The position numbers and the translations under genes were made by a program. A stretch of DNA of 64,000 nucleotides. It comes from Anthoceros angustus (taxonomy: Eukaryota > Plantae > Anthocerotophyta). The DNA lies in NCBI GenBank assembly GCA_010909165.1, contig VJWM01000116.1:1-64000 (forward strand), in the 5' to 3' direction. The notes beneath the pieces were generated by a model that worked only from the letters and a program-made list of their open reading frames with translations, was not told the DNA's origin and did no database searches. Shown one piece after another: positions 1 to 64,000 of this stretch; positions within the stretch are counted from its first letter, which is position 1; the number at the start of each line of letters is the position of its first letter.

Positions 1-77
1 TAACAAAAAGTGTAACATAGGCGGCCTTTTCTAGTAGGGTTTGTAGCCTTTCACGCCATCAATATATCCCACGAATA

Positions 78-646
78 TTAGTTTCTGTGCTCGAGCGTCA
101 AATTTGCCAGTCTTTGGATCATGAAGCTGATGACGCTTCTCTTTGGGAATCCATGCATAAGCATCAGCCCCGAAAATCCGAAGATGGGAGAGAGAGGGCT
201 TGTGGCCAGTCCAAGCCTCAAAGGGAGTCTGAGTTGGAAGAAAAGTAGTGCAGGTTTAGCGGTGTGTGTGGCAAGAGAGACACCTCGCCCAATATTTCGC
301 GTATAAGGCGGGTATATGGCCCTGGCCATCTCCTGAAGCCTTCGATTACAATTCTCGGTGACGCCATTTTGTGCATGAGCGTATGGTACGGTGACTTGTC
401 GAGTGATCCCTCGATCTGAGAGATAAGAGTTAAATTCACCAGAGAGGAACTCACCTCCTCCATCCGAGCGGACACACTTGAGCTTATAGCCAGTCTGCAG
501 TTCAGCCATGGCATGAAACTCCTTGAACTTGGTGAAGGCTTCACTCTTAAGCCGAAGAAAGTAAGTATGGATCATACGAGACTTGTCATCAATGACAGGC
601 ATAAAATTAGAAGCTCCTCCAAACGAATGGGTGGACATGGGGCCGC
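78..646 (-). pseudogene. Copia integrase core fragment
   Basis: GPMSTHSFGG..F...IDD.SR...SDGGGEF...QNGVTE..NRRL; the frame joins VDICG at ~2983 once the insertion and one TSD copy are removed. Confidence 0.9.
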
Positions 647-2978
647 TGTGGCGCGACTTTCGCTGACGGCCAGCCGGGCGCGCACAATCCCATGTCGTTG
701 TAGGAAGGAGTCCGCTCTAAAGGAATGACAGTCTGCTTGCTGCTTCGATTCTCGCCTTACTTTGCGCCCTGCTCGCCCAACGCACATTCACTTCGCCTAA
801 CTACTCGTAGCGTTCACCGCATGTGCGGTGGCCAAACGCTTATGACCCGTTACACGTCCATATCGCTCACGTTGCCACTCGCACCTCTAGTCCGTTCCTC
901 TCCACCATACTACACTTATCGCCTCTTAGGGAAAGACGCGGGTTACGGCCCGACCTCCTCCTCGCTGCTCTCTCCTCCTCCGTCAGACGCCCCGAGAGTC
1001 CTCCGGCTCACACGCTCGGCCCGTTGTTGGCCGGCCGCGGCTCGGACGAGCACGGATCCGCCACCCTTCCCTACACACACCACGTTAGGTTCGCCACCAA
1101 CCGATCAATCTCCCGAGTCGCTGCGCCAGGACTCTGTGACTCACGTTAGCAAGAAGACACACAGGGTCCTGCAAGAACGCGGCATCAACACCAAGAGAAA
1201 GATGATTTATCTGTGGCAGCCCTGCCCCTCTTATACTACGCCCAAGTCGGGCGTCTTTATTACACCCCTATTCGAAACCGAGTAGCCACCGTGATACCCT
1301 AATCGGCCGCCTACCATCCTATTCCTCCCTATCTCTTCCGGCCGGGGAAGGTCCCGGGTTCACTTGGTGGTCCAATCACCTCGGCGCAGGGCGCACCCAA
1401 TCGGATGATCCGTGAGGCGACCCTCCTCTCTCCCGAATCTCCGCCGTTATTACGGGCGCGGTCTCGACGACCGCACTAACGTCATCCTCCCCGCCTTCCT
1501 GTGGTCCTCTGGGGCCAATGCATTCCCAGCGAAGTCGGAGGGCTCCTCTTCGCCGGAGTCCCACCTCGGTTCGGTCTCGACCCCGAGTCCGAACTCCGTG
1601 AGTCTGTTATTTCGAGTCCGCCGCTGGGTCCGGCCTGTCTGGGGTTCGGACCTTAGGTCATGTGGTCCGTCCCCAAGCTCGGACCCCTTATACGTGGACC
1701 TCGATCGCTAGGTCCTCATCCCTACCCCGACCCTTGTCTTGGGTCGGGTTGGCTCTCCTTCGCCCCTTTCAGGCCGCCACCTCCCTTCTCCCGAGGTGTT
1801 GCGGTGAACTAACCCACAGGGTCCGCTAACCTCGCTCCTCTTGAGGCTCTTCTCCCACCTGCTGTCGTCTCGAAACAGGGCCACTAGAGTCCCTGTCGTC
1901 CCCATGCCCTTCTTCCTCGCCTTGAGGGCCTGCACCACACCCCCTTCTTCCTCCTTGGCGGTTGTAGGCGCCCCTCAGGGACCCTCCAAGGTCCATCGCC
2001 TGGTCCCTCCGGAGGTTCTTGGACCGAACCTCCTTGTTGACCGCCGCCAACATCTTCCCGGGCGAACTCTGGACGTAGTGATCTTTGTAACGTCCCGTGG
2101 AACACATCCAGTGCCACTCTCAACTAATTCTCCCGCTTCCTCCGGCCTGGCCCAAAGTCCGGATAGCGCCGAGTCACACGTTGCGCTTCTACGAGGTTCC
2201 ATGGCTCCCAAACTTCCAGCTTTTTGGTGCCATCGCCGTCTCCCCTTGTTGATGTAGCCGCTGGCATGGGGTTCGGCACGATGCGCCCCTCCTCGGGCGT
2301 TCGCTGCTCCAACCCCCGGTGAACCACGCTCGAAGGTGTGGCGCTCAAAGAGATAGCGCCAGAGCCGGGTTATGGAGCGCAAGAGACTAGCGAAATTGTC
2401 TGGCTGGTCAAATATGACCTTCCCGCCGCGCCTTTGGGAGTAACCGCTAGGGGGAAGGCGCTCTTCCTGTCCGTCGCCAGTCGCGCATTAGCTCGACCTT
2501 ACGCCGCTTACTCCGCCACGCGCGCTTACTTCGGCCTTACGCGCGCGTGCCTGCGGCGCTTACGCGCGCCTCGGCCTTACGCGCGCTTACGCAGCCCTGG
2601 CCGCGTGCCTGCGGCCTTACGCCACAGACCTTGCGATCAGCAGGCGTGAATATTTGCGGCCCGGTCTGGCCTGCATGCCGACCTCCACTCCGGGCCGTCC
2701 ACGTGCGCCGCCTAGTCATCCTCCGGCTCAATTTCTAAGTTACTTTTCCTTGGCGTACTTATCCTGTTTGGACTGGAGTGGTCGACTTATCCGTTACCTG
2801 ACGTGTCCGTGCACCGCCATAGTAGGTGGCGTTGCCCACTCAGTCCGAGTATACTCCAGTGCGATCCGGAGGCTATCCATGCTTATTCCTCCTTTTCCGC
2901 CTTATTTTATCCTCCGCTCCTACGAAAAAAAAAAACCCTACTTATTTCTTAACCCCCAAGGGAAGTCCGTAGTCCACA
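647..2978 (-). mobile_element. Large solo LTR (2332 bp) inserted in the Copia integrase
   Basis: Termini TGTGG...CCACA; 5-bp TSD GCCGC at 642-646 and 2979-2983; removal restores the integrase reading VDICGPMST; minus-strand TATA-like motif near 1230. Confidence 0.85.
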
Positions 2979-3731
2979 GCCGCAGATATCAACATGCACC
3001 AGCTCGAGGAGCTCGGTGGCACGGTGAGAGGAAGAGCGTGGGTATGGCACTTCCTTACTTTTCCCTAAAAGGCAGCCTTCACAGAAGAGAGAGTCACTGA
3101 ATTCAGGGAGGGGTTCGAGATAAAGCTGGCTCGTTCTCATTTCTCTCATTCGCTTCAAGCTGGGGTGGCCTAAGCGTAGGTGCCAAAGCTTGGTTATCTC
3201 TGCCTTCGTTGAAGTGCGAGCTAGGTGGGCTGTACCAGAAAATGAGGAGGCTTCCAGGAGATAGAGCCTGTCTTCCTTTAATCCGTGACAGATGACATCA
3301 TTAGAGTTGTCATACGTACAAATCTCACATGTTTGAGCTTTGAAATGAATCTCATATTGTTGGTCATTCGTCAGAGTGCTCACAGAGACCAAGTTCTTGC
3401 TGACAGTAGGCACATGGAGCACATCTGAGAGAGATATAGTACGTCCGGCTCTGCACTGTAGAATAACTGTGCCTGTGCCAGTTACCTCTGCAGACCTATT
3501 GTCAGCCACGTAAATCGATCCTCCACCATGTAGGGTTCGATACGTGCTAAAGTCTGATCTTTAGACATGAGTGGGCCTGCTTGTCAAGTACCGTGGAGGA
3601 GCAACGTCCGGTGGTCGGTATAAACAGGATTGTAGGCGATCTCTGTACAAGCTGAGCATTCGGGGAACCCTGTCTTCTTGGTTCACCGGCTTGTATGCAG
3701 CACTCGTTCGTAGTGCCACAGCTTCTGCCGA

Positions 3732-4562
3732 TTACAATTTCCTTACTGCGGGGTTAGCCTTTGGTCCTTGGGAAGAGCCTTCACCTCCCTTCCTACTTTG
3801 CCAATTCCTGTTCCTCATTTGTCTCTGTCCGTTAGAGCGTGAGGTGAAGAGGGCTTGCCCTGGAGCTGCACTCTTGGAGGAGGCCCTTGCAGAGTCTTCC
3901 TCGATAATAGCAGCGATGACCTCCGAGAGAGTCATGAGTTCTCCCAGGTTAAGTTTCTTCGCGTGTGCGGATTGCTTCATAAGGCCATTCTGGGTTGCAA
4001 CGAATGTTCTCCAACTTGGGGGCAGGGTCATCAGGAGGGCTATGGCCGCCTGATCCTCTGTCAAGGTAGTCCCGCAGGAAGCCAATCTTGCTCTCAGTGT
4101 GCGGAAGTTGCTGAGATGTGCCTGGATGCTTTCCCCATCCTTATATTTAAGGTTGTGAAAATTCCGTAAAGCAGTTGCAGAGTGTTGAGCGTCTGTGGCT
4201 TCGAACATTTGGGTGAAGCGTTCCCAGATGGCTTGTGCAGTGAGGGCACCGAAGGTATGGTGAACCATATCTTTGTCCAGGCCAGCGATTAGGAGGTTTC
4301 GGGCTCTTCTGTCCGATTTTGTCCACTGATCATAGTCCGGGGTTCCACTTGCTGGGCAGGGCACCGACCCATTGACTATTGTCCAGAGGTCGGCGTCTTC
4401 AAGATGTCCCTGCATTTGAGTAGCCCAGACATCGTAGTCTACTCCTGTAAACCTGTCCTTTTCCTTGATTTCGATCCGGTGGGTTGTGAAGTGTTGGTTG
4501 ATAGGGTTTACGGCGCCACCACCAGTGGCACCACCACCACCACCGCCAGCAGCAGCGGCCAT
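3732..4562 (-). CDS. Copia gag (UBN2-type), truncated at the zinc knuckle
   Basis: 276-aa ORF with the typical Copia gag pattern (F.G.DY..W...M...L....LW..V.G; LLMTLPPSW), downstream of the PBS. Confidence 0.85.
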   Translation of the reverse strand: MAAAAGGGGGGATGGGAVNPINQHFTTHRIEIKEKDRFTGVDYDVWATQMQGHLEDADLWTIVNGSVPCPASGTPDYDQWTKSDRRARNLLIAGLDKDMVHHTFGALTAQAIWERFTQMFEATDAQHSATALRNFHNLKYKDGESIQAHLSNFRTLRARLASCGTTLTEDQAAIALLMTLPPSWRTFVATQNGLMKQSAHAKKLNLGELMTLSEVIAAIIEEDSARASSKSAAPGQALFTSRSNGQRQMRNRNWQSRKGGEGSSQGPKANPAVRKL

Positions 4563-4973
4563 GGTTAGGGTTTTTCTTCACGGGGCTTCAGCGATGGTGG
4601 AGGCGATGGCTTGGGCCGGGGTTGTGTGGGCTCTCGCAGGCTTGGAGGAGGTCCTTCAAGTCTCTCAAGATGATGCCGAGAAAGTTGCGCAGCAGGCGAG
4701 TCTCAACATGCACCTTAATTTCAAGCTGATGAAGCGTCTGGAGCACACGGTTATCAGAGGTAGGAAATTCACTTGGTCTTCGATTTGTGACAACTTGCTC
4801 AACTCTCCTCACAGGTCTGCATTCGCATCTTGGAGCGCTGTGAGGGGAATAGAGTAGTTGGGAAGTCCAGTGTTCGTCATGAGCCCGTCTTGCCCATTGA
4901 CGAGCTCTCCTACCACGAGCCATGAGGTGAAGATCCTATCAAAAGCATGTCTGATCTCCCTGCTCTGATACCA

Positions 4974-5280
4974 TAAGAAAATACATGGCAGATAGGAATG
5001 TCTTTCTTTTATTGCAGATTGTTCTCTTACAGATTACATCGTTACAATGCACTCTTGTGATCATGTGTGCGGTGTAGGTGTTCATGTGGAGGTGCAGCGG
5101 TTCATGAGGAGGTGTATACATTGGTGTGTTGTTCATGAGTGGTGAATTGGTGATCCATTGGGTCTTCAACAACATGCCTGCTGCACAATCATCTTGTTCA
5201 GACTTGAAGCACACGTCTCTTGACATGTGCTCATCATGTCTTGCAGCATCCCCCATGCGGTGCCTCTGGGGATAGCCACA
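4974..5280 (-). repeat. 5' LTR of the Copia element (~307 bp, TG...TA termini)
   Basis: Bounded by the iMet PBS on one side and by resumption of duplicated host sequence (TGGAGAACGTCATGCATGCCC, also at 38807) on the other. Confidence 0.75.
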
Positions 5281-6365
5281 TGGAGAACGTCATGCATGCC
5301 CAGACAACCACACCTCCAGGGAAGCAGCCTCACCACCTCACCACCTTGTTCCTGGGCTAGGCTCTATTCAAATTAAATACCTGAAATTACACCTATTTCG
5401 TAAAAATCGAGAATGGGCAGGCGGTCAGTTTAATTTGGAAACCTAAGCGGTGGGGAACGCCTTGTTGCCGTTTGCCTTGGTCTCGGCGTTCGCTGCGAGG
5501 GGAATCCATGCGGCCCGCCCGTCTCAGTCTGCAGCGCCCATCGATCGGTGGCAGCGGGCAAGCAAGAGGAAAGATGCGGGGGCGGTGACATGGCGTGAGG
5601 GGCGTGAGCGGGATTCGAGGAATCACGCTTTCAGAGGGAAGTGTGTTGAGGTGCCCTTCCTACTATACCCATGTTGGCTAGTTGTAGCTCTCTATCACGC
5701 TGTGTTACCTTGTTCTTCCATAGGCGTTTCTGTGGATTGGGTGTGGATGGTCGCTTTCACGTGGTCTCCGAAGGTTGTGTTTGGTGGTGATTTATAAAAA
5801 CTTGATCCTCTGGTCTGGCTTCCATGGAGAACTGGTGTTTTAAAGCTTCTTAAATTTGGAGAAGTTCATGTACAAAGTGCACGTTTGGGAGCAATTGGGG
5901 AAGGAGAGGGAAGCATAATATGTGAACGCTAGCCGTGGTTGAATTCAGAAACCGTTTTACGTTGGGATGCTTGCATTGAAACTTACACCAAGGCGTAACA
6001 ATACAAGAAGTCACATAAGTCCACATCAGACAGAGAAAGATTTCCCCCATTGTTACATATATAGCTAGTATGCGACGCATCTAACGTAGATATATATGTC
6101 GGCAGACGCTGTGGGCGAGTGCGAAATGCCCGTTGAGCTACCCAGGAAGTATCGGCATCAGTATAAAGCCGGCAGGGCCCCGGGCCCAATACCCTGTAGG
6201 GAAACTGGTCCAACAATTCCTGTCTTGGCCGACACCGTCATGAATTCCCCTGCCCCCGAGCCCGCGAAGTCCCACTGGCCTTGGCGGGAGATTTCCGCTC
6301 CGCTGCGCCAGCTGTACTTGTTGGCTTCCTCCCTGGCCTCTCCCCCTCCTCCCCTTCGACCTGGA

Positions 6366-6372
6366 TATAAAA
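6366..6372 (+). promoter_or_regulatory. TATA box of the duplicated F-box-like gene module (paralogous TATA boxes at 33768, 40634, and 28823-28829 on minus)
   Basis: TATAAAA followed by a CT-rich leader and an ATG at 6515; the same context is conserved in the other copies. Confidence 0.6.
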
Positions 6373-7263
6373 GGCTCCCACTGCCATCCCTAGAAGCTCA
6401 ATTCAATTCTCTTCCCCTCGCCAGTTCCTCCTTCACCTCTTGCCACCAGCTCCTGCTTGACCTCTCGTCGCTAGCTCCTGCTGCTTGATCTCTCGCTCCA
6501 GCCTCTCTCTAGCCATGTCCTCGCAACAACAGCGCTCTTCCTGCAGCGGCATGGGTTCGTGTTATGAGAACCCAGTGCTGATCGAGGACGATGATGTACC
6601 GTTAGTTCCTACTCATTGAACTCACGTGTATGGAACTCTTGCTCAAGAGCCCTGCCTCACAGGCGCATGAGAATGCACCTTGTGATGCACCTGAGCTTCC
6701 GCTGGACCCCATGAACGTGGAGGGTCAAAGTGCTTCTTTGTCTATGGAGGTAGCACACACCTTGAGCTCGTTGCCGTCTGGCCATGGAGCCGCTGTTACC
6801 CCTCTTGTATCAACTCCTGCTTTTCTTTCAAGTGTTGTGGATGGGCTGCTGCTGTCCGTCGCACACACGTCGACGTTATTTTTTATGCCTTGCCATATTG
6901 GAGAGGCTTTTGCATGTCCTTCAATGCCTCTTGCTTCATCGTCTCGTGTTGTGGATCCTTATTCTGCCTTGTTCCAAACCTCCTTTCAATCCCCTCGTCC
7001 CCAGCGTGGAGCTGCAAGCAGTAGCAACTATTCTTCTCTTGCTTCATCGTCTCGTGTTGAGGTGGATCCCTATTCTGCCTTGTTCCAAGCCTCCTTTCAA
7101 TCCCTTCGTCCCCAGTTTGCAGTCAGCTCTTCTTCTCCAGCTTCATCGTCTCGTGGTGTGGGATATCCCTTTTCTACCTTGTTCCAAGCTTCCTTTCAAT
7201 CCCCTTGTCCCCAACGTGCAACTGCAAGCTGTAGAAGAAACCGTGGATCCATATTCCGCCTTA

Positions 7264-9380
7264 AACAGCGTCTCTCAGCATAGGGGTTATTCTCCATTAA
7301 AGGGGTTTGGGTCCCTAAAGACCAAAAATGACCCCCGAAAACGGGCCAAAATGCATCATCTTTAGCAAAACCACTCTTTAGACATGTCTTGAAAGACATT
7401 GACCATGTTATTTTCGTGAATACTTATGCTATGAGGTTAAGCGAAGAAGGTTGATTTCACCTTCACAAGGAAGGGATTTCAAGGATTTTTAACGGTGCTA
7501 GGAATCCTAAACACCTCTTTGACGATAGTACTTCCTAGCGGGGTGAGCAGTGAGGCAAACCAAACAAAATTAGTCCAAAGCCAAGCGCGGACGTCCAAAA
7601 CCAACATAAAAGTAGCAATTAAAGAAAAGAAACAAGCTGGCGGACGTCCGGCGCAATTGTGAAGAACATTAAGATAGCGATCATGGCCATCTCGAGAGGA
7701 CCAAACTACGACTCTAAAAGTAGCGCGTCGGTGCCTTGTGAGTACACAACCGGATCTCCATTGTTAGAGTGAAAACATAGAAGGAATTGGAACAATCGCG
7801 GACGTTCGGCACATTGGCGCGGTCTGCTAAAACTGCGGACGTCCGGCGCATTTTGAGACCCCAATCTTGTGGGCGTCAGATGGAAATGGTGGAGTGGATC
7901 GCGGACGTCCGCTTATATATTATTGTTTGTCTTCATCTCGGGATAGGTGCATAGACTCAATGGTAAGAACTCCAGTTAAGCACCGGGTCGGATCAACTAG
8001 GATGGGGTGCTTGACTTTGGTGCTTTTAGAACTTCCGTTATGCACTCTTGGGTCGGATTAGCTAGGATGGCTTGCTTGTTTTGGCGCTTTGAAAACTTTG
8101 TAACAACTCCACTCTTAAGCAACCTAGGCGTATCAATACTAGGATGGAGTGTTGATTTTTAGTGGTTTGAAAAATTTGTAAATCATCCGGTATCTAGGCG
8201 TAAAGTCATGAATATTATTTTTGAAAATCATTTGTTGGTTGATGTTATATTCCACATTCGCTTTGTATACAACATGTAAAACCTTTTGGCCTTACTCTAT
8301 GTGCCCCTTATGACTTGCAGTGGATCTCTTTGATTGGTCGCCAAATGTCGCTCATTCGAGTTTGATGCGTATAGATGCATAGGCCTTGGTTTCTAGATGA
8401 GCTACATTTTCCAAAATTAGACATGTATGATGGTGGTTTCTAATGGCCAACCTTTTGAAGGCGACAATGTTTCACAATGTTTTGCGAGAGAAGCAAGAAA
8501 ATAAATAGAATAGATGATTTTCCTTGAGTAATGAAAGCACATCGGATGCGATCGAACACAAGCATAAGAGAGCATCTGCACAGCCACTGCGAGCCCTAGT
8601 GAGGCAGTGATGTCGAAGAAAGAGGGCTAGTCGCCGGTGGGGTTTTGACCAAATGGTGAGTATTTCGGTGAGGCTCGAAGGAGGACTGTCTATACCTTTG
8701 TGGCGCCCACTACGGTTGGCGCACTAGGTGTTCGAAGCTATGGCCAAGCTTAGCCGGAGATTTTGAATTTAAGATCGACTTGCTCCATGTGCCACCCATG
8801 GATAGATTAAGGTTGAAAGCGATGCGGACTTGACAAGAAGAAATGTAAGCTACGAAGAGTTTGATCAAGAGCGGTTGAGGAGGCCTCACCATCCTTTACC
8901 TTGTCCAATTCTGCCCTGAGATCTGGATCTAAGTGCGGCTTATCTCGCACGGAGGGGCCGGTCGGGGGTATGCAATGCTGCCGGGATTGCTCGAATCACG
9001 GGGTTTGAAAAGAGAATTGATGTGAGTGTTGGTGCGGTGGCAAGTGTGCACAAGCAACAGAGAAAGTGCTTGCCTACACAAGTATTGACGCAACCCTCTC
9101 CAAACCCGGTGTATTGCACCTCTTTGGAGTATAAGTGCGCCGGACGTTCGGTGCACTCCAGCTCTTTGGAGCATAAGTGCGCCAGTCATCCGGCCACTTG
9201 GTACAAAGGTGTGTCCGTCATTTGTGCGGACGGTGGGCACATTAGGTCTTCCTTGGGCTCGGATGCATGGGCTGTGGGTTCGCAAATCACTGAAAACAGT
9301 GGAATGAGACATGTGCATTTCTGGATGGTTGGGGCCAAAATGGGGTTTGGAGACAAACCCCTATGCTGAGAAACACTGTT
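7264..9380. mobile_element. Non-autonomous TIR DNA transposon (2117 bp), superfamily unresolved
   Basis: 25-bp TIRs AACAGCGTCTCTCAGCATAGGGGTT / AACCCCTATGCTGAGAAACACTGTT; flanked by CTTA at 7260-7263 and 9381-9384; repeated internal CGGACGTYCG motifs; no intact transposase. Confidence 0.85.
7966..8151 (+). repeat. Three tandem degenerate copies of the 5S rRNA internal control region (A-box to C-box)
   Basis: AGAACTCCAGTTAAGC...ACTAGGATGGG, AGAACTTCCGTTATGC...GCTAGGATGG and AACTCCACTCTTAAGC...TACTAGGATGG resemble plant 5S AGAACTCCGCAGTTAAGCGTGCTTGGGCGAGAGTAGTACTAGGATGGGTGA. Confidence 0.65.
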
Positions 9381-10257
9381 CTTATTCCAAAGCTCCTTTC
9401 AATCTCTTTGTCCCCAGTTTGCAATGGACACTACTACGTCTTCTGTTGCTTCGTCGTCTCGTGTTGTGGAGCCCTTTTCTACCTAGTTCCAAGCCTCCTT
9501 TGAATTCCTTCGTCCCCAGTTTGCAACAGTTGCAAACTGGAGCAACTCTTCTTCTCTTGCTTCATCATCACGCGTTGTGGATACTTTTTCTGCCTTGTTC
9601 CAAGACTCCTCTCAATCCCCTCATCCCCAGCTTGCAGTTGTAAAATGTAACAACGCTTGTGCGATGGGATTACCACCAACTATGTGCGTGGTATGGTCCC
9701 CCTGAATCACACCACCCGGGCGTACGTGTGCACCATGTGCGGGAAACTTGTCCCCGTGGCAACATACCATGTAGATGCGCGGGGGCGGTTCTTGTACGCT
9801 GGAGCCAGCAAGGAGGAGATGCGAGAGTGGAGGGTGCTTTGAGCTGGGCAGCAACATGGTTCACATGAGCATCATGGTGGAGAAGGTGGATCTGTTTGCA
9901 GCTGCAGCTGGCATTCCGGCTCTGAAATGCGAGCGCCTCATGCTCCCCAGCTCCCTGGGCAAGCTGAAGAGTATGAACATGGACTTCTCGGGCTGGTTCT
10001 CCCTATGTCCCAAGGACGCTGGTCCACTGCAGCATGCGCAGGAGCAGTCCCGGCTGCACATGCAGGAGCTCCCGAGTGAGGTGCTGCTGCACATCTTCTG
10101 CCGCCTGCCGGTCCGCCAAGTCTTCCGGCTCCGGCTCCTGAGCAAGGAGTGGAAGAGGGTCATCTGGTGCCCAGAGTTCCGCGCCCTACGGCGCCTGCAC
10201 GCGCCCCATGAGAACCTCCTCCTGGAGTTCTCCTTCCACGTCGATGAGGTCGACGAG

Positions 10258-12844
10258 TGTTAGAAGTGATTTATTACAACATATCAAAATATGTTATGAA
10301 GAGTGCCCTAAAAGCAGGTTATGAAGAGTGCCCTAAAAATAACATACTTGAAAGTCATGCATCTTCTAGAAAGTATCTTCTAGAAAGTCCAAAAAGTAAA
10401 GGGCAAGGTCAAGTAACCAATAGGATTCAAGGTCAAGTGACTAGTAGGATCCAAGGCTAGGACTATATAAGGCCAAGCCCACCTACTTGTAAGGTGTGGT
10501 GTGTGCAAGTGTCCTTGTGTGCTTGTGTGCTAGTTTCTAGTGTACCTAGTGCATATAACCCATATTGTATGGGAGTGTTGTGCTCCCTTTCTATAAAGGC
10601 TCAGCTCTTTTCCTAACTTGATATCAGAGCCATGTTCAAGAGCCTTGTAGAAAGCTCCTTGCATTGTTGCCCAAGTCAAGTCCTATTGCATAGTTCTTAG
10701 CCTAGAGCTTGTGAGAACTTGTGTGCAATTGGAAAGGTCTTGATACTCATCTTGGTAGTGCATGTGAGTGAGGTGCTTTGGTCTTCAAGGTCAATTGTAG
10801 GGAAACTAGGCATGCCGTCAACAAGCATGGAGACACGTCTAGTGGAGAAGTTTAGAGGCACGAACTTCAGATTGTGGAAGTTGAAGTTGAAGATGCTTCT
10901 CATCAACCGAGGACTATGGAAGTTTGTCGACAATGGCCTCGGAGAAAATGGAGAACTTTGGAGGCACGAACTTCACATTGTTGAAGTTGAAGATGCTTCT
11001 CATCAACCGAGGACTATGGAAGTTTGTCGACAATGAGAAACACCCACAGTGGACAGATGGGCGGCGGCGATTCTCCTCAATGTGTCCGATGACATACTCT
11101 CTCAATTGAGTGAGTGTGCAACATCAAAAGCGTGGGCGACCCTGCAACACGTATGAGAAGAAGAGCTTGGTGAATGAGATGTTGTTGGAGCAACAATTCG
11201 CCAACTTCAAGATGGTCGAGGGTGACACCATTCAACAACACGTCAACAAGTTGAAGAACTTGGTGGATCAAATGAAGGCGGCGGACGTCAAACCTTACGA
11301 AAGAAAGGTTATCGTGGTGTTGCTGAGTAGCTTACCATCCGCGTACAAGCAATTTGTGTTGGCCTTTAGAACGTCGGTAGCGATGCGTCCAAGCGACCAA
11401 CCACCAACGTTGGATGAGGTGGTTGGGTTGCTCCTACAAGAGGAGCTGGAGAATTCCTTCAAGAAAGAAGAGAATGGAGACTCGGTGCTCTTCTCAAAGA
11501 AGGGAACAACACGTGGGAAGACTTCACAAGCCAACTCTGAAGAAGGATCGAAGGAGAAAGGTGCGAAGAAAAAGGTGTGGGGTACTTGCCATTATTGCAA
11601 AAAGCCTAATCACTATGCCAAGGATTGTAGGACAAGGTTGGCTGACCTGAAGAAGAAGGGAAAGGAGTCACAAGCCAATCAAGTGAGTGAGAAGGAAGAA
11701 CATCTTTTATTTGTCTCAACATAGAAAAGAATCGACAACTCCATCAAAGAAGGATGAGAGTTTGTACCTCGACTCTGGAGCATCTCAACACTTCACCTAC
11801 AACCGGCCTTGGTTCTCAAGCTATGAAGAAATGCCGGCGGGGCATAAAGTGGCGCTTGGAGACAATAGGTCACACGAGATCAAAGAAAGAGGTGTGATTA
11901 AAGTTCAACTCCCTGAAACTAACCCTGGACAATAGCAGTTTCAAGCCGTGAAGAGGATAATGAGGTACTTGAGTGGTACAAAGCATTGGAATTTGGTGTA
12001 TCAACGAGCATCGCGGGGAAGTCCGAGTGGTAGGATATTGTGATTCGGACTAGGAGATGTTGATAGTCGTAAGTCTACGAGGATATGCGCTTATCTTTGA
12101 ATGGGGAGCCATTTCATGGAATAGTAGGAGACAACCCTCGTGGCTCTATCCTCTGAGCGAGATATGGCAACATGCTCTGCGGTCATGGAGGCGATATGGT
12201 TGCGTAACTTGCTAGAGGAGATGGGATTCAAGCGAAGGAAGCAACAACAATCTTCAACGACAATCAAGGTTGCATCTTCTTAGCCAAGAATGCAACTTTT
12301 CATGCTAGAACCAAGCACATCAAGTGAAACATCACTTTATAAGAGAGAAGGTAAAGTCAAAAGAGGTAAAGCTAGAGTATTGTCCAACAGAGACATGCGG
12401 CATATTTTGACCAAAGCCTTGACTTTAGAAAACATGCTAGGTTTAGCAAGATGCTAGGCCTAAGGGAATAATTTTGATATGTTGAGTGGGAGTGTTAGAA
12501 GTGATTTATTACAACATATCAAAATATGTTATGAAGAGTGCCCTAAAAGCAGGTTATGAAGAGTGCCCTAAAAATAACTTGAAAGTCATGCATCTTCTAG
12601 AAAGTATCTTCTAGAAAGTCCAAAAGTAAAGGGCAAGTCAAGTAACCAATAGAATTCAAGGTCAAGTGACCAATAGGATTCAAGGCTAGGACTATATAAG
12701 GCCAAGCCCACCCTAGTTGTAAGGTGTGGTGTGTGCAAGTGTCCTTGTGTGCTTGTGTGCTAGTTTCTAGTGTGCCTAGTGCATATAACCCATATTGTAT
12801 GGGAGTGTTGTGTTCCCTCTCTATAAAGGCTCAGCTCTTTTCCT
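10258..12844 (+). mobile_element. Internally deleted Ty1/Copia retrotransposon
   Basis: Similar LTRs at 10258-~10617 and 12493-12844; degenerate iMet PBS TGATATCAGAGC at ~10619; gag with CCHC knuckle (CHYCKKPNHYAKDC); protease YLDSGAS; then a direct jump to the RT-end/RNase H (AVKRIMRYL, HARTKHI); PPT GAGTGGGAG. Confidence 0.93.
11110..11724 (+). pseudogene. Copia gag C-terminal part with zinc knuckle
   Basis: LLSSLPSAY...CHYCKKPNHYAKDC. Confidence 0.85.
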
Positions 12845-14249
12845 CTGGCAGGTCGGGCGGCCCAGATTCCCATGACAAAGGCGAGCGGCCTCCGTCTTCC
12901 TTCCAGTTGCCCGGGGATCCGTGCGCGTGCAATGGAATCCCAGATGTGGCGCCATCGAGTTTCGTGCTGCTTTGGTCAAGGTGGAGATCGCCGCCTTCAG
13001 CCAGGGCGACGCCCCTCTCGAGCCCGGAGCTAGCGGTCCCCACGGTCTACATGTGCGATCCGCTGTCGGGGACGGGCGGCTGAATCCAGCCCCCGCAGGA
13101 CGTCGGCGAGAGGCTACGGAGATCCAAGATCTTCCATGTCGTGGGCCTGGTGACGCAGCCCAACAGCCCGCACTACCAGGTGTATGGGCTCCACAGCCGA
13201 GGCCCCGCGCAGGTCTATGACTCCGGCACCGGCTCCTGGACGACAACCCACGAGGTGGTGCCGCACATCCTCCTCCCCGGCGCGTGCCCAGCGGCGGTAT
13301 GGGAAGAGGCGGTTCGGAGGCTATCGTCTTGTCGTGGATGCGAGCCGACTATGTGTTCAGGAGGGGCCACATCCAGTGGTTTCACCACCCTGGGTTGCTC
13401 AGCAGAGACATATCGGAGGGTGGGTCTGAATTGCTTTTGGCGCATTTTCAGCTGGCGTCCCTCAAGCCCATCACGGCGTGGATGTGCACGACTACGGTGG
13501 TGGGCCGGGCCTTGATGCTCACTCTCGTGCCACACGGCAGTTGGTAGCGACATTTTGACGTAGCACTGGTTGGAGGGTGAACACGGAGACGTTGGAGCTG
13601 GAGGTGGTGGCCAAGCTAACCTCCGACCTGATGGAGGAGTGGGGCCTCACCATGTTTGTGCCCGTGTCCTGGTTTGTGGCTGCTGACGGTCTGCTGCATA
13701 TCACGCTCACGGATGTGCCCATGCAGCTTGTGTGTAACCTGCTGGATAGGGAGGTGTATCCGAGCGTGGTGGTGGATGCCCATCAGTCACCCAACTGCTG
13801 TGGAGGACTCAGGGAACTACGCCGATCCGCTCACCTCTTGCACAGGGCGCCTTCATCCACTGGCGGTGAGTATATACATGAGAGCTTGACTGACAATGGG
13901 TGAAAGCTCTGCTCGATGCATATGATGTATGTGTGCACATACACGGGATATCTCCAGGAGCTCGATAGATAGCTGTAGAAAGACTTTCCTTTCTTATACC
14001 CGATAGATCTTGTATGCACATAGATGGGAAATTGGATCAGGTTAGGAGACTTCAAGTGTTGCGTGCTACTAGTTTAACTCGGAGACAGTTGAATGGGACT
14101 CCACATGCCTTAGGGCTTTTGTTTACCAGAAGGTGAGCTCGCCGGATCCTGGCAGGATTGCAAAATCCGAAATGGGTGTCGTAACAGCTGGAACCGTGGG
14201 CAAGCAATGGCTGCAAGGGAAGCTTACCGAGGCCAACGTTGGGCCCTGG

Positions 14250-15150
14250 AATCCTTGATGTAGACAGGCTGTCACATTCCTCAGTCTCTTCTGTATGCTG
14301 TGCTCAAATTGTGTGCAGCTAAGGAGGATCAGGCTATGGTGCGACCCGTTCATGATCTCACTGTCAAACTTGGGTACGAGTCAAGCACATATTTGGGAAC
14401 CACATCTTGCGCATGTATGCATGTCAAGGTAGTTAACTGGAGGCCATGAATGGGTTCATATGGTGTTCCATAACCTCCGCACATGCTAAAAATGAGGGCC
14501 TTATGAGGCCATACACCTGTATGTACCTTGAAATGCTTACCCCAGGGTGAAACTTGGTGGATGCGCACGTTTTTGCAGCTGCTCTTCAATCTTGCGCAGT
14601 TTTGGCCGACTTGGAGTCTGGCAGAAAAGTGCACTGTGATGTGTTGCACAGGGCCATACCTCGTGACTTATTTATTGGCCCCTGACTGGTGGAAAATGTA
14701 TGCAAAATGCATGTGGGGAAGCCCAGAGTTGCCTTGAGTTTTAACGCCCAGCCTAAAAGAATTTATTCGATGGTGACATGGACGGCCCTAATTGCCGCTT
14801 GCTCGGACTGTATGGTCCAAAGGAGCAGGAGGTCCTGATTTTGGTTTACCACATTTTGGCATGTTACTTTTGCTTGCCTTATGAATGCCTGAGCAAAGCT
14901 GGTGCCTTACAAAAGGGCAGACAGATGCATTCAAAGATTGTGGAATGTGGTAGATGACATACTGGTTGGCATCTGCCTTGTGGACATGTCCAGAATGTGG
15001 CGGACTGGAAGATGCACACCCAGCGCCTTTTGACAGCTTGGTCTCAAAGGATGTGGTGACATGGAATGCCCTGATTGCTGGGTATGCAAATCACGATCTC
15101 ACTGTCATGATCATGTGTTGGTACCTGCATGGTGGATATCACTGTATGCA
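14250..15150 (+). pseudogene. PLS-class pentatricopeptide repeat (PPR) pseudogene
   Basis: Motifs DAHVFAAALQSCA..ADLESGRKVH, MYAKC, VTWTALIA and FDSLVSKDVVTWNALIAGYA across frameshifts. Confidence 0.8.
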
Positions 15151-15582
15151 AAATGTGGACTGCAACAAATACTAGACACAATCAGTAGAGATACAGAACG
15201 AAAATTGGAACACTGATCATTTTTGGGGACCACGTCCAAATGTGAGCTGGTGATAATCCTCATTCCGGTCGTCACGATTTTGGTTTCCTTTCGTACTGAA
15301 AAGGCCCCGGCTTCCTTGCTAAAGTTTGATGGATGGGGAAGATTTCAACTGGATGATGCATAACAAAAGTTGGTTGGAACAAAGTTTTCTCAACGGACAG
15401 TTTTTTCAAAGTCTTGAATTCATGTACATGAGCAGAAGGCAATCACGCTACTTTCAACCATTGAGGAAATAATGTGACGGATTGAACAAAGTGCCGAACA
15501 ATCTACCCCAGGTTTTTGGAACAATGTGCTGAACAATGTACCGCAGATTATCTAACAGTTTCAGCATGCAGGCATCGGAGCA

Positions 15583-15796
<214 letters not shown>

Positions 15797-16009
15797 ACTT
15801 TTGTGCGAGTCTATTTGTCAAGTCCTTAGTCTTTCATCGAGTCCTTAGCCTTTTTTTAGTCTATATATATGTGGATTGGTGGCTTGAACTATATCTTTAT
15901 CCTCTTATTCCGTGAGTTTTTTCTCAACTCTGTTTTGCTTTTGCCTATCTTGTTTTATTTTTATATTGCAAAGAATAGCTACTAGGCTATTGTCATCCTA
16001 GCGTACAAC

Positions 16010-18600
16010 ATGGAAGACACAGAATCAGATTCCGAGCTTTGACAACATGCCAAGTCCCAACAACTCTAGAGATATACTTGGTTAGGTTTATACCTTGTCG
16101 CAACAACTCCTAAGATATACTACTTTGTTAGTTATACCTTGTGGGTTATACATTTTTTCTTATTTACTTTTTTGCATCACTTCTGTTTACTTTTGCCAAT
16201 GGTGATCAATAATCTAACAGTTTCAACGCATGCAGGCATCGGAGCTAAGCTGAGATTTGACCAAGGCAGAATGGGTACTGCAAATACTCCGGAGGTCTCG
16301 ACAAGGGATAAGGGACCATCATTGTCTGATCCAAAAGGCTTGCAAGAGGGTGGAGGAGTGGACACCGGAGCCACCAAACTACATGGAAGAAGTTGTCTCG
16401 GGCGCATCTAGCAGCTGGTCTGCCCATTCATCATCCAATGAAGAAGAAGCTGACTCAAGTGCATCCAGCAGCTCGTCTGACTCAGGTCCATCTAACAGCT
16501 CGTTTGACTCAGGTGCGCAATCTAGCCACAGCTCGTCTAGCCAGCCATCATACGACGATGCAGTCGATTGCAATGAAGAAGGAGCTAGCTACGATGAAGT
16601 TGATGCCGCTAATGCAGGTCATGGTAGTGAAGGTGCACATGGCCATGTTGACATGGACAATTATGATGCTTGGAATAGCTATGATGCCGCTGATACCAGT
16701 GATGCTGTTGATATCGATGGTGCTGGTACCGCTGATGCCGTTGATGCTGTTGGTGCCGTTGATAGTGCTGGTGCTGCTGATGGCATTGGTGCACCTTTGC
16801 AACCACAACCTAAACGAAGAGGACGTCCTCTTGGTTCGAAGAATAAGCCAAAGAATGGGAGCAATATTCTTTTGCAGCCAAAACAGAGAGGACATCATCT
16901 AGGTTCTAAGAATGAGCTTAAGAATGGGGGCAATATTCCTTTGCAGCCAAAACGGAGAGCACATGCACTAGACTCAAAAAGCAAGCCAAGGGATCCTTCA
17001 AGGCCCATCATCACGATCGGTGCACCCAAAGGTAGGAATGCAAAAATTAAAAGTAGAGGTGCACCTAAGCCTTCTCATGCACATGGAGCTGCTACAGGAT
17101 CCTCTGTAGATAATAGCAACCAGCCGATTCAAAAGAAACGTTCAAACACAAAGGAGAAGGAGGAACGGCAAGCCTTGAAGAAGCGAAAGGAACAATTGTG
17201 CAAAGAAGTATGGAAGGTAGACCCACTTGATAATGAGGGGAACATAATTATTGACTATGAGTTGAGTAACTCTACAAGCGAACTAGAAACCTTCCAAAAT
17301 TTTCTAGGCATGAGGGATGCGAATTTGGATGGCAGTAACGAGGATGAAAGAATGAATCCTCCTAATGCTGCTGGAAATAGGGGGCTCCTTGATTGGTTAG
17401 AGGCATCTCTAAGAGAAAGTCGCCAGCAAGGTCAGACAACACACTATTCGCCAACGGAGAGTTTGCGTGTTATCCCCAAAGTTTGCGCTGTTGAGATGAC
17501 AATGTTCAACCAAGGTATGATTGGTTAAATTCCATATATATGTAAGGATGAAGTGAAGCAATCTCTTTTTTTTTGGCAAAAAAGCAATTTTTTTCTTTTT
17601 ATCATAGTGAGAGGGTAGTCATACAGACTATAATTTCGGGATGCTAACATTGTTATTGGCGATCTCGAGAGGAAGAATGCAAGATCCTATGAGCATTGAC
17701 AGTTTCAATGCCCGTGAAGGTGTTGCTATAAGCCAAGAAAATTTGAATGCTCGTGAAGGTGTTGCTATAAGCATGGAAAATTTGAATGCCCGTGAAAGTG
17801 TTGCTATAAGCATGGAAAGTTTGAATGCCCGTGAAGGTATTGCTATAAGCATGGAAAATTTGAATGCCTCCGAAGGTGTTGCTTTAAGCATGGAAAATGT
17901 CAATGCTTTAAGCATGGAGAGTTTGAATGCCCGTGAAAGTGTTGCTATAAGCATGGAAAATTTGAATGCCCATGAAGGTGGTACCATTGAAGAAATGAAC
18001 CATGAGTCGATGATACGAAGTTCCTTGGACACATGGATACAAGATATTCATCATAATTTTGAGACAAGACACTCTTTGGGAGAATGTAACATATTTACCG
18101 AAGGTACGAATCTCATTCCGTATGTAGGCTTGTATGAAGATGAAGCAAGGGCTAATTTATGAAGCAAGGGCTACCTTTTCTTCAATAGAGGAACTCATAC
18201 ATGGTACTTGAATGCTCCATGCGAATTGACACAGGAACTACTACTATGAGAGGGCCGAGTTCCTTGGACACATCAATGCTCGATACTTATCATGACCTTG
18301 AGAGAAGACACAATTTGTGAGAACTTGGAACATCCACATGATGTACGAATCACATTTCTTAAGTAGGCATGTACTAAGATCAAGCAAGGTCAACTTCTTG
18401 ATGTTGAGCAAGATGTCACTTGTCCAGCAAAGGAGGCAAGTACTACGGGCCAAGATGTAGGTACTATGAGGAGTTTACGCACATGTGTTCATGCAATATT
18501 GTCACGATGTTCGGTACTACCCCCGTTCGATCTCCAGCGAATTTGAGTGTCTCATTGCTGGTGAAGGTTCATACAGCTCTTTGCACAAGCTTCACTTTTG
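16010..18600 (+). pseudogene. Spliced, decayed gene for a low-complexity AT-hook protein with 13-aa repeats and a CxC (SWIM-like) motif; probably TE-derived
   Basis: ORF 16257-17528 contains KRRGRPLGSKNKPK plus two degenerate copies; apparent GT-AG introns (~16081-16220, ~17515-17607); NAREGVAISMENL repeats; THMCSC at ~18480; in-frame TGA/TAG stops consistent with C>T changes. Confidence 0.5.
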
Positions 18601-21256
18601 CGCTCTCGGTTGTCCATTCGTGTTAGGACATTGTCTTCTCGAGATGCTGGGGGTAATCTCATTTCGCTTATCAATTTGCAGCTCTCGATCACATCCATTG
18701 TTAGGACATTGTCTTCTCGAGATGCTAGGGTAATCTCATTTCTTAGTTATCAATTGCTTTAATATGAAGTATGGATCCACGAAGAAACTATGATGCTGAA
18801 AAAGGAACTCTTGAACAATCTTGCAATCCGTTGTCCGGTTCTAATAGTTTCAGCAATTTCTTTTGTTTGTTGGCTATTGGCCCTTCTTTTCAAAAACGTA
18901 GCTTTTGCATATTTTGCTCCAATGGGATAGGCTGCTGATTCTCCTTCGTGGGATTAGCTGTTGTCGGAATTGATCGATACGTCGCATCCAGACCCGATGT
19001 CTCATCCGGGGCATGGGCATTGGAGGCAGGATGGCGGTGATTGACGGTTCAGAAATGGGGGTGCACTCGTGGGCATGTATGCCAAGTGTGAGAGCTTAGA
19101 GGATGCCTTTGATACCTCTATGCGTCATGCATACGCCTTGAGTCACGCATCACCATGGAGTCACTGCTGATCATGTTCCATTCGCTGTCTGAAGGCATGT
19201 GGCTTTGGAGCATTGCGGATGGGCCATCGGTTCATGCTCGTGATCGAGAGAGGTTTGGAAGGGATGTTGTTGTGGGGAGCTGCGTGGTGAACATGTATGC
19301 AAAATGCGGAGCTTAGACGATGCCGCGAGTGTTTTAAAGTCGCCAAGGTCGGACAACACATTATTCGCCAACGGAGAGTTTGCATGTTGTTATCCCCAAA
19401 GTTTGCGTTGTTGAGATGACAATGTTCAACCAAGGTATGATTGGTTAAATTCCATATATATGTAAGGATGAAGTGAAGCAATCTCTTTTTTTTTGGCAAA
19501 AAAGCAATTTTTTTCTTTTTATCATAGTGAGAGGGTAGTCATACAGACTATAATTTCAGGATGCTAACATTGTTATTGGCGATCTCTGTAGAGGGAAGAA
19601 TGCAAGATCCTATGAGCATTGACAGTTTCAATGCCCGTGAAGGTGTTGCTATAAGCCAAGAAAATTTGAATGCTCGTGAAGGTGTTGCTATAAGCATGGA
19701 AAATTTGAATGCCCGTGAAAGTGTTGCTATAAGCATGGAAAGTTTGAATGCCCGTGAAGGTATTGCTATAAGCATGGAAAATTTGAATGCCTCCGAAGGT
19801 GTTGCTTTAAGCATGGAAAATGTCAATGCTTTAAGCATGGAGAGTTTGAATGCCCGTGAAAGTGTTGCTATAAGCATGGAAAATTTGAATGCCCATGAAG
19901 GTGGTACCATTGAAGAAATGAACCATGAGTCGATGATACCAAGTTCCTTGGACACATGGATACAAGATATTCATCATAATTTTGAGACAAGACACTCTTT
20001 GGGAGAATGTAACATATTTCAGGTACGAATCTCATTCCGTATGTAGGCTTGTATGAAGATGAAGCAAGGGCTAATTTATGAAGCAAGGGCTACCTTTTCT
20101 TCAATAGAGGAACTCATACATGGTACTTGAATGCTCCATGAATTGACACGGGAACTACTACTATGAGAGGGCCGAGTTCCTTGGACACATCAATGCTCGA
20201 TACTTATCATGACCTTGAGAGAAGACACAATTTGTGAGAACTTGGAACATCCACATGATGTGAATCACATTTCTTAAGTAGGCATGTACTAAGATCAAGC
20301 AAGGTCAACTTTTGATGTTGAGCAAGATGTCACTTGTCCCGACAAGGAGGCAAGTACTACGGGCCAAGATGTAGGTACTATGAGGAGTTTACGCACATGT
20401 GTTCATGCAATATTGTCACGATGTTCGGTACTACCCCGTTCGATCTCCAGCGAATTTGAGTGTCTCATTGCTGGTGAAGGTTCATACAGCTCTTTGCACA
20501 AGCTTCACTTTTTGCAGCTCTCAGTTTGTCCATTCGTGTTAGGACATTGTCTTCTCGAGATGCTGGGGGTAATCTCATTTCTCAGTTATCAATTTGCAGC
20601 TCTCAGTCTGTCCATTCGTGTTAGGACATTGTCTTCTCGAGATGCTAGGGGTAATCTCATTTCTTAGTTATCAATTGCTTTAATATGAAGTATGGATCCA
20701 CGAAGAAACTATGATGCTGAAAAAGGAACTCTTGAACAATCTTGCAATCCCGTTGTCCAGTTCTAATAGTTTCAGCAATTTCTTTTGTTTGTTGGCTATT
20801 GGCCCTTCTTTTCAAAAACGTAGCTTTTGCATATTTTGCTCCAATGGGATAGGCTGCTGATTCTCCTTCGTGGGATTAGGTTTCGAATTGATCGTCACGT
20901 CGCATCCGGACCCGATGTCTCATCACGTGTGGGCATTGGAGCGAGGATGGCGGTGATTGACGGTTCAGAAATGGGGGTGCACAGGTGGGCATATGCCAAG
21001 TGTGAGAGCTTAGAGGATGCCTTTGATACCTCTATGCGTCATGCATACGCCTGAGTCACGCATCACCATGGAGTCACTGATCATGTTCCATTCGCTGTCT
21101 CGAAAGGCATGTGGCTTTGGAGCATTGCGGATGGGCCATCGGTTTCATGCTCGTGATCGAGAGAGAGGTTTGGAAGGGATGTTGTTGTGGGGAGCTGCGT
21201 GGTGAACATGTATGCAAAATGCGAGCTTAGACGATGCCGCAGTGTTTTAAAGTCGA
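17417..21256 (+). repeat. Head-to-tail tandem duplication, unit ~1.92 kb
   Basis: 17417-19336 is nearly identical to 19337-21256; the junction lies on the shared microhomology AAAGTCG. Confidence 0.92.
17702..17980 (+). repeat. 39-bp coding minisatellite (second copy at ~19625-19902)
   Basis: TTTGAATGCCCGTGAAGGTGTTGCTATAAGCATGGAAAA about 7 times. Confidence 0.9.
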
Positions 21257-21359
21257 AGAGCTCGGTGACACGGAATCACGGTTGTTGCAGCCCTGTCGGC
21301 CACGGATAAGTCGAGGCTTTCCTGCTACCACCAAATGCTGATGGCAAGCATCCACCAAT

Positions 21360-24300
21360 TCTTAAGCTCGGAGGTGAAGAGTACCAAAAACTTTGCCTTA
21401 CGGCTGCACATTCAGCAGTTCTCCATTTATATCCACAGCCATGGCGGTGGCTCGTGACATCGTATCGGGCAAGGTATACATATGTGTCCGTATGTTGCCT
21501 AACACTCGTATATCGCCTAACAACTCACCGGGGGATGAAGTGGTTTCGCCTCGAACGACGGGAGGCATGGTAGGCAAGGCGTCGTCACAATGGGAAAGGT
21601 TGCGGCGGCTCCCGGTGGCCTCGATAGAGGATAGCGCCCAGTACGAGATATTCAAGAGGCAGTTTGGTGCGGTGTTTGAGGATGCGGTCCACTTCATACA
21701 TGGGTTTTCCAAGTCCAAGACGGGTGGAGGTCGGGAAGGGAGGGGCCTAGGAACGGCTTTAGCAGGAAGTGTGAAAGACGTTGTGGCACTTGTAGGAAGG
21801 AGGAAGGGCGAGGCGATAGGCCGCGGGGCCGATGACACTGTCTGAGGAAAAGGTCCGATCCATCGATCGGCCAATTTCCGGATCCAGTACCAAGGAGTGG
21901 GGTAGAAAACGAGTAGACAATAGCACCGATCGCCGAGGAAAATGTCGGTGGTCGTCGATGGCGGTTGGTTTGTAGGATCTGCCGATTTTGTGCCTCAAAC
22001 ACATGTTGCCGAACTTGCTGAAGAACCACTGTTGGAGGAAGTCCATGGCGCAGGTCGTCAGCAGCAGCAATGTTAACATGGTCCTGGGATGAAATCCATA
22101 AAGAGCAAAAAGGGTGTTGTTCTGTCTTTGGCATTCTTAGAGTTGTTGAAAGCAAACTCGCTAAATGTAGATATTGCTCCCATTTTTCCTGCGAGTCGAC
22201 ATATGCTCAAGAAGATCTTCAATGGTTTGAATAGCCCTCTGTAGCTCCATCGGTCTGGGTGGCTTCTGTTGATAGATACAATTTAGTTTGTAGTCCGCGA
22301 TGCATAGCTTGCCAAAACTGAGAAGTAAACCGGGGGTCCCGATCACTTACTATACTGTGAGGCAAGCCATGGAGCCTGTAGATATAACGAAGGTATAGCT
22401 CAGCTGCATCCATCGCTGAACATGCTTCTGTAGTGGGGGCTAAGTGGATCATTCTCGTAAGTTTGTCGGTAAACACAAGGATTGCATCATATCCCTGGGG
22501 GGTCAAAGGTAAACCCACTACGAAATCAAGAGTGACTTGCTCCCACGGAAGTAAGGGAATGGGCATAGGCTGAAGAAGACCAGGTACCTTAGTCCGGGGA
22601 GCCTTGATCCGTTGACAAATGCCACAAAGATGGATCCAAGTAGTGACATCATCTACCATTTTCGGCCAGTAATACCGTACCTGCAAGTTGTAAAGTGTAC
22701 GGTGAATGCCCCGATGTCCTGCAGAGGGAGTCTCATGAGCCTCCTGAAATAGTATAAGACGAACATGTGGTAGTGGAGGAACATAAAGCCTACCACGAAA
22801 TGAAGAAGACACATCGATTGAGTCCATGCGGTTCCGGTATCCCAACTTGCGAGATCCTTAGCAGTGCGTGTAAGCGCAAGGAACTCATCGATCCGTTTCC
22901 TTGTACATTAATAGCGTAGTAATAGTTGTTAAGCGAGGCAGGCATCCGCCACACGATTATTCACGAAATATGTTGAACGAAAAGTTGTATTCTTTGGAAG
23001 TGCTCACCCGGTGAGCTGCTTCCTACTCAAATGTGTTTGAGTTTGAAGATATTCGATGGCTCGTGATCCGTCTCTAAAATGAATGGGGTGCCCTCCGGAC
23101 ACCACCTCCATTCCTTGAGAGCTAAAACACAGCCAAGGTTTCCTTTTCATGGGTGGTCCGATTAAGTTCAGCCCCTTTCAACTTGCGACTAAAATATGCT
23201 ATAGGTTGTCGCCCATGACCTCTATCTTGCAACCACGATGGCAACATCGGAAGCATCGGTAGTGACTATAAAGGAAATCTTTGGGTCGGGGTAGATGAGC
23301 ACAGGCGAGATTAAGGCATCTTGAGGTCTTCAAATGACTCCATTGAGCCCGCCATGTCCACATTGCGCCTTTTGAGTTAACCCGTAAGGGGCTGCCCGAT
23401 GGGAAAACGCTCTATAAATTTCCGTAAGATACTAAGCCGAGGAAAGATTGAACGGACAGATCTAGGCAGCCATTTTGTACTACACATACCTTTTAGGGTC
23501 CACTCGTATCCCATCTGAAACTATGTGTCCAAGGTACTCTATCTTTGGTAAGCGAGAATTCACACTTCGCTTTGTATGAATAGCTTCGCCTCCGTAACCT
23601 AAGCGGGACTTCTCGTAGTAAAGTAATATGCTCCTCTCGTCTTCTTGTAGATGAGTATATCATCTAAATAAACCAACACCCCTTTCCGATTAAATCACGC
23701 ATAGTGTCGTTCATCGATTCTTTGGAAAGTGCTAGGAGCATTAACCAAACCAAAACTCATGACTAGCCACTCATAGTGCCCATCCCTCGTGTTAAAAGTC
23801 TCTTCTCGATGTCTTCATCAAGTCGGATTTGGTGATACCCGGCTGCCAAATCTAACTTCGTGAAGTACTTGGCCCCTTGCAATTGCTCAAGCATCTCATC
23901 AATCCGTGGTAGGGGTAGCAATTTCGTTTGGTGATATTGTTGAGTCCTCTATAGTCCATGCACATCGTAGTCCCTCTTTTTTTGCCGTGAAGAGAATAGG
24001 GGCCCCATACGGAGACTTTGAAGGACGGATGAATCCTTTACGCAAAGGGCTTGATCGGCATCGAGCTTCCTCCAATTCCGTGGGTGATAATCGATACAAT
24101 GAGCGGTATGGGGCTTGATGCCCGAGTGAGTCGACTCTATCTTATGATCCATGCTCTGAGGGGAAGCCTTGGTGGCAACCCTTGAACAACCACATCTTGA
24201 AACTCCTGGCGGTCCCACTTGACCTCACGAACTATCCACAAGACCTTTCTTATCTACAACATCTTCTCGAATCAAGCTGAAACGCCACAACTTCATTATC

Positions 24301-25940
24301 CGTTGTTGGTGGTGCAGCCCAAGCGACTCATGAGCAGCTAAAGCAGTGCTCTACACGCATCCGTCTCCTTCCAGAAATATTAGGATTACGTTCCTCCAAC
24401 CACTCCATCCCCAAGATTACATCACAATTAGCGCAGCGGAGTTATTGTGCAACGAATGTAATCGAGCGTCCTATCCTAAGAGGTACACACTTACTTTGCG
24501 TCCCGGCTCCCCATTCGCAGTGACAAACCCTAAGTTTTCTTGTGTCCGATCCGTGCTTCGGGCAAACCGTGTTGACATGAAATTACAACTTGCTCCACAG
24601 TCCACGAGGATGGCACAAACACGGCCATCCACACTCCCCTGTACACGTAAGAGATTCCGTACCCTTCGTCTTGGATGGGGGCTAATCTCTGAACAGGCTA
24701 TGGCCGCTTCCCCCTAAGTGGCCATGCCTACAGGTTTTCCGTCTTTTGGGTCTCCACCCCTGCCATAGCTACTATCTCATTCAACTGTGCTCCTCGCCGT
24801 AGTGGTATTGCCGCTGTGGCCTTGCCTCCGGAGCCCTGTCCCTAGCACGGAGGCACACACTAGCTCTGTGCCCCCATTCGTTACAATTAAAACATCGGCC
24901 TCGAAATTCTTGAATCCGCCCAAGCTCCATAGGCACCGCTTCCGAACTAGGGCTAGAAGTCTGTCCTCCACGTAGCCCTCGGTCCCATCCCTTATCCTGC
25001 ATCGTAGTAAAGGGCATCTATTCGTGCTGCTAGTGTCATTGCATCCTGCAATGTCTGGCAGTCCCGTAGTTTCACCTCTTTGCGAACCGTAAACTTCAAT
25101 CCTCGAGTGTAGCGGTCTCGTGTTTCTGCTTCACTCATATCGGGTATGGCCATCACCAGCTCCAAAAACTCACGATTGTATTCAACAACACTCTTCCTCT
25201 GCACCAGTTTCACTAATTTATCTCGGGCGACCTCCGGACCCTCCGTGGAACAAACGTGGTTCGGAGGGCTATCAAAAACTCATCTAAATCTGTGAAGTCG
25301 GCAAGCTCCCTTGCGCGTACCTGATTCTGGCGTCGTAGCCACCAAGTAGACGCCGTTCCCCGCAAAAATCCGGCTGCCAGATCTACCTGCAGAGGTGGGG
25401 GCACCAACTGTAGGCGCACATACCTTTTCACTTGATCAATCCGATTTATCCACGCCCCGGCTCCTCTTTCCCATCGAAGTTCTCGCCTTGATCCCTTTAC
25501 CTTTTCCATACCTTGAAGCCGTGACATAGGGTCACGATGGATTTGCAAGGCCGCTGTAACGCTTGCTCAAGGTGAGCAATCCGCTCACTCGATGCGCGTT
25601 CAAGCTGGGCAATCCTTTCATTTGAGCGGCGGTTGCTAGCTACCGAGCATCCACGCCAGCTCCCCATGGTGCTTCAAATTCCTATTGCGGCGTGTCGGAC
25701 ACCGCCTTGGCCAACTCCTTCGTCCCGCACCACGCCGCGTCACGAGCGTTGGGCGAGGCTCGATACCGATTCTTAAGCTCGGGCGGTGAAGAGTACCAAA
25801 AACTTTGCCTTACAGCCTGCTGTTGCAGCGAGTTCTCCATTTATATCCACAGCCATGGCGGTGGCTCGTACAGTACATCGTATCGGGCAAGGTATACATA
25901 TGTGTCCGTATGTTGCCTAACACTCGTATATCGCCTAACA
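21360..25940 (-). mobile_element. Ty3/Gypsy chromovirus (short LTRs, ~4.6 kb), frameshifted as assembled
   Basis: LTRs at 21360-21522 and 25771-25940; TSD CGAAT (right) and CCAAT (left); degenerate iMet PBS at ~25757-25770; gag with CFNCNEWGHRASVC; protease ILVDCGASCNF; RT (GFIRPSKSPYGAP); RNase H; integrase 22219-22845; chromodomain YEVDRILKHR...EYLV..EAT.EP..NL at ~21570-21700. Confidence 0.93.
22219..22845 (-). pseudogene. Gypsy integrase (HHCC + core)
   Basis: AHETPSAGHRG...YYWP...CGICQR..GLLQP...DFVVGLP...SIVSDRDPRFTSQFW. Confidence 0.92.
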
Positions 25941-27219
25941 CGAATGAAGGCACCTTCCTTTCACATGCTGGCATGATGTGGGAAGGTCTCAATTGCTTGA
26001 ATCCATGGACAGATATCACGGGATAGCTCAACAATCTGAGCACTAGGCTTGTATATTAGATCTCCTAGGGTATGTTGGACGCTTGACATTGACCAGAGGA
26101 AGAGCTCTTGTGGAAGCATGCCAATGGAGCCTCATGTCAAGTACGTCAGTTCATGTACCTAATTTGCAATTGAACTTGATATGACACTTGCATTGAATAA
26201 CGCGTGAGCTGGGTGAATTGGATGGTTAAGATATTGGGGTTTCACCAGAGCAGCACAGCAGTGAGTGAAGGTGACGTCGCATACGACATGACCCACGGCG
26301 TTCAGGCTGACGATCGCCATGAAGGCTTGGAATGGGTCAGCAATTCTACACCACTGACAATAGTGCGTGTAAATCAGAGTCCGCTTAGCTCGCACAAAGA
26401 TGAACTTGGATCGTTTGGATCCCGTCAACTGACTGAACGTCTGCATGTGCAGGCCCCAAAATTGCTGAGGCTCTTGCAGGCAGGACCTCAGATGGGTACA
26501 AGAGAGTCGTGCGGGAGCGGGAGGCTCTTTTGCTCCACCTCCAGCTCCAGGCCGCCGCCGCCAGAGGGAGCCTTCCTTGGTCAGGAGGTGAATTCCTCAA
26601 GTTTTGAAAAGGTTGAGTTAAAAAGGAACCTCCCCTGCTGTGGTGGCTTTCAAGGAAGGGGAGGTCATTGAAACTTTTTCTGGTTTTTGCTTTCATGACG
26701 AGCAGGATTCATGTCACTGAGCAATCCTGATGTTGTTTCATGAGAAGCCTACAGTTGGAGCTGTAGGATCATTCTGCTCTCGCTGCTCTTCAGAAACTTC
26801 TAGTGGAGGCCCCATCAGGTAGGTTCAACAGCTTCTGCCATGTGCTTAAGTCAACTTGTTCCTCCATGGTGCTAACATTCTCCTCGTGAGCCATGACCTG
26901 TAGTGATTCCTACAGCCGTGATACAGCTGATGAACAAACAGCTGCCTCTAATGGAAACCTAGCTTATAAACTTCAAGTTCGGCCATGTTCGATCATGGCG
27001 GTAGTCTGGTGGCCATTTGCGTGCTTTTAATTCTTTTCTTCTTCTACATGCACGCACGGATGCCGAGTGGCCAAGTGGTCTAGACACTTTCAGGCATGTG
27101 AGGCCGGCATGCTCTGGCGTGCCAGTTTTGGGGACTTGTATTTCAGATTCTGAGATGCCAGACGTCTGGATCAGACTGTGTACAGAAATGGTCGTCTGCA
27201 GCTTGTGATGGCAGGTAGT

Positions 27220-28000
27220 GTTTTGCGGTGCCCTTTCTACTATGCACAGCTTGGCTAGTCGTGGCTCTCATCACGCTATGTTACCTTGTTGTTCCATAGG
27301 TGTTTCTGTAGCTTGGGTGTGGAAGGTGGCTTTCGCGGGGTCTCCAAAGTTTGTGTTTGGTGATGTGTTGGGTGATTTATATAAACTTGATTTCGCTATA
27401 AAGCATATTCCAGCGAAATGCAATTCGACAAAAGAGGTTACATGTGTGCACTGGGTGCAACATGACCGGGTCGCGGCCCTTAGGGTCTCACTTTGATGTC
27501 CTCTGCTGGATGGGGTCTCCCCATCGATATTGGTCCCCTAAATAACGAAGAATTGTGAACGCTAGCCGTGGTAGAATTGAGACAGTTTTACAATGCCGGA
27601 TGGACCCGATGAACGTGGAGGGTCCTTCCCTCCTCTCCTTCGAGGTGGCACACACCTCGTTGTTGTTTTCTTGCCATGGAGTCTCGTTCTTGTTGATTGT
27701 GTGGCCATGGAGTCTCGTTCTTGTTGATTGTCTGGCCATGGAGCCTCGTTGTTGCAGTTGTCTGGCCGTGGAGCCTGGTTGTTGTTGTTGTCTGGCCATG
27801 GAGCCGCTCTTGTTTCTCCCGCACAGTCCGCTCCTGGCCAACCGCCATTCCTGCGCGGAAGAGCTCGCTATGGCACTACGAGCACCACCCCTCCTCACCC
27901 ACCGCCATTGCAAGGACAGCCAATCTTTGTGGTCGATCGATCATCCTCTTCATCGCCTGTGGGTTGGAAGGGACAACTACGTCTCCTCCACGGTGGCAGG
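27220..28000 (+). pseudogene. Partial copy of the duplicated F-box-like module, with a 30-bp repeat array at 27660-27810
   Basis: Shares TGGACCCGATGAACGTGGAGGGTC and upstream sequence with 6703, 34245 and 41086. Confidence 0.55.
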
Positions 28001-29500
28001 AGCTGGCAGCTCCAGCACATTCGAGCTCATCTCCTCTTCTGGGACGTTGGGTGCATGAAGAGAAGCAGCAACCCTGGCCGGCACCTGCCGAGGAAGAGGA
28101 CATGTGGCAATTCCAGAGTCTCAGAGTCTCTTGGAACGGGCCGAGTGGCCGCAGAATGCCCTCCACTACACTCCTGGGCACCACAAGCGTGCAGTCCTCC
28201 GAGTCACGGGCAGGTCAAGGAGAGAGAACTCCTTGCTTGGCGGTCCACATGGTTGAGGCAGTCCATGGACCTGGGGAGCAGTTAGAGGACCTCGGTCACA
28301 GCCGCCGAGGGAACCTGGTCCTGCATCTCTACCTGGATCCTCATCTGGGCCATACTGCTTCCCAGCCCCCATATTGCCGGAGCGCGCCAGACCAGGACCA
28401 GCTTCCCGCGGATGCAGGCCTGCTGGGAGTGGCGCATGGCGGCCGCTCCCTGTGTCTGCGGAACCATGGACAGGTGTACAGGAGTCAAGGTGCTGGAGCT
28501 GAAGGAGGGATGTGGAAGAGCCTTCTTCATCTTCAGCCGAAGACCAGTGACACCATGAGCAACACAACACAACACAACACAAGAAGGTGAAGCGCGGGCA
28601 CTACACTACTGGAGGGACCAGAGCGGCTCCATGGTCAGACAGCGACGAGGTGTCTGCTACCTCCATGGCAACGAGAGCGCAAGGAGGAGCTGGCGAGGGG
28701 AGAGAGGATGAGAGCTCAAGAGGAGCTGATGATCGAGGCAAAGGGAGGAAGAGAGCTCAAGGAGGAGCTGGAGCTGCGTGGGGAAGAGAGGAAGTGTGCT
28801 TTTAGGGATGGCTGTGGGTTCCTTTTATAGGTCGGAGAGGAGAAAGGGGAGAGGCCAGGGAGCCTGAGCCTGAGCCTGCAAGGGCAGCTAGCTGACGCAG
28901 CAGGTATCTTCCGCCGAGGTCCGTGCTATTGCGTGGGAGGGGGCAGCTGGGGAATTCCTGTCCTGGTGGGGGCCAGGACAGGAATTTGTCGGAGCAGGTG
29001 TCCTCCCGAGGCTTCGCACGCCAACCAGATGTTGCTCTCAGTGCTGGTAGGCCTTCAGTTCAAGCTCGCCCGGACTGTTTTCAAAGTGGGTCACAGGGTA
29101 CCGGGGACTGGGCCATGGGCTTTTATGTAAGGCGTGTGCTGTCGGCAGGCTGGCTGGATTTCGCTCCTTCCCCAATTCAAGCATTCCAATGTGAACCCGT
29201 TTCTGATTTCTTTTTAACTAAACTTTTCTTTCTTTAATTATTTATTTTTGAATTCAAACACCGCAGCTTATAGTGTATATTGCACACAATTCAAATTCTT
29301 TTAAGCCTCTCTTGGCATATTGGATCGCTGGATTATGCTTCTCGCTCCCTCCCCAAGCACCCAAATGTCAAATGTGGATCAAAGAACTTCTCCAAAGGAC
29401 CTTCAAACTACCAATGAGTGCAGAGATTAGTGTCACATGCCATGACAGCTTTGTAAAAGTTGTGTATGGTGATAAACACCATCTTTGGACCCGGCTTTCA
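28000..29500 (-). pseudogene. Inverted copy of the promoter and 5' part of the F-box-like module (ATG at 28666)
   Basis: The reverse complement matches 5760-6520 and 33560-33830; LGSSMAQMRIQVE resembles LGSNMVHMSIMVE of the 9840 copy. Confidence 0.6.
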
Positions 29501-30174
29501 TGGGAGTTTAGTATTTGATTAGAATTAATTAATATAATTACTTATCTTTAAGTAAATAATTAGTATTAGTACTAAAATGCTTATGTTAATCAAGCATTGA
29601 TTAGTGGTTTGCATGTTAATTATACATAATTAGCAATAACTAAGTAGATAAGCACAAGTAATATGCTTTAGCATATTCCTTGCATATTATAGTATATTCT
29701 TAGGATATTTCTAGCATATGCTGATGCCAATAGGATATCTTAAGAATATGCCGATGCCAAGGGCTAGTATATATGTACCTGTCACAAAGGACAAGCCCAA
29801 ATCATAGTTTGTCCTCTAGATATGCAATGCAAAAGTGTTATGAGGCCAAAGCTATGAGTCCGATAGCGATGTGTGAGGAATTTGCGTGTTGTGGGGAGAG
29901 TATGTTTGTGCCACGATGTCCGAGCTTCTCTCTCCTATTGGTTATTTAATTTATTTGCTTGGTTGTCTGTTGCGGAAGTGCTTATATGATGCAAGTACTT
30001 ACCTCTTGCGACAAAGCAAAAGCATGGAAGCTACTTACAATACTTGTTTGCATGCAATATGGAGACGGGCTCCGGGTGAAGAGCTGTGCAAGTGTTGGTG
30101 AGTTTCCTAGTTCAACTCTTTAAGTGCTAAAAGTTATCGGCTTTAAGTTCTTACATCGGTCACAGTGCATCAAG

Positions 30175-30424
30175 AGGTGGATTGAGGAAATATAGAGAAA
30201 AAATTGATATTAACTTAATCTGTCCTAGTTCTTGAGGAAGACACAACCGTAGAGTGCAGAGTGGACTGAGAAAAAATAGATGCAAAATCTAGATTACCTT
30301 AACCTATCCTAGTTCCTAAGCAAGACACAATAATAGCATGCAGAGTGGATTGGGAAAATTAGAGACAATATCTAGATTACCTTAACCTATCTCAATTCCT
30401 AAGTAAGACACAAGAATAGTATGC
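30175..30424. repeat. Three ~84-bp tandem repeats in an AT-rich, TE-like segment
   Basis: GAGTGGA.TG..AAA..TAGA...AT.TAGATTACCTTAACCTATC..AGTTCCTAAG.AAGACACAA, three times. Confidence 0.8.
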
Positions 30425-30822
30425 ACACTTCATACATCAGCTAGAACTCACAATCAAAGGAGGCTTTCCGTAAATTGGCTTTTGGTTTTATAGTTCACTA
30501 TAAGATTATTCATTTAATACCTAACTAATTATTAGTTAGTGGGAGTGTTAAAATAGGAGGTATATCATAAGTACTCTAACTAGCTAGGCTAGGTACCTTA
30601 AGGTATTTAGGGTTATATTTCTTTATCGAAAAGCTGTGACTCTTCACACAAACTCTACAAGCACATACTATTTTACAGTCTCATCCACTATGTCATCCTC
30701 TGTTCATTAATCTACAACCTAATGCACATTACAAGACATAAATATACTATAAGAGCTACATAATATAGTAATATAATTAGGAAGCTAATAAATATTGTAA
30801 AATTTATCTTTGAGCACCTTCT

Positions 30823-33300
30823 TGTTACAGATTTGGGATTCGTCCCTTAGGTTCGATCTGCTTGTGGCCTTCCACTATTACCTACACTCTAATCCTCTAC
30901 TCATCATCCTCCTCAGCGCTCAACTCAACTCAACTCATCATCCTCCTCCTACTCTAACTTCACTTCGAGCTCGGTGGCCTCGGCTCGGCCTTACGGCACA
31001 ACTGCCTGGGGTCCGCAAGCCAGCAAGTTCTTCCTTGGGCCGGTTGCTGTGAGTTTGACACCAGATAGCGAGAACCTCCAGGGAGTCTTTCCCTGTAGTC
31101 TACCCTCAAGCTGAGAGTTCCTTGGTCATCGCCACACACCCAAAGCAAAGCAATCTCACAGCAACCATTCACAAGGGGAGCAACTCGTTGAGGCACCCGC
31201 AGGGAGCGAGCCCTCTATCAAGCACTCCGACCACTGCGAACTTCCTCCCTACCAGATATTGCGTTGGCTTGCAGCCGACACGAAATTCCTTCACGAGGAG
31301 GAAAGGACTTGCGAGTATGGAAGTGCAGGACGTGATACTTTACTTCGTGAAATCCTCCCCCTCTTATAGGAGGATCCCCATATGCGACCTCCCTCGGGTG
31401 TGCCTGTTGCAGGCCACCTTTCCCAATATTTTATTATTTCCTACCACCAGTATTTAAGTCTTGGCATCCAAGTCTTTTGTCTCATCCAAGTTAAATTCTA
31501 TTCTAGTAGTTTCACCAATGTCAACCTTTAAATAAGTTTAGCCTACACCACCCATCCTTCCCGTTTCCTAAAGCACATTTATGGTCATTGACCAATTTGA
31601 TCTTGATCCTACTGGGATGGTGACGGGTTCTATTCTGGTTGGCCTCCTCCTCTCCTTTTGTTGCTGGCTCCTCCTCAGCCTCGGGCACCTCTTTGACTTG
31701 TGGGACAAGAGTCTTTCTCGCCCCCTCTTCCTTCACAGCGGGGGTGGCGCTCCATTTCCTCTTGTCCCCCGTTGGTCGCGCCTCGTCCTCCCCTCAGCCG
31801 GCCCATCTTCACCGAGCTTCTTCGCTGGCCGCGCCTCTGCAGAGGTCATCCTACCGCGGTAGGCTAGCAACCTACCGGGGTAGGCTGACCACCTACCGCG
31901 GTAGGTTGGTCACTTCCTCCCAATGCTGCTCTCTTCTCTTGCCATTCCGGAGAGGGCTTCTTGGGTCAAGATCTTCTTCGCTCTGTCGCCTGTTGTTGGA
32001 TTGGTCCATACCTACCATAGAGCATCTTCAGAGATCCTTCCTCCCCATCAACCGACCGGTAGTGCCTTCCCCCTTACTACTTCTTCCGGGCCTTCTTTGC
32101 ATTGGACTCCTCTCCAGGCTCCGGTTCCTCCCTTGGCCATGGGGCGAGGGAATTTCTCACCCCTTCTCCTGCCATGACGGGTCGTACCCCATCCTTGGTT
32201 TCCTCCGGCAGCATTACTCCGCAAGCCGCCTTCTCATCCGTCCCAGGGGGCATGTTGTTGGGTCTTTTTGTCCCTCCATCCTCAGCAGGGCTCCCCTAGC
32301 ATGCTGCCTTCGCTAGATCTACGCCCGTAGGCCCTTGTCCTACTGCGGTAGGTTGCCTACTTACCGTGGTAGGGTGATCACCTACTATGGTAGGTTGATC
32401 ACCTGCAAGCATAGGTTGACTCCCTACCTTGCCTCCTGCGCCATCTCCTTCCCGTGGCGCTGTGGACTCTTCCCCCTCCACTCCTTCCTCCGACTCTTCG
32501 GAGTCTAAATCACTCCTAGCCTCATCAAAATCCGAGGCATCCGGTCTTACTTGCAGAAGAGTCTCCCGTTCGTTATCATGAGGCCCCAAAGTCCTCCTCT
32601 TCGTGAGGCGTAGCACCTCATTGTTGGCCTTCACGAGATCCAAGTTGTAATTTTTATACTAGTTAAGTTGAGTTTATTGCATGCCGACGCCCACACACAT
32701 GTGCCGTGCACCATACCTGGAGGCAAAATTTTGTCCGAACGAACCAAACCTCGACGAGGCAGTAATAAGACCCAAATGCCTAAACCGAGAACATTAAGAA
32801 TCACGGGTTTTGGGACTATACGGTGAATCTGAAATTGGTCCAGGGTTTCTGAAAGCGGCTTCGTATATTCAGCCGCTTCAAATATTATCGTGTTCTGAGT
32901 TCCCTTTTGCAGAGTGAGCTCACTTTGTGAAGGCTGGTGCTGGAATAAGGTGCCGGTGAATCCATCCCGGTAGGTCTAGACTTCCTCGCCTATGAGGTAG
33001 GGTGTCGTGCTTGAAGGCATCGGTTCTCTCTTCGGTTCAATTGGACGCTGTCCTCATGCTTGTGAAATGTGTGTGAATTCCGGACACACCACACAAGCTT
33101 GGAAACACTGGAGACACCTGGTTCTTGGCCGGACGGACCATTCACTTAAAGGGATAACTTCAAAACCAAGCTTACCTTTCACAAGTCTGCTCTATCCTGC
33201 GACCCTATGACCTGCATCGAAAGAGTGGTCGGAAATCTTTGGTAGGGCTCATAGGCTTGAAAAATATGAAAAATAGAGTGTTGGACAATGTGGGGCTGCA
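30823..33300 (-). mobile_element. Probable second large solo LTR (~2.48 kb)
   Basis: TG...CA termini; minus-strand TATAAGAGGGG at ~31365 in the same relative position as in the 647-2978 LTR; the right end is exactly where duplicated host sequence resumes; no TSD seen. Confidence 0.55.
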
Positions 33301-34096
33301 AAGAAGAACAGCTCAGCATGAACGCTAGTTGCGGTAGAAATCAGATTCAGGTTTACAACGTCGGATGCTTGCAACTGGGGAAGGAGGGCGGCGAGAACAA
33401 TCCAGCGAACCAGCGTACACGCCTGGATGCAATCTGCCGGCTGGCCCGGGCGGCGTTGTGCAACGGGTATGCGGACTCGTCCCGGATTGCTACATGAATA
33501 TGTAGCTAATGTACGAACGCATCTAACGGAGACATATATGTATATATCCTGGCGCTGTGGGCGAGTGCGAAATGCCCTTGAGCCGTCCAGGAAGCTTCGA
33601 AACTTCGGCATCAGAAGGCCAGGGCCCAGGACCCTGTGACCCACTTTGCATCCGGCTCGGGCTTGTCCCACTGGCTTCAGCTGGAAATTTCCGCTGCGAT
33701 GCGTCAGCTGTCCTTGCAGACTCCTGGCCTCCCAACCTCCTGCCCTCGTTCCCTATTCCCTCGGACCTATAAAGGGAACCCACAGCCATCCCTAGAAGCT
33801 CACTTCCTCTCTTCCCTCGCCAGCTCCTGCTTGACCTCTTGAGGCCCCAGCTCCTGCTTGACCTCTTGAGGCCCCAGCTCCTGCTTGACTCTTGAGGCCC
33901 CAGCTCCTGCTTGACTCTTGAGCTCTTGCCCCAGCTCCTGCTTGACCCCTTGAGCTCTTGCCCTCGGCTCTTGCTTCAGCTCTCATCGTCGCTTGACTCT
34001 TGAGCTCTTGCCCCAGCTCCTGCTTGACCCCTTGAGCTCTTGCCCTCGGCTCTTGCTTCAGCTCTCATCGTCAGTAGCTGTCTTCCTTCCCTGGCC

Positions 34097-36100
34097 ATGT
34101 GTTCGCAGCAGCAACGCTCTTCCTGCGGTAGCGTGATGCACGAGGATGATGCCGTTTGGTCCGACTTATGGAACTGGCGTGTATGAAACTCGTGCTGAAG
34201 AGAGCCGTGCATATATGGTGCGCGCAAGGTATCGCTAGCGCTATTGGACCCGATGAACGTGGAGGGTCCTTCCTCTTCTGCATTGAGGTGGCACACAACG
34301 AGTTCAACTCATTGTTGTTGCTGTGTGGCCACGTAGCCTCGTTCTCGTTGTTTAAGTTGTCTGGCCATGGTGCCTCCTTGTAGTTGTTGTGGTGTGGCTA
34401 TAGAACCTCGTAGTTGTTGTTGTGGTGCGGCTATGGAGTCTCGTTGTTGTTGTTGTGTGGCTATGGAGTCTCCATGGTGTTGTTGTCTGGCCATGGAGCC
34501 TCATTGCTTTTGTTCTCTGGCCGTGGAGCCTCATTGCTTTTGTTCTCTGGCCATGGAGCCTCATTGCTTTTGTTCTCTGGCCATGGAGCTGCTCTTGCCT
34601 CTTCTCAATCCCTCCGCCTTCACCCCATGTTTCTCGGGATGTATACCCCATCCCGGTTGCAAGCTGTAGGAACTTCGCCATGGCTCCCAGCTGGATCCCT
34701 CCATCATCATCCCCAACCTTGCCGGCATGGCGGAGGAGGCGCTACGGGTGGACGAGGATGCCAATGTGTTCCACTCCTAGTTTGGCCACCTGCCTGCCTG
34801 GAGGCGCCTGGTCGGGAGCCACGCCGACCTCCACATCCGCTGCGCTGCCGGCAAGGTAATCAACCAACGCAAACTCCCTTTGCTCATCATCTTAATGCGC
34901 TATGCGAGTGTGGTCTTGATAACTCCCATCATTCCAGCAGCTTGTTTGCTTGCAATTGCTTGCAGAATGCCACAAGCTTGGTTTGCAAGCACCTTGGCTG
35001 ATGTATCCTTATACGCATGCATGTGCAGGCCATGAGGTCGCGGGACATGTCACTGGCCACCGGTACCACCCACATCGACGGGGCCGGAATACCGGGTGCA
35101 CCTTCGTGATGTCCTACCGCGTGACGCAGCCTGGAGCTTGAGCCTACACAGTCAGAGGTTAGCCTACGGTTTCCCTTGGTACCCCGGCTGGCCGCCCTTT
35201 GTATCCCCGCGCGCTGATCATTCGACTACTGCCTGTAGGTTTTAACCCTCTGAGGAGGCCGCCATCGCTCACGCCATGGCCATCTTCGTGCAGCGGACGG
35301 GCCAGCGGCGACTGGTGACGGTGATGGACGTGTGCGGGCCAAAGGTGGTTGACGTCTTGCTGCTCCTCTGCTTCGGGAGGATGCTGGGCACCCGGCCGGG
35401 GCAGCATCGATCCAAGTACGGGCGGTGCTGGAGGCCGCACGCTGGGCATGAAGCCGTCTGGCTTAGCTCCCTCGGATGGGTTCTTGGATGAGCTCGGCAG
35501 CAGCATGTTCCCCTGCGGCCATATCAAGGTCGTGAAGCTCTCATGCTGCGGCAGTTGTGATCCTCATGTTGGTCATTGCCCGCATTGTACGGAGCTTCTT
35601 CTAATGGAAGCACCCTGGTGAATGAGCGCCTAGGTCCTGCTCAGCTTTCCTGTCCGAGCTGGAGGAAGACGCCACCATCGGTAGCGATTACTTGTGGACG
35701 TGGTTTGTGCTAGCTGCGATGCTGCTGGCTGTTGTTGTGGTGCAGAGCACGGGCGTGCTGAAGTGGCTGCTCCAACGGCCCCATGGTTGTGCCCCCAGCG
35801 CCTCCTGCCTGCCGCTTGCGCCCATCACCTTTACGTCATCGGCCTGGTGACGCAACCCAACAGCCTAGATTACAGAGTATATGCCCCTGGCGGGCCTTCT
35901 TCCCTAGGCACTGGTGAGTATCTATGTAGGAGACTTCAGGACGAAGCTCAGGACCTGCTCCTGCTCCTGATTATGCATGTATGCACATACATACACGGAG
36001 ATCTCCAGGAGCTCAGTAGTCTAGATTTGTCTTTGTTACAGGCCATATATCTAGTTTATGGATAGTGAATTCTAAGGTTACGACACTTCAAGTGTAGTCG
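34097..36100 (+). pseudogene. Paralogue of the F-box-like gene lacking a recognisable F-box (copy at 40938-42950); 24-bp and 30-bp repeat arrays in the leader and 5' region
   Basis: Start MCSQQQRSSC vs MSSQQQRSSC at 6515; GLVTQPNS..Y.VY shared with 13141; early stop codon. Confidence 0.6.
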
Positions 36101-36299
36101 GAGACTGTGGAACGGGACTCACACATGTACCCTATTGCACACATGAGTCTGTATTGCACACATATGATGTTAGCATCTAGACACTGGACAGCACCGCTCA
36201 TGGTTTACTCCACACATGTACTCCTGACTACCTAATGAGGATTATTAGCTGCTTATCCTCGGCCATCCTTATCATCAGCTCACATTCTCACAGGTGACA

Positions 36300-36730
36300 A
36301 GCAGAGGACTCCTAGATGACATACTGCTTGGCACCTGCGTTGCGGACATGAACAAAATGTGGCGAACTGGAAGATGCACGCCGAGCTTTTGACTGCTTGG
36401 TCGCTTTAAAGGGTGTGGTCAGACATTCCATTGCTGGGTATGCAAACCATGAGCGGTGCTGTGCAGTGTCTAGATGCTAACATCATGCAACCATGCTAAA
36501 CATGGGAAGCCTAATGAGGCCATACAACTGAACCTTCAAATACTTACCTCAGGGTGAATTAAGCGGGCGAGCCCTTTTGCAGCTGCTCTTCAAGCTGGCG
36601 CTTTTCGGCCTACTTGGAGTCTGGCAGGAAAGTGCACTGCGATGTGTTGCACAGTTTCTCGTAACTTGTTTCTCGTCACCTGCCTCGTGGAAATCACCGT
36701 ATGCCGAAATGTGGCGAACTGGGACTGCAA
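36300..36730 (+). pseudogene. PPR fragment (copy at 43140-43570)
   Basis: KCGELEDARRAFDCL, IAGYANH and LESGRKVHCDV motifs; homologous to 14500-15100. Confidence 0.7.
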
Positions 36731-38129
36731 CAAATACTAGACCCAACCAGGAAGAAACCATCAGCTCTAAAAATGACAGATAAAGAAGATTGAAACACTG
36801 ATCATTTTCGGGCACCTGTGAGAATGTGAGCTGATGATAAGGATGGCCGAGGATAAGCAGCTAATAATCCTTATTAGGTAGTCAGAATTTTGGTTCCCTT
36901 CCTGACTGAAAAATCCCAGCTTTCCTTGCTAAGTATTGGGTATGGGGAGATTTCACTGGATGATCCATAACAAAAGTTGGTCGGATCAAAGTTTTTCCAC
37001 AGCAGCTTCAAAGTCCTGATTTTATATAGCAGGCAATCAAGCTACACTCACAACATATTTAACAGAGTGAGGAATGCATGTGACACATTGAACAATGTAC
37101 TGAACAGACCATGTCTGAGCACAGCTCACCTCATTCAAGACGTGCCCAACTGCTGATGGACAATGACCAAGGGCTTGTTAGTCTCCAAGAGGTGGACTGC
37201 TAATGCACAAACTTCTCAACGTGCTCCTCGGCAAGGATCATCATATCATTGTAATCCGCATACGCCTGATAGATCGGTTTGCAAGAAGAGAGGGACATGC
37301 GAGGAGGTGACTCTCAGTCAATGTCAGGCATCCATAAGCGCCAAAGCTGACCTTCTCCGCTTGGAGTATTGCTGACAATTTTGGGAACATGCACTACTAC
37401 AGCAGTGTTGCCAAAACTCTGTTCACAGCAGTCAAGTAACTCAGTGGGTACTGGACCAATTGAGAACCAAAGTGGCCAATCAAGAGCAAAGATGTGGTGC
37501 GATTTCCCGACCTCTATGTAGGTGTATTCTGGGTTGTGCTGAGTGGATATGCCCTCATTGCGGAAAATCCGTCCTATCTCATAAACCCTTCAAACCCTGC
37601 TACCTGCGAACCACCGGATACATGAGCTGGCTGTTCATGAAGAAACAACGGTACTGCACCCATGTGTCAAACGATGTCTTACCACCATTCCGCCTGGAGA
37701 AGTTCATGTGGTATGCTCGGTTGGGTGCTTGGGGAAGGAGCAGGAAGCATAATCCAGCATAAATCCATCGAAATCCAGTCTGGCAGGAGAGGTTAAATGT
37801 GTGAATTGGGTGCAACATAGAAGCTAGTTGTGGTTGAATTCAGAAATAGCTTTACAGCCATCAGGTTCAACCGCTTCTGGGTGCTTTACTCCACTCTTCC
37901 ACCACGGTGCTAGCATTCTCCTCTTGAGCCATGACCCCGTGCTTCCTACAGTTGTGATACCGCTGATAAACGGCTTGTCTCCAAAGGAACCTAACCATTT
38001 AACTTTGGAAGCCCAGCAACTCTCATCCCGAGAAACCGAATCACATGTCGTCCATGTCCTGAGTGTATTTATCCTCGTTTTGCAACTTTAAATTGCCTCT
38101 TGACCGAGCTTGTCGAAATAGCCATGGCT

Positions 38130-38790
38130 AAAGAGAGGACAAAGACGCTGCATCATCTCTTGAGTGGGCAGCAACTAACTTCATTTTGCACAATCTCACT
38201 ACCTCCGTCAGGTTCTCATACGTACCACGGTACCGTCCACGTGCTAACCTTGTGATGCTCGTAGCCTCATCATCTATCTGCTCGAGCATTCCCTCTGTAC
38301 AACTACCAAGCCTCCCGTGCAATCAGGCTCTGCCTGCTCCATAGTGTCCTGCTGCACACATGAATGAAGCTCCATGACTCCGAAACAAAATCCACCTAGC
38401 GCTCCTAGGGGTTCAGACAACCACGCTGATCTCCATTTCGACCCTGTATCAACACCACAACATGTGAACGAGGACCACATAAGGAGGAATCCTCACAATT
38501 TAATCCACCATACCAAGAACCCGTTTTCTCAAAACACAGCATTCACAACAACCCAGTTGATGAAGTAAAACCAGTGTTCTTGTTGTATGACCCACCTTCA
38601 GGAGCACCATCTCCTCAGCTCAGTCATACCCGACACACCTAGCCAGGCGTAAATTGACCAATGCGGACTGGCATCTTCAAACGTGAGCTAAATGTGACAC
38701 AGCGCGCACTTGAATGCAACACCTGCCAATGTGAGCTCCACCACCCTGCTCCAATCTGAAGATACAAGAGACACCAAAATATCAGACCTG
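38130..38790 (-). pseudogene. Decayed copy of the 5' part (exon 2, intron 2, start of exon 3) of the nuclear matR-like gene
   Basis: EQIDDEATSITRLARG...YENLTEVVRLCKMKLVAA aligns with DQMDDEAVRMARLPRG...YENLMEVVRLCKMEVVAA; DNA is collinear with ~49140-49770. Confidence 0.85.
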
Positions 38791-40162
38791 GACAAGGGGC
38801 CCGTGCTGGAGAACGTCATGCATGCCCAGACAACCACACCTCCAGGGAAGCAGCCTCACCACCTCACCACACTGTTCCCTGGGCTAGGCTCTATTCAAAT
38901 TCGTCGTGCACAGGGAAATTACCTGCCCTATTTCGTAAAAATCGAGAATGGGCAGGCAGTCCGTTTGGCTGGAAACCTAAACGGTCAGGGAACGCCGTTT
39001 GCCGTTTGCCTTGGTCTCGAGGCAGTTCCTGTGCTGCGAGGGGGGAATCCGTAACAGCGGCCCGTATCAGAGTCTTTGCAGGCGTTCCATCTGATCGGTA
39101 GCAGAAGCGGCGAAAGCAAGAGGAAAAGATGCCAGGGACGGTGACATGAGCGTGAGGGACGTGAGAAGCAGGATTCCAGAGGAATCCTGCCCGGCTTCAG
39201 TAGGGAATTCCTGGCTGATGCGTAGAGCCTGAACTCTTGAGAGCCCAGTAGACGAGCTCTTGGAGAACCAGGGGCGCTGGCATTGTGCTGGTGGAGCGTG
39301 AAATCCGGCTTCGGAACTGGGCAACGGGGAAAGGGCTGCAGCGACTCTCCTCCGCCGACCGCGATCTTCCCGCGCTGGTTTCTACATGGTGTGAAGGTGT
39401 GCAGACCTGGTGACAGACGGCCGTTTCGACAGCGTATATCTCACAACCCATCCATGAATGTTTTCCAACTCTAGACTCTAGCCAGTACTCTCCAGCTCTC
39501 TGACTCATGAAGATAACGTGTCGCGTCGTCTGGCCTGTTGCAGAACACAATCGTGGCTCCCCAGCTCCAAAGACGTGGCTGCAGGACCCTTCAACATTGC
39601 TGTGGAGAAGGTACGAGAGAGTCGGGCGGGAGCGGGAGTCTCCTCTGCTCCTGCTCCAGGCCGCCGCTGCCAGAGGGAGCCTTCCTTCGTCAGCAGGTTC
39701 CCCAAGTTTTGAAAACGTCAAGTTAAAAGGAACTGGACGGACAGCTGAGGTTGCTTTTAAGCAGGGGTTCCTTGAAACTTTTCTGCAAAACTTCTGGTTT
39801 TGCTTTCATGACACGGTCAGGATTCTTGTCACTGAGCAATCCTGATGTTGTTGAGACGGTGTTTCTGTACTGGGTGTGGAAGGGGCTTTCACGTGGTCTC
39901 CAAAGTTTGTGTTTGATGATTTTATAAGCTGGATCTTGTGGGTCTGGCTTCCATGGAGAACTGGTATTTCGACACTTCTTTGAAGGAAGTTCATGTGAAC
40001 TCCACGTTTTGGGTGCATTGAGGAAGGATGGGAAACATATTCGCGAAATCCAACCTGACAAAAGAGGTTAAATGTGTGGACTGAGTGCACCAAGAACACA
40101 TGAACGGGTCGGGTCATGTCCTTTGCTAGGCGGGCTCTCCCCATCATCATCTTTTCCCTTAA

Positions 40163-43100
40163 CAAAGAAGAACAGCTCAGCATGAACGCTAGTTGTGGTA
40201 GAAATCAGATTCAGGTTTACAACGTCGGATGCTTGCAACTGGGGAAGGAGGGCGGCGAGAACAAACCAGCGAACCAGCGTACACGCCTGGATGCAATCTG
40301 CCGGCTGGCCCCGGGCGGCGTTGTGCAACGGGTATGCGGACTCGTCCCGGATTGCTACATGAATATGTAGCTAATGTACGAACGCATCTAACGGAGACAT
40401 ATATGTATATATCCTGGCGCTGTGGGCGAGTGCGAAATGCCCCTTGAGCCGTCCAGGAAGCTTCGAAACTTCGGCATCAGAAGGCCAGGGCCCAGGACCC
40501 TGTGACCCACTTTGCATCCGGCTCGGGCTTGTCCCACTGGCTTCAGCTGGAAATTTCCGCTGCGATGCGTCAGCTGTCCTTGCAGACTCCTGGCCTCCCA
40601 ACCTCCTGCCCTCGTTCCCTATTCCCTCGGACCTATAAAGGGAACCCACAGCCATCCCTAGAAGCTCACTTCCTCTCTTCCCTCGCCAGCTCCTGCTTGA
40701 CCTCTTGAGGCCCCTGCTCCTGCTTGACCTCTTGAGGCCCCCAGCTCCTGCTTGACTCTTGAGCTCTTGCCCCAGCTCCTGCTTGACCCCTTGAGCTCTT
40801 GCCCTCGGCTCTTGCTTCAGCTCTCATCGTCGCTTGACTCTTGAGCTCTTGCCCCAGCTCCTGCTTGACCCCTTGAGCTCTTGCCCTCGGCTCTTGCTTC
40901 AGCTCTCATCGTCAGTAGCTGTCTTCCTTCCCTGGCCATGTGTTCGCAGCAGCAACGCTCTTCCTGCGGTAGCGTGATGCACGAGGATGATGCCGTTTGG
41001 TCCGACTTATGGAACTGGCGTGTATGAAACTCGTGCTGAAGAGAGCCGTGCATATATGGTGCGCGCAAGGTATCGCTAGCGCTATTGGACCCGATGAACG
41101 TGGAGGGTCCTTCCCTCTTCTGCATTGAGGTGGCACACAACGAGTTCAACTCATTGTTGTTGCTGTGTGGCCACGTAGCCTCGTTCTCGTTGTTTAAGTT
41201 GTCTGGCCATGGTGCCTCCTTGTAGTTGTTGTGGTGTGGCTATAGAACCTCGTAGTTGTTGTTGTGGTGTGGCTATGGAGTCTCGTTGTTGTTGTTGTGT
41301 GGCTATGGAGTCTCCATGGTGTTGTTGTCTGGCCATGGAGCCTCATTGCTTTTGTTCTCTGGCCGTGGAGCCTCATTGCTTTTGTTCTCTGGCCATGGAG
41401 CCTCATTGCTTTTGTTCTCTGGCCATGGAGCTGCTCTTGCCTCTTCTCAATCCCTCCGCCTTCACCCCATGTTTCTCGGGATGTATACCCCATCCCGGTT
41501 GCAAGCTGCAGGAACTTCGCCATGGCTCCCAGCTGGATCCCTCCATCATCATCCCCAACCTTGCCGGCATGGCGGAGGAGGCGCTACGGGTGGACGAGGA
41601 TGCCAATGTGTTCCACTCCTAGTTTGGCCACCTGCCTGCCTGGAGGCGCCTGGTCGGGAGCCACGCCGACCTCCACATCCGCTGCGCTGCCGGCAAGGTA
41701 ATCAACCAACGCAAACTCCCTTTGCTCATCATCTTAATGCGCTATGCGAGTGTGGTCTTGATAACTCCCATCATTCCAGCAGCTTGTTTGCTTGCAATTG
41801 CTTGCAGAATGCCACAAGCTTGGTTTGCAAGCACCTTGGCTGATGTATCCTTATACGCATGCATGTGCAGGCCATGAGGTCGCGGGACATGTCACTGGCC
41901 ACCGGTACCACCCACATCGACGGGGCCGGAATACCGGGTGCACCTTCGTGATGTCCTACCGCGTGACGCAGCCTGGAGCTTGAGCCTACACAGTCAGAGG
42001 TTAGCCTACGGTTTCCCTTGGTACCCCGGCTGGCCGCCCTTTGTATCCCCGCGCGCTGATCATTCGACTACTGCCTGTAGGTTTTAACCCTCTGAGGAGG
42101 CCGCCATCGCTCACGCCATGGCCATCTTCGTGCAGCGGACGGGCCAGCGGCGACTGGTGACGGTGATGGACGTGTGCGGGCCAAAGGTGGTTGACGTCTT
42201 GCTGCTCCTCTGCTTCGGGAGGATGCTGGGCACCCGGCCGGGGCAGCATCGATCCAAGTACGGGCGGTGCTGGAGGCCGCACGCTGGGCATGAAGCCGTC
42301 TGGCTTAGCTCCCTCGGATGGGTTCTTGGATGAGCTCGGCAGCAGCATGTTCCCCTGCGGCCATATCAAGGTCGTGAAGCTCTCATGCTGCGGCAGTTGT
42401 GATCCTCATGTTGGTCATTGCCCGCATTGTACGGAGCTTCTTCTAATGGAAGCACCCTGGTGAATGAGCGCCTAGGTCCTGCTCAGCTTTCCTGTCCGAG
42501 CTGGAGGAAGACGCCACCATCGGTAGCGATTACTTGTGGACGTGGTTTGTGCTAGCTGCGATGCTGCTGGCTGTTGTTGTGGTGCAGAGCACGGGCGTGC
42601 TGAAGTGGCTGCTCCAACGGCCCCATGGTTGTGCCCCAGCGCCTCCCTGCCTGCCGCTTGCGCCCATCACCTTTACGTCATCGGCCTGGTGACGCAACCC
42701 AACAGCCTAGATTACAGAGTATATGCCCCTGGCGGGCCTCTTCCCTAGGCACTGAGTGAGTATCTATGTAGGAGACTTCAGGACGAAGCTCAGGACCTGC
42801 TCCTGCTCCTGATTATGCATGTATGCACATACATACACGGGAGATCTCCAGGAGCTCGGTAGTCTAGATTTGTCTTTGTTACAGGCCATATATCTAGTTT
42901 ATGGATAGTGAATTCTAAGGTTACGACACTTCAAGTGTAGTCGGAGACTGTGGAACGGGACTCCACACATGTACCCTATTGCACACATGAGTCTGTATTG
43001 CACACATATGATGTTAGCATCTAGACACTGGACAGCACCGCTCATGGTTTACTCACACATGTACTCCTGACTACCTAATGAGGATTATTAGCTGCTTATC

Positions 43101-43660
43101 CTCGGCCATCCTTATCATCAGCTCACATTCTCACAGGTGACAAGCAGAGGACTCCTAGATGACATACTGCTTGGCACCTGCGTTGCGGACATGAACAAAA
43201 TGTGGCGAACTGGAAGATGCACGCCGAGCTTTTGACTGCTTGGTCGCTTTAAAGGGTGTGGTCAGACATTCCATTGCTGGATATGCAAACCATGAGCGGT
43301 GCTGTGCAGTGTCTAGATGCTAACATCATGCAACCATGCTAAACATGGGAAACCTAATGAGGCCATACAACTGAACCTTCAAATACGTACGTCAGGGGTG
43401 AATTAAGCGGGCGAGCCCGCGTTTGCAGCTGCTCTTCAAGCTGGCGCTTTTTCGGCCTACTTGGAGTCTGGCAGGAAAGTGCACTGCGATGTGTTGCACA
43501 GTTTCTCGTAACTTGTTTCTCGTCACCTGCCTCGTGGAAATCACCGTATGCCGAAATGTGGCGAACTGGGACTGCAACAAATACCAGATCCAACCAGGAA
43601 GAAACCATCAGCTTTAAAAAATGACAGATAAAGAAGATTGAAACACTGATCATTTTTGGG
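40163..43660 (+). repeat. Segmental duplication copy 2
   Basis: Near-identical to 33299-36790. Confidence 0.95.
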
Positions 43661-44464
43661 CACCACCCTAAATGTGAGCTGATGATAAGGATGAGCTTGT
43701 GGATAGGAAACTGAGGGAAGGTGACGTCGCATACGTGGTTCCCTGTTTCCATGCCCACGGCGTTCAGGCTGGCGATCGCGATGAAGGCTTGGAATGGGTC
43801 AGCAATTCTACACCACTGACCATAGTGCGTGTGATTCAGAGTCCGCTTAGCTCGCACAAAGATGAACTTGGATCTTATCTGATCCCGTCAACTGACTGAA
43901 CGTCTGCATTTGCAGGCCCCTTAATTGTTGAGGCTCTTGCAGGCAGGACCTCAGACGTGTCTCAAGGGCATGGGTGCAGCACCTTTCGACATTGATGTGG
44001 AGCAGGTACAAGAGAGTCGTGCGGGAGCGGGAGGCTCTTTTGCTCCAGCTCCAGCTCCACGCCGCCGCCGCCAGAGGGAGCCTTCCTTGGTCAGGAGGTG
44101 AATTCCTCCAAGTTTTGAAAAGGTTGAGTTAAAAAGGAACCTCCACTGCTGAGGTGGCTTTCAAGGAAGGGGGGGATAATTGAAACGTTTTCTGGTTTTT
44201 GCTTTCACGACGAGCAGGATTCATGTCACTGAGCAATCCCGATGTTGTTTCATGAGAAGCCTACAGTTGGAGCTGTAGGATCATTCTCTGTCGCTGCTCA
44301 CCAGAAACTTCTAGTGGGGGCCCCATCAGGTAGGTTCAACAGCTTCTGCCATGTGCTAAAGTCAACTTGTTCCTCCATGGTGCTAACATTCTCCTCGTGA
44401 GGAGTGATTCCTACAGCCGCGCTACAGCTGATGAGCAAACAGCTGCCTCTAATGGAAACCTAGG

Positions 44465-45130
44465 AAATGGGGCTGTCTGGTGGGCATGTATGCCAAGTGT
44501 GAGAGCTTAGAGGATGCCTTTGATACCTCTATGCCGTCATGCATCACCATGGAGTCATGCATCACCATGGAGTCCCGGCTGCTGATCATGTTCCATTCGC
44601 CTGTCTCTGCAAGGTATGTGCTAGCTTTGGAGCATTGCAGACGGGGCATCAGTTTCATGCTCTGGTGATCGAGAGAGGGGTTTGGAAGCGGATGTTGTTG
44701 TGGGCACCTGCGTGGTGAACATGTATGCAAAATGCCGGAGCTTAGACGATGCCCGCAGATTGTTTGAAAGTCTGCCCACGAAGAGCTCGGTGACACGGAA
44801 TGCAGTTGTTGCAGACTAATACGGTCAGCACGGGATGACTCAGGAGGCTTTCCTGTGCTACCACCAAATGCTGATGGCAAGCATCCACCCGAATGAAGGC
44901 ACCTTCCTTTCACCTGCTGGCATGATATGGGAAGGTCTCAATTGCTTGAATCCATGGACAGATCACGGGATAGCTCAACAATCTGAGCACTATGCTTGTA
45001 TCTTAGATCTCCAAGGGCATGTTGGACGCTTGACACTGACCAGAGGAAGAGCTCTTGTGGAAGCATGCCAATGGAGCCTCATGTCAAGTACGTCAGTTCA
45101 TGTACCGAATTTGCAAGTGAACTTGATATG
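44465..45130 (+). pseudogene. PLS-class PPR pseudogene (C-terminal repeats)
   Basis: LVGMYAKCESLEDA, EAFLCYHQMLMASIHPNEGTF, HGI...EHYACILDL.GHVGRL. Confidence 0.8.
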
Positions 45131-45306
45131 ACATTGAATAACGCGTGAGATGGGTGAATTGGATGGTTAAGATATGGGGGTTTCACCAGAGCGATTCATG
45201 TCCAAATCCCGGCACGGAATGCATGACCAAGTTAAAAGACTTTTCACACGGCCAGCCATTTTCACATTCCAGCTCTTCTACCCCATAGGTCTCTCTTGCC
45301 AGGCTT

Positions 45307-45746
45307 TCAGTTCTTTCCTTGCTGCATGCAACGCCTGCCCTCCCGACTGCGCTTGCACTCTCTGCGCTCGTTGTGGATCACTGGGAGCTTAAGCTTGTCC
45401 TTGGCAGACTGCCTCTTACCGCACGTCATCAGCTGCCTCCAACAGCGCTCACGCACTCGTTCTGTGCGCCCGTTGCGTTTCAATTGACGCTTGTCCGTGG
45501 CCTCTTGCTTCTTCAATGTGGCCTCCGCCAACTTGGCCGAGCACTAGAGGTGTTAGGCGACCCGAGGCAGTCCGGCTACCGCCCTGGCGAGGGCGAGCGC
45601 CCTCTCCCACTCCTGTCTGCCTTCCAAGATCATCAGCGAGACTTCCAAGACCTCTACAACGTCTTCCTGCTCTTCTAGCCTCTCTGCCACCTCCTTGTTG
45701 GACATCGGCTTAAGATTCGCAGCCAGTCCACCCTCCGCTTCCGCCA
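45307..45746 (-). pseudogene. Decayed coiled-coil-type ORF with telo-box (45844-45860) and site II (TGGGCC, 45891) motifs upstream
   Basis: MAEAEGG...EERLEEQE-like helical ORF broken by stops; promoter-type motifs upstream. Confidence 0.35.
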
Positions 45747-45914
45747 TTCCGGTTTCGTTGCCAAGGCTCGAAGGGAAATGCAACACCGACTCCAAAACGA
45801 TTGAAAATTTGAATGGATACCCCGCACGAAAAAGCGGGAGCGCGTTTAGGGTTTAGGGTTCAGGGAGGGAATGAGAGAGTGATAGAGAGGTGGGCCCAAT
45901 ATGTTCCTCCTGAA

Positions 45915-46110
45915 CAAGAAGAAGAAGAATTTTATTGAAGTCCACTAAGGACGGATTTCCGTCATGGGACTTGGTACTTAACAACTTGTATCATGGTGTG
46001 CCTAAGCTACTTGCACCAAGGCATCCACTCCCTTTACACACCCCATCTAAGTACCCATATCAGCTCAGGATGCTGCTTAATCACGACTTATAAATGTGTG
46101 TCCATTTAGC
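45915..46110 (-). mobile_element. SINE/LINE-type 3' end with a terminal stem-loop, AATAAA and (TTC)n tail
   Basis: Reverse complement of the element at 52730-53068. Confidence 0.7.
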
Positions 46111-46440
46111 CTAAGCCATTTGGACACACATTTAGGACTTGTGGAGGTTCAGCCTCTCCCCAAGTCAGTTCAGTTCAGTGTCGAGAGTGGAGGCAAAGCT
46201 GCTGGTCCGTTTTGGATTCTGCTGCTGCTGAGTCAAGAAAATTCAAGTCCTTGACAGTTTTTCAGCTTGACAGGCAGGAAATTTTTGCAGCAGTACTTCT
46301 TGAGGACTTGTGGAGGTTCCGCCTGTTTCCATGTCAGTTTGTACAAGTGTCTGCAGTCAGTTCGGCATGAGGCAAAGGGGCTGGTCCCTTTTGAGTTCTG
46401 CTGCTGCCGAGTTAGTTAACTCCAAAGGGTGATGAAGCTT

Positions 46441-47179
46441 GGGTATCTTAGCGTTGCACAATATCCTCTGAGCACGTTTCGAACAAGCTGAAGCGACTAG
46501 AGTTTTTAGCATAGTTGTGACTACTAGGTACATTATTTGAGCACGTCGATGAGGGGTCTAGGCGCCCAAACTCGTGCCCGCTACCCATGCCAAATTCCAT
46601 GTGTGGAAACGCTCCTCATCAAATGTGCTGCAGCAGGAACAGTAAACTCCCAATAATTGACGATACAGATGCGGCAATGCAGTAAATATAGATGGCATAA
46701 GTCCACTTAAAACCGGGCTCCTAGCACGGAATTCTCTCTTCTAGCAGTCACGCTCCCCGAGAAGGAATCCTCATGAAGAACATGCAAAACTGGAAGTCTC
46801 CAGCCTCCTCACGTGCGTGAGAATTCCCTTGAGAGATTCCCTTCGTCAACGAGATGTGTCTGCTAGAAAGGAAAACCTCTACCTCCTGGTAAACAAGGCG
46901 GTAAGTGTGCCATTCAAACGTCTCCTCCTTGCACGGAATGGTCCCTACCAAGAGTTCAAAATCTTCTAGCTATGACGTTCCCCTAGAAAGGAAAGCCTCA
47001 TGAAGGACATGCAGCACTGGAAGTATCTTAACGTCAGACTTTTTCCTTTCTAGACGACAGATCTCGTACACGAAGGGAATTCTCAGAGGTTTGGAGAGAA
47101 GTAGCCACAGCTCCGCTCAAAATTCTAGTAGCTTCAGCTCGCTCGAATGAGCACAGTGGATACTGAAGCTACGATACCC
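46441..47179. repeat. Foldback/MITE-like segment with ~85-bp imperfect inverted arms and internal inverted and direct repeats
   Basis: GGGTATCTTAGC...TGTGACTACT (46441-46525) vs the reverse complement of 47100-47179; inner IR at 46831-46875 / 47041-47084; no TSD seen. Confidence 0.6.
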
Positions 47180-47415
47180 AATTCCAGCATCACCCTACAG
47201 ACACGAAACAAGCTTTTGTCACATAGCCGTAGGTAGGGAGAGCTTGGCCGCTTTCTCCTAGACTACACACAGCCGGAGGGAGTCAGGAAAAACCAACCTG
47301 AATGGTGCACATCTCATCAGTTCAGAGGGTTCGGGCAGCACCTCGATGATCCAGAGCAAGAAGAGCTGACTCTTTCCACCCTTCTTCTAGACCATCAGGT
47401 ACGGTAAGGTACCCT

Positions 47416-49978
47416 TCACCGTATGAATTCGTCCACCATCTCCTGGTACATGCCTGGGAGGAACCGCTTCCCCATATTTCTCACCAGCTCCACCGAGCTC
47501 GGAAACCTGGCTATCATCTTGCCATCTTTAAACACATGCAAGTCCCGAGTATACTGCCCTACGACCTGTCTGGCGCTACTCTTGTGCTTGGTTGCGAGTG
47601 TGAATATTGCTGACCACCTAATCTGGTAGTCAACCAACCTCCTCACATTTGTCAAGTTGTCACAGCAACGATAGTAAGTGAGAAGTGCATAACCCACGGA
47701 TGCGAAGTAGGCTACGATTTCCTCATCTGGAATGTTGGTCTTCGGCCCAAGTGAGTTCGGACGACTCTTCCGAGGAGTGAGTATCCCACGTTTCTTCAAC
47801 TTGTCTGTTATTTCCTCCATCGAGGCCAATACCTGTAGAGGAATAGTATCACGGTACTTGTTTCGCCTTTGAGCTCTCACCTTGTTGCTCACCCTGGGGG
47901 TGACAGCGGCTAATTCAGCTTCAGCCCTATCTTCCTCGTCCAAAAAGTCCTGCATCACCTGCGTCAAATTTTCATGAGCCTCCAATATCTCCTCCGGGAT
48001 TCCAAGCCAGGAAACCTTCATCATGTCCACCTTCTCCTTTTCCAGAAGCTCCAGAACTGTTTGCTTACTTTCACCTGCTTCAAGTTTCTCCAGGGCATAA
48101 TTTGTGACGATCTCCCTTGCTTTCTTGTGCAGGACGTGTTGTGCTTCCATGCTAGAAGCAACAGTTGACCTGACCTTCTTGAAAGCCCTTGCCCAGGCAA
48201 GCAGGATAAGATTCCTCATCTGGATATCCCAGCTCTCTTGTCGCTGCTTTGCAAACTGCTTGAGACGAGCCTTCACGCGCCGACGCTTCTCCATCCCCTT
48301 TGCATACCGTCTCATTCCTTTGGACTCCGGGAGCCCGGCAACTCGCATCCCGAGAAACCTTACGTGCCCACTGGTCACATGCACAAGATGGTCCAACTGG
48401 GCGTCTAGATGGAGATCTCTTTTGACAAAGTCCTGAATCTTGTGCTGGATATCCTTCATTAAAGGTTTTGGCCCAGTGAAACCAACCAGAAACTCGTCAC
48501 CGTAACGAAGGTATCTTATCCTCACTTCTGCATCCCCCTTCCGATAACTATACCCCTCATCTGCCTCTGATTCTGAGTCATCTGAAGCCTCGTCTTCCTG
48601 ATCATGAGTGTCCTCCTGAAAGTCATCCATGTCCCGACTATATTCATACTCTTTTTGCAACTTCAAGACTTCTTGATCGAGCTTGTCCAAATAGACATTG
48701 CAAAGAGCCTTCATAAGTATACTGCCTCTTGGGAATCCGGTCTCAGGTGGGGGATCCTTCAGTTCATGGCAGACACGCGCCTCCATCTGATACAGTCTCA
48801 GCACCAAATCAACAAACCGTTGGTCTTCTATCTGCTCCTCCAGAACACGACGAAGCTGCTGTCGATTCATCTGTTCGTAACACTTCCTGATGTCATATTT
48901 CATGAAGAAATTTATCCCCCTCCACTTCTTCTTCATTTGCAGCATGACAGAGTGGCAACCCTTGGATGGACGAAAGCCATGGGAGTAGTCAGAGAAGTGT
49001 GGCTCGTACACTCTGCTCAAAGCCATACTAGCTGCCTTTGCAAGCAGCTTCTCACTTGGGTCAACTAAAGACCACGATCTGCCCGGAATCCTCACAAACT
49101 CAAATGGTCCCTCTAGCAGAACTCCACCAAGTCCCATCCTGTCTTCTCTTGATTCGGCAGCAACTACCTCCATTTTGCACAGCCTCACTACCTCCATCAG
49201 GTTCTCATATTTGCCACTAGGTCCACGAGGTAACCTTGCCATGCGCACAGCCTCATCATCCATCTGGTCCATCATTTCATCCTGTACAGATACCAAGCCT
49301 CCCGTGCCATCAGCCTCTGCCTTCTCGATCATGTCATCCTGCACATGAATGAAGCCCGACGAGCTATCAGCCTCAGGATGTGACTCCGAAACAAAATCCA
49401 CCTCCTCCTCGGGTTCAGGCAACCAAGCTGACCTCCAAGTCGACCCTGTATCCAAAACACAACACGTGAGAGAGCACCACACAAGGAAGCATCTCCACAA
49501 TTGAATCCCACTGCCAAGAACCCGTTTTCTCCCAACGCAGCATTCAAAACCCACCTGAGCACCACCTCCTCGGCTCAATCATACGCGACACACCCTCGCC
49601 AGGCCTAAATTGCCCGATGCCAACTGGCATTTTCAAAGGCCAGCAGCCATCCGCTGTGAGAGCTGAACGTGACAGCGCGCATTTGAATGCAGCACCTGCT
49701 AATGTGAGCTCACCAGGCTGCCCTGCCCCCATCTGTACGACACAAGAGACACCACCAAAACATGAGACCACCACAATCCCGTGCCGAGAACGTGATCCAG
49801 GCCCTAACAAACGCACCTCCAGAGCAGCGGGCTCACGAGATTCTGCCGATGTCCATCGCAAAGGACGATTGCCGTCCAGCCATGGTAATGCACCAGAAGC
49901 CCGTTTCAGCAGAATGTCCCACGCATTGATCACACCACCCCTCACAGCAACACCCGCTGCAACTGACCTCCTTCCCAT
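47416..49978 (-). CDS. matR: Nuclear-encoded MatR-type group II intron maturase (RT + domain X), predicted 789 aa; exons 49978-49817, 49732-49555, 49445-47416
   Basis: YEPHFSDYSHGFRP..GCHS, DIRKC, NVYLDKLDQE, YLRYGDEFLVG, VRFLG, EKRRRVK and domain X YYRCCDNL..VR..VD.QIRWSAIFTLATKHKSSAR match plant mitochondrial MatR; a GT-AG intron at 49446-49554 joins the upstream ORF in frame; probable 84-bp intron at 49733-49816. Confidence 0.88.
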
Positions 49979-50090
49979 CTCCCCAATGCCCTCTTCCGCA
50001 TGAGCATTACATCACAATACATACATGCCGTAACCCACGCGGAGCAAACAGCAATCAAAGGACTCGATTGTCAGGTTCCACAACGAGGTG

Positions 50091-50105
50091 TTAAACCCTA
50101 AACCC
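50091..50105. promoter_or_regulatory. Telo-box (AAACCCTA) in the shared divergent intergenic region
   Basis: TTAAACCCTAAACCC about 115 bp upstream of the matR-like ATG. Confidence 0.4.
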
Positions 50106-50713
50106 AACCGCCCTCCCGTGAGACCTGTAGAACGAGAAACCTCCCATGATACATCATGGAGTATCATGGGAGGTGTCATGGGCTCCCTGGTATGCAGTAC
50201 ATACATACATACCAGGGTGACTGAAAGTTACTCAACCCCGCTTGTATTGTCCTCCAGTTGAATTCCGTACCGTGGGCGTTAAAAGCTTTATTTAGCAAAC
50301 GTCAGGAACGGCGGAATTATATTTTATATTTTACAAGATGAAATCTAACAATTCTAACCCCGCTTCCTATTCCTTTTTTAGGGGGGAAGGGGTCCGCAAG
50401 CACACGGCTTGTCATCTCGGCATTGGCAGGCGTTTGTAACGTTCCTCCCAGCAATCCACGCGGTTCTGGTGCGGTTCAAACCGAGGCTGTTCTGCAACAG
50501 CTGGCCTGGCCGGAGAGAGCGAGGCGAAGGCGCGACCTGGTTGAAGCTTCCTGGTTGAATGACAGAAGGGGCAAGATTTTTGTGTGTCAGGCACGGTGTG
50601 CGAGTCAGGCTCGGAGCGCGGGACGGGCACAGCCGAGTGCTGAAAGCCGGAATGCCAGATATCATGGTGGTGAATGCAAGGGCGTAGCGCTGAGAGCCTT
50701 CAACTGCGAGGAG

Positions 50714-51973
50714 ATGACGAAGGGAAGCTCCCCGATCCGGGAGTTGAAGGACTTCAAGGACGTCCTGACCGGAGCTTCTCCGGAATACGAGTTGGTGCAT
50801 CCTTCGGGAGGCTGCGGGGAGGCCAGGAAGTACTTCAACTCCAAGGCTGCCGCCGTTCTTCTCGTCATTGCAGTGGTTGTGGTGCTGGCCGTGGTGATAC
50901 CGCTGGCGGTGGTTTTGCCTCGGCGTGGAGGTGGTTCCAGCCTTAGTGTGAACAGCGGGGGCGGCGGGGGTGGCGTTGGCGGTGGCGTTTCTCCCGCTGC
51001 GCAACCGCCTGCGAGCGCTGTGCAGCAGGTGTCGGATCTGATCAAGTTGGCCTGTAATGGCAGTTTGTACCAGGAATCGTGCGTTCAGTCCTTGTCTGCA
51101 TACCCTGGCGGGAATAACGCGACCTTGAGGGATCTGGTGGAGATAGGGCTTTTGATTGCCAAGGCGCAGAGTGAAGCGGGGTGGCAGGCTGCAACCGCTT
51201 TTTTGACTAAGGGTTCTGGTGGTGGAAGTCCGGTGCTCGTTGGTGCGTTGCAAGACTGTGCTCAGCTTATGGAAAGCTCGTTAGGCGGCTTGAATACGTC
51301 GATCGGGATCTACAGCAATTTGAGTACGGTGGCTGCGCTAGCGGTGAATGAGTTAGACGACATGAACCAGCAGCTGAGTGCCAGCGAGACTGACATTGAC
51401 ACATGTTATGAAAGTTTGAAGGAAATGGGGGACTCCCAGATTGGTGATCAATTTCTTCAGCTTTCTGACACTGCGAAACGGATGATCAGTGATGCATTGC
51501 ATCTGACCAACTACTTGAAGGGGACTTTGGACGAACCTGATGATGAATCTGCTGATCCGCCTGTGCCCAACCGACGTCTGCTCTCGATAAGTCCAGGTCT
51601 GAGATCCTGGAGTCTTCGATTTCCCAGCGTTTTGAGATTACCGGCGACCGAGGTTGAGGAGAGGGCTGTTGAGAACGTGTTGGTGTCAGGGAGAGGGGAA
51701 AGGGCAGATTCGGGTCATGCAGACTCTCAGAAGGTGGTGCCTTGCGTCCTGAACTGCTTCAGAGCGGATCCTGTGTGTGGTGAAGACGGAGTGACGTATT
51801 GGTGTGGCGTGGCTGATGCCAAGTGCGCTGGAGTTGAGGTGGCACATTCTGGATTCTGTAATTTCCAAAATGGAGCAGGTGGGAAAGGGTCCATGGCACA
51901 GCAATCTTTGCTTCTAGTACACCTCCTCTGGCTGTTCTTTGCAGGGCTGCTTGTCCTTATTGAACTACCATGA
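50714..51973 (+). CDS. Chimeric membrane protein: N-terminal TM + PMEI/invertase-inhibitor domain + RRLL site + Kazal-type serine protease inhibitor + C-terminal hydrophobic anchor (419 aa, intronless)
   Basis: TM VLLVIAVVVVLAVVIPLAVV; IKLACNGSLYQESC...ALQDCAQL...LSASETDIDTCYESL; RRLL at 51572-51583; CVLNCFRADPVCGEDGVTYWCGVADAKCAGVEVAHSGFC; SLLLVHLLWLFFAGLLVL. Confidence 0.85.
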   Translation: MTKGSSPIRELKDFKDVLTGASPEYELVHPSGGCGEARKYFNSKAAAVLLVIAVVVVLAVVIPLAVVLPRRGGGSSLSVNSGGGGGGVGGGVSPAAQPPASAVQQVSDLIKLACNGSLYQESCVQSLSAYPGGNNATLRDLVEIGLLIAKAQSEAGWQAATAFLTKGSGGGSPVLVGALQDCAQLMESSLGGLNTSIGIYSNLSTVAALAVNELDDMNQQLSASETDIDTCYESLKEMGDSQIGDQFLQLSDTAKRMISDALHLTNYLKGTLDEPDDESADPPVPNRRLLSISPGLRSWSLRFPSVLRLPATEVEERAVENVLVSGRGERADSGHADSQKVVPCVLNCFRADPVCGEDGVTYWCGVADAKCAGVEVAHSGFCNFQNGAGGKGSMAQQSLLLVHLLWLFFAGLLVLIELP

Positions 51974-52605
51974 GCTCTACATCAGCCTACTTGTTAAGCT
52001 GACATGCAGGTGCTGATTTTTAGATGGTTGCCTGTTTTGCTTCTAGGTCGTTGAGGCTTGCCAAAAGTTGACAGTTAATCATGGACCCAAGGCTAGGGAT
52101 GCAATAAGCCCTGAAATCCTTAGGGCAGATGGTTTTCATTATTCATTTTGCGAGATCAGGCAGTCTGACAATGTATTTGTACGAGATGTTTGTGAGCAGA
52201 CAAAGCAGATATTATTTCTGGGAACTTCTCATTGCTCATGGTTTCTTCCACGCCTGAGATTTCACATCGCACATTGTTTCTTCCACTCCTGAGATTTCAC
52301 ATCGCACATGGTTTCCTCCAAACTCGAGTTTTGGATGGACTTTATTTCTCAGTTTCTTGTTCAGCGTAAGGACTGCAACCTGCCAACGCTCTGTAAACTC
52401 TTGGGTTTCTGATCTAAGTAAGCTGTATATAAACAAAATATAAAATACTTAATAATTACAAAGTATGTTATAAATATATTATAAGTATCAAATACCAGGG
52501 AGGATTTCCATGAACCTGTTTAGCGGTGTTCCGAGCAAAAAACAAGGGTTATGAATTCTCTTTCATTACAATCTAAGGCTTACACCTAACCCAAAACACT
52601 AGGAC

Positions 52606-53068
52606 CGTGTTTTCATCAGTATTTTGGAAAGTCCTCTAGATGTAGAGTTCAAAATCCAGCGTTTTCATCCGTATTTTGGAAAGTCCTCTAGATGTAGAGT
52701 TCAAAATCCAGCTATCCAGCTGTGCCAAATAGACACATATTTATAAGAACATCGTGATTAAGCATCCTGGATACACATTTATAAGAACATCGTGAATAAG
52801 CATCCTGCGCTTAGATGTACTTAGATGGGGTGCCTAAAGGGAGTGGATGCCCTTGGTGCAAGTAGCTTAGGCACACCATGGTACAAGTTGTTAAGTACCA
52901 AGTCCCATGACGGAAAATAGATCGGTACTTAGATGGGGTACCTAAAGGGAGTGGATGCCCTTGGTGCAAGTAGCTTGGGCACACCATGGTACAAGTTGTT
53001 AAGTACCAAGTCCCATGACGGAAATCCGTCCTTAGTGGACTTAAATAAAATTCTTCTTCTTCTTCTTC
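52606..53068 (+). mobile_element. SINE/LINE-type 3' end with three successive internal tandem duplications, stem-loop, AATAAA and (TTC)n tail
   Basis: Duplicated 52-bp, ~38-bp and ~108-bp blocks; ends GACGGAAATCCGTC..GGACTTAAATAAAATTCTTCTTCTTCTTC. Confidence 0.7.
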
Positions 53069-53842
53069 TATATTTACTGATGATAGAAATAAAGGATTCA
53101 ATGTTTTAGTATTTTATGGTCACTACATATATTAGTTAGCATACTTTCATGACATACGTTGTAACTTTTCAGCTTTAGAGATGTTTTTCTTAAAGAAGCT
53201 TGAAAGGCGCTTTTGCACAAAGCTGGAAAAGACAACTTGACTCTAGGGACTCAAGGAGCGAGAAAATTGACTCAAAAGTAACTTATCAGCGTCTTGACTT
53301 GACTCCAAAGTACAAGGAACAAGAAAATTGACTCAAAACAAGAAAATTGACTCAAAATCAAAATTGCCAATGGCCTGACTTGTATCTTATTATAGCAAAG
53401 CCACGACGAAAAAGGAAAAAAGTTAGTTAGGAGACCTAGGAGGCACTTATCTTTGGAGTGAGTCCTCCGAGCCCACTGTCCCACAGCCTGAAGGTTGCAC
53501 AGCTCCTCTATTTGATTGGTGGGGTGATTAAGATAGGTAAGCCACCAATGGAAAAATATCACATATTCTTTAAGAGAAGCCCGGAAGAGGAAAGTCGTTC
53601 ACCTTAACTTTCGTTCACCTTAGCTTACATATCTCTTATTTCTAGAATTTCAAAAATTCATAGCACTTTCTCAAAACACACCCTGTCTTTGTAGTTTTTT
53701 TTGACCCAAAAGTAGTTTTATTTTATGCTAAAAAGGTAATATTTTTATGCGTAATAAATACTCTTTTGAATTCCTCCATTGTTCGACCCACCTGAGCTCG
53801 CCTCCGCTCTTGTTCAAGAAAGGAAGCAGGTTCTTGGCTTCT

Positions 53843-54490
53843 GGCCCAACCTTGCATCCAGGCCTTTCGATTCACACCGGTGTAAATCGGAAGGCCTGGA
53901 TGCAAGGTTGGGCCTATCTCTAAGATGAGAGGACCAAGTCTCTATTGCAGATGTGGTTGTACCAAACCCTACTCGAGATACCATGTGCGAGCATGTTATC
54001 ATTAACCCTTTGGGTTGAGCAACATGGGGATGCGCTACAACCAAGGTTCACAAGTGCACCCCTATGCAGGAAGGCCATGCTTTCATCCCCCTTGCTAATG
54101 AGACTCATAGGGCCATGAGCAAGAACTTCTCAACGTTTATCAAGGCTTGTGCTAAAGCATACCACATCCACAAGAACGGTGTAGGTCTCCCTCTTTCTTG
54201 TATGGTGGCTTTCTTCCGGCCACGAGTATCGATTGCTCTGCAAATGGCGCTGGCAAATGCAATTTTCAGCACAACTTCGAATGCGGGGAATGTAGAATCT
54301 ACAGCTCTAGTGCGCCGTAAGTAGGCCCTTCCTTATTCTAGACTATGACATCTTGGGAGCGGTAGGTAACTTCAAAGTAGACATTCGGGGGGCCTAGTCC
54401 CTCTTTGCCTGGGGCCCTCTAGAGGGTTGTTCCCCATCGACTTGGTGTAGATGGGACTTCCTATCTAAAGTCTCCATGTTTCATTAATAG
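53843..54490 (+). mobile_element. 5'-truncated RLE-type (CRE-like) non-LTR retrotransposon fragment with a 72-bp foldback at its 5' end
   Basis: ADVVVPNPT...FIPLANET...FFRPRVSIALQ...ANAI resembles the C-terminal restriction-like endonuclease of CRE-clade elements; palindrome at 53843-53914. Confidence 0.6.
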
Positions 54491-54653
54491 ATATATATAA
54501 GATAAATATGTGAAACATCAAGTATAGAAACCTATTGATATTCTATTTTTCGTTTTCTAGCTATATATAACGATACAACCGCTATAGGTGAGCACATCAA
54601 CTTAAGTGAAGTGTTTGGCCATTGAGGAAACGAAAGTAGTGAGCGTATCAAAA

Positions 54654-55925
54654 ATGGTCGTACAACTTCCAAACCACCTGTGGAAAGAGATTTTATCATG
54701 CTTACCATGCCTCAACTTGGTTCAAGTGAGGTCAGTGTGCAAACAGTGGAACAAGGAAGCTGCGATGTTGCTAGCCAAGCCTAGGCAGCCCTGGTGCCTT
54801 TGCTGCTACTGGAAGCCCTCATTTTTTAATTCCATCCTAATGGCCTTTGACTCCGTCACATTTAAATGGTTTGAGATGTCAATGCCTTTTACGGTAGATC
54901 ACTCATTACGGTGGTTGACTTTGCATCCCAGCAATGGATACTCTGGGTTAGTGCTTTTGACCCGGAGAAATCCACATGAGGAGTTGTGGGTGGGGAATCC
55001 GGTGAAAGGCAAGTGGCGAAAGCTACTAACCAACAACGAGATTGGGATGCAAGAGGCCAGGCTGGCGACGACATTCCACAACTTGATCGTCAACGAGCAA
55101 AGCAAGTCGTATAAGATTGTGAAGTTTAGCATCACGCGAGAGCTAGAGGCACAGTTCCAATTCAAGAGCAATTGGACTACAGAAGTTTATGAGTCTGAGA
55201 CTGGCCGATGGAGACCAGGGGCTTCTTGTATGACCACTGAAGTAATGATAGAAAATTGCTTGGAAAATTACAACAAGTGTGAGTCACATGGCGTCATCTA
55301 CTTCCTCCTGAAGAAAGGACATCGTGATACTTGGCTATTAACTCCTTTTGCACAGCGGGTGAGCATCATGAGCTACAATATAGAGTTGGACAAGTTCAAC
55401 ATCGTCCTGGAGGCAGCTCCATTACAACGCAATTCCTGGATGACCAAGAGCAACCTCTTCTTTTACTCTCTCGAGCCCTTCATCGTCGAAAGTGAACACG
55501 AGGTCACGAGAAGGATTCAAATTGTGGCAAGACTATGGTCCTCTCATCTTTGGAGGCATGAAGCCTCCATATTAGCTTCTAGCAACAACCTGTGCGTGAT
55601 GAGATATGAGCCTCACAAGAATGCTTGGGTCCTAGTTGATGACTCCCAATTCACGATTTCCCCAAGCCTAGATGCCTCCACCTCCACCTGGCCCTCGCAA
55701 TCGGAGAAGCCTCTCTCACATGGTCTTTTCTACACTTCCTTCATGAATTATCAATATTCCCCCTATGGCTATAGCCACACGCATTCTAGTGAGGTTATCA
55801 TGTACGAGCCTCACAACAAGAAATGGACTCAACTGCCTTGTCCAAACAAGGTGCTATACAATATGGAGAAGACCTTGTTCTTTTCCACATATTCCTTCAT
55901 ACCACGCCTAGATGTAGATCCGTAA
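54654..55925 (+). CDS. F-box protein with F-box-associated (kelch/FBA-like) C-terminus, intronless, 423 aa
   Basis: LPNHLWKEILSCLPCLNLVQVRSVCKQW; VGNPVKGKWRKL; TEVYESETGRW; C-terminal FIPRLDVDP. Confidence 0.92.
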   Translation: MVVQLPNHLWKEILSCLPCLNLVQVRSVCKQWNKEAAMLLAKPRQPWCLCCYWKPSFFNSILMAFDSVTFKWFEMSMPFTVDHSLRWLTLHPSNGYSGLVLLTRRNPHEELWVGNPVKGKWRKLLTNNEIGMQEARLATTFHNLIVNEQSKSYKIVKFSITRELEAQFQFKSNWTTEVYESETGRWRPGASCMTTEVMIENCLENYNKCESHGVIYFLLKKGHRDTWLLTPFAQRVSIMSYNIELDKFNIVLEAAPLQRNSWMTKSNLFFYSLEPFIVESEHEVTRRIQIVARLWSSHLWRHEASILASSNNLCVMRYEPHKNAWVLVDDSQFTISPSLDASTSTWPSQSEKPLSHGLFYTSFMNYQYSPYGYSHTHSSEVIMYEPHNKKWTQLPCPNKVLYNMEKTLFFSTYSFIPRLDVDP

Positions 55926-56635
55926 CCTCCCATGTTGCCCAATGGTTTTTTATATTTTCAAAGTTTTATTGTCATCATATTATAAAATTATATATAATAT
56001 AATATAATAATTAAGATATGAATACGGTATAAGTTTAGTGGCTTACCTTTACCTTTTTCGGTTTTTGTGCTGAATATGCTACCTTCCGGTCTCCTTGGAG
56101 TTAGATTATCTCTTAATTTTGTTTGTTCAAATTCCTGTTCCATTTGTTCTTCCTCGAGAATGATGTTCTTTCTAACCCCAACAACTACAATCCCATACAT
56201 TCTGCTTACTTTCCGCTCTTATGTCAATCTGTTCCGCTCCGGATATGGTACTTGATGTTGGCTCAAGATATGACTTGGCTTGAGAATTGCGGCTGCTTAC
56301 TTTCCACTCTTCCGTCAATCTGTCCTGTTACGGAAATGGTATTTGATGTTGGCTTAAGGTATGGCTTGGCTTCAGAACGAGCTATCCTTGCGGGGAGGGA
56401 TACACTAGAGCTCTCTCAAATTTTGCTGGCCCCACACGTGGACAAAAACCGCGTGTACGTTTAGGTGTTAGGTATACATAACTGTATCCCGAGATGCGTG
56501 TATGTAGCTGTATGTGCAGACTGCAGACGCTACTCTGTTGTTAGTTATTGCGGTTAAGAATAAAGAAAAATAAATGGTTTTACGGGCTTCGAATTTCGAA
56601 TTTCATTCACAGGGCGACTGGCAACGGTTGATAGG

Positions 56636-56790
56636 CGACGGGAGACGGGGAACGGTCGGCGACGGGCGACGGGCGACGGGAGACGGGCGACGGGCGACGG
56701 GCGGCGGGCATGGTGCAGTCCGCCCCTGGGGAGTCCGAGGGACGGCGGCGAGGGCAACGGGAACGGGAACGGCAACGGCAACGGCGCCGG
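56636..56790 (+). repeat. GC-rich short tandem repeats (CGACGGG)n and (GGCAAC/GGGAAC)n in the probable leader of the DUF604 gene
   Basis: Directly visible. Confidence 0.8.
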
Positions 56791-57534
56791 CGCGGACGAT
56801 TCACGAATCACGACCCGGAATCCGATTTCCCGTTCGATTTCAAGTGCAGGGCAGCAGGGGCGATAAGAGCGGGTGGGGCCGGTGGGGAGCAGGCCCTCTG
56901 CAAGTGGGGACTGGATGTTTGAACAGGGAGGGTGATGGGCGGCCGTGCCTACCCGGCTCCCTCCTCCCTCCCAGCCCTTCTCGCTCCCGCCGCGGGACCC
57001 CAACCCAGTCGCGCGGTTAAGTGCCGGTTAGCCTGGCCGCGGAGCTGGTTGGCGCACTCTCTGCTGTAACCAGCGTGTGCATCGGGCGCTTCACGACCTG
57101 CGACCAGCGTACAGCGTCCAGCCTTTGCTTCCCGCATTTTATTGCCGGATCCAATCGGGATCCCTCATCTGCCGCCTGCCTCGTGCCTACTCCCGTGGTT
57201 GTGGATGGGATGCTGCTGCTGCTGCCGCTGGCGGCTGGAGTGATCGATTGATGAGCCGTGTGGTGTGGAGCAAGCCGGGGGCAGAGGAGGCGTGGTGATC
57301 GGGGTCTGGGAGATGGAGGATTGGAGGTGAGCCGGGATCGTGGCTGCCAGGTAGGGTAGAGTGATGAGGAGGAGGAGGAGGGAGCTGGAAGGTTGCTGCT
57401 GGCAGCTCAGGAACCGCGGAGCGGGTTGAATTTAAGGCGGAGGCGGAGGCGGAGGAGGATAGGAGCGGGGAGGTGGAGGTGGAGGTGGAGGTGCAGGAGG
57501 AGGAGGAGGACGAGGGAAGGGGAGAGGAGGAAAC

Positions 57535-59319
57535 ATGTTTTTGCGGGGAGGCCGGTGCAGTACCAGCGGCGGCGTCGCCGGGGTGCGCCGACTGGAGTGC
57601 GGGAAGCTTGTTTTTGTCGTGGCAGTGATGGTGGCGGCTACCTGTGCCTGGTTGTCGCTCGTGTTCCATCCGAAGAATCACTGCTCGCATCCGCACCGGC
57701 GGGGGGACTGGGAGGCCCCGCCGTCCTCGTCCTTGCTAGATCCTCGGAGCTCCAAGGAGCCGACTCTGGATTTCAATCCTGGCTCGTTTCCTGTGGCCAG
57801 GTCGCCGCCGGGGGCGCTCGGGACGGGGGGGAGCCAGCTGTCGCTGCAAAATGTGGTGTTTGGAATTGGCGGATCTGCGCAGCTGTGGCAGCAGCGGAAG
57901 GAATTTATTAAGCTATGGTGGAGGGCCGGGGAGATGCGAGGATTCGTGTGGCTGGAGGAGAAAGTGAAGGGTATCCCGGGGGAGTTGCTGCCGCAGGTTA
58001 TGGTGTCGGAGGACACTTCCAGGTTCAGCTACACGCATCCCCATGGACATCCGTCGGGAATCCGGATCTCGCGGATCATATCGGAGACTTTTAGATTAGG
58101 CCTGCCGGATGTGCAGTGGTTCGTCATGGGGGACGATGATACCATTTTCTGCCCGGACAACCTGTTGCGGGTGCTCAGCAAGTATGATCCCAGTCAGATG
58201 TACTACATCGGTAGCTCTTCCGAGAGCCATCGGCAGAACACCGATTTCAGCAACAAGATGGCTTACGGCGGGGGAGGATTCGCCATCAGCTATCCCTTGG
58301 CTGCTGCTATTGCGGACATGCAGGATGACTGTCTGGAGCGGTATCCAGAACTGTTTGGAAGCGATGATCGCCTTCAAGCGTGTATTGCCGAGCTCGGTGT
58401 GCCCCTGACCAAGGAAGCCGGGTTCCATCAGGTGTGACTTCTGTCTCTATGATACGGATTTGTTCCCGCTGTCACTGTAGCACGCAGCCTGACTCTGACT
58501 CTGACTCTGACTCTGACTCTGACCCTGACCCTGACCCTGACCCTGATGATTTGTTGTTCGTCTGTAACAGTTCGATATTTATGGGAACGCGTTCGGGCTT
58601 CTTTCCGCTCACCCGACTGCACCTTTTGTTTCCCTCCATCATGTGGAACTTATTGATCCAGTTTTCCCGGGGTACAGCACGTTGGATAGTCTGAAGCTTC
58701 TCACACAGGCTATGCAAGTAGACCCGTCCAGTTTCTTGCAACAGTCAATAACCTATGATAAGAGCCGATCGTTGTCCTACTCCATTTCCTTGGGCTATGC
58801 GGTACAGATTTTTCCTAACATTATTCTACCGAGAGAGCTAGAGAGGCCTGAGATCACCTTCAGGGCTTGGAATCAGTTAGAGAATCCCTTTGAATTTAGT
58901 ATGGACGGTCGCCCTGGTATCAGGGGAGTTTGTAAGCTTCCTTACGTTTTCTTCATGGAGATGGTGGAGTACGAGGAGGATACGGGTACTGTGATGAGCA
59001 TCTACAGACGTCACCGTCCTGTGGACGAGAGGAAGAAAGGCTCCATTTGCTGGTCAAGCATGTATCCCCCAGAGAAGCTGGAGTCTGTGCGTGTTCGGCA
59101 TATACCATTGACTGTTCAATGGTCCAAGGTGAGCACTCTCAGTCTTGCCTGCATTCGTGTCATGCACTGAAATGATGGGATTTGGTTACACTTGCTCACA
59201 AGTCTTGCTTGACCTCTGTTCAGGTTCCGAGAAGGCAATGCGCCCAGTTGGTAGGTTTGAAGGACAAGGTGCTGGATATATTGGTCCGACCATGTAAAGA
59301 AGGAGAAACAGCATATTAG
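57535..59319 (+). CDS. DUF604 / Fringe-like (GT31-related) glycosyltransferase, 516 aa; exons 57535-58431, 58571-59128, 59224-59319
   Basis: N-terminal TM; VVFGIGGS..LW..RK; WFVMGDDDT; YYIGSSSESH.QN; MAYGGGGFAISYPLA; GSDDRL..C.AELGVPLT.E.GFHQ; canonical GT-AG introns keep the frame. Confidence 0.95.
58489..58546. repeat. Intronic hexamer microsatellite (CTGACT)n(CTGACC)n
   Basis: Directly visible. Confidence 0.95.
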
Positions 59320-59939
59320 CTGTGAGCAAGAGAGCTGGAATCTATTTTTTTTTGTTGCAAGAGTTACCACACATCTATCATGTCCAATGGTGCTCTCTCA
59401 AGGGCACGTGACTCATTGATACCTCTAAGGAAGACGATGATGGAACTTCTGCTTGCTGCTGGAACGCGCAGCACGCACTCAGAGGTTATTTTTGCGATGG
59501 ACTGTTAGCGGATACTTCTTGGTATGTGTAAGATAGGTACATACTCATTTATTCAGTAGTCTTTCACGCATCAAGGGTGGTTAAACCACTGTAGCCATTT
59601 GGGGCCCCGAGAGACTACTTCTGTGGGCCAGCTGACTCCCACTTCCCAGTTAGACTTACACTTCCATCTTATCATTTCTTTGGTGCGCCATTGTGTACCA
59701 GTTCTGGCTCCCTGTTTTGGGATCCATCTTTTTTATGTGTCCTTTCAGTGTACCGAAGTGCTCGCTACTAGAGCAAGTGTACCACAGTTGCCCACTGTAC
59801 ATATATGACGGAGACTGCCCAAGAACGATACTGCACAGTGCAGTTGGCCTCGAAGTAAAAGCTCAACCTTGCCTTTGGGGTGGCAGTGCTAGCTAGCTCT
59901 GGCTTGCCAGTCCAAAATCTCCTTTCCCAAATGTCCAGT

Positions 59940-62688
59940 GTCAAAGCCTATTTCTTTCAATGCGCAACGTGCAGCAGCAGGACACTTGTGCACCAGCAAT
60001 TGTGCACCTTCTCGTATTAATTCTCGCATCCCAATCCATCTGCAGGATGTCATAATGTTGTCGGAGGGTGTCCAGAAACCCTAGCTTCGGAGCATGTGAC
60101 CACCACGACCCACCCACACTGCTCGGCGCCTGAATCTGTGCAAAGGGAGCCAATGATGCAATGTGCGGCCGAAAATATCCGAACCCACCAATCGTGCAGG
60201 CCTTTGGTCTGCCTGTACTTCCTCCGCCTTGGAATGCCTTTGTCCTGATTGGTCCTTCCGGCTTTCCTCTGATCTCTCATGCATCTGTATTGATTACGCA
60301 AGCGACAGGGGCGGACGAGGGGCTGCGCCTCTCTCTCCGCCCCTCCGGCCTCGGCCAGCAAGGCAACGTCCCAACGTCCCCGAATTCGGCCATTCGGCCA
60401 TAGTGGGTGGGGTCCTGGACTCCTGACCACCTGCAACCCTGCAACAGTTCGGGAAAAAAAAAAGGTGGTACCAGCTTGGATTGCCGAGTTCCAACGTGTT
60501 TTCTAGCTGTTTCACATCCTTCTTTTCAGACGTCCGAATGCCCGCCTTCAACTTGAACATGGTCTCATTGGCTGTGGTCATGTGGAGTTCCACATTCATG
60601 CAACCTACAAGTCACAGGCCATAACTGTACCAACCAAAATTGGTCATAATCACCGTGGTAATTCTTACTATCGCGTAGAATAATATTTTACTGTCATGTC
60701 CGGTTGCAAGGCCATGTCCCTGAACTCGGCCTTATAAAGACAGGAAGGGGTGCCCCAGTTCCTATCGTAGAATTGTAACATGTCATAATGGCCAGCTGCA
60801 ACTGGCGCTCACTTGGGCTGGAGAGACCTGAAAATGTCACAAGGCCATGCCATGGCAAAGGCACTGCGCTTCGCCAAGCCGTACCATGGCGAACCGATAT
60901 TTAGGCCTAGCCCCTTTTGATAACCCAGCTACGATATGGGAGTTTTCTCCACCTGATAGAGAAAAACACCAACCAATAACCAATCTAAAAGAGTCTAAAA
61001 TTGGCCATCATATTAGCCTGCTGCCGACTGAGCCAAAGCTGTTGATCAATTTTCATCATCTCAAGCGCCAAGCACTGTGAAGTGCTTTCTTTCTCCTCCT
61101 GACCACTTGTTTCTTCGGCAACCCCTTCCAGTGCTGCTTGCTGACGAGATGATGCAGGTGGCTCCTTCCTTCGATACCGCCCCTGCTTCTCCCTGGTGAT
61201 TTGGAGGAAGCAAAGCAGGCACAAAGTTTTGTCCTGTCTCCTGGAACAGACCCAAGCACATCAATTGTGGGTAATACGATCTCACCTCACAACCAGACGC
61301 AGGAGTTTCATACAGGAAGTGCACGGTGACACGACACATACTTCTGGCTGATAAACGCCGGACCACAGATGGGAGTGACTGCACAGTGGCTGCAAGAAAG
61401 TACGAGGATATGTCGAACGCTATCTTGCGGCGGGAGAGCCAATCGACGAAAATGAGTTGGATCGATCTTCTTTTCGGTCAGCAGGGCATCATAGCAAATC
61501 AGGCACAGCCCGTAGCCATCCTGATTCCTGTGACACAAAGACATGTCGTTAACTGTTGTACCAGAGTGTGTATATGCAAGCTTGACAGCAGGTAGTTCAG
61601 GGATTGGTGCTCACACAATGCGCCGGTAGAATGGAGCACAAGGTGGATCAACCTCGCATTCGCTACACTCGGACAAGAAGAAATAAACAGGCTGGTGCGA
61701 CTTGAAGATTGTTTTGCATTCCGTGTACTCCACCACCTCAAATGCAGTTGCTGCTTCCGCTTGCGGGTTGCTTGGACTTGTGGCTTCCGCAAAGCAGGGG
61801 GCGCATAGGTTGAAATCTCCCCTTCTGCAATCATCGCATACCACATGTGAGCAGCCAAAATCAATATGGGCCATTCGTCCTGCAAGTTTGTCAGCAGTGT
61901 GGATTCCAGTCTCTCACTCTTTGTGAGAGTAGCGCAAGCCTTGAATTGGAGAAGCCCCGCAACTGTCGCAGTCTATGCAGTAGACCTGAAAAGGGCGGCT
62001 GTCGCTGGCTCTGGCCACTTTGATGAAGCTTTCAGGTGGATCTGCTGTCTGTTTCTTGAAGCACTTAGAGCACAAGTCGTAATCGGACCTACTGCTTCCA
62101 AGAGCAAATGAAGCTGTCAGAAAGAAAGTAGCACAACTTGGACAAGCCAATGGAGATCAACTACCCTTACATTTTGGACTTGTATCGATTACCAAGAATC
62201 GACGTCCTAATGTTTTGACGACGGCAGTCATCGCAAATGACTCCCTCGTGGAAATAGCATTTGTAGAAACTCAGTGTAGGAGACATGACGACGGAACCTG
62301 CGCATCCAGTCTTGCGAACCACCTGGTAGAAGGGATGCTCCGCGTTGCAGTGCACCTTATCGCGGCCACCACGACCTAATCACATCCATTGACGAAGTCT
62401 TGAACAGCAGAAGGCGTCGTGCGAGCAAGTTGAACATCGAAAAAAGTGCAAAGAGACGCTGCCGATAGGGTCAAAGCAGGTACCCTAGTCCTTCAACGAA
62501 GTCTTCCTTTCAAGAGATGTTTCCTCGAAACAGCAGAAGGCGTGCAAGCAAGTTGAGCATGGAAGGAAGTGCGGAAATTCGCTACTGACAGGATCAGAAG
62601 GGCGGAAGAATTAAGTTTTAGCTCAGTGCAAACCAGAGACAGATAAATAAATACCTATAGCAGAACCTGTCTGCGCCTGAGATTCCAT
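59940..62688 (-). CDS. Multi-exon gene with several tandem ZZ-type zinc fingers; may be a pseudogene, exon structure unresolved
   Basis: HEGVICDDC..I.GNRYK, DYDLCSKCF, CDSCGASPIQGLRY, DFNLCAPCF, CSEC, YGLCLICY, CSHCAVTPICGPAF; candidate ATG at 62688. Confidence 0.6.
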
Positions 62689-63010
62689 GGCCTTGCCAAC
62701 GGCACGCATGCTGACATAACGAGCTCAAGGCTATAGTCGTGACGGCGCCCATTTCAAATCATACAAGCCTGCCAGCTTCAGAGACCCGAGAATTGCTAAG
62801 CAGTGACCTGCAACATCCTCCCGAGTTCACCAATTAAGCCAGCCCTAACACTAAGACTATAGCTCTCGTTTCAGAATGAAGGGAACGCTTTCTGGTCGTT
62901 CCATCAATTGATTGTGTGGGCTTTCTCATCCTACAGTCTCAGACAAGAAAACCAGGATGAGCAGACTACGAACCTGGATTGTCCTCAAGTCTCAACTCTC
63001 CTCAGTTCTG

Positions 63011-64000
63011 TTATCCTGTGAGATAAGTAGGCCTACGAGGAGATGGACGGGGAAAGGGCTTGAAATTCAGAAGAGATCCTATGCTTGATGGGGGAGGATT
63101 TTGTTGGGGGCTCCTTGCCCTCACACGCAAAGGTGCGTCCTGGCTGGGAAATTCCCATGCCGATTCCTGTTCTGCACTGGCTGCCTTACCTCCCAGTTTT
63201 GGCCGCTTTCTGATATGAGATCTCCATCTTCTTGCAAACGGAGCTACGTGTCCGAGGCTGGCTACTAGACGAGCAGCCTGCTTCTCCAACCAGCTTTGGA
63301 GCTTAACAGACTGCTGTTTGAGCCCTTCTGAGAGTATCCGCTCGCAAGCCCATCGTTGCAGATGGCTCTTGTATGTAGCTAAAGCATCTGCCCTATCCCT
63401 CTTCCTCGCACGTTTACCTGCCAGCCATCTTTCCCAAGCGCGGATAACCTTCTTCTCCAACGCCCTCTGCCAGCTCAGCATTGCATCAGCTTCGAGGTCC
63501 CGCTGAAGGAGCCTTAATCGCCTGTGCTGCCTCCAGGCTGCCAGCGACAATCTCAGCAGTCTCTCGCTGAAATGTGCATCAGCCTTTGCAATGTGTTTTC
63601 CTCGGTGCGTCCGATGCTTGAAATATCTCAGCCAAGCGTGGAACGCTGCTTTCGTCCTGGATGCTTGGAAGAGGTGGTCAGCAAGCTCTTCATTCATTCT
63701 GGCTAACTTCAGCACGTCTCGGATCCTCATCCAACCATTCCAGATTCTGGTCTTGCGCAAGTTTCTTACTTTCTTGGTAAGTTTAACAGCACGAGCCTTT
63801 CTCTCGGACTTTCCTGACGCATACTCTTCCCATGCTTGAAAAGCAGTCACAACCAGCCAATTGTCCCTCTTCTGAATTGCTCGGTCTTCGACATTGCGCA
63901 TAGCCCGGCGCAAAACACGACCAGTCCGAAGCCAAGCTCGAAGGACCTTCCGCATCTCCCGAAATCTCCAGTGATCTTCCGCTAACTTTCTGTGATCGAG
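63011..64000 (-). CDS. 3' end of an SFI1-like protein (Trp-periodic centrin-binding repeats); continues beyond the window
   Basis: Repeating F/L..W motifs in a basic helical ORF (KVLRAW, AFQAW, IWNGW, AFHAW, SLAAW, VIRAW) and a Pro-rich C-terminus. Confidence 0.65.
   Translation of the reverse strand, partial: LDHRKLAEDHWRFREMRKVLRAWLRTGRVLRRAMRNVEDRAIQKRDNWLVVTAFQAWEEYASGKSERKARAVKLTKKVRNLRKTRIWNGWMRIRDVLKLARMNEELADHLFQASRTKAAFHAWLRYFKHRTHRGKHIAKADAHFSERLLRLSLAAWRQHRRLRLLQRDLEADAMLSWQRALEKKVIRAWERWLAGKRARKRDRADALATYKSHLQRWACERILSEGLKQQSVKLQSWLEKQAARLVASLGHVAPFARRWRSHIRKRPKLGGKAASAEQESAWEFPSQDAPLRVRARSPQQNPPPSSIGSLLNFKPFPRPSPRRPTYLTG

What the first reader, a model, noticed from the sequence alone, without database searches (positions are those of the whole stretch)
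47416..49978. Nuclear-encoded MatR-type maturase with an acquired, intron-containing N-terminus
Seen: the RT and X domains carry MatR signatures (GCHS, DIRKC, YLxKLDQE, EKRxRVK, YYRCCDNL...QIRWSAIFT...KHKSSAR). The gene sits among nuclear genes, has an N-terminal extension of roughly 170-200 aa with GT-AG introns that restore the frame, and has no group II intron domain V after the stop. Known: matR normally lies inside mitochondrial intron nad1i728, and the usual nuclear maturases nMAT1-4 are separate lineages. Inference: a functional, full-length mitochondrion-to-nucleus transfer of matR or a close relative, now acting in trans and re-imported through a new targeting peptide.
Basis: partly seen in the sequence, partly recalled or inferred. 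Interest (0 to 1): 0.8.

Follow-up and report, generated by a model that had tools for sequence, protein, structure and literature searches.

The report
Nuclear organelle-intron maturase, not matR
A probable hornwort carries an expressed, spliced nuclear gene for a helper protein of organelle group II intron splicing; it resembles the mitochondrial MatR protein but belongs to a separate lineage shared with a clubmoss, so it adds one more case to the known repeated moves of such genes to the nucleus.

Summary
A 789-codon gene lies on the minus strand (ATG 49978, TGA 47416-47418). It has reverse-transcriptase and domain X parts and an N-terminal extension of about 185 residues. Spliced transcript contigs from three related organisms confirm its GT-AG introns: two near the 5' end and a third in the 3' UTR. 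No group II intron RNA lies nearby, and the neighbouring genes are nuclear.

The listed "MatR signatures" are shared by the whole MatR / cox1i44 / nad4i461 maturase superfamily. In a 46-protein maximum-likelihood tree the gene groups with a 68%-identical relative, two nuclear Selaginella proteins and an unnamed family. It falls outside the seed-plant MatR + algal mat-nad4i461 clade. Forcing it together with MatR is rejected (AU p 0.00015). It is also separate from the nMAT3/4-like clade. nMAT1/2 could not be tested.

The RT active site is degenerate (YGDE) and the endonuclease tail is absent. The gene is under purifying selection.

Most likely it is an imported trans-acting splicing factor. 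That makes it a new member of a known kind, since maturase genes have moved to the nucleus repeatedly. The scan noted a second, RT-less nuclear maturase elsewhere in this genome (s1-655568).

The parts
49817..50140 (-). Exon 1: 5' UTR (at least to 50140, where the transcript contig ends) with five upstream ATGs, then the start codon at 49978 and 54 codons of a basic, acid-poor N-terminus
   Evidence: The same MGRR start is found in relative L001.
49733..49816 (-). Spliceosomal intron 1, 84 nt, GTGCGT..ACAG; in frame and without stops
   Evidence: Joint in the X1 contig; sequence.
49555..49732 (-). Exon 2, 178 nt, second part of the N-terminal extension, ending ...RRWCS
   Evidence: L001 has a matching ...KRWCSG end.
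49446..49554 (-). Spliceosomal intron 2, 109 nt, GTGGGT..ACAG; its removal joins the two reading frames
   Evidence: Joint in contigs of X1, X2 and X16, three organisms.
47416..49445 (-). Coding part of exon 3: acidic linker, RT-like domain, domain X, stop TGA at 47416-47418
48343..49071 (-). RT (fingers/palm) domain. The RT1-2 region is shortened, an acidic 42-aa insert lies at 48526-48651, and motif 5 reads YGDE instead of YADD (within RYGDEF, 48490-48507)
   Evidence: Pfam RVT_1 residues 170-412 of the ORF; alignment; low pLDDT in those two stretches.
47554..47832 (-). Domain X (maturase/thumb), the best conserved part (YYRCCDNL, QIRWSAIFT, KHKSSAR)
   Evidence: Pfam Intron_maturas2 residues 583-675; pLDDT 93-98; alignment.
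47195..47297 (-). Intron 3 in the 3' UTR, 103 nt, GTTGGT..TGTAG, starting 118 nt after the stop; both spliced and unspliced contigs exist
46600..47194 (-). Exon 4, 3' UTR (extends at least to 46600, the end of the stretch laid)
   Evidence: X1 contig record 1.

Best explanation
This is a functional nuclear gene for an organelle-targeted group II intron maturase, most likely mitochondrial. It descends from an intron-borne maturase ORF that moved to the nucleus long ago. There it gained a promoter, 5' exons with two spliceosomal introns that encode a presequence-like N-terminus plus an acidic linker, and a 3' UTR intron. It lost the DNA-binding/endonuclease tail and the RT catalytic signature, and kept the RNA-binding scaffold (palm/fingers remnant plus thumb, domain X). 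It would be imported and bind one or several maturase-less organellar group II introns in trans, helping them fold and splice, as nMAT1-4 and MatR do in angiosperms. By descent it belongs to the MatR / cox1i44 / nad4i461 superfamily, but to a separate branch shared with Selaginella nuclear proteins XP_024524942/XP_024518366 and an unnamed family (P0023). It is neither matR nor nMAT3/4. Shown here: gene model, transcription, splicing, domains, selection, tree position. Inferred: import, target introns, splicing activity.
For: Domains: RVT_1 and Intron_maturas2. LtrA is the best solved sequence match at 3e-25. The predicted fold's best PDB match is LtrA in its intron RNP, 8h2h_D, E 5.8e-14. Expression and introns: spliced contigs with zero mismatches, and joints shared by three organisms. 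No differences between RNA and DNA over the 2651-nt contig, so no organelle-type editing. Selection: dN 0.13-0.45 against saturated dS versus the 68%-identical relative; dN/dS is at most 0.26 where it can be computed. Indels in related organisms are 3 and 6 nt inside the CDS but 1-2 nt in the UTR. N-terminus: 3-5 basic and 0 acidic residues in the first 20 aa in this gene, in L001 and in Selaginella. Loss of retroelement functions: YGDE here, YADE in P0001, YLDE in Selaginella, and Asp to Asn in RT3 of the latter two. There is no tail beyond domain X, whereas cox1i44, nad4i461 and nMAT3-like proteins carry 54-122 further residues with HNH motifs. No intron RNA nearby. Tree: clade with P0001 100/100, with Selaginella + P0184 100/99, outside the MatR + nad4i461 + cox1i44 clade 99/99, and apart from the nMAT3-like clade. 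AU tests give p 0.00015 and 0.0006.
Against: Targeting was judged from composition only; no predictor or experiment was available. No mitochondrial MatR from hornworts, lycophytes or ferns, no mat-atp9i95g2 or mat-atp9i87g2, and no Arabidopsis nMAT1-4 could be fetched, so the donor intron is unknown. Exclusion of nMAT1/2 rests on the literature (PMC10012718, PMC3927076). A tree of domain X alone puts the clade next to MatR + nad4i461 (SH-aLRT 89), not outside MatR + cox1i44, so the deeper placement depends on the partition. Five upstream ATGs and a 3' UTR intron 118 nt after the stop suggest low or regulated expression. The run kinds were recorded only as 'RNA?'; that they are RNA is inferred from the spliced contigs.
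Confidence: 0.8

Rival explanations
1. One reading: a mitochondrion-to-nucleus transfer of matR itself (mat-nad1i728g2), as in Pelargonium, replacing a lost or decayed mitochondrial copy.
For: Domain X is 48% identical to Solanum MatR, with near-identical YYRCCDNL / QIRWSAIFT / KHK.SAR blocks. Like MatR it lacks the endonuclease tail and has a degenerate RT. A matR transfer is documented in Pelargonium (PMC5174742). Selaginella, whose nuclear proteins are its sisters, has nad1i728g2 without a maturase ORF (PMC5654404).
Against: MatR pairs with algal mat-nad4i461 (99/95) to the exclusion of this clade, both in the full-length tree and in the X-only tree. The AU test rejects MatR + this clade (dlnL 45.3, p 0.00015). 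Long-branch attraction would favour that union, not oppose it. Identity to nad4i461 (46%), cox1i44 (45%) and P0184 (47%) is about the same. Megaceros nad1i728g2 is listed with an intron-borne ORF.
Confidence: 0.05
2. It derives from another member of intron family F17, the land-plant mat-nad4i461g2, or is the sister lineage of F17 rather than standing outside F17 + cox1i44.
For: The best non-hornwort phmmer hit is Coleochaete mat-nad4i461 at 346 bits. Its host was identified from the nad4 N-terminus of cluster mate P0167. The X-only tree groups the clade with F17 and the algal cox1 ORF (SH-aLRT 89). Land-plant nad4i461g2 keeps only traces of a maturase (PMC10012718).
Against: In the full-length tree, 99/99 support excludes it from the clade holding F17. 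The AU test rejects the union with MatR + nad4i461 (p 0.0006), although that group was named only after the tree had been seen.
Confidence: 0.12
3. The protein is imported into plastids, alone or dually, and helps splice plastid group II introns. It would compensate for plastid matK, which is a pseudogene in Anthoceros and Nothoceros.
For: matK is marked as a pseudogene in the A. angustus and N. aenigmaticus plastomes (PMC6082510). The N-terminus is Ser/Ala/Gly-rich and long (113 aa before the acidic linker), which does not distinguish plastid from mitochondrial transit peptides.
Against: All its relatives are mitochondrial intron ORFs or their nuclear derivatives. Sister genes exist in Selaginella. 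No evidence here bears on the compartment.
Confidence: 0.08
4. It is not a working gene: a mitochondrial DNA insert (NUMT), an assembly contaminant, or a decaying or still-mobile retroelement.
For: RT-type ORFs are often such things, and the RT motifs are degenerate.
Against: There are three spliceosomal introns and spliced transcripts in three organisms, and an intact 789-codon frame. Purifying selection holds over a divergence at which synonymous sites are saturated. The 5' exon is conserved in a distant relative. The flanks are nuclear genes and there is no intron RNA.
Confidence: 0.01

Closest known systems
Selaginella moellendorffii nuclear proteins XP_024524942.1 / XP_024518366.1 (uncharacterized; among the nuclear maturase loci of Guo and Mower 2013 as summarised in PMC3927076)
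   Same: They are in the same clade (100/99). They are nuclear genes with their own small introns, have a basic N-terminus followed by an acidic stretch, share the RGP(S/N)G(K/R)YENL start of the core, carry Y-x-D-E in place of YADD, and lack the endonuclease tail.
   Different: Identity is only about 31%. Intron positions are not shared. Whether they stem from one transfer event or two is open.
MatR (mat-nad1i728g2), the maturase in mitochondrial nad1 intron 4 of vascular plants
   Same: It is in the same superfamily. Domain X is 46-48% identical, the RT is degenerate and there is no endonuclease domain. The presumed role is a promiscuous splicing cofactor.
   Different: This gene is nuclear, has spliceosomal introns and a presequence-like extension, and is not embedded in an intron. 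Phylogenetically it lies outside MatR + mat-nad4i461.
Angiosperm nMAT1-4 (nuclear-encoded mitochondrial maturases)
   Same: It is the same kind of thing: a maturase ORF moved to the nucleus, fitted with a targeting sequence, presumed to act in trans on organellar introns.
   Different: It comes from a different transfer lineage. nMAT3/4-like proteins (Selaginella P0046, Cinchona P0327) sit with Coleochaete P0202 in another clade and keep a degenerate endonuclease tail. nMAT1/2 are assigned to yet another superfamily in PMC10012718; this was not tested here.
Pelargonium nuclear matR (Grewe et al. 2016, PMC5174742)
   Same: It is a precedent for a MatR-superfamily maturase working from the nucleus.
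   Different: That case is a recent transfer of true matR inside one angiosperm genus. This one is an old, separate lineage.
Intron-borne mat-cox1i44g2 and algal mat-nad4i461g2 / cox1 intron ORFs (P0002-5, P0018, P0329)
   Same: They are the nearest organellar relatives (29-38% identity), with the same RT and X architecture.
   Different: Those are fused to the upstream exon, sit in group II introns, and keep YADD. The cox1i44-type (P0002) and Coleochaete nad4i461 (P0018) ORFs also keep an HNH tail; the algal cox1 ORF P0329 has only 13 residues beyond the query's end.

Membership tests
Group II intron RT/maturase proteins | RT (fingers/palm) domain | tested here: met
   Pfam RVT_1 48 bits against a cut-off of 29.6. 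Best fold matches are LtrA and the RT domains of group II intron maturases.
Group II intron RT/maturase proteins | Domain X / maturase (thumb) | tested here: met
   Pfam Intron_maturas2 47.6 bits against a cut-off of 20.8; pLDDT 93-98.
Group II intron RT/maturase proteins | Catalytic YADD and aspartates (active reverse transcriptase) | tested here: not met
   YGDE here, YADE and YLDE in clade mates; the RT3 Asp is Asn in P0001 and Selaginella. NCBIfam TIGR04416 scores 105.8 bits against a cut-off of 300.
Group II intron RT/maturase proteins | DNA-binding/endonuclease (HNH) tail and location inside a group II intron | tested here: not met
   The protein ends about 45 aa after the core of domain X. 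No Rfam group II intron hit.
MatR (mat-nad1i728g2) | Groups with MatR in a maturase phylogeny | tested here: not met
   It lies outside MatR + nad4i461 (99/95). AU p 0.00015 for a union with MatR. The X-only tree also keeps it outside (95*). Only seed-plant MatR was available.
MatR (mat-nad1i728g2) | Encoded in domain IV of mitochondrial nad1 intron 4 | tested here: not met
   Nuclear context, spliceosomal introns, no intron RNA.
Nuclear-encoded organellar maturases (nMAT class) | Nuclear, transcribed gene encoding RT-like + X domains | tested here: met
Nuclear-encoded organellar maturases (nMAT class) | N-terminal organellar targeting peptide and import | tested here: inconclusive
   The first 20 aa are basic and free of acidic residues in three orthologues or paralogues. 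No predictor or import assay was available.
Nuclear-encoded organellar maturases (nMAT class) | Orthology to type II nMAT3/nMAT4 | tested here: not met
   The nMAT3-like Selaginella + Cinchona clade (100/100) is separate and sits with Coleochaete P0202.
Nuclear-encoded organellar maturases (nMAT class) | Orthology to type I nMAT1/nMAT2 | not tested
   No named nMAT1/2 sequence could be fetched. PMC10012718 and PMC3927076 place them in a different superfamily from MatR/cox1i44.
Nuclear-encoded organellar maturases (nMAT class) | Promotes splicing of organellar group II introns | not testable with these tools
   Needs a knockout, RIP or a splicing assay.

The most novel reading that the evidence does not exclude
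The hornwort gene, the Selaginella genes and the P0023 family are one ancient fifth nuclear maturase lineage. It would date from before hornworts and vascular plants split, with its mitochondrial parent extinct in land plants and the gene lost in seed plants. In hornworts it may serve intron families that keep no maturase of their own, such as F11 (atp6i80, atp9i95, cox1i653). In the most novel version it stands in for the pseudogenised plastid matK of Anthoceros.
Probability: 0.07. Interest if true: 0.7.

Novelty: new member of a known kind. Interest (0 to 1): 0.35.

Why it matters
Plant organelles depend on imported splicing helpers. How each intron family came to rely on which helper is an open question (PMC10012718, PMC7049729). 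Hornwort mitochondria hold many introns without a maturase, and I found no paper on hornwort nuclear maturases in the library searched. This gene is a concrete, expressed candidate that can be tested in transformable Anthoceros. Together with its Selaginella sisters it points to a nuclear maturase lineage beyond nMAT1-4. The general phenomenon, recurrent transfer of maturases to the nucleus, has been known since 2003-2013.

Tried and rejected
1. I searched for named angiosperm nMAT3/4 with the Selaginella nMAT3-like protein. Only two hits came back, one a fused Cinchona gene model. No nMAT1/2 sequence was reachable.
2. The MatR word search returned angiosperm sequences only among the 120 listed. 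Gymnosperm MatR came from the representative search. No fern, lycophyte or hornwort MatR was found.
3. I looked for atp9-exon-fused ORFs (mat-atp9i87/95) among all fetched proteins. None was found.
4. I tried to name the host intron of the nearest algal relative, P0329. It lies in a cox1 gene just upstream of the DPAGGGDP exon, but I could not match it to a named streptophyte intron.
5. Context of the P0023/P0184 family: all contigs end about 600 nt upstream, so its 5' part and its organism remain unknown.
6. The supplements of PMC10012718 hold nothing on the Selaginella accessions. Gerke et al. 2020 is not held.
8. NUMT, contaminant and active retroelement were each considered and rejected (see rivals).
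9. No database search was made with the joined (spliced) protein. Searches used the exon-3 frame and the exon 1-2 frame by reference. The joined model was built only inside scripts from window.fa, to find the frame and to serve as one tree row.
Full report
WHAT IS THERE

On the minus strand, an open frame of 720 codons runs from 49578 to the TGA at 47416-47418. A second frame with an ATG at 49978 overlaps its upstream end. Pfam finds RVT_1 (residues 170-412 of the frame, 48 bits) and Intron_maturas2, the domain X of group II intron maturases (583-675, 47.6 bits). Both are above the curated cut-offs. NCBIfam's group II intron RT/maturase model matches at 105.8 bits, far below its equivalog cut-off of 300. 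The best solved relative by sequence is LtrA of the Lactococcus Ll.LtrB intron (3e-25).

GENE MODEL AND EXPRESSION

I laid contigs of four public runs on 46600-50600.
- Run X1 is identical to the window. One 2651-nt contig with zero mismatches covers 47297-50140 and skips 49446-49554 (109 nt) and 49733-49816 (84 nt).
- A separate 57-nt X1 contig skips 47195-47297 (103 nt).
- All three skipped pieces begin GT and end AG on the minus strand.
- The 109-nt and 103-nt joints recur in contigs of two other organisms that are about 95% identical to the window (X2, X16). For the 103-nt intron, X1 holds both a spliced and an unspliced contig.
- The runs are recorded only as "RNA?". Spliced contigs in transcriptome-sized assemblies from three organisms are what make them RNA.

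Joining the exons inside a script gives a single 789-codon frame from ATG 49978. The 84-nt intron is in frame and free of stops. Only the 109-nt intron has to be removed to join the frames. Five short upstream ATGs precede the start.

No database search was made with the joined protein. Searches used the exon frames by reference. The joined model served only for frame finding and as one row in the trees.

The conserved maturase core begins near residue 185 (RGPSGKYENL). It is preceded by 113 residues from exons 1-2 and by an acidic stretch. The first 20 residues carry 3 basic and no acidic residues. The same holds for the relative L001 and for Selaginella XP_024518366. L001 comes from another organism and is 68% identical in protein. 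It has a matching upstream exon that starts MGRR and ends KRWCSG, followed by a gap and then the GSNWRAAW start of the main exon. The 5' architecture is therefore conserved although its sequence is not, as expected of a presequence.

IS IT A WORKING NUCLEAR GENE?

- Neighbouring ORFs are ordinary plant nuclear genes.
- Rfam finds no group II intron RNA in the whole window at gathering scores, nor at E<=5 around the gene.
- Against L001, dN is 0.13-0.45 while dS is saturated. dN/dS is 0.04-0.26 in the segments where it can be computed.
- In the 95%-identical organisms, the indels inside the CDS are 3 and 6 nt, whereas those in the 3' UTR are 1-2 nt.
- The transcript contig shows no base differences from the DNA, so there is no organelle-type editing.

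STATE OF THE PROTEIN

- In an alignment with relatives, the RT1-2 finger region is shortened. A 42-residue acidic insert sits before motif 5.
- Motif 5 reads YGDE here, YADE in P0001 and YLDE in Selaginella, against YADD in the intron-borne relatives. The RT3 aspartate is Asn in P0001 and Selaginella.
- The protein ends about 45 residues after the core of domain X. The cox1i44-type, nad4i461 and nMAT3-like proteins continue for 54-122 residues with HNH-type motifs.
- An AlphaFold model built on a 31-row alignment (mean pLDDT 74) is confident for the palm and for the thumb/X domain (pLDDT 90-98). It is disordered in the N-terminal linker, the shortened fingers and the acidic insert.
- Its best PDB match is LtrA bound to its intron (8h2h_D, E 5.8e-14), followed by RT domains of bacterial group II maturases.
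- This is the profile of a maturase kept for RNA binding, not for reverse transcription or DNA cleavage.

WHICH MATURASE?

The exhaustive HMMER search gave 5349 relatives. After the 65%-identical P0001, the best hits were:
- two Coleochaete scutata mitochondrial ORFs (346 and 320 bits);
- unnamed metagenomic ORFs;
- Selaginella nuclear XP_024524942 (297 bits);
- angiosperm MatR only at 200 bits.

The top Coleochaete ORF is mat-nad4i461g2: a cluster mate carries the nad4 N-terminus in frame. P0002-5, P0020 and Pellia P0041 start with the cox1 exon-1 peptide (FSTNHK), so they are cox1i44-type. Gymnosperm MatR sequences were identified by name.

I built a careful IQ-TREE analysis (46 rows, 677 columns, LG+C20+F+G4 PMSF). 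It gives:
- this gene + P0001, 100/100;
- plus (Selaginella nuclear + P0184 family), 100/99;
- plus an algal cox1-intron ORF, 98/94;
- this group is sister (92/90) to a 25-row clade (99/99). In that clade, seed-plant MatR pairs with Coleochaete/Zygnema mat-nad4i461 (99/95), alongside the cox1i44 type;
- the nMAT3-like pair (Selaginella P0046, Cinchona P0327) lies elsewhere, with Coleochaete P0202.

The MatR + nad4i461 pairing and the separate nMAT3/4 position agree with the intron families F17 and F10 of Zumkeller and Knoop 2023 (PMC10012718). That agreement lends credit to the tree.

Two AU tests were run. Holding the four-row nuclear clade together with MatR lowers lnL by 45.3 (p-AU 0.00015). 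Holding it together with MatR + nad4i461 lowers lnL by 37.1 (p 0.0006), but that second group was named only after the tree had been seen. Both MatR and the nuclear clade have long stems, so long-branch attraction would push them together, not apart.

A quick tree of domain X alone (149 columns) still keeps the clade outside MatR + nad4i461 (95*). However, it places the clade beside them (SH-aLRT 89) rather than outside MatR + cox1i44. The deeper position is therefore not settled.

Domain X identity is 48% to Solanum MatR, 47% to P0184, 46% to nad4i461 and to Gnetum MatR, and 45% to cox1i44.

LITERATURE

- Nuclear maturases arose by several transfers. Selaginella has eight maturase loci and Physcomitrella twelve (Guo and Mower 2013, as summarised in PMC3927076).
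- In Hecht et al. 2011, Table 1, nad1i728g2 and nad4i461g2 of the hornwort Megaceros are marked as carrying intron-borne ORFs, and Selaginella nad1i728g2 as having none (PMC5654404). I could not check whether the hornwort ORF is intact.
- I found no paper on hornwort nuclear maturases in the library.
- That the genome is a hornwort's rests on other agents' notes and on its GC content and short introns. I did not verify it.

MECHANISM (INFERRED)

The protein is made in the cytosol and imported through its N-terminal presequence, most likely into mitochondria. There it binds domain IV/I surfaces of one or more maturase-less group II introns with its thumb/X and palm scaffold, and stabilises the catalytic fold. 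This is how MatR and nMAT1-4 are thought to work.

A plastid role cannot be excluded. It is worth a test because plastid matK is a pseudogene in Anthoceros angustus and Nothoceros (PMC6082510).

VERDICT

It is a new member of a known kind. The scan also noted a second, RT-less nuclear maturase on another piece of this genome (s1-655568), which I did not examine.

Noticed in passing
window 50001-50026 (-): Five upstream ATGs with ORFs of 1-26 codons lie in the 5' UTR, ahead of the main start at 49978. This may damp translation.
   Followed up: partly
window 47195-47297 (-): The 3' UTR intron starts 118 nt after the stop codon. X1 holds both spliced and unspliced contigs. An exon junction that far downstream of a stop is the classic trigger of nonsense-mediated decay, so the message may be kept at a low level.
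   Followed up: no
L002:568-2067 (P0023/P0184 family; also L003, L004): A family of about 20 metagenomic ORFs (437-500 aa) is the sister of the Selaginella nuclear proteins. It keeps RT motifs 5-7 and domain X but has no RT1-4 in the ORF, and motif 5 reads HGRE. All contigs end about 600 nt upstream. The organism is unknown. It may correspond to the RT-less nuclear maturase noted elsewhere in this genome (s1-655568).
   Followed up: partly
window 50140-50714: The maturase gene and the PME-pro-region/Kazal gene (50714-51973, +) are divergently transcribed. Transcript contigs start at about 50140 and about 50373, leaving a very short shared promoter region.
   Followed up: no
L006:1-15076: A metagenomic mitochondrial cox1 gene is packed with introns: at least two group II maturase ORFs and three LAGLIDADG ORFs. 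The exon holding DPAGGGDPILFQHLF is only about 15 codons long. It hosts the closest organellar relative of the nuclear clade.
   Followed up: partly
L007:3001-5469: The Selaginella sister gene has a tiny first exon (about 15 codons) and a short intron, and probably a second small intron near the 3' end. These positions are not shared with the hornwort gene.
   Followed up: partly
window 54606-55925 (+): An intact 439-codon single-exon ORF has an F-box-like N-terminus (LWKEILSCLP). It was not examined.
   Followed up: no
L001:3381-3884 (-): In the 68%-identical relative, the upstream neighbour of the maturase gene is an mTERF-domain gene, another class of organellar RNA factor. This neighbourhood is not shared with the window.
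   Followed up: no

What the first reader, a model, noticed from the sequence alone, without database searches (positions are those of the whole stretch)
50714..51973. PME pro-region fused to a Kazal protease inhibitor: candidate dual brake on pectin methylesterase activation
Seen: one intact, intronless ORF with the layout of a group-2 PME pro-region (cytosolic tail, TM, four-Cys PMEI domain, RRLL). Where the PME catalytic domain should follow, there is instead a complete plant Kazal inhibitor (LRLP..., CFRADPVCGEDGVTYWCG, C-terminal hydrophobic anchor). Known: RRLL-type motifs in pro-PMEs are cut by subtilases to release the enzyme; Kazal domains inhibit serine proteases including subtilisin-like ones; plant Kazal proteins are normally small stand-alone proteins. 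Inference: subtilase cleavage would free a membrane-tethered PMEI and a Kazal inhibitor. This would be a bait-and-inhibit feedback module acting on both PME and its activating protease. I do not know of this architecture having been described.
Basis: partly seen in the sequence, partly recalled or inferred. Interest (0 to 1): 0.85.

Follow-up and report, generated by a model that had tools for sequence, protein, structure and literature searches.

The report
PME pro-region fused to Kazal inhibitor
A land plant, probably a hornwort, has an intact and transcribed gene in which the membrane-anchored inhibitor-like front half of a pectin methylesterase precursor, cleavage motif included, carries a plant Kazal-type protease inhibitor instead of the enzyme; I found this domain combination in no other protein.

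Summary
Window 50714-51973 (+) is one uninterrupted 419-codon ORF.

- **Layout:** cytosolic tail, TM helix (42-67), PMEI domain (Pfam E 4.6e-19; predicted fold matches solved PMEIs), a disordered linker with RRLL (287-290), then a complete plant Kazal-like module.
- **RRLL motif:** it aligns column for column with the first processing motif of group-2 pro-PMEs.
- **Kazal module:** it starts at the family's mature N-terminus (SVLRLP, 305-310). It has six Cys, a CFRADPVCG loop and a GPI-signal-like tail.
- **No catalytic domain:** no PME catalytic remnant exists in the window.
- **Transcription:** in a run that splices the neighbouring gene, one contig lies colinear on 50608-52459 with no mismatch. 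Two related organisms carry contigs about 93% identical across both domains. Their CDS indels are 3 and 9 nt, and 12 of the 15 listed CDS substitutions are synonymous.
- **Rarity:** an exhaustive search of 1.84 billion representatives found PMEI relatives and Kazal relatives, but no protein with both.

I favour a simpler reading: the pro-region is a targeting and release module for a GPI-anchored Kazal inhibitor. This is a new domain combination of two known families and of moderate interest.

The parts
50608..52459 (+). Extent of the unspliced transcript contig, made up of the 5' leader, the CDS and a 3' UTR of about 486 nt
   Evidence: Run X1 record 2 (1852 nt) lies colinear on it with 0 mismatches and 0 gaps. 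The bins on either side have no depth.
50652..50687 (+). Upstream ORF of 11 codons in the 5' leader. A further out-of-frame ATG lies at 50674.
   Evidence: Read from the sequence. None of the listed differences to the relatives falls in these ATG triplets.
50714..51973 (+). Coding sequence of 419 codons plus stop, without introns
50714..50836 (+). N-terminal cytosolic tail, residues 1-41
   Evidence: Aligns with the N-terminal tails of group-2 PMEs. It lies before the TM helix.
50837..50914 (+). Transmembrane signal-anchor helix, residues 42-67
   Evidence: Kyte-Doolittle peak up to 3.46; helix 42-67 in the model
50915..51034 (+). Gly/Pro/Ala-rich spacer, residues 68-107
   Evidence: Read from the sequence; low pLDDT. 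The relatives carry 3-nt and 9-nt in-frame indels at 50852 and 50953; 50953 lies in this spacer, 50852 in the TM helix part just before it.
51035..51532 (+). PMEI-like (PRO) domain, residues 108-273, with Cys 114, 123, 182 and 231
   Evidence: Pfam PF04043, E 4.6e-19. Helical bundle with pLDDT 84-98. Foldseek top hits are 1XG2_B, 1X91 and 1RJ1, with target-normalised TM 0.81-0.86.
51572..51583 (+). RRLL motif, residues 287-290, in a predicted disordered linker
   Evidence: Aligns with the first processing motif of group-2 PMEs. The linker 284-343 has pLDDT below 50.
51611..51625 (+). Fusion junction, residues 300-304 (SLRFP), between the last PME-like motif (PGLRSW, resembling FPxW) and the first Kazal-family motif
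   Evidence: Alignments A1 and A2
51626..51643 (+). SVLRLP, residues 305-310, the conserved motif at the mature N-terminus of the plant Kazal-like family
   Evidence: The same motif follows the signal peptide in angiosperm members.
51743..51859 (+). Kazal core, residues 344-382, with six Cys (344, 348, 355, 364, 371, 382). The inferred P1 is R350 (51761-51763).
51869..51970 (+). GPI-attachment-signal-like tail, residues 386-419: small residues NGAGG, a short spacer, then a 21-residue hydrophobic end
   Evidence: Conserved across the family. Hydropathy peak at 404-410. The family member At3g61980 is listed among predicted Arabidopsis GPI-anchored proteins (PMC6726743).
51941..52024 (+). 84-nt segment (last 10 codons, stop and start of the 3' UTR) that is absent from the transcripts of the two related organisms
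   Evidence: Joint 51940>52025 in X3 and X7, and 51940>52031 in X2. If their letters match the window's, the deduced alternative tail is WLPVLLLGR*.

Best explanation
This is a real, expressed chimeric gene of a non-seed land plant, probably a hornwort. The 5' part of a group-2 pectin methylesterase gene encodes a cytosolic tail, a signal-anchor TM helix, the PMEI-like PRO domain, the RRLL processing motif and a vestige of the FPxW motif. That part has been joined to the mature part of a plant Kazal-type (AtKPI-like) gene, exactly where the Kazal protein's own signal peptide would have ended.

The likely course is as follows. The TM helix inserts the protein into the ER as a type-II membrane protein. 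The C-terminal signal is exchanged for a GPI anchor. The PRO domain plays the part it plays in pro-PMEs, escorting and retaining the cargo until processing. A subtilase of the S1P/SBT type then cuts at RRLL in the exposed linker. This would release a GPI-anchored Kazal inhibitor at the cell surface, where it would inhibit subtilisin- or elastase-like serine proteases, and would leave a membrane-tethered PMEI-like domain behind.

Shown here: the intact ORF, one mRNA contig across both parts, presence with the frame kept in two related organisms, domain and motif homology, and the predicted folds. Inferred only: GPI anchoring, cleavage at RRLL, protease inhibition, and any action on PME.
For: - **ORF and domains:**
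- **PME side:** RRLL and PGLRSW align with the processing and FPxW motifs of PMEs from Wollemia, Diphasiastrum and others; the stand-alone PMEIs in the alignment stop earlier.
- **Kazal side:** family homology starts at SVLRLP, directly after where family members have their signal peptide. There is no Met or hydrophobic stretch that could give the Kazal part its own entry into the secretory pathway.
- **Conservation:** every column that is invariant in the family alignment is kept, namely 17 Kazal-family columns and the four PMEI Cys.
- **Transcription:** run X1 has a single 1852-nt contig on 50608-52459 with 0 differences. The same run skips two introns with GT..AG ends (read on the minus strand) in the neighbouring gene, so it is RNA. 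X2, X3 and X7, from two other organisms, carry contigs about 93% identical across the junction, with only 3-nt and 9-nt indels in the CDS.
- **Selection:** 12 synonymous against 3 conservative replacements among the 15 listed CDS differences.
- **Folds:** PMEI bundle with pLDDT 84-98 and a disordered linker around RRLL. Kazal core with block-mean pLDDT 79-94; the top PDB matches are LDTI, infestin, rhodniin and silk inhibitor.
- **Literature:** AtKPI-1 inhibits subtilisin and elastase (bioRxiv 10.1101/2025.11.28.691165). At3g61980 is listed among predicted GPI-anchored proteins (PMC6726743). PRO regions are separated from PME by subtilases (PMC8990755).
Against: - No protein-level data exist.
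- Cleavage, GPI anchoring and inhibitory activity are all inferred from relatives.
- The contigs are assemblies, not single molecules, and the runs are labelled RNA only by guess. Splicing of the neighbouring gene supports that label.
- Substitutions in the relatives are known only for the first 420 nt of the CDS, so an internal stop in their Kazal part cannot be excluded.
- The PMEI domain scores lower against Pfam (69 bits) than its relatives do (95-127 bits), so it may have drifted from PME binding.
- Pfam's own Kazal models do not reach threshold.
- Three upstream ATGs in the leader could limit translation.
- The relatives have a different, shorter C-terminal tail.
Confidence: 0.6

Rival explanations
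1. After cleavage, the Kazal module inhibits the very subtilase that processes RRLL sites, including those of pro-PMEs, while the tethered PMEI domain inhibits mature PME. The gene would then damp PME activation at two levels.
For: All the parts are present and conserved. The family member AtKPI-1 inhibits subtilisin. Subtilases activate pro-PMEs at such motifs. The fusion of two otherwise separate families hints at a functional link between them.
Against: No evidence shows that plant Kazal proteins inhibit plant subtilases of the S1P/SBT type, nor that PRO-type PMEI domains inhibit PMEs in trans. In Calypogeia and Sphagnum the stand-alone Kazal genes have no PME or PMEI neighbour. The fusion is found only in one narrow lineage. 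The complex prediction was not run.
Confidence: 0.17
2. The protein is not cleaved and works as one surface protein held at both ends, by an N-terminal TM helix and a C-terminal GPI anchor or TM helix. It would present a PMEI-like and a Kazal-like domain together at the membrane-wall interface, for example as a wall sensor or scaffold.
For: Both hydrophobic ends are conserved. Only one RRLL is present, whereas the consensus of the PME pro-regions aligned here shows a second R-x-LL motif further on. The FPxW motif is degenerate.
Against: RRLL is kept at exactly the homologous position in an exposed, disordered linker. Positional conservation of a cleavage motif with no function would be unexpected.
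Confidence: 0.12
3. This is a young, lineage-specific chimera that is transcribed but has no selected function, that is, neutral domain shuffling on the way to decay.
For: It is restricted to close relatives. The leader carries upstream ATGs. The relatives have lost the canonical C-terminal tail through an 84-nt deletion. The Pfam PMEI score is lower than that of relatives.
Against: Indels are in frame, and substitutions run 12 synonymous to 3 replacements. All family-invariant residues of both domains are retained. Contigs are present in runs from eight studies. The 5' leader differs more than the CDS does, at about 11% against 7%.
Confidence: 0.08
4. This is an artefact: a mis-assembly, or two neighbouring genes read as one.
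For: Contigs cannot prove a single molecule (caveat).
Against: Independent contigs from three organisms span the junction colinearly. There is no stop, no start and no signal peptide between the halves. The junction is only about 5 residues wide between two homologous motifs.
Confidence: 0.03

Closest known systems
Group-2 (type I) pro-pectin methylesterases (PMEI-like PRO region + processing motif + Pectinesterase domain)
   Same: N-terminal cytosolic tail, signal-anchor TM helix, four-Cys PMEI/PRO domain, RRLL at the homologous position, and a vestige of the FPxW motif. The best full-length relatives of the N-terminal half include PMEs from Diphasiastrum and Wollemia.
   Different: It has no Pectinesterase (PF01095) domain at all, neither in the ORF nor as a remnant nearby. 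The cargo is a protease inhibitor, and only one processing motif is present.
Plant Kazal-type family proteins (AtKPI-1/At3g61980, AtKPI-2; PTHR-type 'serine protease inhibitor, Kazal-type family protein')
   Same: The whole mature protein is present: SVLRLP motif, variable acidic spacer, six-Cys core with the CFRADPVCG loop (identical to that of Brassicaceae members), Gly-rich omega region and hydrophobic tail. Identity is 50-63% to bryophyte and lycophyte members.
   Different: Family members are stand-alone proteins of 100-310 aa with their own signal peptide. None of the 98 single-module members fetched here has a PMEI domain. Here the signal peptide is replaced by about 300 residues of PME pro-region.
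Stand-alone membrane-anchored PMEIs (for example Cunninghamia PMEI2 and Ginkgo Gb_01420)
   Same: TM helix, Pro/Gly-rich spacer and PMEI domain. These are the highest-scoring relatives of the N-terminal half, at about 30% identity.
   Different: They end directly after the PMEI domain, with no RRLL and no further domain.
Non-classical animal Kazal inhibitors (LDTI, infestin, rhodniin, Galleria SPI2)
   Same: Same fold and Cys framework. The PVCGxDGxTY signature is shared, and the model superposes on them at rmsd 0.9-1.4 A over 34-36 residues.
   Different: The plant loop between Cys2 and Cys3 is one residue shorter than in LDTI (my count; the LDTI sequence is from memory). The module has a plant-specific YWCG motif and a C-terminal membrane-anchor signal. 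Pfam's Kazal models score it below threshold.

Membership tests
PMEI / invertase inhibitor superfamily (PF04043) | Match to the family profile above the curated threshold | tested here: met
   69.5 bits against a cut-off of 29; E 4.6e-19; profile positions 1-155 of 156
PMEI / invertase inhibitor superfamily (PF04043) | Four conserved Cys (two disulfides) and a four-helix bundle with an N-terminal helical hairpin | tested here: met
   C114, C123, C182 and C231 are invariant. Helices at 108-114, 120-129, 138-167, 173-201, 207-236 and 242-273, with pLDDT 84-98. Foldseek hit 1XG2_B, E 1.7e-5, target-normalised TM 0.86.
PMEI / invertase inhibitor superfamily (PF04043) | Inhibits PME (or invertase) | not testable with these tools
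   Needs an enzyme assay.
Group-2 pro-PME | N-terminal TM or signal anchor followed by a PRO (PMEI-like) region | tested here: met
Group-2 pro-PME | Basic processing motif (RRLL/RKLL) after the PRO region | tested here: met
   NRRLLS aligns in register with the motif in seven of the nine aligned relatives: six PMEs or PME fragments and the PMEI-only fragment P0133.
Group-2 pro-PME | C-terminal Pectinesterase catalytic domain (PF01095) | tested here: not met
   No Pfam hit. tblastn with four PMEs matches only the PRO part. It is therefore not a PME.
Kazal-type serine protease inhibitor domain | Match to Pfam Kazal_1 or Kazal_2 above the curated threshold | tested here: not met
   13.1 and 13.0 bits against cut-offs of 21 and 22.8; only 11-13 residues aligned
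Kazal-type serine protease inhibitor domain | Six-Cys framework with the PVCGxDGxTY signature, and homology to bona fide Kazal domains | tested here: met
   Cys 344, 348, 355, 364, 371 and 382. phmmer E 2.6e-39 to a protein with seven or eight Pfam-verified Kazal repeats. Family profile against PDB: LDTI at 4.6e-5, elastase inhibitor at 2.4e-4, infestin at 1.1e-3.
Kazal-type serine protease inhibitor domain | Kazal fold (short beta-hairpin, alpha-helix, beta-strand) | tested here: met
   The AF2 core has block-mean pLDDT 79-94. The top 50 Foldseek PDB hits are almost all Kazal or follistatin-type domains, with probability up to 1.00 and target-normalised TM 0.71-0.78 for LDTI and SPI2. E-values are weak (at least 0.03) because the domain is small.
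Kazal-type serine protease inhibitor domain | Canonical inhibition of a serine protease through the reactive-site loop | not testable with these tools
The only support is the literature on AtKPI-1.
Plant Kazal-like (AtKPI) family | Sequence homology over the whole mature protein, including the xRLP motif and the C-terminal hydrophobic tail | tested here: met
   E 1e-18 to 9e-27 to 16 named plant proteins. All 17 columns that are invariant in the family alignment are kept.
Plant Kazal-like (AtKPI) family | Own N-terminal signal peptide; a small stand-alone protein | tested here: not met
   The signal peptide is replaced by the PME pro-region.
GPI-anchored proteins | C-terminal signal: small omega residues, a short polar spacer, a hydrophobic tail and no cytosolic extension | tested here: inconclusive
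   The pattern NGAGG-KGSMAQQS-L(21 hydrophobic) fits by eye and by hydropathy. No GPI predictor was available. A family member is listed among predicted Arabidopsis GPI-anchored proteins.

The most novel reading that the evidence does not exclude
The fusion is a 'Rosetta stone'. On this reading, the enigmatic plant Kazal (KPI) family works in the same pathway as pro-PME processing, as endogenous cell-surface inhibitors of the subtilases that cut RRLL/RKLL motifs. In this lineage a single precursor is both substrate and inhibitor of that protease, and it also delivers a tethered PMEI. That would make it a self-limiting switch on pectin de-esterification.
Probability: 0.15. Interest if true: 0.75.

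Novelty: new variant of a known kind. Interest (0 to 1): 0.55.

Why it matters
Plant Kazal-type proteins are conserved from bryophytes to angiosperms, yet their physiological targets are unknown. Only one member has been assayed in vitro, and it inhibited subtilisin and elastase. How pro-PME processing by subtilases is controlled is also an open question.

This gene puts a Kazal inhibitor in the place of the PME, behind a conserved subtilase-type cleavage motif. It is transcribed and conserved. That yields a concrete, testable hypothesis linking the two systems.

It also shows that the PME pro-region can act as a portable module for another cargo, combining targeting, retention and release. 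If the link is real, it would point to endogenous regulation of wall-modifying proteolysis by Kazal proteins. If not, it remains a clean example of lineage-specific domain shuffling among secreted inhibitor families.

Tried and rejected
- **Whole-protein word-indexed search:** it returned one hit only. The exhaustive search replaced it.
- **Exact-sequence look-up:** the protein is not on record.
- **ESM Atlas feature search:** no usable hit.
- **Combined alignment A4:** MAFFT stacked the PMEI rows on the Kazal region, so I discarded it. I folded the full protein with PMEI rows only (A5). As a result the Kazal part of that model is unreliable, and the separate model from A3 is used instead.
- **Complex prediction, Kazal core with subtilisin Carlsberg:** not folded. 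The tool does not pair a eukaryote chain with a microbial one. This gives no evidence either way, and I made no further attempt.
- **Gene neighbourhoods:** I looked for a conserved gene neighbourhood that could explain the fusion. The stand-alone Kazal genes of Calypogeia and Sphagnum have no PME or PMEI neighbour.
- **Taxonomic placement via the neighbouring maturase:** uninformative. The best hit is 63% identical and unnamed. 'Hornwort' rests on earlier notes of this scan, on short introns and on GC content, not on a test of mine.
- **Other readings of the stretch:** antisense and out-of-frame ORFs over the gene have no Pfam hit, and there is no Rfam family in 50000-53500.
- **Literature:** no description of a PMEI-Kazal architecture.
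Full report

Yes. Window 50714-51973 (+) is an uninterrupted reading frame of 419 codons. The frame stays open upstream to 50423, but 50714 is the first in-frame ATG.

Pfam places a PMEI domain (PF04043) at residues 108-263, with E 4.6e-19 and almost full profile coverage. Hydropathy gives two strong peaks, at about 48-65 and 404-410.

A full-length AlphaFold model built on an alignment of PMEI and PME pro-region relatives gives this layout:

| Residues | Feature | pLDDT |
|---|---|---|
| 42-67 | TM helix | block means 74, 90, 69 |
| 108-273 | Helical hairpin plus four-helix bundle | 84-98 |
| 284-343 | Unstructured linker | below 50 |
| 395-416 | Terminal helix | block means 58, 86, 76 |

The best PDB matches of that model are the kiwi PMEI in its complex with PME (1XG2_B, target-normalised TM 0.86), Arabidopsis PMEI1 and the tobacco cell-wall invertase inhibitor.

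**2. The N-terminal half is a PME pro-region, not just a PMEI.**

I aligned it with the best relatives from the exhaustive search. These were PMEs of Wollemia and Diphasiastrum and several unnamed ones, all Pfam-verified as PMEI + Pectinesterase, together with stand-alone membrane-anchored PMEIs of Ginkgo and Cunninghamia.

- The four Cys (114, 123, 182, 231) are invariant.
- The window's P-N-R-R-L-L-S (RRLL = 287-290) falls in the same columns as the (N/S/T)RRLL(S/G/T) motif of the PMEs.
- The following PGLRSW aligns with their F/L-P-x-W motif.
- The stand-alone PMEIs end before this point.

RRLL/RKLL motifs and FPSW are the known processing-region motifs of pro-PMEs, and subtilases separate PRO from PME there (bioRxiv 10.1101/2022.07.28.501549; PMC8990755). 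tblastn with four PMEs matches only 51011-51610, so no catalytic-domain remnant exists anywhere in the 64 kb.

**3. The C-terminal third is a complete plant Kazal-type protein without its signal peptide.**

- Residues 337-418 are 63% identical to a stand-alone 230-aa protein of the liverwort Calypogeia.
- A search with residues 280-419 finds small proteins of 92-230 aa from Selaginella, Ceratodon, Ceratopteris and many angiosperms at E 1e-18 to 9e-27. Some of them are named Kazal-like or 'serine protease inhibitor, Kazal-type family'.
- In the family alignment the window keeps all 17 invariant columns. SVLRLP (305-310) matches the motif that directly follows the signal peptide in angiosperm members, for example SVLRLPS in two legumes.
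- The tail NGAGGKGSMAQQS + LLLVHLLWLFFAGLLVLIELP matches the family's C-terminal pattern.
- The junction between PME-derived and Kazal-derived sequence is therefore only about five residues wide (300-304).

Pfam's Kazal models score below threshold (13 bits), but three independent lines support the Kazal assignment:

- The exhaustive phmmer search ranks true multi-Kazal proteins at the top. One example is P0018, with seven or eight Pfam-verified Kazal repeats, at E 2.6e-39, matched at query residues 342-383.
- A profile of the plant family hits solved Kazal inhibitors: LDTI at 4.6e-5, an elastase inhibitor at 2.4e-4 and infestin at 1.1e-3.
- An AlphaFold model of the module has a confident core (block-mean pLDDT 79-94). 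Its best PDB matches are all Kazal or follistatin-type domains, including LDTI, silk protease inhibitor 2, infestin, rhodniin and ovomucoid. Probability reaches 1.00 and rmsd is about 1 A over 34-36 residues, although E-values are weak for so small a domain.

By position (Cys2 + 2), the P1 residue would be R350. This is an inference.

**4. Is it one gene, and is it expressed?**

The run search found one run (X1, organism A) holding 99% of the sampled words. It found many runs from eight studies holding about 20%.

Laid on 49000-54000, X1 gives one contig of 1852 nt, colinear with 50608-52459, with no mismatch and no gap. There is no depth in the bins on either side.

In the same run, the contig of the neighbouring gene skips 109 nt and 84 nt with CT..AC ends, which are GT..AG on the minus strand. 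The run therefore holds spliced RNA, and this gene is genuinely intronless.

Organisms B (X2) and C (X3, X7) have contigs 93-95% identical across the coding stretch up to 51940, through PMEI, RRLL, junction and Kazal core.

- The only indels inside the CDS are 3 nt and 9 nt.
- An 18-nt indel lies in the leader.
- Of the 15 CDS substitutions that the table lists (it shows only the first ~420 nt of the CDS), 12 are synonymous. The other 3 are Ser>Ala or Ser>Thr.
- The leader differs more than the CDS does, at about 11% against about 7%.

There is no Met, no hydrophobic stretch and no stop between the two halves. The Kazal part can therefore reach the secretory pathway only as part of the fusion.

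Caveats: contigs are not single molecules, the substitutions in the relatives' Kazal part were not displayed, and I could not retrieve their sequences.

**5. Is the architecture known?**

An exhaustive phmmer search of 1.84 billion representatives of about 15 billion proteins gave 331 hits. A fusion would score highest, yet none of the top 150 has both parts.

A local phmmer of each half against all 178 fetched proteins gave 15 N-half hits, 162 C-half hits and no overlap. Kazal-family members with long N-terminal extensions (304-321 aa) carry low-complexity sequence there, not PMEI.

No close orthologue of either half is in the database, so this organism's lineage is simply not represented there. 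Earlier notes of this scan call it a probable hornwort, which I did not test. The fusion is therefore absent from sampled liverworts, mosses, lycophytes, ferns and seed plants, but its spread within its own lineage is unknown beyond the three organisms.

Paper searches found no description. In Calypogeia and Sphagnum the stand-alone Kazal genes have no PME or PMEI neighbour, so a conserved gene pair is not the source.

**6. How it most likely works.**

Shown: an intact, transcribed, conserved gene with an N-terminal signal anchor, a PRO/PMEI domain, an RRLL motif in an exposed linker, a Kazal core and a C-terminal GPI-type signal.

From established knowledge:

- PRO regions escort type-I PMEs, and unprocessed forms are retained in the Golgi until subtilases cut the basic motif (Wolf et al. 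2009, cited in PMC8990755).
- The family member At3g61980 (AtKPI-1) is listed among predicted Arabidopsis GPI-anchored proteins (PMC6726743).
- Recombinant AtKPI-1 inhibits subtilisin and elastase strongly and trypsin weakly (Pariani et al. 2016, as reported in bioRxiv 10.1101/2025.11.28.691165).
- Brassicaceae family members share the identical CFRADPVCG loop with the window's protein.

Inference: the protein enters the ER as a type-II membrane protein, receives a GPI anchor and is cut at RRLL by an S1P/SBT-type subtilase. Cleavage would yield a GPI-anchored Kazal inhibitor at the cell surface and a tethered PMEI-like stub. The pro-region has in effect replaced the Kazal protein's signal peptide with a regulated targeting and release module.

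It holds that the Kazal part inhibits the processing subtilase and that the PMEI part brakes PME. I give it about 0.17, within a total of about 0.6 for the general processing model.

**7. Details and oddities.**

- The relatives lack 84 nt (51941-52024). This removes the last ten codons and the stop. If their flanking letters match the window's, their frame runs on into WLPVLLLGR*, which is still hydrophobic.
- The window's tail (AGLLVLIELP) matches the family consensus, so the relatives probably carry a deletion.
- The leader has three upstream ATGs: an 11-codon uORF at 50652-50687 (its ATGs at 50652 and 50664) and an out-of-frame ATG at 50674. None of them shows a listed difference in the relatives.

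**8. Verdict.**

This is a new combination of two known inhibitor families, found only in a narrow lineage. Its function rests on inference from the parts. Interest is moderate at 0.55: it gives a concrete handle on the unknown role of plant Kazal proteins and on the control of pro-PME processing, but nothing yet shows that the two halves cooperate.

Noticed in passing
window 50608-50713: The 5' leader of the fusion gene has three upstream ATGs. Two (50652 and 50664) lie in one 11-codon uORF that ends at 50687. The third, at 50674, opens an out-of-frame 90-codon ORF that overlaps the main start. None of the differences listed for the two related organisms touches these ATGs, although the leader is otherwise about 11% diverged. 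This may indicate translational control.
   Followed up: partly
window 51941-52024: An 84-nt segment covering the last 10 codons, the stop and the start of the 3' UTR is missing from the transcripts of both related organisms. They would end in a different but still hydrophobic tail. The window's version matches the family consensus.
   Followed up: partly
window 52768-53070: A short stretch downstream of the gene collects many partial contigs at very high summed depth in all four runs (up to about 3000 in X1). These contigs have loose ends running into unrelated sequence. It looks like a dispersed repeat or mobile-element fragment present in many transcripts.
   Followed up: no
window 47416-50140 (minus strand): The neighbouring gene has a 720-codon ORF with RVT_1 and Intron_maturas2 domains, so it is a nuclear maturase-like gene. 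It is spliced in run X1, with introns at 49445-49553 (109 nt) and 49733-49816 (84 nt). In organism C the second joint differs (49735-49856), with 38 other letters in between. Its best database relative is only 63% identical.
   Followed up: partly
window 54606-55925, 57535-58437, 3732-4562: Other ORFs in the window: an F-box protein with an At3g26010-like beta-propeller, a Fringe-like/DUF604 glycosyltransferase-like fragment in a stretch of 63% GC, and a copia-type gag ORF.
   Followed up: no
L001:10001-10693 and L002:10001-12486: The stand-alone Kazal-like gene of Calypogeia fissa is intronless, like the window's gene. The Sphagnum jensenii orthologue spans 2.5 kb for 167 codons, so it has introns.
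   Followed up: no
P0034, P0036, P0056 (protein ids): Some plant Kazal-like proteins of about 300 aa carry long Ser-rich, His/Gly-rich or Lys/Glu-rich low-complexity regions between the signal peptide and the Kazal core. The spacer of this family is highly variable.
   Followed up: no
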